Positions 1-64,000 of a stretch of DNA of 64,000 bases are shown here, piece after piece (the first letter of the stretch is position 1; the number at the start of each line of letters is the position of its first letter). The DNA comes from Sphingomicrobium sp. Lineage in GTDB: Bacteria > Pseudomonadota > Alphaproteobacteria > Sphingomonadales > Sphingomonadaceae. The notes under the pieces are model-generated. The model had not been told where the DNA came from. It made no database searches and saw only the letters and a program-made list of their open reading frames with translations. The position numbers and the translations under genes were made by a program. Location: positions 2,233 to 66,232 of the forward strand of contig DATFUB010000016.1 in NCBI GenBank assembly GCA_035261225.1, written 5' to 3'.

Positions 1-219
<219 letters not shown>

Positions 220-263
220 TCAGCGCTTCGCCGGCTGCCTCGGATTGGGATAAGACCCTTAAC

Positions 264-2003
264 ATGTCAATAAGAAGGCTGCCGCCGGAACTGGTCAATC
301 GCATCGCCGCGGGTGAGGTCGTCGAGCGCCCGGCGAGTGCGCTCAAGGAACTGGTCGAGAATGCGCTCGATGCCGGCGCGACTCAGGTCGCCGTCCGCTT
401 GTCCGCCGGGGGGCTCGAGCTGATCGAGGTCACCGACGACGGCTGCGGCATGGCGCCCGATGAGATGCGCCTTGCGCTCGAACGCCACGCGACCTCGAAG
501 CTGCCCGACGATTCGATCGACCGCATCACCAGCTTCGGCTTTCGCGGCGAGGCGTTGCCGTCGATCGCCAGCGTCGCGCGCTTGCGAATCGAAAGCCGGG
601 TGCGCGGTGCCGACGGGTGGCGAATTGAAGTGGATCACGGCGAACCGGCGGGCGAGGGGCCGGCCGCTCTTCCGCCAGGGACGCGGATTGCGATCCAGGG
701 ATTGTTCGACAAGGTCCCGGCGCGGCGCAAGTTCCTGCGCTCGCCGCGCTCGGAATATTCCGCCTGCCTCGACGCAGTGAAGCGCTTGGCATTGGCGCGC
801 AGCGATATCGGATTCTCGCTCGACCATGATGGCCGGCGCATTCTGACCCTGCAGCCGACCGACGCGCCGGCGCGGGTCGCCGCCTTGCTCGCCCACGAGC
901 TCGACCGCCACGGCGTCGGCATCGACTGCGTCCGTGATGGCGTTCGCCTCACCGGAGTTATCAGTCTGCCGACGTTCAACCGCGGCGTCGCCGACCAGCA
1001 ATATCTGTTCGTCAACTCGCGGCCGGTGAAGGATCGGCTGTTGGTCGGGGCGCTCCGGGCCGCCTATCGCGATCTCATCGCGCGCGATCGGCACCCGATC
1101 GCAGCGCTATTCCTCGAGATTCCGCTCGAGGATGTCGACGTCAACGTCCATCCGGCCAAGACCGAAGTCCGCTTCCGCGATCCATCCTCGATCCGAGGGC
1201 TGATCATTGGCGGCCTGCGCCGCGCGCTCGACGAGGAGAGTCAGCGCAGCGCAGCGCGCGAGCAGGCGGCGGCACCGGTGATGTGGACGTCGAGCCAAAG
1301 CTATACGCCCGAGCCAGGCCTGGAGCTTGGAACCACGGTTCTGCGCGAGGTCCAGCGGGCGTTCGCTCCGGTGCATTTTGCGCCGCTGGGCCGCGCGGAA
1401 CCCGCTGTCGAACCGGTCACCAGCCATCCGCTCGGAGTGGCGCGCGGGCAGATCGCGGCAACCTATATCGTCGCCGAGGCGGAGGACGGGCTGGTGATTG
1501 TCGACCAGCATGCCGCGCATGAGCGGCTGGTGCTCGAGCGCATGCGCGCCGCGCGGGAGGGCGGAGCGGTCGCGCGCCAGGCCTTGCTGATTCCCGAAGT
1601 GGTCGAGCTCGACGAGCCGGATTGCGACCGGTTCGAAGGTGCGATTCCCGAACTTGCTGAGATGGGCCTGGAGCTTGAGCGGTTCGGGCCGTCGGCGATT
1701 CTCGTCCGCTCGGTCCCGGCCGCGCTCGGCAAGACCGATATCCCCGCGCTGGTCGCTGACCTTGCGGCGGAAATCGCCGAACTCGGCGGCGCCTTGTCGT
1801 TGCGCGACAAGCTCGACCACGTTGCCGCGACGATCGCCTGCCACGGCTCCGTCCGGGCCGGGCGGGTGCTGTCGGTTGCCGAGATGAACGCGCTGCTGCG
1901 CGAGATGGAGGTCACGCCGCGCTCGGGCCAGTGCAACCACGGCCGCCCGACCTGGGTAAAACTCGGGCATGGCGAGATCGAAAAATTGTTCGGCCGGAGG
2001 TAA
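264..2003 (+). CDS. mutL: DNA mismatch repair protein MutL
   Basis: MSIRRLPPELVNRIAAGEVVERP, GFRGEALPSI, DVNVHPAKTEVRF, DQHAAHER and CNHGRPT motifs. ATG 264 preferred over 195. Confidence 0.97.
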   Translation: MSIRRLPPELVNRIAAGEVVERPASALKELVENALDAGATQVAVRLSAGGLELIEVTDDGCGMAPDEMRLALERHATSKLPDDSIDRITSFGFRGEALPSIASVARLRIESRVRGADGWRIEVDHGEPAGEGPAALPPGTRIAIQGLFDKVPARRKFLRSPRSEYSACLDAVKRLALARSDIGFSLDHDGRRILTLQPTDAPARVAALLAHELDRHGVGIDCVRDGVRLTGVISLPTFNRGVADQQYLFVNSRPVKDRLLVGALRAAYRDLIARDRHPIAALFLEIPLEDVDVNVHPAKTEVRFRDPSSIRGLIIGGLRRALDEESQRSAAREQAAAPVMWTSSQSYTPEPGLELGTTVLREVQRAFAPVHFAPLGRAEPAVEPVTSHPLGVARGQIAATYIVAEAEDGLVIVDQHAAHERLVLERMRAAREGGAVARQALLIPEVVELDEPDCDRFEGAIPELAEMGLELERFGPSAILVRSVPAALGKTDIPALVADLAAEIAELGGALSLRDKLDHVAATIACHGSVRAGRVLSVAEMNALLREMEVTPRSGQCNHGRPTWVKLGHGEIEKLFGRR

Positions 2004-2013
2004 GCGACCGGCG

Positions 2014-2397
2014 ATGCTTTATCTGATCGTATTCCTCGGGGCCGGAATTGGCGGCGCGGCTCGCCACGGGGTCAACGTCGGCGCGGCGAAGCTGTTCGGC
2101 TTCGGCTTTCCATTCGGCACATTGATCGTCAATTTCGTTGGATCGTTCGCAATTGGCCTGTTCGCCGGTTATTTCGCCTTCCGCCCGGGGATCGGCCAGC
2201 ATATGCGGCTGTTCCTGACGACAGGGTTGCTGGGCGGGTTCACGACCTTCTCTGCGTTCTCGCTCGACACGGCATTGCTGATCGAACGGCATCATTATGC
2301 GTTGGCCGCGGGTTATGTCGCGGGATCGGTCCTGGCGAGCCTCATCGCGCTGTTTGTCGGCCTGGCATTGTTCGAACGAAGGATCCCGTTGCCGTGA
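2014..2397 (+). CDS. crcB: Fluoride efflux channel FluC/CrcB
   Basis: Four hydrophobic segments, GTLIVNFVGSF and GLLGGFTTFSAFS signatures. Start MLYLIVFLGAG at 2014. Confidence 0.93.
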   Translation: MLYLIVFLGAGIGGAARHGVNVGAAKLFGFGFPFGTLIVNFVGSFAIGLFAGYFAFRPGIGQHMRLFLTTGLLGGFTTFSAFSLDTALLIERHHYALAAGYVAGSVLASLIALFVGLALFERRIPLP

Positions 2398-2924
2398 ATA
2401 TCGACCTCATCCCGACCGGCGACGACCCGCCCAACAGCGTCAACGTCATTATTGAGGTGCCGGTCGGCGGCGAACCGGTGAAATATGAGTTCGACAAGAA
2501 GTCCGGCGCGCTGTTCGTCGACCGCATCTTGCACACGCCGATGCGCTATCCGGCCAATTACGGTTTCGTGCCCCACACGCTCTCGCCCGACGGCGACCCG
2601 CTCGATGCGATGGTCATCGCGCGCACGCCGTTCGTGCCCGGTTCAGTGGTTCGAGCGCGGCCGATCGGGGTGCTCAATCTCGAAGACGAGCATGGCGGCG
2701 ACGAAAAGCTGATCTGCGTGCCGGTCGATTCGACCTTCCCGTATTACACCGATGTCGGCGAGCGGCAGGATCTGCCGTCGATCGTGCTCCAGCAGATCGA
2801 ACATTTTTTCACCCACTATAAGGACCTCGAACCCGAAAAATGGGTGCGTGTCGGCCATTGGGGCGACGCGGAGGAGGCAAAGCGGATCGTGATCGAGGCG
2901 ATCGAGCGCGCCAGTTCCGCTTGA
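2394..2924 (+). CDS. ppa: Inorganic pyrophosphatase (family I)
   Basis: KYE, YPANYGF, DGDPLD, DEKL and HFFTHYKDLE motifs. GTGA overlap with the crcB stop. Confidence 0.97.
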   Translation: MNIDLIPTGDDPPNSVNVIIEVPVGGEPVKYEFDKKSGALFVDRILHTPMRYPANYGFVPHTLSPDGDPLDAMVIARTPFVPGSVVRARPIGVLNLEDEHGGDEKLICVPVDSTFPYYTDVGERQDLPSIVLQQIEHFFTHYKDLEPEKWVRVGHWGDAEEAKRIVIEAIERASSA

Positions 2925-2980
2925 AACAAGACATTTCGGCCGATCTCGGCTAGAGTGCGCCTTCCCGCGGGAGTGGCGTT

Positions 2981-3154
2981 ATGGACGGCAACGATCGGAT
3001 TTATTTCGCGCGCCGCGCCGCCGAAGAGCAGGAACTGGCGATCGCCGCCAGCGATCCCAGTGTCGCGAAAGCACATCAGGAAATGCAACGGGCCTATCTT
3101 GAGCGGGCCAGCGTCGGAGAACGACCGCAACCTGTGTCCGACCCGGTCGGCTGA
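2981..3154 (+). CDS. Small helical protein, 57 aa (below the ORF-track cutoff)
   Basis: Hand translation gives MDGNDRIYFARRAAEEQELAIAASDPSVAKAHQEMQRAYLERASVGERPQPVSDPVG. GGGAG lies 7 nt upstream, and the ORF fills the ppa-ilvC gap. Confidence 0.75.
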   Translation: MDGNDRIYFARRAAEEQELAIAASDPSVAKAHQEMQRAYLERASVGERPQPVSDPVG

Positions 3155-3157
3155 GGC

Positions 3158-4132
3158 TCAACCCTCGATTTCGCGCACTTTTTCGAACGTTTTTTCGAGC
3201 AATGTTTGGCGATTGTCCTCGCGCGCCCGTTCGAGCCGGGCGTAGCCACTCGCTTCTTCCTGGCTGAGCTCTGCGGCAAACTGGCCCGCGCGAACCTCGG
3301 CGAGGATCTCTGCCATGCGCGCCCGCACGCCATCGTCGACGATCCGCGTTCCGCCCAATGTCGCGCCGAGTTCGGCGGTGTTGGAGATGGCTTCGCGCAT
3401 CCCGGCAATGCCGCGCTCGTCGATCAGCTCGGCGATCAATTTCAATTCGCCGACACATTCGAGCAGCGCCACTTCGGGTGAGATTCCGCCGGCGACCAGA
3501 GTCTCGAACCCCGCGATCAGCAGCTCGGGCACGCTGCCCCACACCACCGCCTGCTCATTGAACAGATCAGCTTCTGCTTCCTCGGCGAAGCTCGACGCGA
3601 TGAGGCCGGCGCGGCCGCACCCGATCGCGCGGCCATAGGCGAGGGCAATGTCGCGTGCGTTCCCGGTCGAATCCTGGTGAACCGCCCATAACGCGATCAT
3701 CCCTTTGCCCTCGCGGTAGAGCGAACGCAGCGCCGTACCTGGTCCTTTCGGCGCGAGCAGGAAGACGTCGAGGTCAGCGCGCGGCGCGATGAAACCGAAC
3801 CTAATCGACAGGCCATGGCTGAAGCCGAGCGCCGCGCCGTTGCGCAAGTTGGGCTCAATTTCGCGGTACAGCGCCGCGTGAATCTCGTCCGGAGCGAGCA
3901 TCATGACGACGTCGGCGCCACCGACCGCATCTTCGAGCAGAGCAGTGGTTAGGCCGGCCGCTTCGGCTTCAATCGTGCTGCCCGAACCACCGCGCAGACC
4001 GACAACCACGTCGATCCCGCTGTCGAGCAGGTTGAGCGCCTGCGCGCGGCCCTGGTTGCCATAACCGAGAATCGCCACCCGCTTGCCGGCGAGCGGGGCG
4101 GGATCGATGTCGGCGTCGCGCAATAATTCCAT
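3158..4132 (-). CDS. ilvC: Ketol-acid reductoisomerase (diverged)
   Basis: GYGNQG Rossmann motif, APDE, HG, APKGPG, DLFNEQ, EC..E.KLI and ISNTAE motifs. Confidence 0.88.
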   Translation of the reverse strand: MELLRDADIDPAPLAGKRVAILGYGNQGRAQALNLLDSGIDVVVGLRGGSGSTIEAEAAGLTTALLEDAVGGADVVMMLAPDEIHAALYREIEPNLRNGAALGFSHGLSIRFGFIAPRADLDVFLLAPKGPGTALRSLYREGKGMIALWAVHQDSTGNARDIALAYGRAIGCGRAGLIASSFAEEAEADLFNEQAVVWGSVPELLIAGFETLVAGGISPEVALLECVGELKLIAELIDERGIAGMREAISNTAELGATLGGTRIVDDGVRARMAEILAEVRAGQFAAELSQEEASGYARLERAREDNRQTLLEKTFEKVREIEG

Positions 4133-4141
4133 GGGGGCCGA

Positions 4142-5062
4142 CTAGGCGCTTGCGGTGAGCAGTTCCAGCGTGCGTTCGTCGGGCCCATCCCTGAATCGTG
4201 GCCACGCATCGGGCGGCTGGTGCGCGAACCATGTATATTGGCGCTTGGCGTAGTTCCGTGTTGCTTGCTGACCTGCGGCGATCGCCTGACTCAGCGAACA
4301 TTCGCCGCGCAAGTGGCTGGCAATTTCGCGCACCCCGATCGCGCGCATGACCGGAAGGCTGGGGCTGAGCTTCCGAGCGAGGAGTGCCTCCACTTCCGCG
4401 ATGGCGCCCAACTCGATCATCCGCGAGAATCTTTCGTCGCAACGGGCGTACAGCCAGTCGCGGGGCGGCAATAGGATCAGGGGCTTCAATTCGACTCGCT
4501 CGCCGATTCCGCCTTCGCGCTGCTTTTGCCACCCGCCGAGCGGCTTGCCGGTCGACACCACAACTTCGAGCGCGCGCGCGATGCGAGTGGAGTCGCCTGG
4601 GTTGAGGCGTTCCGCACCGTCGGGATCGAGCAACCGCAGCTTGCCGTAATTCTCGTCGACCGACGCTGTGCGCACTTCTGCACGGACGTTGGGATCGATC
4701 GCCGGCACCGGCGCGATCCCGTCAAGCAGGGTCCGCAGATAAAGGCCGGTGCCTCCGACAAGGATCGGCTGACGTCCCGCCGCATGGACATCATCAATTT
4801 CGCGCCGCGCCATCTCCGCCCAATCCGCAGCGGAGCAGGGCAGGACGCCGTCGAGGACTCCGAACAAACGATGCTCGGCGCGAGCGCTCTCGTTTTCCGT
4901 CGGAGCCGCGCTGAGGATCGGCAGGTCGCGATAGATTTGCGCACTGTCGGCATTGACGATCACCCCGCCGGTGCGCTCGGTAAGCGTCAGCGCAAGAGCC
5001 GACTTGCCGCTGGCGGTCGGCCCCGCGATTAGAGCGACAGGAGGATTCGGACGAGGACCCAT
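4142..5062 (-). CDS. miaA: tRNA dimethylallyltransferase
   Basis: GPTASGKS, NADSAQIYRDLPILSAAP, VGGTGLYLRTL, RAIGVRE and TRNYAKRQYTWF motifs. ATG 5062 is the start nearest the P-loop. Confidence 0.96.
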   Translation of the reverse strand: MGPRPNPPVALIAGPTASGKSALALTLTERTGGVIVNADSAQIYRDLPILSAAPTENESARAEHRLFGVLDGVLPCSAADWAEMARREIDDVHAAGRQPILVGGTGLYLRTLLDGIAPVPAIDPNVRAEVRTASVDENYGKLRLLDPDGAERLNPGDSTRIARALEVVVSTGKPLGGWQKQREGGIGERVELKPLILLPPRDWLYARCDERFSRMIELGAIAEVEALLARKLSPSLPVMRAIGVREIASHLRGECSLSQAIAAGQQATRNYAKRQYTWFAHQPPDAWPRFRDGPDERTLELLTASA

Positions 5063-5948
5063 GGCAATCGCGACGCTGATAGCAGCCGGACGTCTGGATG
5101 ACAGGCTGGTCGATCGCGCCCTCGGCCTGCTGCGGGAGTTCGATCCGCAGGCGAGCTTCGGGCACTGGATCGACGAGGGCGACGCGGCGGACCTGCGCTT
5201 CACCGGCGATCTCAAGAGCGCGCGCTGGGCGTTGCAGGCGCTCCCGGACGTGGATTTTGTGGTCCAGCCCGACGAGCCGCGATGGAAGCGGCTGCTCGTC
5301 GCCGACATGGATTCGACGATCATCGGCCAGGAATGCATCGACGAACTCGCCGATTATGCCGGCCTCAAGGACGAGGTCGCGCGGATCACCGAGCGCGCGA
5401 TGCAGGGCGAGATCGATTTCAGTGGCGCGCTACGGGAGCGGGTCAGGCTGCTTGCCGGGCTCGACCAGAGCGAGCTTGCGCGGTGCCTTACGGAGCGCGT
5501 GAAGATTACCTCCGGCGCCGAGACGCTGATCCAGACGATGCGTGCCGGCGGCACTAGCTGCCTGCTGGTTTCGGGCGGTTTCCTGTCCTTCGCGGAGCCG
5601 ATCGCGCGGACGGTCGGGTTCGACCGGGTCAGGGCCAATCGTCTGATATTCGCCGGCGGTAAACTGAGCGGCGAAGTTGGCGACCCGATCGTCGATGCGA
5701 TGAGCAAGTATGAGGCGCTGATCGAGGCGCGCGAGCAGCTTGGCCTGTCCCGTGAAGACGTGCTGGCCGTCGGCGATGGGGCGAATGACAGGCTGATGAT
5801 CGAGGAAGCCGGGCTCGGGATCGCTTACAAGGCCAAGCCGGCCCTGGCCGAGGTCGCGGACGCCGAATTGAAGCACCATGGGCTCGACGCTTTGCTATGG
5901 GTCCAGGGCGTGCGGCGGCGCGACTGGTTCCGCGGCAAGGCTATTTGA
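5061..5948 (+). CDS. serB: Phosphoserine phosphatase
   Basis: HAD motifs ADMDSTII, VSGGF, K and GDGANDRLM, plus ECIDELAD. Start MAIATLIAAG at 5061. Confidence 0.95.
   Translation: MAIATLIAAGRLDDRLVDRALGLLREFDPQASFGHWIDEGDAADLRFTGDLKSARWALQALPDVDFVVQPDEPRWKRLLVADMDSTIIGQECIDELADYAGLKDEVARITERAMQGEIDFSGALRERVRLLAGLDQSELARCLTERVKITSGAETLIQTMRAGGTSCLLVSGGFLSFAEPIARTVGFDRVRANRLIFAGGKLSGEVGDPIVDAMSKYEALIEAREQLGLSREDVLAVGDGANDRLMIEEAGLGIAYKAKPALAEVADAELKHHGLDALLWVQGVRRRDWFRGKAI
5076..5104 (-). promoter_or_regulatory. Possible sigma70 promoter for miaA inside the serB coding sequence
   Basis: The minus strand reads CTGTCA-N17-TATCAG, ending 13 nt before the miaA ATG. Confidence 0.35.
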
Positions 5949-6870
5949 CTGCGAAGCAGGCCTGGCCCTTCAGCGCACTACACGCGGCGCTGGCTGAGGC
6001 ACGGGATTCAAATGGACCGACCTGAAGCCGGGTAATCGCGCCGACCGGAATGTAATAGGCCTGGCGCCCAGCCAGGGCGCCATTGCCCGACAATTTACGG
6101 AACAAGGCCTCGGCCGACGATCGCTGCGAGAAGGCGCCGAGCTGGATGCGCCAGGCGCCGGATGCCGCCACGGCCGGCTTGGTCGGTTGAGGCTTGGCGG
6201 CAGGTGGCGGCGTCTTTGCCACCAAGATCGGTGTTTTCGCCGCTACGGGCAGAGTTTTCGTAACCGGTTTGGCGGGTTTCGGTTCGGTCTTCGTGGCTGG
6301 AGCGGGAGCGGTTTTTGCCTTGGCAATCGCTAGCGCGACACCTTTCTTGCGTTCGGCGAGCGGGAGGATCTGATCGAGCTGGGCGAGGGTGTCCTTGGCC
6401 GCCGGAAGCCCCTGGGCCGCGGCGCGGCTGACATAGGCGTAGCCCAGGACCGGGTCCTGGGGTGCACCGTCACCGTTGAACAATGCGGTGCCGTAAACCA
6501 GCATGGCCCGCGGCTCGCCTTTTTCCGACGCGGCCTTGAGCCAGCGCAATCCGGCGATGCGATTGCCGTTCTGGAACAGCAGCAGGCCGAGGGTGGTCTC
6601 GGCGTCGAGGTGGCCCTTTGCGGCCGCCCGTTCGAACGAGGTTTGCGCAGCGGCAAGATCGAGCGGGACGCCCCGCCCGAGCCGGTAGGCCTGGCCGAGA
6701 TTGAACGCAGCGTCGGCGTCGCCGCTCTCGGCGAGGGGCCGCCAAATTGTCACGGCGGCGGCATAATCGGACCGCTGCCACGCTTCGATGCCCGCCTTTA
6801 CTGACTGGGCGGAAACCGGCGCAGCGACCGAAGCGATCGCCATCCACACAGCTAAATACTTGTAACGCAT
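5941..6870 (-). CDS. Secreted Sel1-repeat protein with C-terminal SPOR domain
   Basis: Signal peptide, Sel1 repeats (AAFNLGQAYRLGRGVP, AETTLGLLLFQ, AMLVYGTALFNGDG), a Pro/Lys/Ala linker and a SPOR domain starting WRIQLGAFS. Confidence 0.9.
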   Translation of the reverse strand: MRYKYLAVWMAIASVAAPVSAQSVKAGIEAWQRSDYAAAVTIWRPLAESGDADAAFNLGQAYRLGRGVPLDLAAAQTSFERAAAKGHLDAETTLGLLLFQNGNRIAGLRWLKAASEKGEPRAMLVYGTALFNGDGAPQDPVLGYAYVSRAAAQGLPAAKDTLAQLDQILPLAERKKGVALAIAKAKTAPAPATKTEPKPAKPVTKTLPVAAKTPILVAKTPPPAAKPQPTKPAVAASGAWRIQLGAFSQRSSAEALFRKLSGNGALAGRQAYYIPVGAITRLQVGPFESRASASAACSALKGQACFAVK

Positions 6871-6936
6871 GCTTTATCGCACCTCCACCCAAGTGTAGCC
6901 GAGTTGGTCCAATCGGCAAATACAGTCGTATTGATG

Positions 6937-6951
6937 TTAACCAGATTTTAG
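6937..6951. promoter_or_regulatory. Near-consensus CtrA box between the divergent Sel1-SPOR and parA-like genes
   Basis: TTAA-CCAGATT-TTAG, one mismatch to TTAA-N7-TTAA. Confidence 0.6.
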
Positions 6952-7006
6952 AGCCTTGGGTGTCACTTCGGCCAGTGAACTGACGTCACAGGGCGAGGGG
7001 AAAAGC

Positions 7007-7726
7007 ATGCGCGTTCTGGCAATGGCATCGCAGAAGGGCGGGTCGGGTAAGACGACTCTGTCCGGGCATCTTGCGGTGCAGGCGCAGCTGGCGGGCGCTG
7101 GGCCCGTCTGCCTGATCGACATCGATCCGCAGGGTAGCCTGGCCGATTGGTGGAACGAGCGCGAAGCCGAGATGCCGGCCTTTGCTCAAACCACGGTCGC
7201 GCGCCTGGCGTCCGACCTCGAAGTGCTTCGCCAGCAGGGCTTTCGCCTTGCGGTCGTCGATACGCCGCCGGCCATTACCATGGCGATCCAGAGCGTGATC
7301 GCGGTCGCCGAGCTGATCGTCATTCCCACCCGTCCGAGCCCACACGACCTACGCGCCGTCGGCGCCACGGTCGATTTGTGCGACCGCGCCGGCAAGCCGC
7401 TCATTTTCGTCGTCAACGCTGCGACGCCCAAAGCGAAGATTACCTATGAAGCCGCCGTCGCGCTGTCGCAGCACGGCACCGTCGCTCCGGTCACGGTCCA
7501 TCACCGCACCGATTTCGCTGCCTCGATGATCGACGGGCGCACGGTGATGGAGATCGACCCGAACGGGCGCTCCGCCAACGAGATCGTCGAGCTGTGGGAG
7601 TATATCTCCGACCGGCTCGAGAAAAACTTCCGCCGAACTGTGTTTGCTGCGCCGGGTGCGGCGCAAGCCAGTTCAGCTAGTCCGCGTCCAGTCGGCGGCT
7701 TCGGCCGTCGGGTGGTTGGCCAGTAA
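7007..7726 (+). CDS. ParA/MinD-family ATPase (short, ParF-like, no N-terminal HTH)
   Basis: Deviant Walker A KGGSGKT, IDIDPQGS (switch I) and VDTPP (Walker B). Start MRVLAM at 7007 after GAGGGG. Confidence 0.93.
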   Translation: MRVLAMASQKGGSGKTTLSGHLAVQAQLAGAGPVCLIDIDPQGSLADWWNEREAEMPAFAQTTVARLASDLEVLRQQGFRLAVVDTPPAITMAIQSVIAVAELIVIPTRPSPHDLRAVGATVDLCDRAGKPLIFVVNAATPKAKITYEAAVALSQHGTVAPVTVHHRTDFAASMIDGRTVMEIDPNGRSANEIVELWEYISDRLEKNFRRTVFAAPGAAQASSASPRPVGGFGRRVVGQ

Positions 7727-7738
7727 GGGGGCGCACAA

Positions 7739-8389
7739 GTGAACAGCGAACCCAAGCCTTTCGCCTCTCTCTCTTCGGGATTGCTCGCTCGCAAGGGCGC
7801 GGCCCGTCCCGCCATGCGTCCCCAGGGCTTCGGCCAGGGTGCGGCCGGTCTCGAGGACCTCGGCTGGAACGACATGGGCTTTGAACCGCCCAAGCCGGCA
7901 GTCGTGCCGATCCGCGACGCCGACCATGACGCGTTCGGCGAGGAAGTCGATGATCATCCGAAGGTCCATCCGACGGGCCTGACGCCGGTTCATTCGCCGG
8001 TTCACACACAGCATGCCGAGCTTGCCGGCCGGCTTGGCGTCGACGAGCCCGAGGAATTCGACGAAATCGTCGACGAGACCGCCGAGCCGATCGAACACGA
8101 GCCAGCGCCGCTCGAAATTGAGCCGGCGCCGATTGAAATCGAGCCGACGCCGGTTGCGATCCTGCCAACGGTTCCGCGGCGGACGCCTGCGCCGCGCGCG
8201 GCTCCGGGTAGCAAGAGCAAGGCGGCGTTCACGCTGCGGCTCGACCCGGATCGTCACCTCAAGCTTCGCCTCGCCTGCGCGGTCAACGCCCGCTCGGCGC
8301 AGCAGCTGGTGACCGACGCGCTCGATCATCTGCTCGGCGACATGCCTGAACTCGAAGCCATGGCCGAGAAGGCCAAACGCAAGGGATAA
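7739..8389 (+). CDS. Putative ParA partner: basic N-terminal peptide, acidic Pro-rich linker, C-terminal ribbon-helix-helix-like domain
   Basis: N-terminal LLARKGAARPAMR and C-terminal KAAFTLRLDPDRHLKLRLACAVNARSAQQLVTDALDHLL (beta-alpha-alpha pattern). GTG start 12 nt after the parA stop. Confidence 0.75.
   Translation: MNSEPKPFASLSSGLLARKGAARPAMRPQGFGQGAAGLEDLGWNDMGFEPPKPAVVPIRDADHDAFGEEVDDHPKVHPTGLTPVHSPVHTQHAELAGRLGVDEPEEFDEIVDETAEPIEHEPAPLEIEPAPIEIEPTPVAILPTVPRRTPAPRAAPGSKSKAAFTLRLDPDRHLKLRLACAVNARSAQQLVTDALDHLLGDMPELEAMAEKAKRKG
8099..8161 (+). repeat. Imperfect 21-bp tandem repeat, three copies (EPAPLEI/EPAPIEI/EPTPVAI)
   Basis: gagccagcgccgctcgaaatt / gagccggcgccgattgaaatc / gagccgacgccggttgcgatc. 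Confidence 0.85.
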
Positions 8390-8393
8390 TCCG

Positions 8394-9695
8394 ATGACCA
8401 AGTCATTCCGCTTCGGCTCTGCAATCTCTCTCGTCGCGGTAGCGTCGATGATTGCGGGCTGCGCCGCTCCGCAACGCCATGCGAGCAGCGCTTCGAGCCT
8501 CGGCGGTAAGGCTGATGGGGAAGTCGGACTTGCGACCCGCGCGCTTGCAGCGTTGGCCGCAAATGATCCGACAACCGCGATCGATTATGCCGAGCGCGCG
8601 GTCGACAGGACTCCCAACGATGTCACGTTGCGAGCGTTGCTTGGCAACGCCTATTTCGTCGGCGGCCGTTTCGCCTCGGCCGAGGCCGCGTTCAAGGATG
8701 CGCTGTTGATCAACGCGAACCAGCCGCAGGTCATTCTGAAGCTCGCGCTGGTTGAAATCGCTCAGGGCAGGAACGCCGAAGCCCTTCAATTGCTCGACGC
8801 CAGCAGGGGCGTGCTCGATGCGGCCGATTACGGCCTCGCCCTGGCGCTCGCCGGGCGGGCGTCCGATGCGGTTGCGACGCTGGAAGTGGTCGCACGGGCC
8901 AATGGCGCCGACTCACGGGTTCGCCAAAATCTCGCGCTGGCCTATGCATTTTCCGGGGATTGGACGAGTGCCCGCACCGTTGCCGCACAGGACGTTCCCG
9001 CCGACCAGCTCGACAACCGCATTCACCAGTGGATGCAGCTGGCCAAGCCGGCGCACCCGTCGGACCAGGTCGCGGCGCTGATCGGAGTAACTCCGGCCGC
9101 CGCCGATCCGGGTCAGCCGACCCGGCTCGCGCTACGCCAGGACGGCACCCGTCAGGCCGAGGCCGTTCCAGCCCAGCAGCCGCAGGTCGCCGAGGCAACT
9201 CCGCCGCAAGCTCCGGCAGCGCCAGCTCCGATCGCGGACTTTGCACCACCTCCGCCGCCAGTGATGGCTCAAGCGGCTCCGCGAGCGCCGGCCCCGGCTG
9301 TCTTTGACGCCGGTTTTGTGGAACCGCCACCGGCACGCAAGGCAGTTGTGGCTCGCCGCGCTCCGGCGCCGATCGTGCACGCTGCGTTTCGCAACGTTCC
9401 CGTGCGCCGCGCCGGCAATTCGTCGGCGGTCGTCCAGCTTGGCGCGTTCGGCTCTGCCGAGCGGGTCGCTGCCGCCTGGAATGTCGCGGCTCACCGGTTC
9501 GGCTCGCTCAAGGGCTACACCCCGGTCAGCGCCCGCTTCACCAGCCCCAAGGGCACCGTCTACCGGTTGTCGGTCAAGGGCTTCAGCAGCGATCGCGAGG
9601 CTCGTCTGGTTTGCGGGGCAGTGCGCAACGCCGGTGGTACCTGCTTCGTCCGCGACGTCGCGGGCGACCGGCCGGTCCAGCTCGCTTCGCGCTAA
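8394..9695 (+). CDS. TPR-repeat lipoprotein with C-terminal SPOR domain
   Basis: Lipobox IAGC, TPRs (ALLGNAYFVGGRFASAEAAFKDAL, RQNLALAYAFSG), a Pro/Ala linker and a SPOR domain starting VVQLGAFGS. Confidence 0.9.
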   Translation: MTKSFRFGSAISLVAVASMIAGCAAPQRHASSASSLGGKADGEVGLATRALAALAANDPTTAIDYAERAVDRTPNDVTLRALLGNAYFVGGRFASAEAAFKDALLINANQPQVILKLALVEIAQGRNAEALQLLDASRGVLDAADYGLALALAGRASDAVATLEVVARANGADSRVRQNLALAYAFSGDWTSARTVAAQDVPADQLDNRIHQWMQLAKPAHPSDQVAALIGVTPAAADPGQPTRLALRQDGTRQAEAVPAQQPQVAEATPPQAPAAPAPIADFAPPPPPVMAQAAPRAPAPAVFDAGFVEPPPARKAVVARRAPAPIVHAAFRNVPVRRAGNSSAVVQLGAFGSAERVAAAWNVAAHRFGSLKGYTPVSARFTSPKGTVYRLSVKGFSSDREARLVCGAVRNAGGTCFVRDVAGDRPVQLASR

Positions 9696-10579
9696 GCCGG
9701 ACTGCCCACCAGCATCTCCAGGCAGGCCATTCGCACGGCCACGCCCATTTCAACCTGAAGCGTGATTAGCGAGCGCTGTGGATCGTCGGCGAGCGCGCTG
9801 TCGATTTCGACGCCGCGGTTCATCGGCCCCGGGTGCATCACGACGGCATCCGGCGATGCCTGGGCAAGGCGCTCTTCGGTCAGTCCGTAGCGTTCGAGAT
9901 ATTCGCCGGGCACGTCGCAATCATCCTCCAGCCGTTCGCGTTGGACGCGGAGCATCATCACCACATCAGTGCCCTCGATCGCTTCATCGATCGAAAGCGG
10001 CGGCGTTCCGTCGGGCATCAGCCTCGGCGGGCCGGCGAGGCTGACTTCGGCTCCCAGCCGCGGCAGCAACTTCGCATTGGACCGGGCGACGCGGCTGTGA
10101 CGAATGTCGCCGCAAATCGCGATCTTGAGCCCTTCGATCCGGCCGAAATGGCGGCGGATCGTCGCCGCGTCGAGCAAGGCCTGGGTCGGATGCTCGTTGG
10201 TGCCGTCTCCGGCGTTGATCACCGGGCAGTCCATGATCAGCGCCACGGCCGCCGGAGCGCCGTTCTCGCGATGACGGACGACAAGGCAATCGGGCCGCAT
10301 CGCGTTGAGTGTCCGTGCCGTATCCTCGAACGTCTCGCCCTTCTTGATCGACGATTGCTCGACCGGCAGGAAGACGGGCGCTGCCCCCAGCCTGTGCGCC
10401 GCGGCCGCGAAGGACATCGCCGTGCGGGTCGAATTTTCGTAAAACAGGTTGAACACCAGCTTCCCGGTCAACCGGTCGCTTGGACGCCCTGCGCGATTTT
10501 CGCCAAACCAATGATCCGCGCGATCGAGGATCGTCGCGATCTGGTCGTCGCCTAGCGAATCGATGGAAAGCAGGTCCAC
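9692..10579 (-). CDS. pyrB: Aspartate carbamoyltransferase catalytic subunit
   Basis: FYENSTRT, HPTQALLD, GDIRHSRVARSN, RVQRER and HPGPMNRGVEI motifs. Confidence 0.97.
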   Translation of the reverse strand: MDLLSIDSLGDDQIATILDRADHWFGENRAGRPSDRLTGKLVFNLFYENSTRTAMSFAAAAHRLGAAPVFLPVEQSSIKKGETFEDTARTLNAMRPDCLVVRHRENGAPAAVALIMDCPVINAGDGTNEHPTQALLDAATIRRHFGRIEGLKIAICGDIRHSRVARSNAKLLPRLGAEVSLAGPPRLMPDGTPPLSIDEAIEGTDVVMMLRVQRERLEDDCDVPGEYLERYGLTEERLAQASPDAVVMHPGPMNRGVEIDSALADDPQRSLITLQVEMGVAVRMACLEMLVGSPA

Positions 10580-10590
10580 GAGCGCCGGGC

Positions 10591-11073
10591 TTATTGCGGC
10601 GCTGAAAGATTGGCCAGCGCGTCGATCGCGCCTTGCAGGATGTGCGCGGCGGCGAGGGCGTCGACTTTCTCGGCGCGTTTAGCCCGGCTGACGTCGGCGT
10701 CGATCATCGCCCGCTCGACCGCCTGGGTCGACCAGCGCTCATCCCACAGCAAGATCGGCAGACCGAGCGGCGCGAGATTTTTCGCGAAGGCGCGAACCGA
10801 CTGGGTGCGCGGACTGTCGGTGCCGTCCATGTTGAGCGGGAGCCCGACGACCAACCCGATGACATGCTCGCGGCCGACGAAATCGGTCAGCACCGCGAGA
10901 TCCTTGGTGAATTTGGCCCGACGCAAGGTCTCGCATGGCCCGGCGAAATGCCAGCCGGCATCGCAGATCGCGAGGCCGATGGTCTTTGTTCCTACGTCGA
11001 GCCCAGCGAGCTTGCCGCCGCTCGACAACGCTGCCGCGAATTCGGCTGGGGCGCCTGTAATCAGCGCCGCCAC
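10591..11073 (-). CDS. ruvX: YqgF/RuvX family nuclease
   Basis: [24 protein letters not shown] and DALAA motifs. GTG 11073 follows a GGAG RBS. Confidence 0.93.
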
Positions 11074-12161
11074 GCTCCAAGCCTCCGTGTCGCGTCGCGC
11101 CGGATCGCGCCCCAGAACAGCGCATAATCGTAGACGTGATAATTGTTGCCCGGCAGCACATAGGGCCCGAGCGGCGGGACCTCGCCGTCGACGATCAGTA
11201 GGCCCTTGTCGCAACGTGCCCCGACCTTGCCCGGCTCGAGCGCCGCCGACGTGAAGCTCTGCGAGGGAACCAGCGTTCCGGGATTGGCGCTCGGCGGGGC
11301 GGAACTGCCCACGGTGCCGGACAGGAGATTGACGCACAGCACATCCTCGCGCCGCCGCGCGCCGCCGTTCGCGCCCTTGGTCTTGCTCCATTCGCCGAGA
11401 ATCAGGTCGGAGTTGGCGGGTTCGGCAAAGCTCATCCACGACAGGATGCAGCCGGTCTGGTCGGGCGACGTGCAAGCCGGGAAGCCGAGAGCCGGGAGGT
11501 CGGCCGAGGTGCTGACCGGCCAGCCGGCGACATAAGCGGCGATCAACCGGCCCTTGAGCCGGTCCTTCCGTTCGGCGAGCAACCGCGTGAGGTGCAGCGC
11601 CCCCTGGCTATGCGCGGCGAGGATGATCGGCTTGTCGCCGGCTTCCGCGAGGAAGCGATCGAAGGCGGCGGACACGTCGCCAAAGGCGAGCTCGAGCGCT
11701 TTTTGCGCGTCAACACTCTTGAGCAGGAAAGCGCCATAGGCCGCCTGGCGGTATCGCGGCGCCCAGACCTGCCCGGCCGAGTTGAACACGCTCGCCTGGC
11801 TCTGGACGAACAAGCGCGTGCGAAATTCCGTGTCGCCTGCGGGATGCAGTGGCGCGTTCCACCGGTCGGTGGCGAGGTAGGTCGTCGGATGAATGTAGAA
11901 GACCGCCGCCCGCGCGGCAGTCGCGGGCTGGACGTTGTCGGGGAGCCAGCGCGACGGATCGTTCGCCAGGTCCGGCCGCGACAGCCAGCTCGCAGGTTCT
12001 GAGTAATCGGGTCCGCCGCCCGCACTCGCCGCCGCAAAATGGCCTTTGGGCGTTGCCTGCCGGAGCAGGATATTCCCGCCCCAAGTGTAAATGAAGAATC
12101 CCGCGGCCACGGCGAGCAGCGTTAGCACGAACACCGCCATTAGGAATCGCCGAGCGCACAT
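11061..12161 (-). CDS. DUF3089-like alpha/beta hydrolase with N-terminal membrane anchor
   Basis: [26 protein letters not shown] nucleophile elbow and [14 protein letters not shown] 12161. Confidence 0.85.
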
Positions 12162-12247
12162 AGGCCGCGGCCCTATTTGGCAGAGTGGCGGCGGGCAAGC
12201 GATCCCGAGGGGTCGGCGAGCTTGGCGAAGAACAGCTCGCACGCCGC

Positions 12248-14878
12248 CTAAAATACTTTCCTCAGCTCCAGCTCGACCGTGCGGCCGATCGGGTCGCGGT
12301 AGTCGGGCTGGTATTGGAGTGGGGTGTTGCCGGCGCTGGCGCGGACGCTCTGGCGGTCGTTGGTGGCGTTGAGGACGTTGAGCGACAGGCGCAGGCCATG
12401 GGTCCAGCTGTTGCGGCCGAACAGGCGCGCGCCGTCGACGAAGCCGCGGAAGTTGACGGCCAGCAGCGGCGAGAAATGGAGGGTGTCGGTGAGGCCGCCG
12501 ATGCGGCTTTCGAGCGTGCTCGGTCCGCGCCAGGTGACGCCGAGGCGAGCGCCGAGGCCGCCCGAGGTAAGCCCCGCGGTGCCGTCGAGCTGGTGGCGGA
12601 CGCGGCCGCCGGCGATGCCGATCGCGCCGCCCTCGAGCAGGTCGACCGAATTGAGGCCGGGGCGGATGCGGATCTCGTCGAGGAAGACGAGGGTATGGTT
12701 GACGCTGAGCTGGAGCCGGGTCGGGGGGCCGGAGCGGGTCGGGCGGGGCGGTGGCGCTGGCTCGCGCTCGGCCTCGGCATCGGCGGACTCTTCGGTCGAT
12801 GGCGCGCTTACGCGGATCGGCGCGCGGCGCGGGCCCCCAATGGTAGTGCTGAGGCTGAGGCCGTAGCGCAGCCTCTTCTCGCGGTGGGAATCGAAGTTGA
12901 CGGGCCTCAAGTCGACGGTGGTGAGGACGCCGTTCACGTCGCGAACGAAGCGCTCGGGGAAGGCGAGCGTCACCGCGGCGCTCGCCTCGGGCAGCGACGA
13001 GACAAAATTACGGGCATCGGTGTCGGTATATTCGGCGTTGAGCTGAAGATTGAGCCGTGGCACCAGCCGCAATAAACCCGCGACACGGCGAGTCTTTGTC
13101 TTCTCCGGAAGCAGCGTTGGGTTGCCGCCTGTTATCTGGACAACGTCGACCGTGTCCCCGGTCAGCGGATCGAACATGCGCACTTGCGGCGAGACGATCA
13201 CCGGGTTGCCAAGCGTTTGGATCGAGGCCGGCCGTTCGGTTTCCTCGATGTCGCCATGAAGGCGCAGCAACGGCTGCGGTTCCCACGTCAGGCCGAGCGC
13301 ATGGTGATTGAGCGTGCCGGCGTCGGAATAATGGATCCGGCTATATTCCACGTTCGCGCCGAGGTTGCCGACTTGGGACAGGAAATTGTTGTCGCGGCTG
13401 GTTAGCGGAACATCGGCCGCGATGCGGATCGCCTGCTCTGAGCGGTGGAATTTCGAATCGCCGCCGAGCACGGAAAAGCTGCTGCGCGAGTGCAGGCGAG
13501 TGTCGGCGATTCGGCCTTCGACAACCGCCTGGAGATCGCCCGCGGGGAGCTTCGCGGCGGGGCCGGTGAACGATAGTTGGGCAAGATTGCCGATCGACCG
13601 CGCCGTCGCCCGATCGGTGTGGACGCCGATAAGGTCGGACAGGCTCGCTCCGAACGGGTCGATGCTGTCGTCGAGCGGGATCGCGCCGAACAGATTTTGG
13701 CGCTCGCTGCGGGTTTCGTCCCTCGAATCGGAGTGGCGCGCGTTGAAGTTGGAGATCCACTTTCCGAAGGTCCCATTGAGAGTCAGGTTCGCTTCGCCGC
13801 CGTCGCGCTGCGATCGGCTGTGGAGCGGCTGGCCGCCGTAGAACGCAAGCCCGACATCGGTCGAAAAAGGCGAGGACGGGTTGGTCGGAGCGAGGGTGAA
13901 CAGCGCCGTCGGCAGACCGCGCTGCGAGCGGCTGAGGCTGCGGCTGAGGCGGATCGTCGCGGTCGACGTCAGCCACGGCGCGAGTCGCGTGCCGAAGGTT
14001 CCGTTGAGATCGTAGTTGCGGGTTTTGGGCCGCAGCGTGCGGAAATCGCCGAGGTCGGTGACCGCCGCCTGATTCGCGTTCGGGACGAAATCGGCGAGGG
14101 TGGGATTGGCAGCTGCGGGAACCGGCGTCACGGTGACCATGTGACCGGCTGCGGCGCTCAGCAGTGGATCGATCTCGGCAAGCAAGTTGGCGGGATAGGC
14201 GATGACGTTTCCGCCGATCGCGTAGGGCAGGCTCGGCTCGGGCTGGACGATGTGGCGGTCGCTTTCGAACAGCGAGGTCTCGTCGCGAACGCGCAAGGTG
14301 AGATTGGCCCGGGTCGAACCGCGGACATCGGTCAGGATCGCCTCGCCTCGGCTGCCGTGCCAGTCGCCGTCGGTTGAGATCTTGCGCGCCGCCGTCAGAG
14401 TCGCCGCGCGCGTCCGCTTGTTGAGGGTCAGGCTGATGACGCGCTGGCCCGGCGTTCCGCCGGCGCGCACGGCCGAACCGCGCGGGAGGACCACGAGATT
14501 GCGCAAAGCTTCGACCGGCAGGCCGCCGATCTCGTCGAGACTGCCGACGCGCTGGCCGTTGATGAGGATCAGCGGCTCGTCGGAATCGTCGCCGAGGTCG
14601 ACCGCGACCTCGCCGAGCAGCTCGTCGATCGTGCTGGCGCCGTAGCTCGCGATGCCGTTTTCATCGAGCTCGCGCTCTGGCCGGATATCGCGGAACAATG
14701 GCGGCGCGGTGACGATGATCGCCTGGTCACTTGGATCGGTCGATGTTTGCGCCGCGTCCGCGGTCGACAGCGCATTGGCCGGAGCAGAAAGAGCGACGCC
14801 GGTGAGCAGCAGCGCAACACCGCTAAGACCCCGGCAGAAATGCGACGACCGGCCAATCCCGGATTCAAGAACGAACAA
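12248..14878 (-). CDS. TonB-dependent-receptor-like outer-membrane beta-barrel protein
   Basis: Signal peptide, IIVTA TonB-box-like segment, plug-like region, amphipathic beta strands and C-terminal D(P)IGRTVELELRKVF. Confidence 0.8.
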   Translation of the reverse strand: MFVLESGIGRSSHFCRGLSGVALLLTGVALSAPANALSTADAAQTSTDPSDQAIIVTAPPLFRDIRPERELDENGIASYGASTIDELLGEVAVDLGDDSDEPLILINGQRVGSLDEIGGLPVEALRNLVVLPRGSAVRAGGTPGQRVISLTLNKRTRAATLTAARKISTDGDWHGSRGEAILTDVRGSTRANLTLRVRDETSLFESDRHIVQPEPSLPYAIGGNVIAYPANLLAEIDPLLSAAAGHMVTVTPVPAAANPTLADFVPNANQAAVTDLGDFRTLRPKTRNYDLNGTFGTRLAPWLTSTATIRLSRSLSRSQRGLPTALFTLAPTNPSSPFSTDVGLAFYGGQPLHSRSQRDGGEANLTLNGTFGKWISNFNARHSDSRDETRSERQNLFGAIPLDDSIDPFGASLSDLIGVHTDRATARSIGNLAQLSFTGPAAKLPAGDLQAVVEGRIADTRLHSRSSFSVLGGDSKFHRSEQAIRIAADVPLTSRDNNFLSQVGNLGANVEYSRIHYSDAGTLNHHALGLTWEPQPLLRLHGDIEETERPASIQTLGNPVIVSPQVRMFDPLTGDTVDVVQITGGNPTLLPEKTKTRRVAGLLRLVPRLNLQLNAEYTDTDARNFVSSLPEASAAVTLAFPERFVRDVNGVLTTVDLRPVNFDSHREKRLRYGLSLSTTIGGPRRAPIRVSAPSTEESADAEAEREPAPPPRPTRSGPPTRLQLSVNHTLVFLDEIRIRPGLNSVDLLEGGAIGIAGGRVRHQLDGTAGLTSGGLGARLGVTWRGPSTLESRIGGLTDTLHFSPLLAVNFRGFVDGARLFGRNSWTHGLRLSLNVLNATNDRQSVRASAGNTPLQYQPDYRDPIGRTVELELRKVF

Positions 14879-15008
14879 CTTTCAACGCCTCCCCGCAAGA
14901 CGCGCCATAGCATAGAGGCAAAGGAAGAGATCCCAGGCGCTGGTTCGAACCACGGCCCGACGCCGCTTTGCGGCCCAGCGTCGCAACACCTTCTGTCGCA
15001 GCGATGAG

Positions 15009-15044
15009 GTTCCCTGCCCGAACCAGAGAGGTTGGGCAGGGAAC
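15009..15044 (-). terminator. Strong hairpin, probable terminator of the 15060-15773 gene
   Basis: gttccctgcccgaacc-agaga-ggttgggcagggaac inverted repeat just past the stop codon. No clear U-tract. Confidence 0.55.
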
Positions 15045-15059
15045 TTTCATGCGCGAAGA

Positions 15060-15773
15060 TCAAATATTCGGCGCGTTGTCGCTCGGAACCGTTCCGCCGG
15101 CCGAGATGCTCGCTGCCGGACAGTCGCTGGCGAGGAAGCCGTTCTTGCCAGTCCATGTGCCCGGCTTGGCCTTGGTCACATTGTTCGGCGAGATGCAGAT
15201 GAGCGCATGCACAGTTTCACCCTCAATGACGAAGTCGTCATCGGTGATCACTTCCTGGTTCGGGCCAGCCACCTGCTGCGACTCAACGCTCTGGTTGCCG
15301 GTCGACTGCAGCCCTTCGGGCTCGATCGTTCCCGCCGGATTGGTCTTTTGCACGACGCAATCGAATATCGTGGTTCGGGTCTGATTGAGCAGGGTCTCGA
15401 AGAGTTGCCCAGTCTGCGGGAATGTCTCGGTTGCGGTCGCGAGAGCCCACACATTAGGGCTGCCGCCGTTGCGGAAATAGCTGTTGCCGAGGAACACATT
15501 CGAGAAGGTCGGCGTGCCGACTCCGTAAGGATCGCCTACCGGATCGCCAAGCTCGGAGCTGACCGTGACCCAATCGCTCGGGCTCGCATTGGCCGCGAAT
15601 GTAGTGAATTGCGAGGTCGGATCGTTCGGCTTCAACAGAGCCTCGCAGACCTCATCGGGACTCAGGCCGGTTGTATCCACAACGGGCGGAAGCGCCCATG
15701 CTGCGGGCGTTGCAAGCGGCGTGAAGCCGGAAATCAAAACGGCCGTTGCCGCCAAAAGGGCTCTCTTCTTCAT
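15060..15773 (-). CDS. Secreted protein of unknown function, 237 aa, four Cys, Thr/Ser/Asn/Gly-rich
   Basis: Start MKKRALLAATAVLISG after a GGAAGG RBS, a Sec-type signal peptide and a downstream hairpin. Confidence 0.8.
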   Translation of the reverse strand: MKKRALLAATAVLISGFTPLATPAAWALPPVVDTTGLSPDEVCEALLKPNDPTSQFTTFAANASPSDWVTVSSELGDPVGDPYGVGTPTFSNVFLGNSYFRNGGSPNVWALATATETFPQTGQLFETLLNQTRTTIFDCVVQKTNPAGTIEPEGLQSTGNQSVESQQVAGPNQEVITDDDFVIEGETVHALICISPNNVTKAKPGTWTGKNGFLASDCPAASISAGGTVPSDNAPNI

Positions 15774-15820
15774 AGTGAATGCCTTCCTCCGGATGGTGGT
15801 TGCCCACCAAGTTATCTCGC

Positions 15821-15848
15821 GACTCATTCGTGCTAACTTTGCATTAAC
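15821..15848. promoter_or_regulatory. GANTC site plus near-consensus CtrA box upstream of the secreted-protein gene
   Basis: GACTC at 15821-15825 and CTAA-CTTTGCA-TTAAC at 15833-15848. Confidence 0.55.
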
Positions 15849-16017
15849 TTCAAATCGGATAACGTGAAAGGTGCACAAATTGTGAGCAGTTTACGGCTGT
15901 TCCAATGTGGGATTCTGGCCTTTCACGGCACGTCGAGTCGCGGCGACGCTCACCCCGAGTTGCCGCGGCTCTGGACACGGCTTGCCGCCCTTCGGCCCCG
16001 CCGCTATCCGCGCCTCC

Positions 16018-16305
16018 ATGTCCGTTTCCCATGACCAGGCCCGGCACATCGCCAAGCTCGCCCGGATCGCGATGAGCGATGACGAGCTCGCGCGTCTCGT
16101 ACCCGAATTGAATGCGATCATCGGCTGGGTCGAGCAGCTCGCTGAAGTCAACACCGACGGGGTCGAGCCGCTGACTGCGGTGATTGAGCAGAAGCTCAGG
16201 CTGCGTGACGATAAGGTGACCGACGGTAATATCCGCGAGGATGTGCTCGCCAACGCGCCCGAGGCCCAGCATGGCTTCTTCGCGGTGCCCAAGGTGATCG
16301 AGTGA
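16018..16305 (+). CDS. gatC: Asp/Glu-tRNA amidotransferase subunit C
   Basis: [25 protein letters not shown] and FFAVPKVIE motifs. ATG 16018. Confidence 0.96.
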
Positions 16306-17768
16306 GCGAGCTGACATCCAAGACGATTGCCGAGCTGCGCGACGGATTTCGTGGCGGTGAATTCTCTGCGCGCGAGATCGCCGAGGCGTATAACGCGGCG
16401 GTTGCGGCGGCGAAGCTGCTCAACGCTTATACGGTCGAAACCCCGGACGACGCGCTCGCCGCGGCCGAGGTAGCCGACAAGGCGCGCGGGTCGGGCGGTT
16501 CGCTCGCCGGCATTCCGCTCGGCATCAAGGATCTGTTCGCGACCAAGGGCGTCGACACCACCGCCGGCAGTCACATCCTTAAGGGTTTCAAGCCGCCCTA
16601 TGAATCGACGGTCACCGCGAACCTGCGCAAGGCGGGTGCGGGGATGCTCGGCAAATTGAACATGGACGAGTTCGCGATGGGCTCGTCGAACGAGACCAGC
16701 ACTTACGGTCCGGTGATTTCGCCATGGCGACGCAAGGGGAGCAATGTTGGGCTAACCCCGGGCGGTTCGTCGGGCGGGTCGGCGGCGGCGGTATCCGCAC
16801 TCATCGCGCCCGGTGCGACTGGGACCGATACCGGCGGCTCGATCCGCCAGCCTGCCGCCTTCGCCGGCATCTGCGGGATCAAGCCGACCTATGGCCGCTG
16901 CTCGCGCTGGGGCGTCGTGGCATTCGCCAGCTCGCTCGACCAGGCCGGGCCGATGGCGCGGAGCGTGCGCGACTGCGCGATCCTGCTCGAAGCGATGGGT
17001 GGGTTCGATCCCAAGGATTCGACGTCGCTCGACCTGTCCGTCCCGCAGTGGGAAGCCAATCTTTCCAGCGACCTTAAGGGTAAGCGCGTTGGTATTCCGA
17101 AGGAATATCGGATCGATAGTGTGCCGGCAGAAATCAACGCCTTGTGGGACCAGGGGATCGAATGGCTCAAGGACGCCGGCGCGACCCCGGTCGAGATCAG
17201 CCTGCCGCATACCAAATATGCGCTGCCGACCTATTACATCATTGCCCCAGCCGAGGCCTCGTCCAACCTTGCGCGCTATGACGGCGTGCGATACGGCCTC
17301 CGCGAAGAGGGGGTGAAGACCCTCGACGACATGTACGCGGCGACTCGGGCCGCGGGCTTCGGCGCGGAAGTGAAGCGCCGGATCATGATCGGCACCTATG
17401 TGCTTTCGGCCGGTTTCTACGATGCCTATTTCACCAAGGCGCAGAAGGTGCGTGCACTGATCAAGCAGGATTTCGCCAAGGCGTTCGAGGCTTGCGACGT
17501 GATCCTGACCCCGACCGCGCCGTCGGCCGCGTTCGGGATCGGCGAGACGACCGACCCGCTGGCGATGTATTTGAACGATGTGTTCGCGGTTCCGGCGAGC
17601 TTGGCGGGACTGCCGGCGATGAGCGTTCCGGGCGGCCTCGACGCGCAGGGCTTGCCGCTCGGTCTTCACCTCATCGGCAACGAACTCGACGAGCAGATTG
17701 TGCTGAATACCGGCCTCGCGATCGAGGAACGCGCCGGGTTTACGGCGCGACCGGAGAAGTGGTGGTGA
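16302..17768 (+). CDS. gatA: Asp/Glu-tRNA amidotransferase subunit A
   Basis: Amidase signature GIKDLF, GGSSGGS and [10 protein letters not shown], plus [11 protein letters not shown] and KRRIMIGTY. Confidence 0.98.
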
Positions 17769-18142
17769 GGGCGTTCACATCTGATGTCGTCGATCTCTTG
17801 AATGATCGTTCTGCAGACGATGAGATTTCGAGCGTCGGCTTGGGGAAGTACAACCTATCTGTCGCATTCGATGGAAAGCTCCCGACTATCCGCGCGGAAT
17901 CGAAGGCGGCGTTCCGTATTTCTGGAGCCGAATTCGATTGGAGCGGCGAGCCGATAGCGGCGCCGGTCTGGAAACTTGTCGGCCAACGGGTCGACAAGTT
18001 TGAGTCCAAATCAGATCTTGTCTTACGATTGCACCTGAAATCCGGAGATTATCTCGATTTTCACACCGATGAAGGGCCATATGAGGCCGTCATTATGGAC
18101 TTCGGGAGGCGGGATAACGCCTTGGTTATGGAAATTTTCTAA
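17765..18142 (+). CDS. Hypothetical protein, 125 aa, inserted between gatA and gatB
   Basis: GTG overlaps the gatA stop (GTGA) and TAA overlaps the gatB ATG (TAATG). The segment is visibly more AT-rich than its flanks. Confidence 0.8.
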
Positions 18143-19611
18143 TGACGAGTGACTTCCGCATCACTGGCGAGACCGGCGACTGGGAAGTCGTCGTTGGCCT
18201 CGAGGTCCACGCGCAGATCACCGCGACCGCGTCCAAGCTGTTCTCGGGCGCGGCGACCGAATTCGGGGCCGAGCCGAATACCCAGGTTTCGCTGGTCGAT
18301 GCAGCGATGCCGGGCATGCTGCCGGTGCTGAACAAAGAGTGCATCCGCCAGGCGGTGCGCACCGGGATGGCATTGGACGCGGTGATTAACCGGTCGAGCC
18401 GGTTCGACCGCAAGAATTACTTCTACGCCGATCTGCCACAGGGCTATCAGATTTCGCAGCTCTATCACCCGTTGGTCGGCGAGGGCGAAGTCGAGGTGCT
18501 GATCGACGAGAAGGACGAGAGCTCGGCGAAGCGCATCGGCATCGAGCGGATCCACGTCGAGCAGGACGCGGGCAAGCTGATGCATGACCAGCACCCGACG
18601 ATGAGCTACGTCGACCTCAATCGCTGCGGGGTCGCGCTGATGGAGATTGTGTCGCGGCCTGACATGCGTTCGCCCGCCGAGGCAGGCGCTTACCTAAGGA
18701 AGCTGCGGGCGATCCTGCGCTATGTCGGTTCGTGCGACGGCAATATGGAAGAGGGCTCGATGCGCGCCGACGTCAATGTCAGCGTGCGCAAGACCGGCGG
18801 TGAACTCGGCACGCGGACCGAAACCAAGAACGTCAACAGCGTGCGCTTCGTGATGGCGGTGATCGAGCATGAGGCGAAGCGGCAGGTTGAGGTGCTGGAG
18901 GAAGGCGGGTCGATCGTCCAGGAGACGCGGCTCTATGACCCCGACAAGGGTGTGACGCGGTCGCTACGGTCGAAGGAAGACGCGCACGATTACCGCTACT
19001 TCCCCGATCCCGACTTGCTTTCGCTGGAACTCGACGAGTCATTCCTCGACGAGTGCAAGGCGAGCTTGCCCGAGCTGCCCGACGCCAAGCGCAAACGTTA
19101 TGAGGGTCTCGGCATAACGCCTTACAACGCCAGCGTTTTGACGGCCGAGGTCGAGACTGCGCGCTATTTCGATGCACTGCTCGAGGGCGGGGCGGAGCCC
19201 AAGTCGACGGCCAACTGGACCGCGTCGGAGCTGTTCGGCGCCCTGAACCGTATCGGCAAATCGGTCGAAGACAGCCCGGTAGCGCCCACTCAGGCCGCCG
19301 AGTTGCTCGGCCTCGTCGCGGACGGAACTATCAGCGGGACCATCGCCAAGCAGGTGTTCGAGATCATGCTCGAAACCGGCGAGGGCGCGGCCGCGATCGT
19401 CGAGAGCCGCGGGCTTAAGCAGACCAGCGACACCGGCGCGATCGACGCGGCGGTCGACCAGGTGCTCGCCGACAATGCCGACAAGGTCGCGGAATACAAA
19501 GGCGGCAAGGCGGCGCTATTCGGCTTTTTCGTCGGCCAGGTGATGAAAGCGATGGCCGGCAAGGCCAACCCGCAAGTGGTCAACGAGCGGCTTCGGGCGA
19601 AGCTCGGCTAG
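18142..19611 (+). CDS. gatB: Asp/Glu-tRNA amidotransferase subunit B
   Basis: [51 protein letters not shown] and YRYFPDPDL motifs. Confidence 0.98.
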
Positions 19612-19678
19612 GGTCTTGTTTCCGCCCGATGCCTCGGGCAGGTTCTGATCGCCGAATCAATGGATTTCGCAGGGGGTT

Positions 19679-20254
19679 ATGTTTCAGAAAATGCGATCAG
19701 CAGCCACGCTGGCTGCGCTGGTTGCGTGCGCCCAACTGGCGCATGCAGCCCCGGAAGCAAACGCGCTTTCCATTCCCGATCCAACAAAGGTGGAATTGCC
19801 TGACCTCAGCGGTGCGACCAGTGCGGCTGACGAGGGGGATTTCGACAAATATTTCTATTTTCACCGCGCTAATACGACATTCGAGCAGGCTTTGACCGAT
19901 CTTCGGGAATGCGACGGCTATGCTCGCGGTCTTGCGAGCCCGTTCGGCTACCAGGAAGCGGGCTATCCCTATGCCGGTACAATGGCGGGAGCAGTTGGCG
20001 GCGCGATCGGCAATTTGATGGTCGCGATGATTTTTGGTTCGGCCGAGCTGCGCAAGGCGCGGCGCAGCAACATGCGGCGCTGCATGAACTACAAGGGCTA
20101 TGACCGGTACGGCCTCAACAAGGACGTTTGGCAGCAATTCAATTTCGAAGATGGGCTGAAGTCGGTCAAGGAAGACGACCGCCAGCGAATGTTGGCGGAA
20201 CAGGCAAAAGCCGCCTCGCTGATGGCCCCGGCAGGAAAGGTTCTGGGACGATGA
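19679..20254 (+). CDS. Secreted hypothetical protein with glycine-zipper-like segment
   Basis: Signal peptide, MAGAVGGAIGNLMVAMIFG segment, and a Cys pair (REC / RCM). Confidence 0.75.
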   Translation: MFQKMRSAATLAALVACAQLAHAAPEANALSIPDPTKVELPDLSGATSAADEGDFDKYFYFHRANTTFEQALTDLRECDGYARGLASPFGYQEAGYPYAGTMAGAVGGAIGNLMVAMIFGSAELRKARRSNMRRCMNYKGYDRYGLNKDVWQQFNFEDGLKSVKEDDRQRMLAEQAKAASLMAPAGKVLGR

Positions 20255-21114
20255 GCATGTTGCTGGCGATGGCCCTGGGTCTGGCGGGGCCGACCAAGGA
20301 AGACCGGAAACTGTTGGGGCCGGTCAAGGATACGCCGACCGTCCAACTCGATGCGAACGCGGCCTACATTTTGGTGCGCAGCCCGGCGCCGGTCCCAATC
20401 AATCTGTTCCGCATCGCGACGGCCGAAGAGATTGCAGAGTACAAAGGCCGCCGTTCCACGGCGCTTGCCAAGGCGCGCGTGAAATGGGCGAGCCGGCATG
20501 CCCAGTGGGAGCAGAATCGCGAGAATCTTCGCGCTCAGGGAGTGACCGAGGAGGAACCGGTCGAACCGACCGAGGACAGCTTCGACTTCCCACCGCTCGA
20601 CAAGGAAAATCTCATCGGTTTTGGCCCGCTGTTCCGGTTCGCTAAGGTGTCAGGCGGCAATTCAACCTATCTCCAGCGGGTCTGGCCTGGTCGGTACGTC
20701 GTTTATGGCTCGGTCCTGGTCACGCCGAACGGCGCAACGTCGGGCATGTGCGTGTGCATGGGCACAATTGCTTTCGACGCGAAGCCCGGCGAAATCGTCG
20801 ATATCGGGGCGGTCAAAGCCAGTATGATGGACGGCCTGACCTGGCCGCGCGTGATCGAGAAAGCGGAGCCGGCCGATGTTGAAGGTCTGCGCAGCGGCTC
20901 AATCACGATGATGCGCTGGACGTTGCCTGGTTCGTCGTTGCCGGTCGACCCGCGCTTGAGTGGGTATAAAGTGGTGCCGGCCGAGTTCCGAGCGGCGGGT
21001 CCCGTTCCGAATTACTACGGGGTCCAGGTAGATCGGTTAACGGCGATCCGCGGCATCCTCGCCTACGATCGTGACAAGATTGTCGACGCGGCGGGCGTGC
21101 CCGCGGGACACTGA
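20251..21114 (+). CDS. Secreted hypothetical protein
   Basis: ATGA overlap with the previous gene, a short hydrophobic N-terminus and a beta-rich core (PGRYVVYG, MCVCMGTIAFDAKPGEIVDIG). Confidence 0.72.
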   Translation: MSMLLAMALGLAGPTKEDRKLLGPVKDTPTVQLDANAAYILVRSPAPVPINLFRIATAEEIAEYKGRRSTALAKARVKWASRHAQWEQNRENLRAQGVTEEEPVEPTEDSFDFPPLDKENLIGFGPLFRFAKVSGGNSTYLQRVWPGRYVVYGSVLVTPNGATSGMCVCMGTIAFDAKPGEIVDIGAVKASMMDGLTWPRVIEKAEPADVEGLRSGSITMMRWTLPGSSLPVDPRLSGYKVVPAEFRAAGPVPNYYGVQVDRLTAIRGILAYDRDKIVDAAGVPAGH

Positions 21115-21204
21115 CGATCGCGAGACTCTAACCAATTCATCTTTCGTCTTTGCAATGTCATGTTAGGCGGGCAGGCGATTTTGGATTGGGCGGAGGGTGT
21201 TCGA

Positions 21205-22875
21205 ATGCGTTTTAAACTTCTTGTCGCTGTTGCCGCGCTGGCCGCCTCGGCCGCAGCTTGCGCCCAACCCGCGGCCGCTCCCCAATCGCTTGCTACAGGC
21301 GCGCCCAAGCTGCTTGTCGTTATCTCGGTCGACCAATTCTCCGCCGATTTGTGGGACGAATACCGGCCGCATTTCACCGGCGGCCTTGCCCGTCTCGCGC
21401 AAGGGACGGTGTTCCATAACGGCTATCAAAGCCACGCCGCGACCGAGACCTGTCCCGGCCATTCGACGATCCTCACCGGCGACCATCCGTCGCGCACCGG
21501 GATCATCGCCAATAATTGGACCGATCAGAGCGTCGAGCGATCGGACGTCAGCATTTATTGCGCCGAGGACGAACATGTCTCGGGCAGCTCTTCGTCGAGC
21601 TATAAGGTCTCGCCGGTGCATCTGCTGGTGCCGACTCTCGGCGAATTGCTGAAGCCGGCCCACCCTGGCAGCCGCAACGTCGCGGTCTCGGGCAAGGATC
21701 GCGCCGCGGTGATGATGTCCGGTCACATCGTCGACCAGCGCTGGTACTGGACCGGCAAGCAGTTCGCGACTGACTTGAGGGGCGTCGCGATCCCCCAGGT
21801 CGTGCCTAAAGTGAACGCGGCGATTACAGCCGCGCTGGAGCAGCCGCGTCCGGCCCTCCAGCCAAATCCGTTCTGCCAAGCCAAAGCCCGCGTGATTGCG
21901 ATTGAAGGCGGCGGCAAGCCGGTTGGCGCTGGCACATTTGCCCGCAACGCCGAAGACCAAAGCGCCTTCCGCGCTTCGCCCGAGCTCGATGGCGACACGC
22001 TCGCGCTGGCCGCGGGGCTGGTCGACGAGATGCAGCTCGGCAAGCGTGCCGATCCCGACGTGCTCGCGGTCAGCCTTTCGGCGACCGATTACGTCGGCCA
22101 CACCTACGGCACCGAAGGCGCGGAAATGTGCCTCCAGTTGCTCGAACTCGACCGCGAAATCGGCGATTTCCTCGCGATGCTCGACAGCCGCGGGATCGAT
22201 TATTCGGTCACTTTGACCGCCGACCATGGCGGCAAGGATATTCCCGAGCGTCAGCGGCTCGCCGGGGTTCCCGGCGCGGCGCGGATCGACCCCGGCCTCG
22301 GCGCCGGAACCATGGGCCTGAAGCTGGTCACCAAGCTCGGACTCAAGGGCTTCGGATTGCTCGGGGAGGGGCCTCCGGGCGACGTCTACATCGACCGCAA
22401 CCTGTCGCCGGGTGACAAGAAGCGACTGCTGACCGCCGCCGTCGCCGCCTACAAGGCGCACCCGCAGGTCGACGCCGTGTTTACCGCCGCGCAACTGGCC
22501 GCAACGCCGGTCGCGACCACGCCGCCCGACCAATGGACGTTGATCCAGCGCGCCCGGGCCAGCTTCTACCCCGGCCGTTCGGGCGATTTCGTGGTGCTGC
22601 TCAAAAAGGACATCACGCCGATTTCCGACACTAGCCGCTATGTCGCGACGCATGGCAGCGCATGGGACTACGACCGGCGCGTGCCGATCCTGTTCTGGCG
22701 AAAGGGGATGGCGCAAATGGCAAGCGACGCGCCGATCGAGACGACCGATATCATGCCGACGCTGGCAGCGACGGTCGGTCTGCCGCTTGCGCCCGGATCG
22801 GTCGACGGCAAGTGCCTGCCACAAGTCGCGCAATGCCCGGCTGCGGCCTCGGCCCCCACGGAGCGTGGTTACTAA
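21205..22875 (+). CDS. phoK: PhoK/PafA-type alkaline phosphatase
   Basis: SVDQ, Thr-nucleophile motif TETCPGHSTILTG, GKDRAA, SATDYVGH, TADHG and THGS motifs, plus a signal peptide from ATG 21205. Confidence 0.9.
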   Translation: MRFKLLVAVAALAASAAACAQPAAAPQSLATGAPKLLVVISVDQFSADLWDEYRPHFTGGLARLAQGTVFHNGYQSHAATETCPGHSTILTGDHPSRTGIIANNWTDQSVERSDVSIYCAEDEHVSGSSSSSYKVSPVHLLVPTLGELLKPAHPGSRNVAVSGKDRAAVMMSGHIVDQRWYWTGKQFATDLRGVAIPQVVPKVNAAITAALEQPRPALQPNPFCQAKARVIAIEGGGKPVGAGTFARNAEDQSAFRASPELDGDTLALAAGLVDEMQLGKRADPDVLAVSLSATDYVGHTYGTEGAEMCLQLLELDREIGDFLAMLDSRGIDYSVTLTADHGGKDIPERQRLAGVPGAARIDPGLGAGTMGLKLVTKLGLKGFGLLGEGPPGDVYIDRNLSPGDKKRLLTAAVAAYKAHPQVDAVFTAAQLAATPVATTPPDQWTLIQRARASFYPGRSGDFVVLLKKDITPISDTSRYVATHGSAWDYDRRVPILFWRKGMAQMASDAPIETTDIMPTLAATVGLPLAPGSVDGKCLPQVAQCPAAASAPTERGY

Positions 22876-22975
22876 GCTCTTAAAAATGCGATCTTTTCTT
22901 TAACCCGCTATTCAGGCAAGAAGGGGGAGGAAAGCGTGGGGAGCGCGCGAGCAATCGCGTGCGGAGGGGACGGCG

Positions 22976-23752
22976 ATGAGGAAGTTGGGCCTTGCTTTGG
23001 CGCTGGCAGCGACTCTGCCGATGAGCGCGTGCGTGCAAACGCGACAATTCGCCGACGTCCAATTCACGCCCCCGCAGGGCGATTACAAGCTGCTGGTGCT
23101 GCGCCCCGACGTCTCGGTCGGGTCGCTAACGACGGGCGGCATGGTCGAACCGCGCGCCGACTGGACCGATCAGGCGCGCGCCAACATCATTGCAGCGTTA
23201 CAGACGCAGCCGGGTCAACGTGGCGGCAAGCTCCAGATCCTCGAGCGCCGCAGCCAGCTGACCGGAGTCAGCGAGCAGGAAGTCGCTGATTTCGAGCGCT
23301 TGTTCTACGCGGTCGGCAATTCGATCGTGCTGCACAAATATCTCGGCGACTATCTTCCGACCAAGCGCGGCAAGGGGCTCGAATATACGCTGGGCGAGGA
23401 CGCCGTCCGGCTCGGCCAAAAGACCGGCTATGATTATGCACTGTTCCTCCATGCGGAGGATCAAGTGGCATCGGGCGGCCGGATCGCGCTCGGCGTGCTC
23501 GGCCTTGCCGGTTGTTTCGTCGGCTTTTGCGCGCCCAATGTGGGTGGTGCGTCCCAGCTCGATTATGCCGGGCTGGTCGACCTGAAAACTGGCGAAGTCG
23601 TATGGTTCAACGTCGTCCAGGCCGGCAGCCAGGTCCCGGGAATCGCGTTCGGCGATCTGCGCACGCCGCAGGGCGCAACCCAGATGGTCGACCGGCTGCT
23701 CAACCGGATGAAGCCCGGGCTCGCGGTGCGCCGCGCGGCGGAGAAAAGCTGA
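22976..23752 (+). CDS. Lipoprotein of unknown function
   Basis: Lipobox MSAC, GGGGGAGGA-type RBS region, and TGATG coupling to the next gene. Confidence 0.8.
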   Translation: MRKLGLALALAATLPMSACVQTRQFADVQFTPPQGDYKLLVLRPDVSVGSLTTGGMVEPRADWTDQARANIIAALQTQPGQRGGKLQILERRSQLTGVSEQEVADFERLFYAVGNSIVLHKYLGDYLPTKRGKGLEYTLGEDAVRLGQKTGYDYALFLHAEDQVASGGRIALGVLGLAGCFVGFCAPNVGGASQLDYAGLVDLKTGEVVWFNVVQAGSQVPGIAFGDLRTPQGATQMVDRLLNRMKPGLAVRRAAEKS

Positions 23753-24975
23753 TGTGTGGCCAATGCGTCGCGCTTAGCCGCCGATCGCTATTGGTCGGCG
23801 GAGGAGTCGCCGCGGCATCGTTGACCACCGGCTCGGCTCAGGCCCGCATCCTGCCCAAGGATATGGTGCCCCTGGTTGGCGCCGGCTTCAGGCCGACCGA
23901 CAAGGACGAGCAGGGAATCTGGCAGCTCATGGACCGAGCCGAAGAGGAGATTTCGGGCTCGAACCTGTTGATCCAGGATCCGCAGCTCACTGGCTATTTG
24001 CGCGATCTGATCGGTCACGTCGGCGGGCCGGCGGCCAAGGATTTCCGCATCTATCTCGCGCACGTCCCCGATTTCAACGCGATGATGTTTCCGACCGGAT
24101 TCGCCGTGGTTTTCTCGGGTCTGCTGCTGCGCATGCGCAATGGGGCGCAGCTGGCGGGCGTGATCGCTCACGAATCCGGGCATTTCCTGCGCCGCCACAT
24201 GATCCGCGGCTGGCGCGACCAGAAGCGCAAGACCGACATTTTCGCAGTCGCGGCGATGGCGGCCGGCGTCGGCGGAGCCGCCGGGGGCGTTTATCTCGGC
24301 GACTATGTCCAGCTCGCCCAGCTCGGGACTATCCTGTCGCTGTTCCAGTACAGCCGGCAAATGGAGGCCGAGGCCGACGCCATGGGCGCCAGGCTGATCG
24401 CGCAGGCCGGATATGCGCCGATCGAAATGGCCAACATCTGGCAGCAATTGATCAGCGAGGAGGATGCGAGCGCGCGTTACCGCCGCAAGCGTCGCCGCCG
24501 CGGATCCCTGTTCGATACTCACCCGTCCTCGCAATCGCGGATGGTCGACCTGCGCGCCGACGCCACCGACGTGACCGAGCCGGGCCGGCAATATGAGATT
24601 GGCCGGGAACGCTATCTGGCGACGATCGCCCCGATCCGGCCAATGCTGCTCGACGACCAGGTCAAGCTCAACGACCCGGGCGCGAGCCAGTATCTGATCG
24701 AGACCCTGGCGAGCGACGGCTGGAGCGGCTTGCTGCGCTTTTACGAGGGCGAGGTCTGGCGGTTGCGCAACCGGCGCGGCGACGACGTTCGCGCGGCGCA
24801 GGGCTATGCCGCCGCGGTCGCTTATCCCGACGCCCCGGCGGACGCCTGGCGGTGGCATGGCATTTCGCTGATGAAGGCCGGCCGGACCGCCGAGGCCAAG
24901 ACTGCCTTCACGCGCTATCTGACGATCAAGCCGGACGCTTCGGACGCCGCCTGGGTTCGGCAGACCATCGGCTGA
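23752..24975 (+). CDS. Tat-exported M48-family zinc metalloprotease with C-terminal TPR-like helices
   Basis: Twin-arginine SRRSLL, FNAMM, AQLAGVIAHESGH (HExxH), YSRQMEAEAD and THP motifs. Confidence 0.9.
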   Translation: MCGQCVALSRRSLLVGGGVAAASLTTGSAQARILPKDMVPLVGAGFRPTDKDEQGIWQLMDRAEEEISGSNLLIQDPQLTGYLRDLIGHVGGPAAKDFRIYLAHVPDFNAMMFPTGFAVVFSGLLLRMRNGAQLAGVIAHESGHFLRRHMIRGWRDQKRKTDIFAVAAMAAGVGGAAGGVYLGDYVQLAQLGTILSLFQYSRQMEAEADAMGARLIAQAGYAPIEMANIWQQLISEEDASARYRRKRRRRGSLFDTHPSSQSRMVDLRADATDVTEPGRQYEIGRERYLATIAPIRPMLLDDQVKLNDPGASQYLIETLASDGWSGLLRFYEGEVWRLRNRRGDDVRAAQGYAAAVAYPDAPADAWRWHGISLMKAGRTAEAKTAFTRYLTIKPDASDAAWVRQTIG

Positions 24976-24985
24976 AGGGAACAGC

Positions 24986-25618
24986 ATGAACCTATACCTC
25001 GTAAGGCTCGCCATTCTGGCTCTTGGCCCGGTTGGCCTGTCGGCCTGCTCGAGCCTCGGCGCCGGCGAATATGGCTACAGCAGTTATGCGCTGGTCCAAG
25101 TTCGCCGGGTCGGGGTCGGCGACAATAGCTTGACCGTGGTCGCGCCGCGGCCCTGGAATCGTCACCGCTCGATCCTCTGGTCGGATGTTGGCGACGTCGA
25201 GGACTGGACCCTCAACGGACCCTATCTCGACGGGATCAGCTTCGTCAGCGGATTGAAGAGCGGCCGCTATTTGATTCGCCAGAGCAAGCGCGCCGACCAG
25301 CAGGTCCCCAAATTCCGCTCGGACATGACCCCGCCGGAAATCGTGGCGATGCTCGAGACGCTTTATCGGGTGAAGGGTGGGGCGGTCGATTTCCGGACAT
25401 TGTCGCTACAGCCGCGGCCGTTTCTCGGCGCCAATGGCTTCCAGCTCGATTATGAGCATCTCGACAGCGACGAATTGTGGCGCAAGGGCCGCGCCGTCGG
25501 GGCGGTGATCAACGGTCAGCTCTATCTGATCCTCTACGACGCGGCGCGCTCGCATTATTACGCCGCGGCCTTGCCTGATTTCGAATCGATCGTCGGCTCG
25601 GCACAGCTGCGGCGCTAG
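24986..25618 (+). CDS. Lipoprotein of unknown function
   Basis: Lipobox LSAC; begins 10 nt after the M48 gene and has a GAAGGGA RBS. Confidence 0.8.
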   Translation: MNLYLVRLAILALGPVGLSACSSLGAGEYGYSSYALVQVRRVGVGDNSLTVVAPRPWNRHRSILWSDVGDVEDWTLNGPYLDGISFVSGLKSGRYLIRQSKRADQQVPKFRSDMTPPEIVAMLETLYRVKGGAVDFRTLSLQPRPFLGANGFQLDYEHLDSDELWRKGRAVGAVINGQLYLILYDAARSHYYAAALPDFESIVGSAQLRR

Positions 25619-25794
25619 CCCACCGGGGAAACCGGTCCCGTTGGCGGGGTCGTTCCCGGGGTCGTCGGGCTCGGGACGTCGATGTCCGGTGAATGAGTCG
25701 GCTGTTCGGGCGGCGGTTCGGTGGGCTGGCCGGGTTGGCTTGGATGAACGGGGGTTTCGGGCGGCGTTTCGGGGATTGGGGGTTGCTGTTGCAC
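25615..25794 (-). CDS. Small Pro/Thr-rich disordered protein, 59 aa
   Basis: GTG 25794 follows GGAG. Translates as MQQQPPIPETPPETPVHPSQPGQPTEPPPEQPTHSPDIDVPSPTTPGTTPPTGPVSPVG. Confidence 0.65.
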   Translation of the reverse strand: MQQQPPIPETPPETPVHPSQPGQPTEPPPEQPTHSPDIDVPSPTTPGTTPPTGPVSPVG

Positions 25795-25816
25795 GGCTGA
25801 ATCTCCTTGCCCGCTC

Positions 25817-25842
25817 AACGAACGGCGGTCGCCGCGGGTTGC
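25817..25842 (-). promoter_or_regulatory. EcfG (sigmaT) general-stress-type promoter for the Pro-rich ORF
   Basis: The minus strand reads GCAAC-N17-CGTT (consensus GGAAC-N16/17-CGTT), ending 22 nt before the GTG. Confidence 0.6.
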
Positions 25843-25885
25843 CCGCCGCGCCATCCTTGCTATAGGCCCGCACCTCTTGGGCCGC

Positions 25886-25970
<85 letters not shown>

Positions 25971-26048
25971 TCGCAACGCGCAGCTCGCCCGCTGGACAAG
26001 CTAGCATTGCGATCAGTGCGGCCGATCAATTGTTGGGATTTTGAGCAC

Positions 26049-27626
26049 GTGACCATCAAGACCGTCGAGACCGAACATGAGGGCCTGAAGCGCGCCTTCA
26101 TGTTGACCATCCCCGCCAAGGACATCGAAGCGCGGGTCGATCAGGAAGTGAAGCGGCTGGCGCCGCAGGTGCGCATGCCGGGCTTCCGGCCGGGCAAGGT
26201 GCCGCCGAATCTCATCCGCAAGATGCACGGCGATGCGCTTCAGCGCGATGCGCTGCAGGGCGCGGTCCAGGACGGCGTTCAGCAATTGCTCGAAGAGCAG
26301 AAGGTCCGCCCGGCGCTCCAGCCGCAGGTCGAGCTCGACGAACGGTACGAGCCCGGCAAGGACGCCGAAGTGCGCGTCCGGCTCGAGGCGTTGCCCGACG
26401 TGCCCGCGCCGAACATCGCTGGCCTGGCTCTCGACCGGCTGACCGTCGAGGTCGACGAAGCCGCAGTCGACGCGCAGCTTCAGCAGCTCGCGGCTTCGGC
26501 ACAGAATTGGGTCGATGCGCCCAAGGGCCATAAGGCCAAGACCGGCGATCTCGTCACGATCGACTTCGACGGGTCGGTCGATGGCCGGCCGTTCGACGGT
26601 GGCAAGGGCGAAGACATGGCGGTGCAGCTCGGCGCGGGCCAGCTGATCCCCGGCTTCGAGGACCAGCTGATCGGTGCTAAAACCGGCGACAAGCGCGAGG
26701 TCAATGTCACCTTCCCCGACGACTACCCGTCCGAAGCGGTCAAGGGGAAGCCGGCAACCTTCGCGATCGCGGTGAAGGACGTAAAAACGTCCGGCGAGAC
26801 CAAGGTCGACGAGGAATTCGCCAAGGCGCTCGGTCTTCAGAGCCTTGAGCAATTGCGCGGCTTGGTCCGCGATCAGCAGAGCCAGGACCTCAACGGGCTG
26901 ACGCGCACCCACATGAAGCGCCAGTTGCTCGACCAACTCGCCGCGCGCCACGACTTCCCGGTGCCTGAATCGATGGTCGAGGCGGAATTTCAGAACATCA
27001 TGAACCAGCTGCGCCACGAGGCGAGCCACGAAGAGGATTCCAAGGCCGCACTCGAGGAAGTGGAGCGCGACGGGCCTGAATATCGGCACATCGCCGAGCG
27101 CCGGGTTCGCCTTGGCTTGCTGCTATCCGAGATCGGCGCCGCCAACGGGGTCGAAGTGACCGAGCAGGAAATGCGCAACCTGGTCGCTCAGGCCGCGTCG
27201 CAATATCAGGGCAAGGACCGCGACGCGTTCCTCCGTTACATCCAGCAAGAGCCGATGGCGGCCGCCCAGCTGCGCGCGCCGCTGTACGAAGACAAGGTCG
27301 TCGATTTCCTCTTCTCCAAGGCCGAGATTTCCGACCAGACGGCGACGCGCGCCCAGCTTGAAGCCGACCTCGAGAGCGAAGAAGGTCACGTCCACGGACC
27401 GGGTTGTGGCCACGATGTCCCGGCCGCCAAGAAGAAACCCGCCGCGAAGAAGGGCAAGGCGCAATCCGCCAAGGTCGCGGAGGCCGCCGCCGAAGTCGCG
27501 CCAAAGGCCGAAGCGCCAGCCAAGGGAGCAGTCAAAAAGGCTGCCCCCAAGCCGAAGGCGGCTAAGCCGGTCAAGGGCGCCGCTCCGGCCAAGTCGGCTG
27601 CGAAGAAGGCGCCCAAGAAGGCTTGA
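26049..27626 (+). CDS. tig: Trigger factor with HVHGPGCGH motif and Lys/Ala-rich tail
   Basis: Ribosome-binding motif PGFRPGKVP, FKBP domain (IDFDG, GQLIPGFEDQL), and position directly after tRNA-Leu. GTG 26049. Confidence 0.97.
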   Translation: MTIKTVETEHEGLKRAFMLTIPAKDIEARVDQEVKRLAPQVRMPGFRPGKVPPNLIRKMHGDALQRDALQGAVQDGVQQLLEEQKVRPALQPQVELDERYEPGKDAEVRVRLEALPDVPAPNIAGLALDRLTVEVDEAAVDAQLQQLAASAQNWVDAPKGHKAKTGDLVTIDFDGSVDGRPFDGGKGEDMAVQLGAGQLIPGFEDQLIGAKTGDKREVNVTFPDDYPSEAVKGKPATFAIAVKDVKTSGETKVDEEFAKALGLQSLEQLRGLVRDQQSQDLNGLTRTHMKRQLLDQLAARHDFPVPESMVEAEFQNIMNQLRHEASHEEDSKAALEEVERDGPEYRHIAERRVRLGLLLSEIGAANGVEVTEQEMRNLVAQAASQYQGKDRDAFLRYIQQEPMAAAQLRAPLYEDKVVDFLFSKAEISDQTATRAQLEADLESEEGHVHGPGCGHDVPAAKKKPAAKKGKAQSAKVAEAAAEVAPKAEAPAKGAVKKAAPKPKAAKPVKGAAPAKSAAKKAPKKA

Positions 27627-28558
27627 ACGACCGCGAGATCGTTTGCGTGGATCTGACCCTCGCGCTCGAGAGTCTGCAGCGCGAAGGCTATCGCCTGGAC
27701 GTCATTTACCCGGCGGACGACCCGGACACCGCGGTCCTGAGCGGCGAGGGCTGTACCGTACGCCTGACGAGTCGGCCTGACCTGACTGCGCCGACCGGCG
27801 ATCTTCCGCCGTTCGCTCCAAAATTTGTGCTCACTCGCGGTGGCGGATCGGGGGAGGGCCGCGCGGGAATGCTCTACCGCGACCTCATCCCGAGCCGCCT
27901 CGGCGGACGGTACATTGCCTCGCACATTACGATCCCCGCGGGCGGCCCGGTCGCCGACTGGGTCCATTTTCACCGTATCGCGCTGCAGCTGATTTGCGTC
28001 CGTTCGGGCTGGGTGTGCGTGGTTTATGAAGACCAGGGTGATCCGTTCACGATGCACGCCGGGGATGTGGTGCTGCAGCCGCCGGGGATCCGCCACCGCG
28101 TGCTCGAAAGCTCATCCGGGCTCGAGGTCGTGGAGATTACCTGTCCGGCGCTGCATGAGACATTCGCCGAGCATGACCTAGCCTTGCCCAACGACCGGGT
28201 CGATCCGGAACGGCGGTTCAGCGGGCAGCGATTCCACCGCCACATTGCAGCGCAGACCCCGTGGACCCCTTTCGCCGGCGGCGAATCTCAAGAAACGGCG
28301 ATCGGTCAAGCAACGGGCGGCCTTACCGAGGTGCGCACTGTTCGGCCCGCGGACGGACAGCCGATGTCGTTCCGGCCGAGCGATGGCGAGCTGGTGTTCG
28401 CCTATATCCTGGAGGGTTCGGTCGTTGTGGAGTTTGATGGCGGGCATGAACTCGCGCGGTCGGACGCGATGGTCATTCCGCCGGACGCAGCGTGGAGCCT
28501 GAACAACGCGTCTCCCGATCTCCGACTCCTGCACGTGACCACATCGCGACTCGTTTAG
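27623..28558 (+). CDS. Cupin-domain protein (two cupin-like barrels)
   Basis: HFH...Y.DQG..FTMHAGDVVLQPPGIRHRV cupin motif and a second degenerate barrel. TTG overlaps the tig stop. Confidence 0.8.
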   Translation: MNDREIVCVDLTLALESLQREGYRLDVIYPADDPDTAVLSGEGCTVRLTSRPDLTAPTGDLPPFAPKFVLTRGGGSGEGRAGMLYRDLIPSRLGGRYIASHITIPAGGPVADWVHFHRIALQLICVRSGWVCVVYEDQGDPFTMHAGDVVLQPPGIRHRVLESSSGLEVVEITCPALHETFAEHDLALPNDRVDPERRFSGQRFHRHIAAQTPWTPFAGGESQETAIGQATGGLTEVRTVRPADGQPMSFRPSDGELVFAYILEGSVVVEFDGGHELARSDAMVIPPDAAWSLNNASPDLRLLHVTTSRLV

Positions 28559-28586
28559 AATCGGCCGCAAGAAAAGCGCGATAACG

Positions 28587-28664
28587 CCGTTCGTCCTGAG
28601 CTTGTCGAAGGACTGTTTTTCTCTCTAGAGCAGGGCAGGGCTTCGACAGGCTCAGCCCGAACGG
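28587..28664. repeat. REP-like inverted-repeat element (24-bp arms)
   Basis: ccgttcgtcctgagcttgtcgaag ... cttcgacaggctcagcccgaacgg; the arms pair at 21 of 24 positions with a 30-nt spacer. Confidence 0.85.
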
Positions 28665-28677
28665 TTTAGGGGGAATA

Positions 28678-29607
28678 ATGGCCGCGAAGTTGAGTCCACG
28701 CATCGCCGTGCTTCTGCCTTGCTACAACGAGGAAGCCGCGATTGCCGCGACGGTAAGCGGCTTCCGCAAGGCGCTGCCGGACGCAACCATCTACGTCTAC
28801 GACAACAATAGCAGCGACCGCACGTGCGAGATCGCCGCCAAGGCCGGGGCGGTCGTCCGCACCGAGCGCCAGCAGGGCAAGGGGCATGTCGTCCGGCGCA
28901 TGTTCGCCGATGTCGATGCCGACATCTACGTGATGGCCGACGGCGATTTGACCTACGATCCCAAGGCGGCCCCGGCGATGGTCGCGATGCTGACCGCAGA
29001 CCAGCTCGATATGATCGTCGGCACCCGCAAGCACGAAGCCAAGGAGGCTTATCGCGGCGGCCACGTGCTCGGGAACCGGATTTTTACCGGCCTGCTCGCC
29101 GGCCTGTTCGGGCGGAGCTTCAGCGACATCTTCTCCGGCTACCGGGTGTTTTCGCGGCGCTTTGTGAAGAGCTTTCCTGTCCTGTCCTCGGGGTTCGAGA
29201 TCGAAACCGAGATCAGCGTCCATGCGCTCGAACTCAGGATGCCGGTCGGCGAGGTCGAGACCGCCTACGCTTCGCGACCGGAAGGATCGCATTCCAAGCT
29301 GTCGACCTTTTCGGACGGATGGCGGATTTTGAAGACGATCGTGACGCTTTATCGGATCGAACGCCCGGTGCTGTTCTTCGGCACGATCGGCGCGCTGCTC
29401 GTGGTCGCGGCGATCCTGTTGTCGGTGCCGCTGATCATCACATATTTGAATACGGGGCTGGTGCCGCGCCTTCCGACCGCGGTCCTGGTGACCGGGGTGA
29501 TCATTGTCGCGGTGCTGTGTTTCTTCGCCGGCTTGATCCTCGACACGGTCACGCGCGGCCGCCGCGAAGTCCGCCGGCTCGCCTATCTGTCACAACCCGC
29601 CCCCTAG
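28678..29607 (+). CDS. GT2 glycosyltransferase (polyprenol-phosphate sugar transferase-like) with two C-terminal TM helices
   Basis: PCYNEE, DNNSSDRT, GKG, ADGD, DIFSGYRVFSR and FEIETE motifs. Confidence 0.92.
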   Translation: MAAKLSPRIAVLLPCYNEEAAIAATVSGFRKALPDATIYVYDNNSSDRTCEIAAKAGAVVRTERQQGKGHVVRRMFADVDADIYVMADGDLTYDPKAAPAMVAMLTADQLDMIVGTRKHEAKEAYRGGHVLGNRIFTGLLAGLFGRSFSDIFSGYRVFSRRFVKSFPVLSSGFEIETEISVHALELRMPVGEVETAYASRPEGSHSKLSTFSDGWRILKTIVTLYRIERPVLFFGTIGALLVVAAILLSVPLIITYLNTGLVPRLPTAVLVTGVIIVAVLCFFAGLILDTVTRGRREVRRLAYLSQPAP

Positions 29608-29742
29608 GGGTGAGTTACTTTTATGCATCACTCGGCATGAATTGTGTCGGGTTGGTTACAGAACCGGCTTCCTCCCTGACAATTCTGTAGGTTACTGTTG
29701 TTTCCGACACCGCGCCAAACGCGGGGGCAAAGGGGAACAGAC

Positions 29743-32700
29743 ATGATCGGGATCAACACGGCACTTCGCTCGGGCGTAGCCTTGGCAGCGATGATCGGCA
29801 GCGCGACCGCGGCACAGGCGCAAAGCACGCTCCCACCAGCGGACGTCACCCAGGCGCCAGCGGCGGCATCATCGACCCAGCCGACTCCGCAGGGCGACAT
29901 CGTCATCACCGGATCGCGCATCCGCCGCAATCCGCTCAATCTCGACGCGCCGCGTGTGTTCCTCGATCAGCAGGACATCGCCAAGACCGGTCTCAGTTCG
30001 ATCAATGACGTGCTGCAGCGCCTGCCAAGCTCGGGCGGCGGCCTCAACGGCAAGTTCAACAACTCCGGCAACCTCGGCAATCCGCCGGACGGCGGCGGTG
30101 TCGGCGCCGGCTCGGCGGAAATCGACCTGCGTTACCTTGGTTCGCGACGCACTCTGGTTCTCGTCGACGGCTTGCGCTTCGTTCCCGGCGCATCGGCCAG
30201 CGGCGTTCCCGCCTCGGTCGACCTCAACACGATCCCGGAAGGTATGATCGAGCGCGTCGAAGTGCTGCAGGACGGCGCTTCCGCGGTTTACGGGTCGGAT
30301 GCGATCGCCGGCGTGGTTAACATCATCACCAAGCAGCACCAGAAGGGCTTTGTCCTCAGTGCACAATATGGTCAATTCGGCCAAGGCGATGGCAAGTCGC
30401 AGGACTACGAGGCGAGCTGGGGCAACGGCGACGGGCATCGACTTAACCTGGTCATCGGCGGGAATTACGTGAAGCAAGGTGCAGTGAGCTCGGGCGACCG
30501 GGCGCTGTCGCGTTTCCCCGCCCCGTATGCCACTTCTTGTGCTGCGGGCGGTTGTTCGGGGACTCCCATTATGGGGCGGTTTGACGTGCTCAGGGATCCG
30601 TCTCTTCCCGCGGATCCGGGCTGCGAAGATCCGGATGCCTGCAACCCGATCATCATTGGGACCAATCCATTCCTCGACTTGAGCCTGAACAGCCCGGTGC
30701 TGGTCGGGGCTCCAAACTACGACCCGCTGAATCCAACAGGGCCCGGCTCGGACTTTCACAATTTCGGCACGCCTGACCGGTTCAATTTTGCGCCCTACAA
30801 CTATTTCCAGATCCCGCTTGAGCGGTACGGCCTGTTCGCCAACCTCAAATATGAGCTTGCGGACAATTTTAATTTCTCCGTCAAAGCCATGTGGAACGAG
30901 CGCAAATCGAAGAACCAGGCAGCCCCGCTTCCTTTCGGAATTGGCGCCGCTTGTGGTTGTACGCCCGTTCTCGACAGCATCGGCGTGGACGTATCCAACC
31001 CGTTCAATCCGTTTGGCGTGACGCTCGACAGCACCAATATGCAGTTCATCGCTCGCAGGTTCGTTGAAGGTGGACCTCGTCGCTTCTCGCAGAAGGTCGA
31101 CACAAATTATCTCGTGGCGACTTTCGACGGTAGTTTCGTCGTTGGCGGTCGCGACTGGTATTGGGATCTGAACGGTGTCTACGGTCACAATCGGGCCAAG
31201 CAGCGGATGCTCGGCAATATCAATGCGGACCATCTCCGCCAGGCACTCGGTCCGGTCGACGACTGCACCGGGCTTCCTGGCAATGACGGTGTCGGGACTT
31301 GTACGCCGTTCAATATCTTTGGCGGTGCGGGATCTATCACGCCCGAGATGATCGACTTCGTGACGTTTACCCAGCGCGACCGCAGCAAGCAGGACTTGTA
31401 TGACGCTACGGCGAACATCTCCGGCGAATTGTTCGACCTTCCGGGTGGCCCGCTCGGCCTCGCCGCTGGCGCTGAATATCGTGAGCTTAGCGGAAGCTTC
31501 GACCCCGATCCGGTCGTTCAGGCCGGCTTCAGTTCGGATATTCCGGCCGCTCACACCGGCGGCGGCATTCACTCATCCGAAGTCTATGCCGAAGTCAACG
31601 CGCCGGTGCTGAAAGACATTCCCGCGATCGCTCTGCTCGAGCTCAGCGGTGCGGTGCGCTATTCCAAGTACAAGACCAGTCCGGAGTCCGGTCATGCGTC
31701 GACCAGTTTCTCCCACACGACGTTGAAGGGCTCGGCCAATTGGAAACCGATCAACGATCTGCGCTTCCGCGCATCCTACGCTCAAGGTTTTCGGGCACCT
31801 TCGATCGGTGAATTCTTCGGCAGCCTGTCACGCTTCGACCAGACGATCGCGGACCCGTGCTCGGCCGACAACACGTCGCCGGATAGCTATACGAACAGTG
31901 CGACAGTCAAAGCCAATTGTATCGCGCACGGTGTACCCGGCAACGGCAGCTACAACCAGACCAATCCGCAGATTTCTGTCGCTGTTGGCGGCAACGAGAA
32001 TTTGAAACCAGAGACTTCGAAGAGCTGGGTCTTCGGCGGCGTCTACAGCCCGTCGTTCCTGCCCGGCCTCTCGATCGAAGCCAACCATTATAACGTCAGA
32101 ATCACGGGCGCGATCCAGCCAGTCGACGCGGCCTTCACGCTCAACAATTGCGAGGTCAACAACGACCCTTCCGCTTGTGCGCTGGTAACCCGGGTCGGCG
32201 GTACTCTGACCGGGGTCGCGGGCATTCTCGGTAACATTGCCGGGATCAAGACCAAGGGCATCGATGTCAATCTCGCCTACCGCGGCCGCAAAACGTCAAT
32301 TGGCCGGTTCGGCGTGACCTGGAACAACACCTTCCTCAGGAACTTCGACGTCATCGTTCCAGTTACTGGCGGAACCACGGTCATCAGTCGCGAGGGTACC
32401 GAGCAGGGCAGTCCCTCCCAGGGCTTCCCGAAATGGAAGTCGGTTGGCGTGCTCGACTGGGATTTGGCTGATGTCGGTGCCAGCTTAACGGGCCGCTATA
32501 TATCGAAGCTGCGGGAGACTGCTGCATCTGGCGGCGGCAATGTGATGAGCGCAAAGTTCTACACCGACCTACAGCTGCGTTGGAACCCGGCCTGGGGCAG
32601 GCACCAGTTCGGCTTCGCGGTTGGCGGTAACAACATCCTCAACACGCGCGCGCCGGGCTGTGTTAGCTGCGATCTCAACAACTTCGACCCGTCAATGTAC

Positions 32701-32748
32701 GATGTGCCGGGCCGATTCTTTTACGTTCGCGCCGGCGTGAAATTGTAA
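29743..32748 (+). CDS. TonB-dependent receptor
   Basis: Signal peptide, [11 protein letters not shown] TonB box, plug domain ([43 protein letters not shown]) and C-terminal [16 protein letters not shown]. Confidence 0.96.
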
Positions 32749-32779
32749 GCGCAAACGACTCAGTTTAAGCGAGGGGAGA

Positions 32780-32807
32780 GGGCGGCCGGGCGCAAGCTTG
32801 GCCGCCC
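32780..32807 (+). terminator. Probable intrinsic terminator after the TonB-dependent receptor
   Basis: gggcggccggg-cgcaag-cttggccgccc hairpin followed by cttatctt. Confidence 0.6.
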
Positions 32808-32823
32808 CTTATCTTATCCGGCG

Positions 32824-32852
32824 CTTGAACCTTCGGCAGATCCGCCCGATGT
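32824..32852 (+). promoter_or_regulatory. Sigma32 (RpoH)-type promoter of clpP
   Basis: CTTGAA-N15-CCCGATGT, upstream of a gene that is a classical heat-shock target. Confidence 0.65.
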
Positions 32853-32885
32853 AGGCCGACGCCACCAACAAAGGACTTGCTCCCC

Positions 32886-33542
32886 GTGACCGACCATCAG
32901 GATATCGTTTCGCAACTCGTTCCCATCGTTATCGAACAGTCCAACCGGGGCGAGCGCAGCTTCGACATTTATTCGCGGCTGCTGCGCGAGCGGATCGTGT
33001 TCATCACCGGCGCGATCGAGGATCATATGGCTTCGCTGGTTACCGCCCAGCTGCTCTTCCTCGAGTCTGAGAACCCGAAGAAGGACATCTTCATGTACAT
33101 TAACTCGCCGGGCGGCGTGGTCACCGCCGGCCTCGCGATCCACGACACGATGCAATACATCCGGCCCAAGATCAGCACGGTGTGCATCGGGCAGGCGGCG
33201 TCCATGGGCAGCTTCCTGCTCGCGGCGGGCGAGCCGGGCATGCGGGTCGCGCTGACCAACAGCCGGATCATGGTCCACCAGCCTTCGGGCGGCGCCCAGG
33301 GCATGGCCTCCGACATCGAGATCCAGGCGCGCGAGATCCTGCGCATGCGCCAACGCCTCAACGAGCTCTACGCGAAATACACCGGCCAGAAGATCGAGGC
33401 GATCGAGCTGGCGATGGACCGCGACAAGTTCCTCGAGGCCGACGAAGCCAAGGTTTTCGGGATCATCGACGAGGTGTTCGACACGCGCCCGCCGGCCGGC
33501 GAGGATGGCGGCACCGGCGCCGGTGATGTCACGCCGGCATAG
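32886..33542 (+). CDS. clpP: ATP-dependent Clp protease proteolytic subunit
   Basis: [30 protein letters not shown] and MVHQP motifs. GTG 32886 is spaced better from AAGGA than TTG 32877. Confidence 0.98.
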
Positions 33543-33547
33543 GCGCC

Positions 33548-36500
33548 CTAATGCGCGGCGGCCGAATGCGATGATGCGGCTGGGTCGAATTTGAGTCCGT
33601 ATTCGGCGAACGTGTCGTCAATGTCCGGGCGAAGCTTGAACGCTTCCCCGGCGTCGCCGTGCGCACCGCCCGCGTCGCCCAGTTTCGAACGGACAATCGC
33701 CCGACCCATGTAGGCGTCTGCCCCGGCCTTTTTGGCGACCGCAAGGTCGAATGCCGCGAGCGATTCCTTTAGTTTGCCGAGCTTCAATAAAACTAGGCCG
33801 AGGCTCTCGTTTGCGGACGGGCTATCGGCATCAATGCGGAGCGCCTTGCGACAATCCTCGAGGGCCGACTGAAGCGCCACGTCATTGATCGCTTTGGTCC
33901 AGCACAAGCGTTTGAAGTCGCTGACAGTCTTTGCTTTGGCGCGCTCGGCGTCGAAGGCCTTTTTGGCCTCCGCCGACCGGCCAGCCCGTTCGAGCGCGAT
34001 TGCCCGGCCCAGCTCCAAATAGGAACCGTCCAAAGCGGCTTTGATCGCGCGATCGTAAAGGTCGATCGCCTCGGCGTGCTTCCCTTGCCTCGATAGCAAG
34101 CGGGCCTTTTCAGCCAGCGCATCTTCGTGCTCAGGCTCGGCCTTGAGGGCTGCGTCAAGGTCGGCGAATTTTCCCTGCATGTCCGAGTAAGGCCGCGCCT
34201 GGGCGCGGTTGATATAGATGTAGGCATATTGCTTCAGCACGAGCGCCCGGTCGAAACTGTCCATTGCCTTTTGCCGCAAGCCGATCGCCATGTACGTCTT
34301 GCCGGCAACGACCATTGCAAAATCGGATGACGGGTTTTCCTTGACCAGCCGATCACACTCCGCCGCCACGTCGGCCAGGCTGCCCTGCTGGAGTAAAATG
34401 TTGATTCTCAGCAAGCGCAAGGCCGGCGACACATACCCGATGTCGAGTGCTGTCTGGGTATCGGCGAGCGCTTTCTCATAGTTCTTGAGCTGCCGGAACG
34501 CTTCCGCGCGCTGGGCGAGGATGCGGCCATTTGGCCCCCCGGTACTTAGCGCCTGGGTCAGCGCGGCCACCGCCGCTCCATAGTCGTTTCGTGTCGAAGA
34601 GATTTGCGCGCGAGCCTGCAACGCGCGGAGATTGGTCGGTTCGATGGCCAGCGCGGCGGCAACGTCCTGTTCGGCGCCGTCGAATTGCTTGGCCTCCAAC
34701 CGGGCAAAGGCTCGATCGAGGAGGGGACTCGCGTTCTTGGGGGCGCGTGCCACGGCATCGTCGAAGCCGCGCATTGCCTGGTTCTCGTCCCCGCCGCGCT
34801 TGAGCAGCTTAGCCTGCAGGTTTCGGGCAAAGGAATTGCCGGGATCCTTCGCCAGCGCTTGTGCCGAGAGGTCGAGCGCTGATTTGAAGTCCTTTCGCTG
34901 GATAGCAATCATTGCCTTTGTGGCGAGTACCGTTGCGTTGCCAGGGTCTACGGCGAAGGCGGCGGCAAGGTCTCGTTCGGCGCCGGCCCAATCCTCCTTG
35001 GACGCGAGGATCCAGGCGTGTTGACCAAGCGCCTCGACATTGTGGGGGCTCGAGGCGATGACCTTCTCGATCTCGCGGAGTGCATCGTCGTCCTTGCCCT
35101 GCTGAACGAGGATGATGGCGCGCTGGAGTCGCAACACGTTGTTGGTCGGATCGCGTTCGATGGCGTTGTCCAAGGTGTTCGTCGCCGCGGTGAAGTCGCC
35201 TTTGCTGATCGCCAGCTCGCTGCGAGTCGCCAATACCTCGGGACTGCCAGGCTCGATCGTCGCGGCCTCCCGCAAATCCTTTTCTGCCTCGGTAAACTGT
35301 TGTTTGCCGATGTATACCGAAGCCCGCCGAGCCAGCGCCCAAACGTTCTTAGGGTCAATCGCGAGCGCCGCATTCAGGTCGGACAGGCCGTCTTCAACCT
35401 TGCCATGGGCGAGCAAGGCGTGGGCCCTGACGGAATATTCCATGGCGGACGCCGGCTTGGTTGCCCGCAGTGCATTTAAATCGGCCTCGGATGCTCGATA
35501 GGATGTCGGAAGTCGCAGATAGATATCATCCTTGTTGAGCGCGCGCAGGCGCGGCTCCGCGGCGAGCGCATCCTTGTAGGGCACTTCCGCCACAACGCTT
35601 CGCTCGCTTGATGTGACAGTAAGCTTGTTGCCATCGATCGATTCCGTGCGCGCATATTCGACCCCGGCGAGAGTCTCCTGAATGCGAGGAGAGAGTTTCT
35701 GCTGCGCGGCAAAATCCACTGGCAGCAATATTGTCGCGCGATCGTTGACGAATCTTGGATGGCTGACCGCAAACGGTGCGTCATGTCCAGATCCCGAGGG
35801 ACGATCGAAATCCGGGTCGAACGCGATCGAGGAGGTCGGCACACTGAGCCAGCCGTCATCCCAATTGAGCTTTGCTGTTCCCTTGATCGTAACATCGAAT
35901 GCGCGCTTCGCCTTGTCGAACTGGAATGACGTTGAGGCGGTGGCGAACCCGTCGTAATATTTCTTGGCGATGTCGTGCGCGAATTCATCCCGCTGGGCCG
36001 CGGTAAACCGCGAATAGAGCGTGTTGAACGCAACCGCGGAATCGCCTCGGTAAATCTCCTCAATCGTGATCGGGATCGCCGAAAGCACCCCGGAGCTTGC
36101 GTCAATCTCGACCCGGTGCTCGACGTTCGGCGCGGTGAGCGCGGGAGGGACAATTTGCACGAGCCGGGCGTTGCTGACCAGCGGCAATCCCCAGCCGAAA
36201 TCCGGGACTTGAATGCCGTCGAGGTTGATGTCGCCTGTCCGCGTGCCATCCAGCCAATAGTCCTTCCCTCCGATGTGAGCGCGGACGAGGACGTGATCGA
36301 ACAGCTCGAGGGCAGGCAGGCGATCTTCGATCATATCGCCTATCGTGGATTGGACCAGAACCGGCTCAGCCTCGATCTGCAGTGCATGCAGGATCGCGAC
36401 GAGCAGCGCGGTCTTGGCCTTGCAATCGCCGAACCGCCGAGACCAGGTCGTTTCCGCAGTCGCCGGTACATAACCGCCCTGGCCCATGAGCAGGGCGACA

Positions 36501-37420
36501 TAGCGGACGCGGTCCTGGGCGAGCGCAAGGGCGAGCTCGGCCCGTCGCTTGGGATCGCTGGACGATGTGCGGATTTGCTCAACTTCGTCGTGTAGTGGCC
36601 CCGCGGCGGGAATGACGGCCGCTGCCCGGAACAGTGGCGCCATCAAGTCGGCCAGGTCTGCCCAGGACGAGTAATCGGTGGCTTCGACGAGACGGCCGAC
36701 CTTGAATCGGCTGGGCGCCCCCTTCGGCGGCGAGATCGGTTCAATGTGGAGGGCCGACAGTTCGAAGACGCTCTTGCCGTCACGGCTAGATTTTTTGGGC
36801 TCCGGCAGACTCGATGACTTGCGAACGTTGAGCTTGAGCTCCGCTGGCCAGGTCAATTTGGTGTAGGCCGATTCGATCGGGCTCTCGTTCCAAGATCCGA
36901 ACAACGCCTCAACGTGTCCCTTCAGCACAGGGTCGGAATGCTCCGTCGTGCTGGCGAATTCGACAATGTCGCCTTCTTGCAAGCCCTCGGGCTGGATGTT
37001 GGCGGTTAACGTACCGTCGAACATCGCCGCTTCGAGGTTGGTTTCGCGGCGCAACACGGTGAACGTCTGCCCGGACGCAAGAACGTCGATGATTTTATCG
37101 CCGCGGCGAATCTGCAATTTGTTGACGGTCACGGTATCGGTCGCGGGCTGCCAGCTGAGAGAAAGATTGCCTGCCGCGAGCCCCTGGGGGTTCTGGATCT
37201 TGAAAACGATTTCGCCGTAGGTTGCGATCTTGCCGGGCTCCATCGTGATTTGGGCGTTGCTGAGGAGCACGTTGACCGGCGCATCGGTGGGCTTGGCTTG
37301 CGGGATGGGCTGCGGCGTCACCCATGCCGGTGGCGGCCCGAACTTCAACGTATCGGCGGCCGACGCCGAACTCGCGACGAAGATCGCCGCGCCGCCCAAC
37401 AGAACATTAATTCCCCGCAC
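33548..37420 (-). CDS. Large secreted DUF3857 / transglutaminase-like / TPR-array protein
   Basis: Signal peptide from GTG 37420 (GGGAG RBS), Cys-His-Asp triad motifs FGDCKAK, FDHVLV and WLDGT, and many C-terminal TPR repeats. Confidence 0.88.
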   Translation of the reverse strand: MRGINVLLGGAAIFVASSASAADTLKFGPPPAWVTPQPIPQAKPTDAPVNVLLSNAQITMEPGKIATYGEIVFKIQNPQGLAAGNLSLSWQPATDTVTVNKLQIRRGDKIIDVLASGQTFTVLRRETNLEAAMFDGTLTANIQPEGLQEGDIVEFASTTEHSDPVLKGHVEALFGSWNESPIESAYTKLTWPAELKLNVRKSSSLPEPKKSSRDGKSVFELSALHIEPISPPKGAPSRFKVGRLVEATDYSSWADLADLMAPLFRAAAVIPAAGPLHDEVEQIRTSSSDPKRRAELALALAQDRVRYVALLMGQGGYVPATAETTWSRRFGDCKAKTALLVAILHALQIEAEPVLVQSTIGDMIEDRLPALELFDHVLVRAHIGGKDYWLDGTRTGDINLDGIQVPDFGWGLPLVSNARLVQIVPPALTAPNVEHRVEIDASSGVLSAIPITIEEIYRGDSAVAFNTLYSRFTAAQRDEFAHDIAKKYYDGFATASTSFQFDKAKRAFDVTIKGTAKLNWDDGWLSVPTSSIAFDPDFDRPSGSGHDAPFAVSHPRFVNDRATILLPVDFAAQQKLSPRIQETLAGVEYARTESIDGNKLTVTSSERSVVAEVPYKDALAAEPRLRALNKDDIYLRLPTSYRASEADLNALRATKPASAMEYSVRAHALLAHGKVEDGLSDLNAALAIDPKNVWALARRASVYIGKQQFTEAEKDLREAATIEPGSPEVLATRSELAISKGDFTAATNTLDNAIERDPTNNVLRLQRAIILVQQGKDDDALREIEKVIASSPHNVEALGQHAWILASKEDWAGAERDLAAAFAVDPGNATVLATKAMIAIQRKDFKSALDLSAQALAKDPGNSFARNLQAKLLKRGGDENQAMRGFDDAVARAPKNASPLLDRAFARLEAKQFDGAEQDVAAALAIEPTNLRALQARAQISSTRNDYGAAVAALTQALSTGGPNGRILAQRAEAFRQLKNYEKALADTQTALDIGYVSPALRLLRINILLQQGSLADVAAECDRLVKENPSSDFAMVVAGKTYMAIGLRQKAMDSFDRALVLKQYAYIYINRAQARPYSDMQGKFADLDAALKAEPEHEDALAEKARLLSRQGKHAEAIDLYDRAIKAALDGSYLELGRAIALERAGRSAEAKKAFDAERAKAKTVSDFKRLCWTKAINDVALQSALEDCRKALRIDADSPSANESLGLVLLKLGKLKESLAAFDLAVAKKAGADAYMGRAIVRSKLGDAGGAHGDAGEAFKLRPDIDDTFAEYGLKFDPAASSHSAAAH

Positions 37421-37585
37421 AACTATTCTCCCGCAATTCACGATCATCCTAGGTTGCTGATAACCGCTTTATCAACAGGCATTTGGCCCGGATTCGCGAT
37501 CTTTTGACGGGACCTTTGTGGCTACTTCGCTTGTACTCGGCTGTGGCGAAGCCACAACCGGGGTCGAGAGGTGCGGCCTGAGCCG

Positions 37586-38269
37586 CTACCACAAGGTGCA
37601 GTGGCGGCTCGTCCGCGCGACTCGCCGTTGCCACCAGGTCGTATCGCTGCCCCTCGGCTCGCTCGGAAAGAGCAGGTTGTTGGGCTCGTCGTCCCGGTGC
37701 GCGAGCAGGCAGGTATGCGCGAGCTCGTGCGCAAGGGTGGTTGGAGCAGTCACTCCGGATGAACCAGAAGCGGACGCGACGGTCACATAATCGGTAATCG
37801 GGATCGAGCAGCCGATCTTGCCGTCGATCGTCCGGACGACGAATACGGTCACGGGGAAGCAGAGCCGGATGGGAATCCCGAACCAGCCGGCCGAGTGCCA
37901 CGCAAAATAACTGCCGGCTTCGCCGAATTCGTCGCAAAACGCTCCGAAGTTGCAGCGCAGGTCGAGCGCCGCCTTCGGCGCGTTGCCGTCCAGCGTTTCG
38001 GTCCTCGTTCCGCGATAGGCGATCAGGTCGATGTTGAACTCCTTGTCGAAGATCGCAATCGCATTGTTGACCGCGGCATCGATATCCGCGGGTTGAATCA
38101 AGGGGCTGCCGGTTTCGTCGCGCAGGATCCGGACTTGGATGCGCATCGTCTTGCGCAGCTTGCCGAGCGTGAACAGCTCGACAATCAGATTCTTCACCCG
38201 GGCGAGAATGCCCACGATGATCCTGATCAGCGCGCGGAAAATCGCGCGCACAAAGTGAATGATCGCCAT
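37586..38269 (-). CDS. Hypothetical zinc metallopeptidase-like protein
   Basis: TLAHELAHTCLLAH (HExxHxxxxxH) near the C-terminus, an amphipathic basic N-terminus, and ATG 38269 after AGGGGG. Confidence 0.7.
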   Translation of the reverse strand: MAIIHFVRAIFRALIRIIVGILARVKNLIVELFTLGKLRKTMRIQVRILRDETGSPLIQPADIDAAVNNAIAIFDKEFNIDLIAYRGTRTETLDGNAPKAALDLRCNFGAFCDEFGEAGSYFAWHSAGWFGIPIRLCFPVTVFVVRTIDGKIGCSIPITDYVTVASASGSSGVTAPTTLAHELAHTCLLAHRDDEPNNLLFPSEPRGSDTTWWQRRVARTSRHCTLW

Positions 38270-38355
38270 CACGTCCCCCTGGCATCGGACCCGGCTCGAC
38301 AAGCCTATCATGCCAGCGCAAACAGGGCGAGCCACGGTAGTTCAAGGAGGGGGCG

Positions 38356-39645
38356 ATCGGAGAGGTTTTCAAGGCGCTGATCGCTGGCGGCGCTTTATTG
38401 TTCGCTTCCGCGGCGTCCGCGCAAACGCTCGACGTCCATGCCGGGCGACTGATCGATCCGGCTTCGGCGAAAGTCCTGGCCGACCAGCGCATCCGCATCG
38501 TCGACGGCAGGATCGCTTCGATCGCTCCATGGCGCGCGGGCGACGGGCCAATGGCGGCGATCGACTGGTCGAGCTACACCGTTCTTCCGGGTCTGATCGA
38601 TCTCCACACCCATCTGGCTGACGGCGCCATCGACGTGACCGAGAGCGATCCGGCAGCGCCCCTCAAGCGCAGCGAAGCTCGGACGATCCTCCGCGGCGTC
38701 GCGGCGGCGCGGATGGAGTTGCGCAGCGGCTTCACCACGGTGCGCGATGTTGGCGTGTATCGCGGGCTAACTGATGTCGCGTTACGCGATTCGATCAATG
38801 CCGGGGAGGTCGAAGGGCCGCGGATGTGGGTCGCCGGCGGTTATATCACGACGCCCGGCGGGGGCGGCGAGATCGACGCGCTCGCGCCCGATATTCCGCT
38901 GCCCGAGACTTTCCGCATCGGTGAAGTGCACAACCCGTCCGAAGCGCGTGACCGGGCGCGTTACCTGCTTGATCACGGCGCTGATTTCATCAAGCTCATT
39001 GCCACCGGCGCGGTGCTTGCGCTCGGCAGCGAGCCTGGCGCGCTCGAGCTGTCGCCGGAGGAAATGAAAGCCGCCTGCGACGAGGCCAAGCTGCGCGGCA
39101 GCTATTGTATCGCCCACGCCCATGGCGCCGAAGGGATCAAGGCGGCGATCCGCGCCGGCGCGCGGACGATCGAACATGCGAGCTACCTCGACGCCGACGG
39201 GATCGCGCTCGCCAAGGCGCGCGGCGTGTGGCTCGACATGGACATCTACAATGGCGACTGGATCAACGATGTCGGCGTCAAGCAAGGCTGGCCGGCTGAA
39301 TATTTGCGCAAGAATATCGAGACGACCGACGTCCAGCGTCGCGGCTTCGCGGCAGCGGTCAAGGCCGGTGTGAAGCTGACATTTGGGACCGATGCAGGCG
39401 TCTACATGTACGGCCTCGGGGGCCGTCAATTCGCCTACATGGTGCGCTACGGCATGACCCCGATGCAGGCGATCCAGTCGGCGACCAGCGAGGCGGCGAG
39501 GGCGCTCGGCAAGGAAGGCCAGGTCGGAAGCCTTGCGCCCGGCGCATACGGCGATTTGATCGCGGTCAAGGGCGACCCGTTGACCGACATCCGCGTGCTC
39601 GAACATGTCGAAGGCGTGATCAAGGAGGGTCGCGCTATTCCTTAA
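38356..39645 (+). CDS. Secreted metal-dependent amidohydrolase (start uncertain: non-canonical ATC 38356 proposed; the track uses TTG 38398)
   Basis: [28 protein letters not shown] and FGTDAG motifs. Confidence 0.88.
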
Positions 39646-39646
39646 T

Positions 39647-39661
39647 GTTCCTCTCTTGTTC
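39647..39661 (+). promoter_or_regulatory. Alphaproteobacterial LexA (SOS) box upstream of recA
   Basis: GTTC-CTCTCTT-GTTC, a perfect GTTC-N7-GTTC. Confidence 0.92.
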
Positions 39662-39757
39662 TCTTGGAACAGATCAGATACATACTGTCTTCACCGGCGG
39701 GGTTCGGCCGCCATGTCAAGCGGAATGATCGCTTGCATTGACGAGGGAGACAGGGTC

Positions 39758-40846
<1,089 letters not shown>

Positions 40847-40849
40847 GGC

Positions 40850-42085
40850 TCAGGCTTCGGGCTGAATTGGCGCGAACAGCCGCTTCGGCTCGGTCAGGAC
40901 GATCGTGACGAAGCCGAGCGCCGTACAGATTGCGGTGCCGACGATAAACGGCGTCGCGGTCCCGTCGAAGCTCTGGCCGATGAAGAAGCCGATCGCGGCA
41001 GCGCCGAGCGTCGAGACGACTCCCTGAACCGACGACGCGGTGCCCGCGATCGGCGCCATATGTTCCATCGCCAGCGTGCTGAGATTGGATGAAGCGAGCG
41101 CGAAGCAGCACATGGTCAGCGACTGAAGCACGACGAAGCTGACCAAGGTCTCGCCGCCGGCGAGCGCGAGGGTGGCATGGATCGCGCTGACGATCACGAG
41201 GGCGGCGGCGGCCGAATGACCGACCCGCCTCAAGCCGAAGCGGCCGACGATGCGGCTGTTGGTCCACGACGCATAGGCCATTGGCGCGGCGATCGCGGCG
41301 AACACCAGCCCGATGTATTTCCCTTCCTGGAAGGCGTCGAAGACGATCTGCTGGATCGAGGAAATGTAGGCGACCAGCGCCGAAAAGATAATCGTCACCG
41401 CGATCGTATAGCCGCGCGACTGGGGTTCGCGGACAGTGTCGGCGACCGCGCCGAGCATCTCGCGCGGGTTGAGCGAGCGGCGATATTCGGGATGCAGCGT
41501 CTCGGGCAGCCGCCACGACGACCAGATGAGCATCGCCAGGGCATAGCCGCCGAGCACGAGGAAGATCGCCCGCCACGACGCGACCAGTAGGATCGCCTGG
41601 CCGATGTTGGGCGCGAGCACCGGGACCAACATGAAGACCATGAACACCAGGCTCATCACCCGCGCCATCGCCTCGGTCTCGAACAGGTCGCGGACCATGG
41701 CGACGACGAGCACGCGCGTGACCGCGGCCGACGCGCCCATTGCGACGCGTCCCATGAGCAGCAGCGGAAAGCTGCCGGCAAAGGCGCAGAGCAAAGCGAA
41801 CAGGCAGTAAAGCACGATGCCCGCGGCGAGGACCGGTTTGCGCCCAAAGCGATCGGCGAGCGGACCCCAGATGAGCTGGGTCGAAGCGAAGCCGGCGAAA
41901 TAGGCGATAACCACCAGCTGGCGCTCATTCTCGCGAACGACATTCAGCGACCGGCCGATCGCGGGGAGCGCCGGCACCATCGCGTCGATGGCGAACGCGT
42001 TGAGCGCCATCAACCCGGCGAGCATTGCGGTCATCTCGCGCATGCCAGGGCGCTTGACGCCGTCGTGGGACAGGGATTCGAACAT
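40850..42085 (-). CDS. Bcr/CflA-family MFS drug efflux transporter
   Basis: About 12 TM segments, AFAIDAMVPALP, GPLADRFGRKPVL (MFS motif A) and AGTASS motifs. Confidence 0.92.
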   Translation of the reverse strand: MFESLSHDGVKRPGMREMTAMLAGLMALNAFAIDAMVPALPAIGRSLNVVRENERQLVVIAYFAGFASTQLIWGPLADRFGRKPVLAAGIVLYCLFALLCAFAGSFPLLLMGRVAMGASAAVTRVLVVAMVRDLFETEAMARVMSLVFMVFMLVPVLAPNIGQAILLVASWRAIFLVLGGYALAMLIWSSWRLPETLHPEYRRSLNPREMLGAVADTVREPQSRGYTIAVTIIFSALVAYISSIQQIVFDAFQEGKYIGLVFAAIAAPMAYASWTNSRIVGRFGLRRVGHSAAAALVIVSAIHATLALAGGETLVSFVVLQSLTMCCFALASSNLSTLAMEHMAPIAGTASSVQGVVSTLGAAAIGFFIGQSFDGTATPFIVGTAICTALGFVTIVLTEPKRLFAPIQPEA

Positions 42086-42142
42086 GGGGATGCGCCTGCT
42101 GGCCGATTGCACCGGAGCGTGCAACATAAGCGAACCGGAGGC

Positions 42143-42964
42143 ATGCGATTGAACGACACTGTGGCAAATGTGCGCTTGATCGGACTGCCGACCGACAGTC
42201 ACTCATCCTTTCTGCGCGGAGCCGCGGCTGCGCCTCCCTTGATCCGCGCGGCCCTCAATTCCGACCACGGCAATATGACGGCCGAGTGCGGGCTGGAGAT
42301 CGGCGCAACCCTCAGCCTTGACGATGCCGGCGACCTGCCGCTCGATGAATCACCCGGTGACGTGGATCGTATCCGCCAAGCCGCCGCGACCGCCGCCAGG
42401 GAGGGCGCCGCCCCGATTTTCATCGGCGGCGATCACATGGTGACCTATCCGATCGTTGCCGGCCTCGCTTCGGTCCACGGACCGCTGAACATCCTCCATT
42501 TCGATGCCCATCCCGATCTGTATGACGATTTCGGCGGCGACCCATTGAGCCACGCCTCGCCATTCGCGCGGATCATGGAGCAGGGGCTGGCGGGCCGCCT
42601 CGTTCAGGTCGGGATCCGAACGCTCAACCGACATTGCCGCGAGCAGGCGCAGCGTTTCGGTGTCGAGATGATCGAGATGCGGCACTTTGCGGCGGCGGCG
42701 GTGCCGATCCTCGGTGCGCCGCTTTATATCAGCATCGATCTTGACGGCCTCGACCCGGCGTTTGCCCCCGGCGTGTCCCACCTCGAGCCGGGCGGGCTTA
42801 CGGTTCGCGAGCTGCTTTCGGTGCTTCACCGGGTTGACGCCCCGATCGTTGGCGCGGACGTGGTCGAGTACAACCCGACGCGCGATATCAATGGAATGAC
42901 GGCCGTGGTCGCCGCCAAACTTGTCAAGGAACTCGCGGCGTTAGCGGGGAGGGAGAGAGCATGA
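42143..42964 (+). CDS. Ureohydrolase (agmatinase/arginase family)
   Basis: GGDH, HFDAHPDLYD, SHASPF and SIDLDGLDP metal-binding motifs. GGAGG RBS before ATG 42143. Confidence 0.92.
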   Translation: MRLNDTVANVRLIGLPTDSHSSFLRGAAAAPPLIRAALNSDHGNMTAECGLEIGATLSLDDAGDLPLDESPGDVDRIRQAAATAAREGAAPIFIGGDHMVTYPIVAGLASVHGPLNILHFDAHPDLYDDFGGDPLSHASPFARIMEQGLAGRLVQVGIRTLNRHCREQAQRFGVEMIEMRHFAAAAVPILGAPLYISIDLDGLDPAFAPGVSHLEPGGLTVRELLSVLHRVDAPIVGADVVEYNPTRDINGMTAVVAAKLVKELAALAGRERA

Positions 42965-44217
42965 ATCCGAGAATGTCGAGGCGTGGAATGATTGCCGGAG
43001 CCAGCGCGGTCGCGGCGGCGATGACGCTGCCATTGAGCCGGGTTCTGGCGGAAGCGGCCGAAGCGACGCCATCGATTCCGATTCCCCCGCCGATCAGCGG
43101 TGCCGAGCGGGTGCAGCGTCTTGCCAAAGCGAAGGAGCTGATGCGCGGCGCTGGCATTGGCGCGGTGCTCGTCGAATCCGGGCCGAGCCTCGATTATTAC
43201 ACCGGCGTCCAGTGGTGGCGGAGCGAGCGACTGACCGGGGTCGTCATTCCGGCCGAAGGCGATCCGATCATCGTCACGCCCTTCTTCGAGCAGCCGAGCA
43301 TTGCGGAAATGCTCAAGGTGCCAGCCGAGATCCGGACGTGGAACGAGGACGAAGATCCGCTGAAGCTGATCGCGGACTTCCTGCACGAGCGCAGGCTCGT
43401 GGATCGCCCCGTCGCGTTCGAAGAGACCAATCGCTTCTTCATCGAGGACCGGCTGAAGCGGCAATTGCCCGGGGCCTCAATCGTCAACGCCAACCCGATC
43501 GTTCGCGCGCAACGGATGATCAAGTCGCCGGCCGAACTCGCGCTGATGCAGGCAGCCAACGACATCATGCTGGCATCGCTGCGCTATGCCGGCGAGCGGA
43601 CCAAGGTCGGCATGACCCCCGCCGACATCGACGCGATGATCGCCGCGGTGCACAAGCGGATGGGCTCAGCGTACGACGGCGGCCTTGTCCTGGTCGGCGA
43701 AGCGTCCGCCTATCCGCACGGCAGCAAAAAACCGCACGTCGTCCAACGTGGCGACGTGGTGCTGATGGACTGCACCTCGTCGGTCCATGGCTATCAGGCC
43801 GACATCACGCGCACGTTCGTCGTCGGCACTCCGTCAGCGGAGCAGCGCAAGCTGTGGGACCAGGTCCATCGCGGCCAGCAAATCGCGATTGAGACAGCCA
43901 AAGTCGGATTGCCCGCGGGAGCTGTCGATGACGCAGTCCGCAAGGTCTACGAAAGCTGGGGCTTCGGGCCAGGCTATCGATTGCCCGGACTGTCGCATCG
44001 CACCGGTCACGGCATCGGCATGGAGGTGCACGAACCGGTCTATCTCGTCCACGACGAAACGACACCGCTGGCGCCAGGGATGTGCTTCTCCGACGAGCCC
44101 GGGCTTTATATCCCAGGCAAATTCGGGGTCCGGCTCGAGGATTGCTGGCACATGACCGAGAGCGGCCCGAAATTCTTCACTCAGCCGCCATCGAGCATAG
44201 AGCAGCCATTCGAATGA
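42961..44217 (+). CDS. Tat-exported M24 (Xaa-Pro) peptidase
   Basis: SRRGMI twin-arginine signal, and MDC, ADITRT, HRTGHGIG.EVHE, DEPG and RLED motifs. Confidence 0.93.
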   Translation: MNPRMSRRGMIAGASAVAAAMTLPLSRVLAEAAEATPSIPIPPPISGAERVQRLAKAKELMRGAGIGAVLVESGPSLDYYTGVQWWRSERLTGVVIPAEGDPIIVTPFFEQPSIAEMLKVPAEIRTWNEDEDPLKLIADFLHERRLVDRPVAFEETNRFFIEDRLKRQLPGASIVNANPIVRAQRMIKSPAELALMQAANDIMLASLRYAGERTKVGMTPADIDAMIAAVHKRMGSAYDGGLVLVGEASAYPHGSKKPHVVQRGDVVLMDCTSSVHGYQADITRTFVVGTPSAEQRKLWDQVHRGQQIAIETAKVGLPAGAVDDAVRKVYESWGFGPGYRLPGLSHRTGHGIGMEVHEPVYLVHDETTPLAPGMCFSDEPGLYIPGKFGVRLEDCWHMTESGPKFFTQPPSSIEQPFE

Positions 44218-45074
44218 CCGACATGAAGGAGAATGCGCTAGCTCCACAATGGGCGACGACAAGCGGCGACATGTGGTCCCGACGCTGGAGGGACACTGAC
44301 AGGGGCCTCGCTGGGCTCTCGCCGCATCTGTTGTCGGCGATCACCGACAATGTGCTTGCCGGGCCGTTCAGGGCATTCGAGGTCGGCTGTGGCGCCGGAT
44401 CAACCAGCATCACCCTGGCGCAGAGCCGTCCAGACGCTGAGATTACAGCCTGCGACATCTCGCCCACCCTGGTCGAGGTCGCTCGGCAGAGAACTGAACG
44501 AATTCCCCAGATCCACGTGATCGAGGGCGACGCCGAGTTGGTCGCGAAAGACGAAGGCCCGTTTGATCTCATTTTCTCGCGGCACGGTGTGATGTTCTTT
44601 CCCGATCCTGTTCGGGCATTTCGATCCCTTCGTCGTGGCGCGAACCGTGGTGCTTCGCTGGTGTTTTCCTGCTTCCAAAGCTGGCATTCCAATAGCTGGG
44701 CGTCGGACGTGGCTTGCGCCGCGGCAGATAGGGAGCTTCCGGCCCCCGGGCGCGAGCCGAGCGGATTCGCGTTCGCCGATCCGGACTACGTGCGCCAGAC
44801 CCTCAGCGCATCCGGATGGGATGAAGCCGAAGTGCAGACCGTCCTCTTCGACTATCTGGCTGGCGAAGGCGATGATGCCGTCGAGACTGCGCTGTCATTC
44901 CTCACCGACATCGGGCCAGCCGCCCGCATCGTCCAATCGCTCCCGGAGGTGGAACGGGCCGCCGCCCTGGAGCGTATGCGTGGCATCATCGAACACCATT
45001 TCGATGGCAGGGCTGTGGTATTCTCCGCAGCGGCGTGGATTTGGCGAGCCAAGGCGGGGTCCGCCGCTTCCTAG
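44214..45074 (+). CDS. Class I SAM-dependent methyltransferase
   Basis: EVGCGAG, CDIS, GDAE and FDLIFSRHGVMFF motifs. ATGA overlap with the peptidase gene. Confidence 0.88.
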   Translation: MTDMKENALAPQWATTSGDMWSRRWRDTDRGLAGLSPHLLSAITDNVLAGPFRAFEVGCGAGSTSITLAQSRPDAEITACDISPTLVEVARQRTERIPQIHVIEGDAELVAKDEGPFDLIFSRHGVMFFPDPVRAFRSLRRGANRGASLVFSCFQSWHSNSWASDVACAAADRELPAPGREPSGFAFADPDYVRQTLSASGWDEAEVQTVLFDYLAGEGDDAVETALSFLTDIGPAARIVQSLPEVERAAALERMRGIIEHHFDGRAVVFSAAAWIWRAKAGSAAS

Positions 45075-46387
45075 AAGTGATCGTCGATCCTGCCTTCGCG
45101 CTTGACGTGCGAAGGTGCGTGCGGCGGCTCGATGTCGGCCGGTTCCTCCACGTCGAGTTCGCCTTCCCACCGCGCGACGACGCTCGCCGCGACGGCATTG
45201 CCGACGACGTTGGTCGCAGAGCGGCCCATGTCGAGGAAATGGTCGACCGCGAGGATCAGCAGCAGGCCCGCCTCGGGAATCTTGAACATCGACATGGTCG
45301 CGGCGATTACCACCAGGCTCGCGCGCGGGACGCCCGCCATGCCCTTGGAGGTGACCATCAGCACCAGCAGCATGGTGATTTCCTGGCCGATGCTGAGGTC
45401 GATGCCATAGGCCTGCGCGATGAAGATCGTCGCGAAGGTCATGTACATCATCGACCCGTCGAGGTTGAATGAATAGCCGAGCGGCAGGACGAAGCTGGCG
45501 ATGCGCGGCGGCACGCCGAAACGGTCGAGCGCTTCCAAGGTGCGAGGGTAGGCGGCCTCGCTCGACGCGGTCGAGAAAGCGAGGACGATGGGGTCGCGGA
45601 TGTAGCGGACGAGGTGGCGCGTGCGCGGGCCGACAATGACGAAACAGGCCGCGATCAGCAGCGTCCACAGGATCGCGAGCCCGAGATAGAAGCTGCCGAC
45701 AAACTTGCCGAGCGTCAGGATGATTGTCGGCCCTTTTTCGGCGAGTGCGCTGGCGACCGCCGTGAACACCGCGAGGGGCGCAAACCGCATCACGTAGTCG
45801 GTGACCTGCAGCATCACTCGGACCAGCGCTTCGACGCCGACGACGATCGGCTTACCCCGCTCACCGACAGCGGTAAGGGCCACCCCAAAGAAGCAGGAGA
45901 AGATGACAATCGGTAGAATCTCGTTGGTGCTCATCGCCTCGAAGATCGATTGCGGCACAACGTGCGAGACGAATTCCTTGAGGTTGAACGCTGCAGTCTC
46001 GACCCCGCTGGCGGCAGTCGCGGGCGGGATCGGCAGGTTGAGGCCGACGCCCGGATGGAGGGCGGTGACCAGGATCAGGCCTAAGGTCAGTGACACCAGA
46101 CTGGCCCCAATGAACCAGCCGAGCGAACGCGCCGCTACGCGGCCCAATGCAGCGATGTCGCCCATATGCGCGATGCCCGCGACCAGGGTCGAGAATACCA
46201 GCGGCGCGATGATCATCTTGATCAGACGGAGGAAGAGCGCCGTGACGACGCTGAGATAATCGGCGATCGATTTCAGCCGCTCGGCACTCGCCGGACTGCC
46301 GTCGTCGATCGTGTAATTGAGTACCCAGCCGGTGACCACACCCAGCACCAGGGCGATCAGGATGAATTGAGTCAGTCGTTTGGCCAC
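45071..46387 (-). CDS. Dicarboxylate/amino acid:cation symporter (DAACS/GltP family)
   Basis: FLRLIKMIIAPLVFSTL, AFSTASS, LPLGYSFNLDG and DMGRSATNVVGN motifs. GTG 46387. Confidence 0.95.
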   Translation of the reverse strand: MAKRLTQFILIALVLGVVTGWVLNYTIDDGSPASAERLKSIADYLSVVTALFLRLIKMIIAPLVFSTLVAGIAHMGDIAALGRVAARSLGWFIGASLVSLTLGLILVTALHPGVGLNLPIPPATAASGVETAAFNLKEFVSHVVPQSIFEAMSTNEILPIVIFSCFFGVALTAVGERGKPIVVGVEALVRVMLQVTDYVMRFAPLAVFTAVASALAEKGPTIILTLGKFVGSFYLGLAILWTLLIAACFVIVGPRTRHLVRYIRDPIVLAFSTASSEAAYPRTLEALDRFGVPPRIASFVLPLGYSFNLDGSMMYMTFATIFIAQAYGIDLSIGQEITMLLVLMVTSKGMAGVPRASLVVIAATMSMFKIPEAGLLLILAVDHFLDMGRSATNVVGNAVAASVVARWEGELDVEEPADIEPPHAPSHVKREGRIDDHF

Positions 46388-46477
46388 AGGAGGTCCCCTC
46401 TCGGCCGTGACCCAAGCGGGCGACGCGAGCGGCGTCAAGCTTCACAGGCACTTGCCGACTAGGGTAGGGCGCCGAGC

Positions 46478-47299
46478 ATGGCCGCGGACGGCGAAAAAGA
46501 GGACGATGTGGTCGCGTTCGGGCATGACGAGGCGCGTGCGCTGGACGCCCTTGCCGACAGCCTCGGCGCGTCGTTTGAGGATGCGGTCGGGCTGATCCTT
46601 ACGTGCAAAGGTAAGATCCTTGTCAGCGGGCTCGGCAAGTCGGGCCACATCGGGCGCAAGATCGCCGCGACTTTCGCTTCGACCGGGACCACCGCGACCT
46701 TCCTCCATTTGGCCGAGGCGATCCACGGCGACCTCGGCATGGCGGCCCGGGGCGACGTCGCGATCGTGATCTCGCAGAGCGGCGAGACGCCGGAGCTCGA
46801 GGCGGTGATCGACCATTTCCAGCGCCTCCGGATCCCGATCATCGCGATTACCGGCAATTCGGGATCGATGTTGGCCGAAGCAGCAACAGCGCCGCTATTG
46901 CTGCCGGATTGGGCGGAAGTCGGGCCGGAGTCGGTGGTCCCGACCAGTTCGACCACCATGACGCTGGCGCTCGGTGATGCCCTGGCGATGACCGTGATGC
47001 GGCAAAAGGGCGTCACGCGGACCGAATTCGGACGGCTTCATCCGGGCGGAACGCTCGGCGCGCGGTTGAAGCCCGTCAGGCGGTTGATGCACAAGGGCGA
47101 GGCCTTGCCCCTGACCCTCGAGACCAGCTCGATGCACGAGGTGGTGGTTGAGATGTCCGCCAAGCGCCTCGGGGTGATTGGCGTGGTCAACGAGGCCGGT
47201 CATCTCACGGGCGTGATCACCGACGGCGATCTGCGGCGCAACATCGAGCGTGCAACGGCAGATCAAGGTTCGCGCGGCCTTGGCCACCTCGTCGATTGA
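46478..47299 (+). pseudogene. KpsF/GutQ (KdsD-like) arabinose-5-phosphate isomerase, truncated after the first CBS domain
   Basis: SIS domain (SGLGKSGHIGRKIAATFASTG, HGDLG, SQSGET, PTSSTT, HPGGTLG) and the first CBS domain up to TDGDLRRNIER. Fifteen unrelated residues and a stop follow; the second CBS domain is absent. Confidence 0.8.
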
Positions 47300-47812
47300 A
47301 ACGAACCAATGCGTGTTGGGGCCGCCGAGGATCAGCAGGCGGTGCGGCCGCCGCAATGCATCGAAGTACGCGCGTTCCTCATCGGTTGGGACATCTGGCG
47401 GCTGCGGGTTAGCCATCGCCAGGCGGAGCCTGACGACATTCGCCTGTTGCTCGATGCCATATTGCGGGGCGGTGATCACCAAAGCGAAATTCCGCGGATG
47501 GATGCGCGGATTGCCGAGCTGGACGAGCTTGGTCCGGCCGCCTGACGCAAGGCGGATGTGGCGCGCCACCGGAACGCTGCGATGTCCGATGCCCAGGACG
47601 AGGTCGGGCCACGGCGGTTCGAGCCATTTGCGCGCGCTGGGCAGGACCGAAACCAGCTGGTGATCGAGGATCTGCTTGGGGACCATGCGCAGGAAGTTGT
47701 AGCGCATGGAGCGCGTTTCGAATGGCAGATTCAATGCCTGTGCGAGCATCAGGAGCTGGTTGTTGTCCCCCTTGCGATGGCCGAGGAGCACCCAGATGCG
47801 CGGCTGCCGCAT
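47252..47812 (-). pseudogene. ELM1/GtrOC1-like putative glycosyltransferase, 3'-truncated
   Basis: WVLLGHRKGDNNQLL.LAQAL, PWPDLVLGIG, LVITAPQY and LILGGP motifs. After about 187 codons the frame continues as antisense of the kdsD-like gene. Confidence 0.72.
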
Positions 47813-47923
47813 CACGCGCGGCGGAACCGGCGATATCGCTTGCCGAGGTGCTCGATCATCACGCCGACCCTGATTGCGGTCGCGAGCACACGGGCGATGG
47901 CCGCCGCCTGACAAATTCTACGG

Positions 47924-49948
47924 TCAGACTGGCTCTGGCTCCCGTTGCTGAATGACCTTGTCGGCAAGCGGCCCGTTGAGCTCGGCGAGATGGTCGAATA
48001 CCGCTTCGTAGGTTGCCAGGCCCTGGCTCTGAGAGCGAAGCTCGGCCTCGAGCCCGCTGAGTTCGGCCTCGGGGAGCAAAGCCTCAATCCGGTCCCAGCC
48101 GGTCCAACCGTCGCGCGGTCCAAGCCCGAGCATCTGACCGCGCCGGCTGGCGATCGCCGAACTGATCCGGCTCGTGGCGCTGGTTGGACAAACGACCGAG
48201 AGCTTGTGCATCGGTTCGAGCAGGTGCGGTTGGGCGGTTCCCAACGCGTCGTGCATCGCGATCCGCCCGGCAAGGCGGAACGCCAGCTCCGACGAGTCGA
48301 CGCTGTGATAGCTGCCGTCGATCAAAGTGACGGCGAGGTCGACCACCGGGAACCCGAGCGGGCCCTTGTGCATCGCTTCGCGAACCCCGTCCTCGACCGC
48401 GGGGATCCATTGCTTCGGGATGGAGCCGCCATGGATCTTCTCTTCAAAGTGGAAGCCCTCGCCCCGTCCGAGTGGCCGGACCTCGATGATCACATCGCCA
48501 AACTGGCCGTGACCGCCCGACTGCTTCTTGTGGCGGCCCTTCTGGGTGACATGTTTGCGGATCGATTCGCGATAGCCGATCGCCGGCGGATGCGATTTCA
48601 CCTCGACGCCGTAGCGGCGCTGGAGGCGCGCCAGAACCGTGTTCAGATGCTCATCGTTGACGCCCCTCAGCCTCAGTTCGTGGTTGGCCTCATCGTGCTC
48701 GACGATCAGGGCTGAATCTTCCTCGGTCAGCCGTTGCAGCGCGCCCGACAGCTTGACGTCATCCTTGCGGTCGGCCGGTTCGATCGCGATCGCGCAGTTG
48801 CGCGCCGGCAGGTCGATCTCGACGGGCGGCGGCAACTTGCCGGAGCCGAGCCACTGGCCGGCTTTCACACTGTCGATCTTGGCCACGGCAACCACATCGC
48901 CGTCGCGCGCTTCGGTCGCCTTCTGGGTCTTTTCACCCTGGACTTTGAACAGCGACCCGACGCGCGCATGTTCACCGTCGTCGGTCTTCAAGTCGGAGCC
49001 CTCAGTGATCTTTCCGCCAAGGACGCGGCAAAGCGCGAGGCGCCCGGTCGGGCCGTGGATGACTTTGAACGCGTACATCGCTGGATCGGTCACGGTCAGG
49101 CGGTTCGCCGCGGCTTGCGGTGACGGACCTTCGTGACGGAGCGCTTTCAGAAGCCGCCGAACGCCCCACGAACTGGTCGCGCAGCCGAACAGCACGGAAA
49201 CGCCAAGGCTTTCGCCCGTCTCCCGCGCGAGGTCGTGGAGCACTTTCTCGCGGCTCGGGGTCTCGTCCATCAGCAATTGTTCGAGCAATTCGTCATCATG
49301 GTCGGCGAGCTGTTCGAGCATGTGCGTGCGCGCCTCGATCTCGCGATCCTGGAGCTCGGCCGGGATTTCGATCCGCTCGGATTCCTGGCTGGCGCGATAT
49401 TTGAACGCGCGCTCGAGCGCGAGATCGACGAAGCCCCCGATCTTTTCGCCGTCCCAGATCGGAATTTGCCGCGCGATCAGCGGTGACACGCTCATCGGCT
49501 GCAGCGCCGACAGGAGATCGCGGACCCGGCCATGCGCCTGGTCGATTCGATTGACGAAAATGAGGTGGGGGATGCCGAGCTCGTCGAGCGCGCGCAGGGC
49601 CGGGGCGGCGAGAGGCGCTCGCGCCGGATCCGGATCGACTACGACGATCGCGACATCGGCCATTGCTACCGCCCGCGCCCCATCGGCCGAAAAACCGACC
49701 GATCCGGGCGCGTCGACGATCGCGAACTGATCGCCGAGATAGTCGAAGCTGTAGAGGTTGAGTTCGGTCGATCCGCCGCGCTGGCGGCTTTCGTGGCTCG
49801 AATCGCCGATGCTGGAGCCGTTGGCCGTCGATCCTAATCGGTCGGTGGTTCCGGCTGCGAACAGCATCGCTTCCGCAAGGCTGGTTTTTCCCGCGCCGGC
49901 GGGTCCCACCAGCGCGATTACTCGAGTGCCTTTGGATTCTCCGGCCAT
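47924..49948 (-). CDS. Elongation factor G paralog (EF-G2-like)
   Basis: GPAGAGKT, DAPG and NRID GTPase motifs, plus YRESIRK, KKQSGGHGQFG and GSYHSVDSSELAF. ATG 49948. Confidence 0.92.
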   Translation of the reverse strand: MAGESKGTRVIALVGPAGAGKTSLAEAMLFAAGTTDRLGSTANGSSIGDSSHESRQRGGSTELNLYSFDYLGDQFAIVDAPGSVGFSADGARAVAMADVAIVVVDPDPARAPLAAPALRALDELGIPHLIFVNRIDQAHGRVRDLLSALQPMSVSPLIARQIPIWDGEKIGGFVDLALERAFKYRASQESERIEIPAELQDREIEARTHMLEQLADHDDELLEQLLMDETPSREKVLHDLARETGESLGVSVLFGCATSSWGVRRLLKALRHEGPSPQAAANRLTVTDPAMYAFKVIHGPTGRLALCRVLGGKITEGSDLKTDDGEHARVGSLFKVQGEKTQKATEARDGDVVAVAKIDSVKAGQWLGSGKLPPPVEIDLPARNCAIAIEPADRKDDVKLSGALQRLTEEDSALIVEHDEANHELRLRGVNDEHLNTVLARLQRRYGVEVKSHPPAIGYRESIRKHVTQKGRHKKQSGGHGQFGDVIIEVRPLGRGEGFHFEEKIHGGSIPKQWIPAVEDGVREAMHKGPLGFPVVDLAVTLIDGSYHSVDSSELAFRLAGRIAMHDALGTAQPHLLEPMHKLSVVCPTSATSRISSAIASRRGQMLGLGPRDGWTGWDRIEALLPEAELSGLEAELRSQSQGLATYEAVFDHLAELNGPLADKVIQQREPEPV

Positions 49949-50062
49949 GCGACTCTCCCTTCGTGCCATTGCGGCGCGCGAGTCGCTTCTTATGAAGGCG
50001 CTCGGGCGCGCTCTTCGCAATCGGCTAGCGTCGGACGGAATCTCAAGAAAGGCAAGCGGAGA

Positions 50063-50971
50063 CTAAACCGCAGGGAGCAGCCTTCTTTCCCCGGCGAGCC
50101 GAAGCAGCGCCGCCTGGAGCTTCTCGAACGCCCGCACTTCGATCTGGCGAATGCGTTCGCGGCTGACGTCATAGACCTGGCTGAGTTCCTCCAGCGTCTT
50201 GGGCTCGTCGGTCAGCCGGCGCTCCATCAGGATGTGCTTTTCCCGGTCGTTCAACGATTCGAGCGCGGTCATCAGCAAGTCGTGACGGACCCGGCTCTCC
50301 TGATCTTCGGCCAGTTGCTCGTCCTGCAGCGGGCCGGTGTCGACGAGGAAGTCCTGCCACTGGCTTTCGCCGCCTTCGTCGCCCTTGAGCGAGACGTTGA
50401 GGCTGGTGTCGCCGCCCATCGCCATGCGGCGATTCATCGATACGACTTCTTCCTCGGTGACGCCGAGGTCGGTCGCGATCTTGGCGACGTCGGCGGGTTT
50501 AAGGTCGCCTTCCTCGAACGCCTCAATCTGGTTCTTCATCCGCCGCAGGTTGAAGAACAGCTTCTTCTGGGCGGCGGTGGTGCCCATTTTGACCAGGCTC
50601 CACGAGCGCAGGATGAATTCCTGGATCGAGGCGCGGATCCACCACATCGCATAGGTCGCCAGACGGAAGCCGCGATCCGGCTCGAATTTCTTCACGCCCT
50701 GCATCAGGCCGATATTGCCTTCGGAGATCAGCTCGCTGACGGGCAGGCCGTAGCCGCGATAGCCCATGGCGATCTTGGCGACTAGGCGCAGGTGCGAGTT
50801 GACCAGCTTGGCCGCGGCCTCGGTGTCGCCGTGCTCGCGCCAGCGCTTGGCGAGCATAAATTCTTCCTCCGGCGAGAGGATCGGGAATTTCTTGATCTCC
50901 GCGAGATAGCGGTTGAGTCCGGCCTCCCCACCGGACGCTGGGATCGAGACGATACGTTTTTGAGCAGCCAT
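50063..50971 (-). CDS. rpoH: RNA polymerase sigma factor RpoH (sigma32)
   Basis: SHLRLVAKIAMGYRGYGLP, GFRLATYAMWWIRA, RpoH box QKKLFFNLRR and VSRERIRQIE. Confidence 0.98.
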   Translation of the reverse strand: MAAQKRIVSIPASGGEAGLNRYLAEIKKFPILSPEEEFMLAKRWREHGDTEAAAKLVNSHLRLVAKIAMGYRGYGLPVSELISEGNIGLMQGVKKFEPDRGFRLATYAMWWIRASIQEFILRSWSLVKMGTTAAQKKLFFNLRRMKNQIEAFEEGDLKPADVAKIATDLGVTEEEVVSMNRRMAMGGDTSLNVSLKGDEGGESQWQDFLVDTGPLQDEQLAEDQESRVRHDLLMTALESLNDREKHILMERRLTDEPKTLEELSQVYDVSRERIRQIEVRAFEKLQAALLRLAGERRLLPAV

Positions 50972-51025
50972 TCTGGTCGTCTTCTTCTGGGGGCAGGCGG
51001 GCGCGCCGCACTAGCCGGTTAAATC

Positions 51026-51976
51026 CTATACACCAAGTGCGTTGAACAGTTCCTGCATGTCCGCCGGCATGGCGCTTGCGAACGACAGGCGGTGTTTGGT
51101 CACCGGGTGAATGAAGCCAAGCTCGGCAGCATGCAGTGCTTGGCGGTGAAAATCCATATCATGCAATAGTTTGCGATGCGTCTTTCCAGCACCTCCGTAA
51201 ACCGGGTCGCCGAGCAAGGGATGGCCGATCGACGCCATGTGGACGCGCACTTGATGAGTCCGTCCGGTCTCGAGCCAACATTCGACCAGCGCCGCGTCCC
51301 TGAGCACCGACAGGCGCCGCCAGTGGGTCACCGCGCGCTTGCCGCGGCCGGTTTCGACGATCGCGATCTTCTTGCGGTTGGCCGAAGAACGCGCGAGCGG
51401 CGCGTCGACTTTGCCTTGCGCGATCTTCGGGACGCTCGCGACGATGGCGAGGTAGCGCCGGTCGATCGAGTGGGCCGCGAATTGCTTCGCGAGGCCTTCG
51501 TGGGCGACGTCGGTCTTGGCGACAACCAGCAGTCCTGACGTATCCTTGTCGATCCGGTGGACGATGCCGGGGCGGGCGACGCCGCCGATCCCCGACAAGC
51601 TTCCGCCGCAATGATGTAAAAGCGCGTTGACCAGCGTGCCGTCGCGGTTGCCCGCGGCCGGGTGGACGACGAGGCCGGCAGGCTTATCGACCACCAGCAG
51701 ATGTTCGTCCTCGAACACTACGCGGAGCGGGATATCCTGAGGGACGTTGTGCGCCGGTTCCGGCGCGGGCACCGCCAGTCGCAATTGCTCGTCGCCACGG
51801 ACCTTCAGAGCCGGATCGCGGGTCGCTACTCCGCCAGCGTCGATTGCCCCACTGCGGATCAATGCTTTTATACGTTCGCGCGAGAGGGTGGGGACCGCAT
51901 CCGCAAGCGCGCGGTCGAGCCGCCAGCCGGCGTGGGCGGGCGTCAGGCGCACATCGATCGTCTGATGACCCCCCAT
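51026..51976 (-). CDS. rluD: RluA/RluD-family 23S rRNA pseudouridine synthase
   Basis: N-terminal S4 domain, VDKPAGLVVHP, catalytic motif GIVHRIDKDTSGLL, TGRTHQVRVH and QALHA. Confidence 0.93.
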   Translation of the reverse strand: MGGHQTIDVRLTPAHAGWRLDRALADAVPTLSRERIKALIRSGAIDAGGVATRDPALKVRGDEQLRLAVPAPEPAHNVPQDIPLRVVFEDEHLLVVDKPAGLVVHPAAGNRDGTLVNALLHHCGGSLSGIGGVARPGIVHRIDKDTSGLLVVAKTDVAHEGLAKQFAAHSIDRRYLAIVASVPKIAQGKVDAPLARSSANRKKIAIVETGRGKRAVTHWRRLSVLRDAALVECWLETGRTHQVRVHMASIGHPLLGDPVYGGAGKTHRKLLHDMDFHRQALHAAELGFIHPVTKHRLSFASAMPADMQELFNALGV

Positions 51977-51986
51977 TCCTTCATAA

Positions 51987-52014
51987 ATATGGGGTGAAAT
52001 CGGCGTCGTTCAAT
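51987..52014 (-). promoter_or_regulatory. Sigma32-type promoter for rluD-rpoH
   Basis: The minus strand reads ATTGAA-N14-CCCCATAT (consensus CTTGAA-N13/14-CCCCATNT), ending 10 nt before the rluD ATG. Confidence 0.75.
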
Positions 52015-52015
52015 C

Positions 52016-52042
52016 CTTGCCTCACGTTAAACTCTGCCCCAT
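52016..52042 (+). promoter_or_regulatory. Sigma32- or sigma70-type promoter for chpT
   Basis: CTTG-N17-CCCCAT, ending 9 nt before the chpT ATG. Confidence 0.5.
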
Positions 52043-52051
52043 CACCAGCCC

Positions 52052-52690
52052 ATGAACGCCGTCGACCTCGCCAGCCTGCTCTGTTCACGCCTATGCCATG
52101 ATTTGATGTCGCCCGTCGGAGCGCTCAACAACGGCATCGAATTGCTTGCCGACGAAGACGACCCGGACATGCGCGAGAAATGCCTGGAGCTGCTTGCGGA
52201 CAGCGCTCGCGCCTCGGCCAACAAATTGAAATTCTTCCGCCTCGCGTTCGGCGCCGCCGGCGGCTTCGGCGACGAAATCGATACCGGCGAGGCGCATGCC
52301 GCGCTCGAAGGCGTGTTCGGGGCAGAGCGGCGGATCGAACTGGGCTGGATGGTCAGCGGCGGCAAACTGCCCAAGGGTGCGGTTAAGCTGTTGCTCAACG
52401 TCGCACTTCTCGCCGGCGACGCTCTGGTTCGTGGCGGGCGGCTCGATGTCGGGGCCGAGAGCAATGACGAAGCGATCGAACTCGTTATCCGCGGTGAGGG
52501 GCCGCGCATCCTGCTCGACACCGCGCTGCGCGAGACCCTGGCCAGGGGCAGCAGCGACGGGGCGGTCGAACCGCGCGCCGCCGGCGCCTGGCTCGCGCAC
52601 AGCATCGCCGCCGAGGCGGGCGGCACGATCCGCCTGTCCGACCCGTCCGATGACGTGCTCCTGATCGGGATCACGCTCCCCCGGGCCTGA
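52052..52690 (+). CDS. chpT: Histidine phosphotransferase ChpT
   Basis: LASLLCSRLCHDLMSPVGALNNGIELL, KLKFFRLAFGAAG and KLLLN motifs. Confidence 0.95.
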   Translation: MNAVDLASLLCSRLCHDLMSPVGALNNGIELLADEDDPDMREKCLELLADSARASANKLKFFRLAFGAAGGFGDEIDTGEAHAALEGVFGAERRIELGWMVSGGKLPKGAVKLLLNVALLAGDALVRGGRLDVGAESNDEAIELVIRGEGPRILLDTALRETLARGSSDGAVEPRAAGAWLAHSIAAEAGGTIRLSDPSDDVLLIGITLPRA

Positions 52691-52701
52691 CGATCTTTGG
52701 G

Positions 52702-52717
52702 ATAACGCAGCGTTAAC
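52702..52717 (+). promoter_or_regulatory. Near-consensus CtrA box upstream of cheA
   Basis: ATAA-CGCAGCG-TTAAC. Confidence 0.6.
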
Positions 52718-52763
52718 TCCTGCCCGGCATAAGGGCCTTCAAGCCGGGGGATTGCGCACACCG

Positions 52764-55103
52764 ATGGACGACCTGATCGCGGATTTCGTGGCCGAATGCC
52801 GGGATATGCTCGAAGCCCTGGGTGGGGAGATTGTCGCCTGGGAAGCGCAGCCCGACGACCGCGCGCGTCTCGATTCGATCTTCCGCTTTGTCCACACCGT
52901 CAAAGGCAATTGCGGCTTCTTCGAATTCCCGCGGCTTGAGGCGCTGAGCCATGCCGCCGAGGATGCGCTGGCCGACGTTCGCGCCGGCCGTCGTCAGGCC
53001 GACGGGACTCTGGTCAGCGCGGTCCTCGCGATAATCGACCGCATCGGTGAAATGATCGCGGCGATAGACGCCGGCGAGGAAATGCCGGGTGGCGACGACA
53101 ACATGCTGATCGACGCGCTGGCGCCCGGCGCCGAGCATCACGCCGCGCCCCTCGCTGCCGCAGCTGCCGAAGGGCAGGGGAAGACTGCATCCGCCCCGCG
53201 CACGATCCGCCTTTCGGTCGAACTGCTCGACCGCGTGATGAGCACGGTCTCGGACATGGTGCTGGCGCGCAACGAGCTTGCGCGCCGCCTTCGTGAATCG
53301 CAGTCCGATGTTCCGGTCGACGGCGCGTTTGAGCGCTTGTCGGCGATCATCGCCGAAATGCGCGACGCGATCACCCGGACGCGCATGCAACGGATCGAAA
53401 ATCTGTTTGTCGCTCTGCCGCGCATGGTCCGCGACCTGTCCGCCGAGCTCGGCAAGCAAGTGCTGGTCGACATCGAGGGCGGAGACGTCGAGCTCGATCG
53501 CGAAATGATCGAAATGATTCGCGATCCCCTGACCCACATTATCCGCAACGCCGTCGACCACGGGATCGAGTTGCCGGCAGAGCGCTTGAAGGCCGGTAAG
53601 CGTGAAATCGGGATTTTGTGCATCTCCGCGCGCCAGTCGGGCAATCAAATCCTGATCGACATCCAGGACGATGGCCGCGGAATCGACGGCAAACGGCTTG
53701 TCGAAAAAGCCATTGCCGGCGGAACCCTCGAAAAGTCCGCCGCGGCGCAGCTTAGCCCGCGCGAGCAACTCGCACTGATCTTCGAAGCCGGCCTGTCGAC
53801 CGCTCAGCAAGTGACCGCGATCTCCGGCCGGGGCGTCGGCATGGACGTGGTCCGCTCGAACGTCGAGCGGATCGGTGGCATTGTCGAAGTCGATTCCACG
53901 CCGGGGCAGGGCACGCGTATGACCTTGCGAGTGCCGCTGACACTGACGATCATTCCCGCACTTACGGTCTCGATCGGCAACCAGCATTTCGCCATTCCGC
54001 GCTCGGCGATCGACGAGATCGTGCGTGCCAATGGCGAGTCCGTCACGCTCGAACATCTCGGCGGAGCCGGGATCGCAACCATTCGCGGCCGCCGGGTTCC
54101 CGAAGTCTCTCTCGCCGGAATTCTCGGCCTCGAAAGCAGTGTCGCCGAAAAGGATCGGACGTTGATCGTTCTCCGGCCGGCCGGGGGCGACGTCTATGCA
54201 CTGGCGGTCGACCGTATCCACGATCACGAGGAATTGGTGGTCAAGCCGGCCGCGCCAGCGGTGATGGTGACCGGGCTCTACGCCGGAACAACGCTCGCCG
54301 ACGACGGCAGCCCAATCCTGCTGTTCGATCCCGCCGGGTTGGCGGAAGTCGGCGGGGTGAAACTCGAAACGCAGGAGCGCACCGCCCGCATCGCCGATGG
54401 TCCGGCTGCGGACACGGGCCCCAGGACGATTCCGGTACTGCTGTTCCGCGGCCTCGACGGCGCGCGGCGGGCGGTTCAACTCGCGGTCGTCGATCGGATC
54501 GAGGAAGTCGCCCGCGCGGCAGTGAAGAATGCGGCCGGTCAGCTTCGCGTCCGGGTCGGCGAAACCATCCTTCCGTTGGCGGGCGCTCAGTCCGGCGAAC
54601 TCGGAAGCGAAAAAGTTCGGGTGTTCCGCCTCAACGATGGCGCCCACGAGATCGGCTACGCGTTCAGTGAAGTCATCGACTTTGCGACCGTCGAGCACGA
54701 GGTCATCCATGCAGATCGTCCGGGCGAGATCAGCGGCGTCTCGCTGATCGACGGCGAACCGGCCGAACTGATCGACGCGCATTGGCTGTTCGCCCATCAT
54801 GTCGGCGCGGCCGCGCGGCAGGCCGAGCCGCTGGTGTGCCGCCTGCCGAGCGACGATCCATGGATGCAGAACATGCTCCGGCCGATCGTCGAAGCGGCGG
54901 GTTACCGCGTTGTCGGAGACGACAGCGAGACCGAGGCAGATTTGGTGATCGCGTCACAAGGCGACACCATTGCGGGTGACGAGGGGCGCACGATCTGGCT
55001 GCGCACCGAACCGGACCCGACCGGCAAAAAGGACGACAGCATTTATCGCTACGATCGCGCCGGCCTGTTGATGGCGTTGAAATCGGCCGGGAGGGCCAAA
55101 TGA
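52764..55103 (+). CDS. cheA: Chemotaxis-type histidine kinase CheA (no P2 domain, two CheW-like domains, degenerate C-terminal receiver)
   Basis: Hpt motif FRFVHTVKG, HIIRNAVDHGIE, DDGRGID, IFEAGLST and SGRGVGMDVV. ATG 52764. Confidence 0.95.
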   Translation: MDDLIADFVAECRDMLEALGGEIVAWEAQPDDRARLDSIFRFVHTVKGNCGFFEFPRLEALSHAAEDALADVRAGRRQADGTLVSAVLAIIDRIGEMIAAIDAGEEMPGGDDNMLIDALAPGAEHHAAPLAAAAAEGQGKTASAPRTIRLSVELLDRVMSTVSDMVLARNELARRLRESQSDVPVDGAFERLSAIIAEMRDAITRTRMQRIENLFVALPRMVRDLSAELGKQVLVDIEGGDVELDREMIEMIRDPLTHIIRNAVDHGIELPAERLKAGKREIGILCISARQSGNQILIDIQDDGRGIDGKRLVEKAIAGGTLEKSAAAQLSPREQLALIFEAGLSTAQQVTAISGRGVGMDVVRSNVERIGGIVEVDSTPGQGTRMTLRVPLTLTIIPALTVSIGNQHFAIPRSAIDEIVRANGESVTLEHLGGAGIATIRGRRVPEVSLAGILGLESSVAEKDRTLIVLRPAGGDVYALAVDRIHDHEELVVKPAAPAVMVTGLYAGTTLADDGSPILLFDPAGLAEVGGVKLETQERTARIADGPAADTGPRTIPVLLFRGLDGARRAVQLAVVDRIEEVARAAVKNAAGQLRVRVGETILPLAGAQSGELGSEKVRVFRLNDGAHEIGYAFSEVIDFATVEHEVIHADRPGEISGVSLIDGEPAELIDAHWLFAHHVGAAARQAEPLVCRLPSDDPWMQNMLRPIVEAAGYRVVGDDSETEADLVIASQGDTIAGDEGRTIWLRTEPDPTGKKDDSIYRYDRAGLLMALKSAGRAK

Positions 55104-55537
55104 ACGAGTTGCTTCTGGTCGTGACGATCGGTGGCGAACGCGTCGCTCTTCGTGCTGAAGCGGTCGAATCGGTGGTCGAGCTCGACACGCTGATTCCGGT
55201 GCCGCGCGCGGCCGCTCACGTCGCCGGCCTGTCGGCGCTGCGCAGCCGGGTGCTGACCGTGATCGATTGCATGCGCTCGCTCGAACTGGGGACGACCGAT
55301 TGTTCAGACGGCATTCGCGAAGCCGCGGTCGTCGAGCTTGACGGCCACCACTACGCTTTGCTCGTCGATCTCGTCGAAGACGTCGTCGAGGCCCTGTCCG
55401 ATCCGGCGCCCTTGCGCGCCGCAATGGGGCCGGGCTGGGAGCGAGCGTCGCAGGGAATGGTCGAAACCGAAACCGGGCCGCTGCTGCTGGTCGACGTCGC
55501 CGCGCTGGTCGCCGGCGGCGAAGCCAAAGCAGCTTAA
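55100..55537 (+). CDS. cheW: CheW adaptor
   Basis: VPRAAAHVAGLSALRSRVLTVID and ALLVDLVEDV. ATGA overlap with cheA. Confidence 0.9.
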   Translation: MNELLLVVTIGGERVALRAEAVESVVELDTLIPVPRAAAHVAGLSALRSRVLTVIDCMRSLELGTTDCSDGIREAAVVELDGHHYALLVDLVEDVVEALSDPAPLRAAMGPGWERASQGMVETETGPLLLVDVAALVAGGEAKAA

Positions 55538-55592
55538 GCTCTTCGTTACTCTTGCCGTTTAGACAATGCACAACAACGCGGGAAAGCCGAGC

Positions 55593-55958
55593 ATGAAGAG
55601 CTGTTTGATCGTCGATGATTCCAAGGTGATTCGCAAAGTCGCGCGCCACATTCTGGAAACACTCGAGTTCGAAGTGGAGGAAGCCGGCGACGGGCAGGAA
55701 GCTCTGACCCGGTGCGAGGTCAAGATGCCTGACGTAGTCCTGCTCGACTGGAACATGCCGGTGATGAGCGGGATGGAATTCCTCAAACTCCTTCGCCAGC
55801 GCGGTCATTCCGATCAACCCAAAGTTGTGTTCTGCACTACCGAAAACGACATGGCGCATATCCGCGCGGCGCTCGAAGCCGGCGCGGATGAGTATGTGAT
55901 GAAGCCCTTCGACCGGGAAACACTTCACATCAAATTGCAGCTCGTCGGCGTCGCCTGA
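55593..55958 (+). CDS. cheY: CheY-type single-domain response regulator
   Basis: CLIVDDS, LLDWNMP, FCTTEN and MKPF motifs. Confidence 0.92.
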   Translation: MKSCLIVDDSKVIRKVARHILETLEFEVEEAGDGQEALTRCEVKMPDVVLLDWNMPVMSGMEFLKLLRQRGHSDQPKVVFCTTENDMAHIRAALEAGADEYVMKPFDRETLHIKLQLVGVA

Positions 55959-55968
55959 GTTAGGGGAC

Positions 55969-57075
55969 GTGGAGCGGGCGCTCGCCAGATCGCGGGACCG
56001 CCACCAGGCACCGCGACCGACCCGCCGCCGGATCCGGCTGATGATCGTCGATGATTCGATGGTCGCGCGGGCGGTCCTGTCGCGCATGATTGAAAGCGAT
56101 TCCGCATTCGAAATCGCCGCGGTCGCCGGTTCCGCCGAGGATGCGATCGACGCGCTCCACCAGGTGCGCGTCGACATTGTCATTCTCGACCTTGAAATGC
56201 CCGGCGCGGGCGGATTGAAATCGATTCCGCGGATCATCCGCGCGGCCGCCGGTGCAAAGGTGATGATCGTCTCATCGCAAGCCGAGGAGGGCGCCGAGGA
56301 AACTGTCGCCGCGCTCGCGCTCGGGGCCGCGGACACCCTGCCCAAGCCCGGCACCGGCCGCTTCCACGGCCGCTTTTCGGAAATCCTCGTCGGCAAGCTC
56401 AAGGCGCTCGGTTACGCCGAGGCCCACTCGTCGATCGCGCCGGCGCCCGCCACCAGTATCCAGGCGCCGCTTCGGGCGATGCCGAGCGATCCGATCGAAG
56501 TGCTTGCAATCGGCGCGTCCACTGGTGGAATTCACGCCATCGGCGTGCTGTTCCAGGCGCTGCCCAAGCGGATCGGCGTGCCGATCCTGATCACTCAGCA
56601 TCTGCCGGTGCCGTTCATGCCGGTGTTCGCGCGCCAGCTGCGTGCGGTCACCGAGCGCGAAGTGCTGGTTGCCGAAGACGGCATGCCGCTCCTCCCGGAC
56701 CGCGTCCTGCTCGCGCCCGGCGACGCCCATTTAACGGTCGACACGTCCGACGAAGTTCCCGTCGTCCGGCTTACGCATGGACCGAGCTCGAGCGGATGCA
56801 TGCCCTCGGTCGATCCGATGTTCGCCTCGATCGGCGCGGCCTATGGGCCTGGCGCGCTCGGCGTGGTCCTGACCGGCATGGGCCGCGACGGGGTCGAAGG
56901 CGCCGCGCGACTGACCGCGAACGGCGGCTCGATCCTTGCCCAGGACGAAGCCAGCTGCGCGGTTTGGGGCATGCCCCGCGCGGTACTCGAAGCCGGGCTC
57001 GTCAGCGCCGTGCTTCCGCCCGACAAGATCGCCCGCCGGATCGCTTCGCGCACGGATGAGCCGCCGTGCAGATAA
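55969..57075 (+). CDS. cheB: CheB methylesterase/deamidase
   Basis: N-terminal receiver (VDDS, LDLEMP) and catalytic motifs GASTGG, QHLP and GMGRDG. Confidence 0.94.
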   Translation: MERALARSRDRHQAPRPTRRRIRLMIVDDSMVARAVLSRMIESDSAFEIAAVAGSAEDAIDALHQVRVDIVILDLEMPGAGGLKSIPRIIRAAAGAKVMIVSSQAEEGAEETVAALALGAADTLPKPGTGRFHGRFSEILVGKLKALGYAEAHSSIAPAPATSIQAPLRAMPSDPIEVLAIGASTGGIHAIGVLFQALPKRIGVPILITQHLPVPFMPVFARQLRAVTEREVLVAEDGMPLLPDRVLLAPGDAHLTVDTSDEVPVVRLTHGPSSSGCMPSVDPMFASIGAAYGPGALGVVLTGMGRDGVEGAARLTANGGSILAQDEASCAVWGMPRAVLEAGLVSAVLPPDKIARRIASRTDEPPCR

Positions 57076-57938
57076 GCGACAGTTCGACGCGGATCCTCGC
57101 CGGCCTGCTCGAGGCGCGGACTGGCCAGCAACTGACCATGAGCCGGCGCTGGCGGATCGAAACCGCGCTCAGTTCTTTGCTTCGCGAGCGCGGCATCGCC
57201 ACGCTCGACGAGCTGATCACGATCCTGGTTATGGGCAGGGAGCCGAATTTGTCGCAGCAGGTGGTCGAGGCGCTACTCAACAACGAAACCTATTTCTTCC
57301 GCGACCGGGCGCCGTTCGATCTGCTTCAGCGCTATGCGCTGCCCGAGCTCGCCAAGCGCCGCTCGGAGACCCGCCGCATTCGCATCTGGTCAGCCGGCTG
57401 CTCGACCGGGCAGGAAGTTTATTCGCTGGCGATGCTGTTCGCCGAGAGTCCGCAGGATTGGCTGGGCTGGACGGTCGACATTCTCGGCACCGACGTTTCC
57501 ACCGCCTGCGTCGATCGCGCCCGAAACGGTACTTACACGCAGTTCGAAGTCCAGCGCGGCCTCGGCATCAACCAGATGATCAAATGGTTCGAGGAAACCG
57601 GTGACGGCTGGCGCGCGGTCGAGCCGCTGCGCAAGCCGATCCGCTTCCAGGTCCAGAATTTGCTCGAGCCCCCGCCGCACCCGGGCGGTTTCGACATCGT
57701 ATTGTGCCGCAACGTCCTGCTTTACCTCAGTCCCGACAAGCGGACTCTGGCGTTCGAGCGACTGGCGTCGGCGATGGCCGAAGACGGCTGGTTGATGCTC
57801 GGCGCGGGCGAGACTGTAATCGGTCAGACGACCAAGCTCGGCTCGGATATCAACGCGCGTGGTCTCTACCGCCTGGTCGGCGAGGGAGCGCTGGTCGAGA
57901 AACGTTCGACTGACCGCAGGACTGCCGGCGGGGCTTGA
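57066..57938 (+). CDS. cheR: CheR methyltransferase
   Basis: NNETYFFRD, IWSAGCSTGQEVYSLAM, GTDVS and CRNVLLY motifs. Confidence 0.95.
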   Translation: MQISDSSTRILAGLLEARTGQQLTMSRRWRIETALSSLLRERGIATLDELITILVMGREPNLSQQVVEALLNNETYFFRDRAPFDLLQRYALPELAKRRSETRRIRIWSAGCSTGQEVYSLAMLFAESPQDWLGWTVDILGTDVSTACVDRARNGTYTQFEVQRGLGINQMIKWFEETGDGWRAVEPLRKPIRFQVQNLLEPPPHPGGFDIVLCRNVLLYLSPDKRTLAFERLASAMAEDGWLMLGAGETVIGQTTKLGSDINARGLYRLVGEGALVEKRSTDRRTAGGA

Positions 57939-57970
57939 CCCGAACGGCCGTATCATGCGCCATTGCGCGC

Positions 57971-58657
57971 ATGGATCTCGACTTCATCGAACGACCGTCC
58001 CCGAATTTTGACGAGCGGGTGCTGCCGGTGTCGATGATCGTCCTGCATTACACCGGCATGCCCGATTGCGAGGGTGCGCTCGATCGCCTGACGTCGCCCG
58101 AAGCCAAGGTCTCCTGCCATTATCTGATCGACGAGGCTGGTCGCATCTACCGCCTGGTCGAGGAATCGAAGCGCGCCTGGCACGCTGGAAAGTCGCGCTG
58201 GCGGGGGGTAACCGACGTCAATTCGGCGAGCGTCGGGATCGAGATCGTCAACCCCGGCCACGAGTTCGGCTATCGCCCGTTCCCGGACGAGCAGATCGCG
58301 GCGCTGATTCCGTTGGTCGCCGACATCAAGGAGCGCCACGGGGTCGGCCGCGGGAATGTCGTGGGCCATTCCGATATCGCCCCGGCGCGTAAGGAGGACC
58401 CGGGTGAACTGTTCCCGTGGGTGGCCCTGGCGAAGCGGCGCCTGGCGCTGCCGAGCCCGACGCGCGACCTCATCGACCCGTTCTGGACTGACGCCGGATT
58501 TCTACTCGCTTTGGAGCGTTTCGGTTATGACGTGACCGACACTCAGAAAGCGGTGATCGCGTTCCAGCGGCGCTTTCGCCCGGACCTTATCGACGGCATC
58601 ATTGACGGCGAATGCCGGGCCAAGTTGCTCGCTCTTCTGCTGCCGCGTCCACAGTGA
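57971..58657 (+). CDS. N-acetylmuramoyl-L-alanine amidase (AmiD/AmpD family) with C-terminal peptidoglycan-binding domain
   Basis: PSPNFDER, IVLHYT, VSCHYLI, RAWHAG, GHSDIAPARKEDPG and AFQRRFRP motifs. Confidence 0.93.
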   Translation: MDLDFIERPSPNFDERVLPVSMIVLHYTGMPDCEGALDRLTSPEAKVSCHYLIDEAGRIYRLVEESKRAWHAGKSRWRGVTDVNSASVGIEIVNPGHEFGYRPFPDEQIAALIPLVADIKERHGVGRGNVVGHSDIAPARKEDPGELFPWVALAKRRLALPSPTRDLIDPFWTDAGFLLALERFGYDVTDTQKAVIAFQRRFRPDLIDGIIDGECRAKLLALLLPRPQ

Positions 58658-58693
58658 TTCGGAATTTCGCCCGAGTTTCCCTATATGCGCCCG

Positions 58694-59078
58694 GCCAGAG
58701 GGCCGGGCGGCCGCGGCCTCCGCGAAAGCGGGGGGCGAGGAAAGTCCGGGCTCCACGGAACTGCGGTGCCGGGTAACGCCCGGCGGCCCACGCGCAAGCG
58801 GGGGTCAGGGACAGTGCCACAGAAAGCATACCGCCCGCCTTCGGACGGGTAAGGTCGAAAGGGTGCGGCAAGAGCGCACCGCGGTCCTGGCAACAGGGCT
58901 GGCAGGGTAAACCCCACCGGGTGCAAGACCGAATAGGGGCGGCGCATGGGCTTGGTTCCGGCTCGCCGCCCGGGTTGGTTGCTTGAGGGGCGGGGCGACC
59001 CGTCCCCTAGAGGAATGGTCGCACAGTCACGCTTCTCAGAAGCGTGATGGACAGAACCCGGCTTACAGGTCCTCTGGC
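58694..59078 (+). ncRNA. rnpB: RNase P RNA (type A)
   Basis: GAGGAAAGTCCGGGCTC, CAGAAAG and GGTAAACCCC elements, 3' ACAGAACCCGGCTTA, and P1 pairing gccagagg/cctctggc. Confidence 0.97.
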
Positions 59079-59087
59079 AATTTTCTG

Positions 59088-59154
59088 GTCCCCTGCGGAG
59101 GCAGGGGTCCAGTTTTTCTTAATTCGGACTGGGCTCCTGCCTTCGCAGGAGCAC
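59088..59154. repeat. Doublet of inverted REP hairpins (REPIN-like)
   Basis: gtcccctgcggaggcaggggtccag ... ctgggctcctgccttcgcaggagcac; each unit is palindromic and the two are inverted relative to each other. Confidence 0.85.
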
Positions 59155-59177
59155 ATCCAGTCTCTATCGGAGCCTTG

Positions 59178-59714
59178 ATGGCGAAGCAGAAGAGATCGGA
59201 CGACTGGGGATTTCCGCGTTGGCGACCGTACGGCAAGGGCCGCGACGCCGCGAAGCTGCGGCTATGCGACCGTGACGGTTGCAGCGAGACTGGCGACCGC
59301 CCCGCGCCCAAGGCCCCGAACAGCAAGGACCGCTGGTATTTCTGCGAGGCTCACGCGGCCGAATATAACAAGAACTGGAATTATTTCGCCGGGCTCAGTC
59401 CCGAGGAAGCGGCGCGTCGCGAGGCCGAGGATGCGCGCGGGGCGGCGGGCTTCCGTCAATCGGCGCAGTGGAAATGGGCCGGACCGGGCGATGGCAGCCG
59501 CGGCCGCGACGAAATGCGCGCGCTCGACGCGCTTGAGCTCGAGAGCGACGCCGACTTCACTGCGATCAAGGCGGCGCACCGCCGGCTGGTCAAGGAAACG
59601 CATCCCGATGCGAACCCGGGCAACGTGGAGGCCGCCAAGCGATTCAAGCAGGTTCAGGCGGCCTATGACGTGCTGCGTCGAACCGAAGAGCGGAAGAACG
59701 GCAAAGCCGCTTAA
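59178..59714 (+). CDS. J-domain protein with N-terminal Cys/His putative zinc-binding motif
   Basis: CDRDGC...FCEAH, EYNKNWNYFAG and a C-terminal J domain with HPD. ATG 59178. Confidence 0.9.
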   Translation: MAKQKRSDDWGFPRWRPYGKGRDAAKLRLCDRDGCSETGDRPAPKAPNSKDRWYFCEAHAAEYNKNWNYFAGLSPEEAARREAEDARGAAGFRQSAQWKWAGPGDGSRGRDEMRALDALELESDADFTAIKAAHRRLVKETHPDANPGNVEAAKRFKQVQAAYDVLRRTEERKNGKAA

Positions 59715-60130
59715 GCCGCGGTGGCGTAGCGCTCGGCGGTCTCCCGGACTAGTGCGATCATATTGGGCACGCCCTGGGTTCGGTTGGCGCTCAAATGCTT
59801 GCGCAGCTCAAACGGGGCTAACGCTTCGGCCACATCCATGAGCGCGACCTCGGCCGCCGGCCTGTCCTGCACCGCGGACAGGATTAGCGCCACGATCCCC
59901 TTGGTGATCGCGGCATTGCTGTCGGCGAGGAAGTGCAATTGGCCGTTGGTGACGGTGGGATAAACCCAAACCGACGCCGAACAGCCGCGGACCTTGGTCG
60001 CGTCAGTCTTGAGTGCGTCGGGCATGGGCTCGAGCTTCCGGCCGAGATCGATCAACAAGCGGTAACGGTCCTCGCCATCGAGCAGCTCAAACTCATCGAA
60101 AATCTCGGTGAGGGAGGGCAGGCTGGCCAT
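59711..60130 (-). CDS. sufE: SufE-family sulfur acceptor
   Basis: YRLLIDLG, KVRGCSASVW, ADSNAAITKG and LSANRTQG motifs. Confidence 0.92.
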   Translation of the reverse strand: MASLPSLTEIFDEFELLDGEDRYRLLIDLGRKLEPMPDALKTDATKVRGCSASVWVYPTVTNGQLHFLADSNAAITKGIVALILSAVQDRPAAEVALMDVAEALAPFELRKHLSANRTQGVPNMIALVRETAERYATAA

Positions 60131-60148
60131 GCCACACCCCTAGCATCG

Positions 60149-60397
60149 CTAGCGGTCGCGGAGCGACTCGATTTCCTTCGCCAGGCTGTTCTCTTTCTCG
60201 ACCGTGATCCGCTCGAGCACCTGGAGCCGCTCCTTCAGCATCGTCACTTCTTCGCGCAGCCGAGCCGTCTCCTGCGAGTCTGCGGGTTCGCCGCGCATTT
60301 GGCGCATCGAGCGCACAGGAATTCCCATCTTGTGCCGAACGATGCTGAAGACGAACACCATCGCTATCAGAACCAGAACAAATTCGGGACCATTCAT
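60149..60397 (-). CDS. Small membrane protein with PspC/PspB-like C-terminal coiled coil (paralog 5)
   Basis: N-terminal TM helix and ERLQVLERITVEKENSLAKEIESLR. Confidence 0.85.
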   Translation of the reverse strand: MNGPEFVLVLIAMVFVFSIVRHKMGIPVRSMRQMRGEPADSQETARLREEVTMLKERLQVLERITVEKENSLAKEIESLRDR

Positions 60398-60612
60398 CGT
60401 GTGTCGTCCTCGGTCAGAATGCGATCATGTTCGCGAAGCGCCTCGATCTGCGCGGCCGTCTCGACCCCGCGATCGGTCGCGATCTTCTCAAGCACGCGAA
60501 GCCGCGCCTCGATTCGTTCGACATGCTGAGCATATTGTGCGCTTTTTTCGGCTGCGAGCCCGATCGCGGCGAGGGGTATCAGGACCCAGATCCAGCTTGC
60601 TACATTGTTCAT
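60394..60612 (-). CDS. Small membrane protein with PspC/PspB-like C-terminal coiled coil (paralog 4, short linker)
   Basis: TM segment WIWVLIPLAAIGL and ARLRVLEKIATDRGVETAAQIEALR. Alternative start TTG 60621. Confidence 0.8.
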   Translation of the reverse strand: MNNVASWIWVLIPLAAIGLAAEKSAQYAQHVERIEARLRVLEKIATDRGVETAAQIEALREHDRILTEDDTR

Positions 60613-60674
60613 GGCAGGCAAGTTCCTCTTGGCTGCGCCGTGCCGACGTCATGTCGTTACGGCAGAAGTTTCGT

Positions 60675-60977
60675 TCAAGCGGTGGCGTCGCCGCTCGTCT
60701 GCGCGGCATCCCGCGACAGCCGCCGCGGTCGCAACGCTTCGATTTGCGCGGCGGTTTGTGCGCCGCCGTCCGTGACGATCTCTTCGAGCACACGGACGCG
60801 CTGTTCCAGCTCGGTCGAACGCGATGCATATTGGGCGGCGCTCTCGGCCGCATTGCGCGCCTCGACCTCGAGTTTTTTCTCGCGGAACTTGAAGAAGCGG
60901 TTGAACATCAACATCAGCATGACCGTCGGCAAACCGATAATGATCGTCGCCAATAATACGGCTGTCGGGCCTCCCAT
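60675..60977 (-). CDS. Small membrane protein with PspC/PspB-like C-terminal coiled coil (paralog 3)
   Basis: TM helix and QRVRVLEEIVTDGGAQTAAQIEALR. ATG 60977 after GGGAGAG. Confidence 0.85.
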   Translation of the reverse strand: MGGPTAVLLATIIIGLPTVMLMLMFNRFFKFREKKLEVEARNAAESAAQYASRSTELEQRVRVLEEIVTDGGAQTAAQIEALRPRRLSRDAAQTSGDATA

Positions 60978-61005
60978 CACTCGCTCTCCCTGATCTTGTA
61001 ATGCG

Positions 61006-61329
61006 TCATTGCAGCTGCTCGATTTCGCGCGCGAGTTTCGACGGCTGGTCAGTCGCGATCCGCTCAAGGGTTTCAAGCCGGTCCTTGACCGATCCGAGCT
61101 CGGCACGGAGCTGCGCGTTTTCATTGGTCAGCAGCTTGACCCGTTCCAGCGATTCCCGGTCGGTTTTTGGATGGATCGCCATCCCCCAGCTATTCTGCAG
61201 GGGATAGCCGTTTCGGATCCGCAGCCAGGTGTGGAGCAGCGAGCCGCCGACACCCAGAGCGACGATGATTACCACAAGCGGCAAGACCTTGAGCACGAAG
61301 GAAAAAACCTGGGTGACTTCCGGATCCAT
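61006..61329 (-). CDS. Small membrane protein with PspC/PspB-like C-terminal coiled coil (paralog 2)
   Basis: TM helix, WLRIRNGYP and DRLETLERIATDQPSKLAREIEQLQ. Confidence 0.85.
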   Translation of the reverse strand: MDPEVTQVFSFVLKVLPLVVIIVALGVGGSLLHTWLRIRNGYPLQNSWGMAIHPKTDRESLERVKLLTNENAQLRAELGSVKDRLETLERIATDQPSKLAREIEQLQ

Positions 61330-61352
61330 GAACTACCCTTCTCGATTTGGAA

Positions 61353-61637
61353 TTAGCGGAGATGTTCGATTTCCAGCGAAACGCGCTCGGCAGGATCGGT
61401 GGCGATCCGCTCGAGAACGGCGAGGCGGCTTTCGAGGCTCAGGACCTGGCTCTTCAGGCCCGCGTTCTCCGTTGACAGTACATCGATCTGGCGCTCTGCT
61501 TCCGGGTTCCCGGGGTGAACAAGGCGCTTTCCGTCATTAATCGGGTAGCCGTGCCTTGCTCGTATCCAGGTGGTTACTACCCAGGCGATCGGCCCGATTA
61601 TTACCGCTGCGATTGGTATCAAGATTCCCCAATTCAT
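61353..61637 (-). CDS. Small membrane protein with PspC/PspB-like C-terminal coiled coil (paralog 1)
   Basis: TM helix, WIRARHGYP and SRLAVLERIATDPAERVSLEIEHLR. Confidence 0.85.
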   Translation of the reverse strand: MNWGILIPIAAVIIGPIAWVVTTWIRARHGYPINDGKRLVHPGNPEAERQIDVLSTENAGLKSQVLSLESRLAVLERIATDPAERVSLEIEHLR

Positions 61638-61659
61638 CCTTAATCCCCTTCAACAGCAA

Positions 61660-62076
61660 TTAGCGAAGCTGCTCGATTTCGCGGGCGAGCGTGCGGTTTT
61701 CGGTCGTCACATAGCTTTCGATGTCCGCCAGCCGCCGGTCGATGTCCTTGAACCGGCCGCGGATGTCGCGCGCCGAGCGGGCGGGCGACGCGCGCACGCC
61801 CTGCCAGAAGCGTTGGTCTTCGCGGTCGGCATAATCGAGTTCGCGCGGCTTCACCGGCGAAATCCAGCCGGCGATGAAATAGAACGGGATGACCGATCCG
61901 CTGCTGAGGAACAGCGCGGCGATCATGCAAATCCGGATCAGCGTGACGTCGAAGCCGGTGTAATCGGCGATGCCCGCACAGATCCCGTTGACCTTGCCGT
62001 TGCGCTTGTCGCGATAGAAGCGTGTCCGGCTTGCCGGCTGCTGCGTGAGATAACGATCGTAGCGGTCGTCAGCCAT
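61660..62076 (-). CDS. pspC: Phage shock protein C
   Basis: FYRDKRNGKVNGICAGIADY PspC domain, one TM helix and a C-terminal coiled coil. ATG 62076. Confidence 0.92.
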   Translation of the reverse strand: MADDRYDRYLTQQPASRTRFYRDKRNGKVNGICAGIADYTGFDVTLIRICMIAALFLSSGSVIPFYFIAGWISPVKPRELDYADREDQRFWQGVRASPARSARDIRGRFKDIDRRLADIESYVTTENRTLAREIEQLR

Positions 62077-62078
62077 CC

Positions 62079-62360
62079 TTATTCTCCGTCGGCCAGCAGG
62101 CGTTGCGTCGAATCCCGGCCGGGCAGGCACTGCTGGCGCCAATCGGGGTTTTCGGCGGTCATGATCCGCTCGATCGAGCACAGCCGGTCGTCGAGGCGGC
62201 GCGCGGCGTCATGCAGCTCGTCGAGCAGCTTTTCGTCCGATCCGGTCAGCGTCGCCGCCTGCTTCCACTTGGTCACATAATGGAAGATCAGCCACGGCAG
62301 GCCGACGAAAATCGAAACGACCGCAAGCCCGCCGACAATATATCCTGCAACATCTTCCAT
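62079..62360 (-). CDS. pspB: Phage shock protein B
   Basis: LPWLIFHYVTKWK and RRLDDRLCSIERIMTAENPDW, positioned between pspA and pspC. Confidence 0.93.
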   Translation of the reverse strand: MEDVAGYIVGGLAVVSIFVGLPWLIFHYVTKWKQAATLTGSDEKLLDELHDAARRLDDRLCSIERIMTAENPDWRQQCLPGRDSTQRLLADGE

Positions 62361-62363
62361 TCG

Positions 62364-63032
62364 TTATTTTCCCTTCGCCTTGAGCGCAGCTTTCATGGCT
62401 TCCAGTTCGGCGTCGACCGACTCCGAAGCTCTCAGTTCGGCGATTTCCTCCTCGAGGCTCTTCGGCCCCGTCATCCCCAGCGCATCGGCCCGCCCTTCGG
62501 CGAAATCGGCGCGGCGCTCAAGCAACTCGAAGCGCGAGAACGCGTCCTCGGTGCGGTTGCCGTTCATGACCTCGCGCGCCCGTGCCCGGGTGACCGCGCT
62601 TTCGAAGCGAGCCGAAAGCGCATTCTGCCGCGACCTGGCTTCGCGCAACTTGCCCTGGAGCTTGGCGATATCGCCTTCGTAGCCCTTGAGCGTGTCATCG
62701 ATGACCTTGAGCTCGGACTTGAGGCCGTCGCTCATGTCGATGGCTTTCTGCCGCTCCATGAGAGCCGACTTGGCGAGGTCCTCTCGGTCCTTGCTCAAGG
62801 CCAGCTCAGCCTTCTCGGTCCAGCTCTTCTGAAGCTCGTCGAGCCGCGACATCGCGCGGCGCATTTCCTTACCGTCGGCGATACAGCGCGCGGCCGACGC
62901 CCGAACCTCGACCAAAGTCTCCTCCATCTCGAGGATGATCATGCGGATCATCTTCGATGGGTCTTCCGAGCGGTCGAGCAGCTCGGTCATGTTCGCCGCG
63001 AAAATGTCGCGTGTTCGCGAAAAAATTCCCAT
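62364..63032 (-). CDS. pspA: Phage shock protein A
   Basis: MGIFSRTRDIFAAN, EDPSKMIRMIILEMEETLVEVR, KAELALSKDREDLAKSAL and FELLERRAD motifs. Confidence 0.97.
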   Translation of the reverse strand: MGIFSRTRDIFAANMTELLDRSEDPSKMIRMIILEMEETLVEVRASAARCIADGKEMRRAMSRLDELQKSWTEKAELALSKDREDLAKSALMERQKAIDMSDGLKSELKVIDDTLKGYEGDIAKLQGKLREARSRQNALSARFESAVTRARAREVMNGNRTEDAFSRFELLERRADFAEGRADALGMTGPKSLEEEIAELRASESVDAELEAMKAALKAKGK

Positions 63033-63080
63033 TCCAGCACTCCGAATTCGTCAACAGGGCCCTGTTGCTGCCAAATACTA

Positions 63081-63096
63081 TTCAAGAGTCGTGCCA
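63081..63096 (-). promoter_or_regulatory. Sigma54 -24/-12 promoter of pspA (non-canonical -12)
   Basis: The minus strand reads TGGCAC-GACTC-TTGAA (GA in place of GC at -12), 48 nt before the pspA ATG. Confidence 0.8.
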
Positions 63097-63168
63097 TATT
63101 TCTCGAAATCCCAAAATACTCCAAAACACCGATTTTGCGAGTGCTTTCAGACCGAAAATCCTTGCCAA

Positions 63169-63188
63169 TTGGTGGGATTTGCCACCAA
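63169..63188. promoter_or_regulatory. Palindrome, candidate PspF upstream activating sequence
   Basis: TTGGTGG-GATTTG-CCACCAA with perfect 7-bp arms, about 70-90 bp upstream of the -24 element. Confidence 0.65.
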
Positions 63189-63219
63189 CAGTCGGTCAGA
63201 TTTTTGATCGGGAAGAGTT

Positions 63220-64000
63220 TTGGAACGGGCCGAGCAATTCATCGGGCAAAGCTATGCCTTCCTCGACGCAGTCGAGCGGGCGAGCCGCGCTGCGCCGCTC
63301 AACCGGCCGGTGCTGGTCATCGGCGAGCGCGGCACGGGCAAGGAGCTAATCGCCGAACGCTTGCATCATTTGTCGTCGCGTTGGGCCGGGCCGCTGATCG
63401 TCATGAATTGCGCGGCTTTGCCGGAGAATTTGATCGAAGCCGAGCTGTTCGGCCACGAAGCTGGTAGCTTCACTGGCGCCGTCAAGACGCGCCACGGTCG
63501 CTTCGAGGAGGCGGACAGCGGCACTCTGTTCCTCGACGAGCTCGGATCCTTGTCGACGCCGGCTCAGGATCGGCTGCTGCGCGCGGTCGAATATGGCGAG
63601 ATCACGCGCATCGGTGCGTCCAAGCCGATTTCGGTCGATGTCCGGATTGTCGCCGCAACCAACGAAAATCTTCCCTCGCAGGTCGAAAAGGGGAAATTTC
63701 GCGCCGATCTGCTCGATCGCTTGTCGTTCGAAGTGATTACCTTGCCGCCGTTGCGCGCTCGCGAGGGCGACATTCCGCTGTTAGCTGAGCATTTCGGCCG
63801 CCGCATGTCGGCCGAGCTCGAATGGTCGAACTGGCCGGGTTTCTCATCGCGCGCGAGCGCCGAATTTGAAGCTTACCACTGGCCGGGGAACGTGCGCGAA
63901 TTGCGCAATGTGGTCGAACGCGCAGTCTATCGCCACGAAGACCCGGAGCGGCCGATTGACGAGATTCAATTCGACCCGTTTCATTCGCCCTGGGCTCCCG
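63220..64000 (+). CDS. pspF: Sigma54 enhancer-binding protein PspF (3' end runs off the window)
   Basis: From TTG 63220: ERAEQFIGQS..FLDAVER, GERGTGKELIA, GHEAGSFTGA, LFLDE and WPGNVRELRNVVERA. No N-terminal regulatory domain, and divergent from pspA. Missed by the ORF track. Confidence 0.95.
   Translation, partial: MERAEQFIGQSYAFLDAVERASRAAPLNRPVLVIGERGTGKELIAERLHHLSSRWAGPLIVMNCAALPENLIEAELFGHEAGSFTGAVKTRHGRFEEADSGTLFLDELGSLSTPAQDRLLRAVEYGEITRIGASKPISVDVRIVAATNENLPSQVEKGKFRADLLDRLSFEVITLPPLRAREGDIPLLAEHFGRRMSAELEWSNWPGFSSRASAEFEAYHWPGNVRELRNVVERAVYRHEDPERPIDEIQFDPFHSPWAP

Follow-up and report, generated by a model that had tools for sequence, protein, structure and literature searches.

A putatively domesticated ParF/ParG-type gene pair between two SPOR genes on a sphingomonad chromosome

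Organization of the locus

The window analysed here is a stretch of 64,000 nucleotides from Sphingomicrobium sp. (assembly GCA_035261225.1, contig DATFUB010000016.1). The locus under study comprises the following features:

5941–6870, minus strand: exported protein with Sel1 repeats and a C-terminal SPOR domain, divergent from the ParA operon
6937–6951, between ParA and Sel1-SPOR, in the shared promoter region: CtrA-type box TTAACCAGATTTTAG (GTTAA-N7-TTAG)
7007–7726, plus strand: ParF-like (type Ib) ParA ATPase of 239 aa, with the deviant Walker A motif KGGSGKT and no HTH
7625–7723, plus strand: C-terminal extension of ParA (aa 207–239), ending with the conserved tail motif GGFGRRVVGQ
7739–8389, plus strand: partner protein of 216 aa, GTG start 12 nt past the ParA stop
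7760–7828, plus strand: N-terminal peptide of the partner (aa 8–30), FASLSSGLLARKGAARPAMRPQG, by analogy a putative tail activating the ParA ATPase
8216–8338, plus strand: RHH-like DNA-binding domain of the partner (aa 160–200), suggested by RHH_10, PDB profile, AF2 and Foldseek
8394–9695, plus strand: TPR and SPOR lipoprotein, 4 nt past the partner stop, last gene of the apparent operon

This layout had been proposed in a first-pass annotation of the window, and its gene order, spacing and coordinates are confirmed. The start of ParA is the ATG at 7007, which is preceded by GAGGGG and kept in all relatives; the list of open reading frames had given a TTG at 6956. Housekeeping genes flank the locus (ilvC, miaA and serB at one end, pyrB and ruvX at the other), and the TPR-SPOR gene and the convergent pyrB share 4 nt at the TPR-SPOR stop. 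As the annotation had also reported, ParB, replication and mobile-element genes were not seen among these neighbours. Integrase and transfer genes are likewise absent nearby.

SPOR domains bind the cell wall at the division septum, and both SPOR proteins carry one at the C-terminus above the Pfam threshold, as do FtsN, DedD, DamX and RgsS of Sinorhizobium (PMC7327166). The Sel1-SPOR protein scores 61.3 bits for SPOR (cut-off 21) and 42.3 bits for Sel1 (cut-off 30.7), and its N-terminus resembles a Sec signal peptide with predicted cleavage after VSA (...PVSA/QS). The TPR-SPOR protein has the lipobox IAGC with Ala at +2 and matches TPR_19 (54.9 bits) and SPOR (33.8 bits). Unlike bitopic proteins of the FtsN type, neither spans the membrane; the Sel1 protein is soluble in the periplasm, and the TPR protein is a lipoprotein. 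Both are entirely periplasmic without a cytoplasmic segment, and hence direct contact with ParA or its partner is topologically excluded here.

The ParA ATPase

Pfam returns only ParA/MinD-type matches for the ATPase, and NF041546 covers the whole protein at 159.5 bits, under its cut-off of 180. The ParF/TP228 structures 5u1g and 4dzz match across aa 1–194 (E 6e-14). The protein thus resembles the ParA of ParF-ParG-parH of TP228 and of type Ib plasmid loci, being small, carrying KGGSGKT without an HTH and aligning with ParF end to end. Plasmid type Ib ParAs, whose genes lie beside trfA, repC or a resolvase gene, are 55–65% identical to it. These plasmid homologs are 207–228 aa long and lack the FGRR motif; alphaproteobacterial chromosomal homologs have a variable linker followed by FGRR, and the ParA of the window differs from ParF in a C-terminal extension of about 30 aa that ends with this motif.

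The ATPase groups in one tight clade, very distant from Soj and MipZ of the same genome. An identity as canonical chromosomal ParA or MipZ was rejected, since both are encoded at other loci (rsmG-parA-parB on contig C36; MipZ, 359 bits, on contig C128); the MipZ model reaches 28 bits on the window ParA, over a short N-terminal stretch only. The first-pass annotation was therefore right to set this gene apart from both. A single copy is present in 151 of 201 genomes of the family, at 74–94% identity across 80 genera, which together with the housekeeping flanks argues for a chromosomal gene that is vertically inherited.

The family membership shared with plasmid ParAs may suggest an active partition system of a secondary replicon or an integrated element in this genome. 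We consider this highly improbable, as the housekeeping neighbours are conserved across the family, the same chromosomal site holds a single copy in many genera, replication, integrase and transfer genes are not seen nearby, and no centromere-like repeats were found within or beside the locus. Chromosomal synteny has already largely refuted this explanation.

The partner protein

According to the alignment, the partner consists of the N-terminal peptide, a long acidic and Pro-rich disordered linker with two more conserved motifs, and the C-terminal RHH; order in the AF2 model is limited to aa 170–214 and 87–99. Both ends are homologous to plasmid partners. Over 34 partners of the family 13 of the 23 peptide residues are invariant (inside aa 9–29), and the peptide profile matches in 42 of 301 genomes of the class, nearly always directly 3′ of a ParA homolog. 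The additional motifs in the linker, DLGWNDMG (aa 40–47) and the helix at 87–99, are likewise invariant.

The first-pass annotation had called the partner an RHH protein. Taken singly, every test of this assignment is below threshold: Pfam RHH_10 gives 18.8 bits (cut-off 27; E 0.002), the partner profile finds SvtR (E 0.047) and ParG (1p94, E 0.13) as its top matches in the PDB, and the short-domain matches of Foldseek (ranks 1, 3, 5, 6, 8 and 11) have E >1. The latter are DNA-binding domains of small regulators (Arc, CopA-SO, PutA and others), which we take to be RHH folds. The C-terminus is modelled by AF2 as a confident helix-helix (pLDDT >90) and, together with the homology to plasmid partners, supports an RHH. 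Within this lineage no part of the protein is conserved more strongly than the RHH, to which the predicted DNA-contacting strand AFTLRLD belongs.

DNA is most likely the binding target of the partner, because plasmid partners have the same N-terminal peptide and C-terminal RHH and because the ParA is 55–65% identical to plasmid type Ib ParAs. The plasmid-like ParA and the plasmid layout of the partner (gene directly 3′ of ParA, flexible peptide at the N-terminus, C-terminal RHH aligning with ParG) thus suggest a domesticated pair of the ParF/ParG type. This speaks against the assumption made earlier for the locus, of an orphan ParA paired with a partner for non-DNA cargo as in McdAB, PomXYZ or PpfA. 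Unlike partners of the ParG type on plasmids, the protein is 2–3 times longer, owing its length to a disordered acidic linker with extra invariant motifs. Unlike ParF-ParG-parH, the pair is chromosomal, single-copy, vertically inherited and without an adjacent iteron centromere, and it stands between two SPOR genes, behind a CtrA-type box.

A CtrA-type box in the shared promoter region

The box is located 56 nt 5′ of the ParA ATG and 67 nt 5′ of the Sel1-SPOR ATG, and it differs from TTAA-N7-TTAA by one mismatch, in agreement with its earlier description as a near-consensus CtrA site. TTAA-N7-TTAG occurs at most 170 bp 5′ of ParA in 83 of 85 Sphingomonadaceae loci, versus 0.1 in shuffled sequences, and in 80 of those loci it lies at −63 to −86. 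The whole 2.5-Mb genome contains four TTAAC-N6-TTAG sites only, all of them intergenic, and it encodes CtrA (NF045991, 417 bits; cut-off 350). The box is kept in three of four SPOR-SPOR intergenic regions that have no ParA, and plasmid par loci have iterons other than this box. Hence, it is probably the site of a host regulator and not an operator of the RHH protein. Control by the host lifestyle is shown for this ParA family by the c-di-GMP-I riboswitches that lie ahead of the ParA homolog in five other families.

Conservation, losses and fusions

Conservation of the gene neighbourhood had been named as a check on the first-pass annotation. The four genes are kept as a group at 87 of the 94 related loci, with the Sel1-SPOR ortholog adjoining ParA, and beyond the Sphingomonadaceae the module is present in six further families of this order, where the flanks differ, and in two more distant families (f31, f85). 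Clear orthologs of the TPR-SPOR protein are confined to module-bearing genomes in a 300-genome sample of the class; the protein is present in 19 of 20 ParA-positive versus 8 of 20 ParA-negative genomes.

ParA and partner are missing in about 25% of the high-quality genomes of the family. In four ParA-less genomes the two SPOR genes adjoin each other directly, back to back, with the surrounding context the same, so that each half appears able to function alone, and one ParA-less locus retains a partner remnant only. The loss of the pair with retention of the SPOR genes indicates that the coupling is facultative. For most ParA-partner pairs of other Alphaproteobacteria a SPOR neighbour is absent.

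These losses would fit mere adjacency, with a plasmid-derived par cassette inserted 3′ of the promoter of an older divergent SPOR pair and acting as a dispensable passenger or mainly, through its RHH, as a regulator of that promoter. Several genera have the SPOR-SPOR pair without ParA and partner but with the same box and the same flanks, and ParA with its partner stands alone in most other Alphaproteobacteria. However, a ParA conserved to this degree over 80 genera is well above the expectation for a passenger, the four-gene order outlasts changed flanks across the order and beyond, and retention of the box without an RHH protein indicates that this promoter element is defined without any need for the RHH. 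We therefore hold adjacency without shared function to be rather improbable, also in view of the following fusions beside ParA, which are difficult to explain without a functional relationship of ParA and SPOR.

In three further alphaproteobacterial families (f11, f140 and f151) ParA is followed directly by a gene for the same peptide joined to a TM helix and a SPOR domain. These proteins have the topology of FtsN (N-terminus in the cytoplasm, a single TM helix, a Pro-rich linker and SPOR) and, unlike known FtsN-like proteins, start with the putative ParA-activating peptide; they would be membrane SPOR adaptors, and they lack a DNA-binding domain. On the level of sequence, the fusions are independent support for a link between ParA and SPOR proteins. 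The tie of ParA to the septal wall postulated in the first-pass annotation is thus strengthened by three families, whereas a direct link is excluded at the present locus, where both SPOR proteins are periplasmic, and the pair has been lost in a part of the family.

The same adaptors show that non-DNA adaptors are workable for this ParA family, and so bear on a further explanation, namely a ParA/MinD-type system for non-DNA cargo. Here the partner would be a hub through which a ParA gradient in the cytoplasm is physically coupled to the wall machinery of septum or pole, with a secondary role for the RHH (e.g. autoregulation only). DLGWNDMG and the 87–99 helix could bind a protein cargo, and the conserved FGRR tail of ParA is missing from plasmid ParAs. 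We regard this explanation as unlikely: conservation of the partner peaks in the RHH with its AFTLRLD strand, the nearest relatives are genuine partition cassettes of plasmids, and the cluster encodes no membrane protein that would bridge to the wholly periplasmic SPOR proteins.

Proposed mechanism and related systems

Gene content, homology, synteny, the peptide-SPOR fusions of other lineages and the conservation of the box are direct observations. Based on these, we hypothesize, with about even confidence, that the core of the module is a domesticated ParF/ParG-type pair, chromosomal, single-copy and vertically inherited, set between two exported SPOR genes. For such a domesticated pair we infer biochemical activities, timing and cargo identity as follows. 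ParA-ATP dimers would bind the nucleoid non-specifically, as suggested by ParF, and the invariant partner peptide (LLARKG...) would stimulate ATP hydrolysis by ParA, as suggested by ParG and by the strict co-occurrence of peptide and ParA. An RHH dimer at the C-terminus may anchor the partner to putative DNA sites, and other proteins could be recruited through the two invariant motifs of its disordered linker. The operon would continue into the TPR-SPOR protein, probably an outer-membrane lipoprotein, and its promoter region, with the CtrA-type box, is also that of the divergent Sel1-SPOR gene; with this arrangement, the components in the cytoplasm and those in the periplasm would be produced jointly, probably late in the cell cycle. 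The pair may then position, or clear, the chromosomal region to which the partner binds with respect to the septum as it closes, and the SPOR proteins would act on septal peptidoglycan.

As in McdAB, PomXYZ, PpfA-TlpT and MipZ, a ParA-family ATPase beyond chromosomal ParABS is encoded with an adjacent adaptor, is probably nucleoid-based and is probably tied to a cell-cycle process. Unlike those systems, to none of which it belongs by sequence, the adaptor is a predicted RHH DNA-binding protein of plasmid ancestry, and carboxysome, chemotaxis and bactofilin genes are absent near the module. In its proposed role only, the coordination of DNA with septum closing late in the cell cycle, the module is comparable to FtsK, to nucleoid occlusion by Noc/SlmA and to the FzlA-FtsK pathway of Caulobacter (PMC10683668); there is no sequence relationship to these, and a ParA ATPase gradient is proposed instead of a DNA pump or an FtsZ inhibitor. 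The first-pass annotation had taken this arrangement for a candidate undescribed system, and no description of it was found in the searchable literature. The module may represent an apparently unstudied link between nucleoid and cell division in sphingomonads.

Gene content and genomic setting

The locus at 5941-9695 comprises four genes. The first-pass annotation, which had proposed from the sequence alone a module linking a ParA gradient to septal or polar cell-wall machinery, described their content correctly in all details.

The four genes of the module (window coordinates)
5941-6870, minus strand: Sel1-SPOR protein with a Sec-type signal peptide; Pfam SPOR 61.3 bits, Sel1 42.3 bits
7007-7726, plus strand: ParA, 239 amino acids; ATG at 7007 behind GAGGGG, conserved start MRVLA... 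in all relatives
7739-8389, plus strand: partner of ParA; GTG start, 12 nt after ParA
8394-9695, plus strand: TPR-SPOR lipoprotein, 4 nt after the partner; lipobox IAGC, Pfam TPR_19 54.9 bits, SPOR 33.8 bits

An ORF finder places the start of ParA at TTG 6956; the ATG at 7007 is preferred on account of the preceding GAGGGG and the conserved N-terminus. The stop codon of the TPR-SPOR gene overlaps that of the convergent pyrB by 4 nt (9692-9695), and because of this overlap there is no space for a terminator between the two genes.

The genome is small (2.5 Mb), and those nearest to it among named relatives are Sphingomicrobium MAGs. One flank of the module consists of ilvC, miaA and serB, the other of pyrB, ruvX and a DUF3089-like gene, and no ParB, replication or mobile-element gene is found near the four genes. 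The core chromosomal context ilvC-miaA-serB ... pyrB-ruvX is kept across genera, which speaks against residence on a plasmid or secondary replicon. A role of the module in replicon partition is essentially excluded.

Classification of the ParA ATPase

Judged from its sequence, the ATPase is a third ParA of this genome and of plasmid type (type Ib, ParF-like). It shares with type Ib ParAs the deviant Walker A motif (SQKGGSGKTT at amino acids 8-17, KGGxGK[ST] type with the signature lysine), the lack of an N-terminal HTH, and a close relation to plasmid ParAs and ParF. Its Pfam domains are of ParA/MinD type only. It is a full-length relative of NCBIfam NF041546 (ParA_partition), covering profile positions 1-202 of 203 with 159.5 bits, under the equivalog cut-off of 180. 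The structures 4dzz and 5u1g of ParF from TP228 match over amino acids 1-194 (E 6e-14), and 133 plasmid-borne ParAs share 55-65% identity with the window protein. Seven plasmid loci were inspected: five lie next to a gene for a replication initiator (trfA, repC or another) or for a resolvase, and in five a small unnamed gene follows ParA.

The earlier proposal depended on this ATPase being neither the canonical chromosomal ParA nor MipZ, and both of these are indeed encoded elsewhere in the genome. In ParABS systems the chromosomal ParA adjoins ParB, typically as rsmG-parA-parB, whereas the window ParA has no adjacent ParB. The canonical rsmG-parA-parB cluster lies on contig C36, where its ParB scores 189.8 bits on TIGR00180, and in a phylogenetic tree the window ParA and its plasmid homologs form one tight group, very distant from the Soj and MipZ of the same genome. 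Identity with the canonical ParA is therefore rejected. The same applies to MipZ: the window ParA reaches 28 bits against PF09140, confined to amino acids 20-72, compared with 359 bits over the full length for the true MipZ on contig C128. A Mrp-type P-loop protein is encoded on contig C50.

A difference from the type Ib partition systems concerns the DNA site. The plasmid relatives carry evident iterons, e.g. GCACGAAA, whereas a search for centromere or operator repeats within 5800-9800 returned no repeat family above chance-level pairs.

The partner protein

The partner is predicted to be a ParG-like protein with additions. In common with plasmid partners it has its position directly after ParA, a C-terminal strand-helix-helix, and an N-terminal peptide which by analogy would activate the ParA ATPase. 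This peptide reads SSLSAGLIAKKGQAVPA or AALSASLVAVKGSASPA in plasmid partners and FASLSSGLLARKGAARPA in the window partner.

Assignment of the C-terminus to the RHH fold rests on convergence, since every single test remained sub-threshold. The partner sequence gives marginal matches only to solved structures. The best PDB matches to a profile of 34 family partners are the RHH proteins SvtR (E 0.047) and ParG (E 0.13), both sub-threshold, and Pfam RHH_10 scores 18.8 bits against a cut-off of 27. AlphaFold predicts confident helices at amino acids 170-183 and 187-200 (pLDDT >90). Foldseek matches of the short domain include CopA-SO (TM 0.74 on target), AtaR, Arc and PutA, presumably all RHH-type DNA-binding domains; all have E >1 and none is significant.

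Within the family alignment, four elements of the partner are invariant: amino acids 9-29 (the peptide), amino acids 40-47 (DLGWNDMG), a helix at about 87-99, and the RHH region at 161-196. The linker, which is acidic and rich in Pro, differs in length from one partner to another. DLGWNDMG (window 7856-7879) and the helix at amino acids 87-99 (about 7997-8035, pLDDT 70-82) both lie inside this disordered linker, and may be docking sites for other proteins. They are followed by a short Pro/Glu-rich repeat, EPAPLEIEPAPIEIEPTP, at about 8099-8161.

Conservation and loss of the module

Of 201 high-quality Sphingomonadaceae genomes, 151 carry ParA as a single copy, representing 80 of 103 genera, with 74-94% identity. 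The four genes occur together in 87 of 94 fetched loci, and most of the exceptions are cut by contig ends. Six further families of this GTDB order keep the same arrangement, with different flanking genes, and it recurs outside the order in two families (f31 and f85). The synteny in relatives on which the first-pass annotation depended is thus found well beyond the family. Clear TPR-SPOR orthologs are restricted to module-bearing genomes in a sample of 300 genomes of the class, and most ParA-partner pairs elsewhere in the class are without a SPOR neighbour.

About 25% of the family genomes lack ParA. The TPR-SPOR gene is kept in 8 of 20 such genomes, compared with 19 of 20 ParA-positive ones. 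In four ParA-less genomes (loci L190, L191, L192 and L193) the Sel1-SPOR and TPR-SPOR genes stand directly back to back, and wherever the flanks are visible this pair occupies the same ilvC-miaA...pyrB-ruvX setting. A fifth ParA-less genome retains a remnant of the partner, consisting of its C-terminal half only (L188:6765-7574). These observations indicate that ParA and its partner have been lost repeatedly, and that the two SPOR genes form an independent unit.

Regulation

The near-consensus CtrA box of the first-pass annotation was recovered at 6937-6951 (TTAACCAGATTTTAG), with one mismatch to the CtrA consensus TTAA-N7-TTAA. Of 85 family loci, 83 carry the form TTAA-N7-TTAG, compared with 0.1 in shuffles. 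In 80 loci it lies between -63 and -86 relative to the start of ParA, and the surrounding bases vary. A second box, nearer to the Sel1-SPOR gene, was found in 13 loci. CtrA is encoded in the genome (417 bits).

A box at this position could also be an operator or centromere bound by the RHH partner. This possibility was rejected: the plasmid iterons differ from the box, and the box survives without ParA and partner, being retained in three of four ParA-less loci. Only three other TTAAC-N6-TTAG sites exist in the genome, all of them intergenic (C36:17431, C36:18013 and C103:14407). By eye, two of these sites presumably precede pilin-like genes, one of the two also facing a PBP1a-like gene in divergent orientation, and the third presumably precedes a PilZ-domain gene; this setting of the other copies was a further ground for the rejection. 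A site of a host regulator is consequently the better reading of the box, and the regulator that binds it is presumably CtrA.

In five other alphaproteobacterial families, c-di-GMP-I riboswitches are located directly upstream of the ParA homolog (RF01051, 51-77 bits against a gathering threshold of 35; RF03167, about 66 bits against 59).

Positions of these c-di-GMP-I riboswitches in loci from other genomes
L159: 6589-6677
L167: 7738-7829
L169: 5560-5648 and 6228-6316
L170: 6964-7049
L171: 7024-7111 and 7560-7648

These riboswitches indicate control of this ParA family by the lifestyle of the host. The ParAs preceded by them form one well-supported clade in the tree.

Association with SPOR proteins

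The SPOR domains of the two window proteins are C-terminal and score above the Pfam cut-off of 21; the signal peptide of the one and the lipobox of the other can be read directly off the sequence. Both are predicted to be exported proteins that bind septal peptidoglycan. Being wholly periplasmic, they have no way of contacting ParA or the partner.

Three other alphaproteobacterial families have, immediately behind the ParA homolog, a gene that encodes no RHH (genome G041 of family f11, G171 of f140 and G302 of f151). In its product the same N-terminal peptide is followed by an acidic linker, which is long, then by a single transmembrane helix, a Pro-rich segment and, at the C-terminus, a SPOR domain (46-54 bits). 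These proteins share the topology of FtsN.

Peptide-TM-SPOR fusions encoded after a ParA homolog, in loci from other genomes
L164: 3027-4874, minus strand (protein P0158)
L181: 7001-8794 (protein P0159)
L226: 2757-4538, plus strand
L227: 1494-3029, minus strand

Three f11-type proteins are about 45% identical overall, with identical first 33 residues, and P0158 and P0159, for both of which the context was fetched, directly follow a ParA gene. In a profile search, 42 of 301 genomes of the class proved to contain the peptide, almost always immediately after a ParA homolog; no further adaptor with this peptide is encoded elsewhere in the genome of the window. At L171:5715-6236 (minus strand), a partner with the N-terminal peptide ends, by eye, in an HTH-like region instead of an RHH, and Pfam gives no domain for this protein. 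The fusions and this variant together suggest one activating peptide joined to varying anchoring modules, SPOR among them.

The fusions are independent evidence for a relationship between ParA and SPOR proteins. The proximity in the window might be mere adjacency of a par cassette and SPOR genes, but the fusions and the strength of conservation both speak against this, and we consider it improbable.

C-terminal tail of ParA

In this family, the chromosomal ParAs of Alphaproteobacteria have at their C-terminus a variable linker that ends with FGRR; the window protein reads GGFGRRVVGQ.

7625-7723, plus strand: ParA tail (amino acids 207-239), conserved FGRR motif after a variable linker

The motif is absent from plasmid ParAs. 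It is also absent from the ParAs of the three fusion lineages and present in most ParAs with RHH partners, a contrast that rests on small numbers and can serve as a lead only.

Possible function and significance

Based on this dataset, we hypothesize that a domesticated ParF/ParG-type pair acts on the nucleoid in functional connection with late cell division, being co-expressed with two septal-wall-binding proteins; we give this reading about an even chance. The cargo is probably a chromosomal region bound by the partner. The first-pass annotation had favoured a non-DNA cargo, which appears unlikely to us.

A wider and more tentative idea is that many Alphaproteobacteria possess an unrecognised machine for nucleoid-to-septum coupling, built on a domesticated plasmid ParA; we regard this as possible but rather doubtful. 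Two kinds of protein would present one short activating peptide (…LLARKG.A.P): an RHH adaptor bound to DNA, or a membrane protein resembling FtsN. In the latter case, the SPOR domain would read septal peptidoglycan, and the position of the closing septum would determine the ATP cycle of ParA on the nucleoid. Sphingomonads would divide the two functions between the RHH adaptor and two periplasmic SPOR proteins under one CtrA-type promoter, and the FGRR tail of ParA might supply the missing link to the envelope.

Bacteria rely chiefly on ParA/MinD ATPases to place things in space, and a field of study has grown from each new cargo. No description of the present module was found in the searchable literature, and a protein search returned close homologs annotated only as 'ParA family protein' or 'chromosome partitioning protein'. 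The ATPase family itself is already known; what is new is its chromosomal fixation, the coupling to SPOR proteins and the exchange of adaptor modules. Chromosomes have kept a plasmid partition pair for very long (74-94% identity across 80 genera), and operon structure and gene fusion tie it, independently of each other, to SPOR readers of the septal wall. One activating peptide has been moved between adaptors that bind DNA and adaptors in the membrane, which illustrates clearly how new cargo is gained by ParA systems. If the coupling is functional, it would offer a testable handle on the way in which Alphaproteobacteria without Min and Noc/SlmA coordinate late chromosome handling with septum closure.

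Other gene associations

In Sneathiella limimaris, and likewise in an unrelated MAG, the ParA-partner pair has two DUF2336 genes close by on its upstream side (L178:1032-5072 and L179:5323-7739). The window cluster contains no DUF2336 gene, and we found no literature on DUF2336 near ParA-partner pairs. In Sneathiella, a third downstream gene gives a weak MopJ/PAS_5-like match (E 4e-4).

What the first reader, a model, noticed from the sequence alone, without database searches (positions are those of the whole stretch)
60149..62360. psp operon extended by five tandem small membrane proteins that share the PspC/PspB C-terminal motif
Seen: after pspABC come five co-oriented ORFs of 72-107 aa, each with one N-terminal TM helix and a coiled coil ending R(L/V)xxLE(R/K/E)IxT(D)...(L/T)AxEIExLR. 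The same motif ends PspC here (RRLADIESYVTTENRTLAREIEQLR), and its first half is present in PspB. They fall into subtypes: 1 and 2 share WxRxRxGYP, and 3 and 4 share AAQYA...TAAQIEALR. sufE closes the unit. Known: in enterobacteria the PspC C-terminal region and PspB recruit PspA (ESCRT-III-like) to damaged membrane, and each gene is single-copy. Inference: a diversified set of PspA-recruiting adaptors or sensors, each tuned to a different stress, lipid or partner, forming a combinatorial Psp system that may be linked to Fe-S repair.
Basis: partly seen in the sequence, partly recalled or inferred. Interest (0 to 1): 0.72.

Follow-up and report, generated by a model that had tools for sequence, protein, structure and literature searches.

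The report
PspB-like gene array extending psp operon
Five small membrane-protein genes that follow the pspA-pspB-pspC membrane-stress genes in this sphingomonad are real, old, conserved relatives of PspB and of the PspC tail; a 2024 survey already listed the layout as "PspB duplicates", but nobody has tested what they do.

Summary
On the minus strand the window reads sigma54-type promoter, pspA, pspB, pspC, five small genes (S1-S5, 72-107 aa), then sufE. Gaps are at most 62 nt and no terminator was found. Each S protein has one N-terminal membrane helix, predicted N-out/C-in. Each also has a cytoplasmic leucine-zipper helix with the core RLxxLE(R/K/E)IxTD and the tail xxEIExLR.

Profile comparison links the family to the PspC C-terminal zipper region (92%, E 7e-7) and to PspB (87%, E 4e-6). 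Pfam and NCBIfam models hit only below threshold.

The block pspF<-pspABC-[2-7 S genes]-sufE recurs in about 70 loci from at least eight Sphingomonadaceae genera. It is nearly absent from other Alphaproteobacteria.

A tree resolves four old orthogroups in a conserved gene order: G1 (S1), G2 (S2), Q (S3, S4) and V (S5). This is ancient retained diversification, not recent amplification or generic coiled coil.

Ravi et al. 2024 (mSystems) already list the same layout in Erythrobacter litoralis as "PspB duplicates". The locus is therefore a new member of a catalogued but unstudied variant.

Function is inferred only. The proteins resemble the E. coli PspC40-119 fragment, which binds PspA and switches the response on. 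The proposed Fe-S link is untested.

The parts
63220..64000 (+). pspF (sigma54 enhancer-binding activator), divergent from pspA; runs off the window end
   Evidence: ORF. phmmer orthologues at the same position in about 70 related loci. The name rests on synteny and on the AAA+ motifs visible in the translation; it was not scanned against Pfam here.
63082..63096 (-). sigma54-type -24/-12 element TGGCACGACTCTTGA, about 50 nt upstream of the pspA ATG
   Evidence: It is the only match in the window. One match is not above chance for the whole window (4.1 expected). However, the same element lies 52-71 nt upstream of pspA in 30 of 71 related loci at 1 mismatch or fewer (32 of 71 within 250 nt). 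No consistent element lies inside the arrays.
62364..63032 (-). pspA (222 aa)
   Evidence: PF04012 E 6.5e-34; TIGR02977 259.7 bits, above its cut-off.
62079..62360 (-). pspB (93 aa)
   Evidence: PF06667 E 3.9e-24; TIGR02976 78 bits, above its cut-off.
61660..62076 (-). pspC (138 aa): PspC domain plus a C-terminal zipper ending RRLADIESYVTTENRTLAREIEQLR
   Evidence: PF04024 E 1.8e-16; TIGR02978 119.5 bits, above its cut-off. Start chosen from the sequence.
61353..61637 (-). S1, 94 aa, orthogroup G1 (WIRARHGYP juxtamembrane motif plus zipper)
   Evidence: RBS GGGGATTAAGG lies upstream.
61006..61329 (-). S2, 107 aa, orthogroup G2 (WLRIRNGYP, LLTNENAQLRAELG, zipper)
   Evidence: Clade support 98. 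Across 40 orthologous segments plus S1, from at least 8 genera, mean column identity is 68%. The AF2 model has a TM helix at 3-39, a loop, and one long helix at 57-106; pLDDT 79.
60675..60977 (-). S3, 100 aa, orthogroup Q (AQYA...TAAQIEALR)
60394..60612 (-). S4, 72 aa, orthogroup Q; lacks about 20 juxtamembrane residues that its orthologues have
60149..60397 (-). S5, 82 aa, orthogroup V (LERITVEKENSLAKEIESLRDR); start overlaps the S4 stop (ATGA)
   Evidence: Clade support 100.
59711..60130 (-). sufE (139 aa, active-site Cys in KVRGCSASVW); last gene of the unit, 18 nt after S5
   Evidence: PF02657 E 1.4e-35. It is the only SufE-family gene in the genome. It follows the array in related loci.
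59178..59714 (+). convergent DnaJ-C-terminal-like gene that bounds the unit
   Evidence: ORF. Conserved at this position in related loci. Not scanned against Pfam.

Best explanation
S1-S5 are divergent PspB-type paralogues.

Shown or directly computed:
- They are small bitopic inner-membrane proteins, predicted N-out/C-in.
- Each has a cytoplasmic leucine-zipper helix homologous to the PspB helix and, more closely, to the TM2-plus-zipper C-terminal half of PspC.
- They belong to a Sphingomonadaceae-wide extension of the pspFABC locus.
- That extension consists of four ancient orthogroups: G1, G2, Q and V.

Inferred from layout:
- They are transcribed with pspABC and sufE from the PspF/sigma54 promoter.

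Inferred from E. coli and Yersinia work:
- Their zippers pair with each other, with PspB or with the PspC tail, and/or bind PspA as the PspC zipper does.
- They would then act as extra membrane-anchored partners that set how much PspA is held at the membrane, and so how much PspF is released.
- Because they sit in the induced operon, they would feed back on the response.
For: Anatomy and homology:
- Searches give 0 K/R before the TM helix and 2-5 K/R after it, the same as PspB.
- hhalign gives 92% to PspC and 87% to PspB.
- Sub-threshold hits go only to PspB and PspC models.
- The AF2 model is a TM helix plus a 50-residue helix.

Operon layout:
- Gaps are at most 62 nt, with one ATGA overlap.
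- No minus-strand terminator lies between pspA and sufE.
- There is a single sigma54-type element, conserved upstream of pspA in relatives.

Conservation:
- 35 of 41 relatives have matches, as do nearly all sampled genomes of the same GTDB family, with 1-7 (mostly 2-7) matches each.
- 72 complete loci hold 2-7 copies, most often 4.
- The subtype order is conserved.
- The orthogroups are supported in a tree, with PspB and the PspC tail as separate clades.
- In G2 the helix is conserved on all faces, with an invariant Asn at a core 'a' position.

Literature:
- The PspC zipper is required for PspA binding, and PspC40-119 induces psp without PspB (PMC3068692).
- The PspC cytoplasmic C-terminal domain binds PspA in the on state. 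A title in that paper's reference list says that PspB-PspC cytoplasmic contacts silence the response (PMC5596341).
- Ravi et al. 2024 read these genes as PspB domains.
Against:
- No S protein reaches the PspB or PspC curated cut-offs.
- The PspB alignment covers only 28 columns.
- In E. coli, PspB itself does not bind PspA directly, so PspB-likeness does not imply PspA binding.
- Stand-alone S-like genes exist away from psp genes in other families. The fold can therefore work outside a psp operon.
- The profile also picks up unrelated long coiled-coil repeat proteins.
Confidence: 0.6

Rival explanations
1. The S proteins are silencers rather than recruiters. Like PspB in Yersinia, they would occupy the PspC zipper (or each other) in unstressed cells. 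That would keep PspC from taking PspA off PspF, and so raise or shape the induction threshold.
For: They share the architecture of PspB (TM plus cytoplasmic helix). They are homologous to both PspB and the PspC tail. [quoted passage not shown]
Against: Their tails (xxEIExLR) match PspC, the PspA-binding partner, better than PspB. The E. coli TM+zipper fragment activates rather than silences. Nothing here separates the two directions.
Confidence: 0.2
2. The S proteins have a Psp-independent job, for example membrane organisation or support of the co-located SufE. They would ride in the psp operon only for stress-linked expression.
For: Stand-alone S-like genes exist without psp neighbours in other families (L025, L027, L028, L112, L113). 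sufE follows the array in most related loci and is the only SufE gene in this genome.
Against: In Sphingomonadaceae the genes always lie directly behind pspC. Their only detectable relatives are PspB and PspC. No feature links them to Fe-S chemistry: they have no Cys motifs.
Confidence: 0.12
3. The similarity is only generic coiled-coil composition, or the array is a recent, drifting tandem amplification without function.
For: Pfam gives weak hits to bZIP, ZapB and similar families. The profile also matches long eukaryote-like coiled-coil repeat proteins.
Against: There are orthogroups with 98-100 support spanning genera. Gene order is fixed. The G2 alignment (40 orthologous segments plus S1) has 68% mean column identity, with conserved non-core positions and a conserved juxtamembrane GYP motif. 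All frames are intact across about 70 loci.
Confidence: 0.03

Closest known systems
'PspB duplicates in the operon' variant of pspFABC (Erythrobacter litoralis, context of AOL22920.1; Ravi et al. 2024, mSystems 9:e00847-23, PMC11237479, Table S3)
   Same: Same order of bacteria and same gene order: <-PspF, PspA, PspB, PspC(+divergent PspB domain), then five small TM/'SIG'+PspB-like genes. The paper also states that the PspC C-terminus is a divergent PspB domain, which matches the hhalign result here.
   Different: The paper gives one line and one table row. It has no subtypes, phylogeny, distribution, sufE linkage or function. This window is another genus (Sphingomicrobium-like by its nearest loci), and S4 carries a deletion.
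PspB (PF06667 / TIGR02976), E. coli and Yersinia
   Same: N-terminal single TM helix, cytoplasmic helix with an RLxxxERI core, and a place in the psp operon.
   Different: S proteins score 11-18 bits against cut-offs of 25.6 and 51.7. They lack the PspB end motif (AE.P.WR) and carry a PspC-type tail instead. Subtype-specific juxtamembrane motifs (GYP, AQYA) are absent from PspB.
C-terminal half of PspC, and the engineered E. coli fragment PspC40-119 (Jovanovic et al. 2010, PMC3068692)
   Same: TM helix plus leucine zipper without the N-terminal PspC cytoplasmic part. hhalign aligns the S family to PspC TM2, linker and zipper over 70 columns. In E. coli this fragment sits in the inner membrane, binds PspA through the zipper and induces psp without PspB.
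   Different: The S proteins are natural, separate genes in 2-7 copies and lack the PspC domain (PF04024). Binding to PspA is untested.
Tandem PspB-like mini-protein arrays upstream of pspA in Gemmatimonadota
   Same: Arrays of small TM plus conserved cytoplasmic helix proteins beside pspA.
   Different: Different phylum, different motif, and a position upstream of pspA with a YbjN-like gene. Not examined here.

Membership tests
PspB (PF06667 / TIGR02976) | Scores above the curated cut-off of the family model | tested here: not met
   Best scores are PF06667 14.0 bits (S3) and 11.8 bits (S5) against a cut-off of 25.6, and TIGR02976 17.8 bits (S5) against 51.7. S1 and S4 have no listed PspB hit, and S2 reaches only 11.2 bits on TIGR02976.
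PspB (PF06667 / TIGR02976) | Single N-terminal TM helix, N-out/C-in, followed by a cytoplasmic helix | tested here: met
   Hydropathy and the positive-inside rule give 0 K/R before the TM helix and 2-5 after it, as in the window's PspB. AF2 for S2 gives helix 3-39, a loop, and helix 57-106. This is prediction only.
PspB (PF06667 / TIGR02976) | Remote homology of the cytoplasmic helix at profile level | tested here: met
   hhalign of 29 S sequences against 8 PspB sequences gives probability 86.9%, E 4.2e-6, over 28 columns. Support is moderate.
PspB (PF06667 / TIGR02976) | Conserved C-terminal end I(L/M)(D/T)AE.P.WR | tested here: not met
   S proteins continue TD....LA.EIE.LR, as PspC does.
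PspC (PF04024 / TIGR02978) | PspC domain (N-terminal amphipathic/cryptic TM plus TM) | tested here: not met
   No S protein hits PF04024. TIGR02978 hits (14-18 bits, cut-off 104) cover only model positions 48-121 or 72-121.
PspC (PF04024 / TIGR02978) | C-terminal leucine zipper region that binds PspA in E. coli | tested here: met
   Sequence homology is met: hhalign 92.0%, E 6.6e-7, over 70 columns. PspA binding itself cannot be tested with these tools.
'PspB duplicates' pspFABC variant (Ravi et al. 2024) | Gene order <-pspF, pspA, pspB, pspC, then several small TM+PspB-like genes on the same strand | tested here: met
   for the window. for about 70 related loci. for the published row.
PspF/sigma54-dependent psp operon | Transcription of the S genes from the pspA promoter under PspF and RpoN | not testable with these tools
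   Only layout evidence is available: a conserved -24/-12 element upstream of pspA, no terminator and short gaps.

The most novel reading that the evidence does not exclude
The four ancient orthogroups (G1, G2, Q, V, plus a fifth 'W' type elsewhere) form a combinatorial set of hetero-pairing membrane zippers. They would act as natural, PspB-independent 'PspC40-119-like' PspA receptors. Each would read a different membrane state through its own TM or juxtamembrane part. Together they would give the sphingolipid-containing sphingomonad envelope a graded, self-amplifying ESCRT-III (PspA) recruitment system unlike the single PspBC switch of enterobacteria.
Probability: 0.2. Interest if true: 0.6.

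Novelty: new member of a known kind. Interest (0 to 1): 0.3.

Why it matters
How PspA (bacterial ESCRT-III) is brought to damaged membrane, and how PspBC switch it, is known almost only from E. coli and Yersinia, where PspB and PspC are single genes.

Sphingomonadaceae keep two to seven extra PspB/PspC-tail paralogues in fixed orthogroups. This suggests a more elaborate receptor or regulator layer. It offers natural versions of the engineered TM+zipper fragment that activates the E. coli response.

The value here is modest. The layout is already catalogued, and this window adds no functional evidence. What the analysis adds is the orthogroup structure, the taxonomic limits, the conserved order and the sufE linkage.

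Tried and rejected
- Pfam and NCBIfam scans of S1-S5 gave only sub-threshold PspB or PspC hits and coiled-coil noise.
- PDB sequence searches with PspC and with the G2 profile found no solved relative.
- No fold search was run, because the AF2 model is just a TM helix plus one long helix and would match any helix.
- The search for related loci failed with the mixed alignments A3 and A2, which had no conserved 7-10 column stretch. It worked with a G2-only alignment.
- The count of sigma54 patterns in the whole window is not above chance: 1 found, 4.1 expected. Only its position and its conservation in relatives carry weight.
- Generic coiled coil and recent amplification were considered and rejected on the tree, the conserved order and the conservation.
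- Literature searches for functional or expression data on these genes in sphingomonads found only pspABC induction in Zymomonas under ethanol (PMC3495753). Nothing was found on the small genes.
- My S-family HMM misses a fifth 'W' subtype. Copy numbers in some genera are therefore lower bounds.
Full report
**What is there.** All parts lie on the minus strand of the window.
- A sigma54-type -24/-12 element, TGGCACGACTCTTGA, at 63096..63082.
- pspA at 63032..62364.
- pspB at 62360..62079.
- pspC at 62076..61660.
- Five small genes, here called S1-S5: S1 61637..61353 (94 aa), S2 61329..61006 (107 aa), S3 60977..60675 (100 aa), S4 60612..60394 (72 aa) and S5 60397..60149 (82 aa).
- sufE at 60130..59711.

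pspF lies divergently at 63220 onward. A DnaJ-C-terminal-like gene converges on sufE. Gaps inside the unit are 2-62 nt, and S4/S5 overlap by ATGA.

The consensus scan finds no minus-strand terminator between pspA and sufE. Pfam and NCBIfam confirm PspA, PspB, PspC and SufE above their cut-offs.

The five proteins align with invariant R, L, E, I (RLxxLExI) and I, E, L (IExL). PspC ends in the same motif, and PspB has its first half. The stated subtypes are correct.
- Pairwise phmmer E-values at Z=2500 are 1e-14 (S1-S2), 3e-11 (S3-S4) and 4e-6 (S2-S5). The other pairs give 2e-4 to 0.5.
- Similarity to PspC and PspB is not significant for single sequences.
- At profile level it is significant: the S family against PspC gives 92%, E 6.6e-7, over 70 columns covering TM2, linker and zipper. 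Against PspB it gives 87%, E 4.2e-6, over 28 columns.
- Curated models give only sub-threshold hits, and these go to PspB and PspC.

**Anatomy.** Each protein has no K/R before its hydrophobic helix and 2-5 K/R just after it, like PspB. The predicted topology is therefore N-out/C-in, with the zipper in the cytoplasm.

AlphaFold2 on S2, using 40 orthologous segments plus S1, gives a TM helix (3-39), a less confident loop holding the GYP motif, and one 50-residue helix (57-106). Mean pLDDT is 79.

In the G2 alignment the helix has a regular a/d leucine pattern with an invariant Asn at an 'a' position. Many non-core residues are also conserved, giving ERIKLLTxENAQLRAELGSxKDRLxTVERIVTD. This argues for specific partners rather than a bare zipper; that step is inference.

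**Distribution.**
Almost all are unnamed or 'hypothetical', and the few named ones come from Sphingomicrobium MAGs.
- It finds 1,413 clusters at 50% identity.
- In the window's own genome it finds the five genes, the PspC tail, and one weak hit on another contig.
- 35 of 41 relatives have matches, in tandem.
- In a 301-genome sample of the order, nearly every genome of the same GTDB family has matches, mostly 2-7. Other families have 0-2.
- In 301 genomes spread over the class, only the home family, one other family (single stand-alone copies) and one true PspB pass E 1e-5.

Eighty named loci come from Sphingomicrobium, Sphingomonas, Blastomonas, Parasphingorhabdus, Allosphingosinicella, Sphingosinicella, Sphingobium and Sphingopyxis. 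They show the same block: pspF<-pspA-pspB-pspC-[S genes]-sufE, then the convergent DnaJ-like gene. In 72 complete loci the copy number is 2-7, with 4 the most common.

**Evolution.** Subtype order is conserved: GYP types come first, AQYA types in the middle, and the VEK type last. A tree of 102 sequences gives several results.
- PspB (support 95) and the PspC tail (99) form separate clades.
- G2 has support 98 and holds S2.
- The V/terminal clade has support 100 and holds S5.
- G1 has support 81 and holds S1.
- The Q clade has support 85 and holds S3 and S4.
- Each of these clades spans genera.

The paralogues are therefore old and retained, with lineage-specific gains and losses. The alignment has few columns and many forks are unresolved, so only these large groups should be trusted.

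**Promoter.** The -24/-12 element is the only match in the window, and that count is not above chance. A near-identical element lies 52-71 nt upstream of pspA in 30 of 71 related loci (32 of 71 within 250 nt). Nothing consistent lies inside the arrays.

**What is known.** Ravi et al. [quoted passage not shown] That is the same architecture in the same order.

No paper found here deals with the function of these genes. Zymomonas pspABC is induced by ethanol.

**Likely mechanism (inference).**
- In E. coli the PspC leucine zipper is strictly required for PspA binding.
- The fragment PspC40-119 (TM plus zipper) localises to the inner membrane, binds PspA and induces psp without PspB (PMC3068692).
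- In Yersinia the PspC C-terminal cytoplasmic domain binds PspA in the on state.
- The title of a Yersinia paper cited there says that contacts between the PspB and PspC cytoplasmic domains silence the response (PMC5596341).

The S proteins are natural TM+zipper proteins homologous to exactly this part. The best reading is that they pair with PspB, PspC or each other, and/or bind PspA. They would thereby tune PspA capture at the membrane and PspF release. Whether they activate or silence cannot be decided here.

**sufE.** It is the only SufE-family gene in the genome. It follows the array in most loci, 17-48 nt after the last S gene in Sphingomicrobium-like loci. In other genera the apparent 240-470 nt gap holds a further small PspB-like gene of a fifth 'W' type. 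The adjacency is conserved, but a functional Fe-S link is pure speculation. E. coli pspE, a rhodanese, is a loose parallel from general knowledge.

**Verdict.** The feature is real and conserved, and it is an instance of a catalogued but unstudied variant of the psp operon. It is a new member of a known kind, of moderate to low interest. Earlier notes of this scan on other sphingomonad genomes reached the same reading. They were consulted only after my own analysis and are not independent evidence.

Noticed in passing
own genome contig C19 (locus L007: 1250-2960, minus strand): There is a second psp-type cluster. It has a sigma54-like element TGGCACGAGTCTTGA, nearly identical to the pspA one, then a 63-aa ORF with a signal peptide. 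Next come pspA2 (78% identical to PspA), pspC2 (31% identical to PspC, same zipper tail) and a 77-aa TM+coil protein ending RIEIADLRERVRKLEAIAAGIDL ('W type').
   Followed up: partly
L101, L105, L099, L089, L077, L095 (between the last S gene and sufE): In Sphingomonas, Sphingopyxis and Sphingobium loci the 240-470 nt 'gap' before sufE encodes an orthologue of the W-type protein. My S-family HMM did not detect it, so arrays there have one more member than counted. In the window's genome this type sits in the second cluster instead.
   Followed up: partly
window 60394-60612 (-), S4: S4 lacks about 20 residues (about APFKMWMRIKEKQIEAQTSL) between the TM helix and the AQYA motif. Orthologues such as the N-terminal halves of P0010 and P0023 have them. 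The deletion is in frame and leaves a short hydrophobic segment.
   Followed up: partly
proteins P0001-P0005, P0010, P0020, P0023 (metagenome gene calls): Some database 'proteins' of 136-184 aa are two neighbouring S paralogues joined, or chimeras such as S3 fused to S4 at the shared AAQIEA motif. They may be gene-call read-through, assembly chimeras, or real recombination between tandem paralogues. L019 also has a paralogue with an S5-like N-terminus and a Q-type tail.
   Followed up: no
window 58695-59081 (+): Bacterial RNase P RNA class A (RF00010, 269.6 bits), upstream of the DnaJ-like gene.
   Followed up: yes
L025:3680-3904, L027:3501-3722, L028:2896-3168, L112:1501-1737, L113:1501-1752: Stand-alone S-like genes (73-90 aa, LERIVTDK...L.EEID.L) have no psp genes within the fetched flanks. 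They occur in other Sphingomonadales families and in one other alphaproteobacterial family. The genomes checked (G027, G036, G039) do have PspA elsewhere.
   Followed up: partly
proteins P0122, P0178, P0193, P0234: Long proteins (658-1322 aa), apparently eukaryotic, have 8-13 repeats of R(L/V)xYLE(K/R)xxGDSADKH and match the S profile. This is probably convergent coiled-coil similarity.
   Followed up: no
window 59711-60130 (-): sufE at the end of the psp unit is the only SufE-family gene found in this 94.6%-complete genome.
   Followed up: partly
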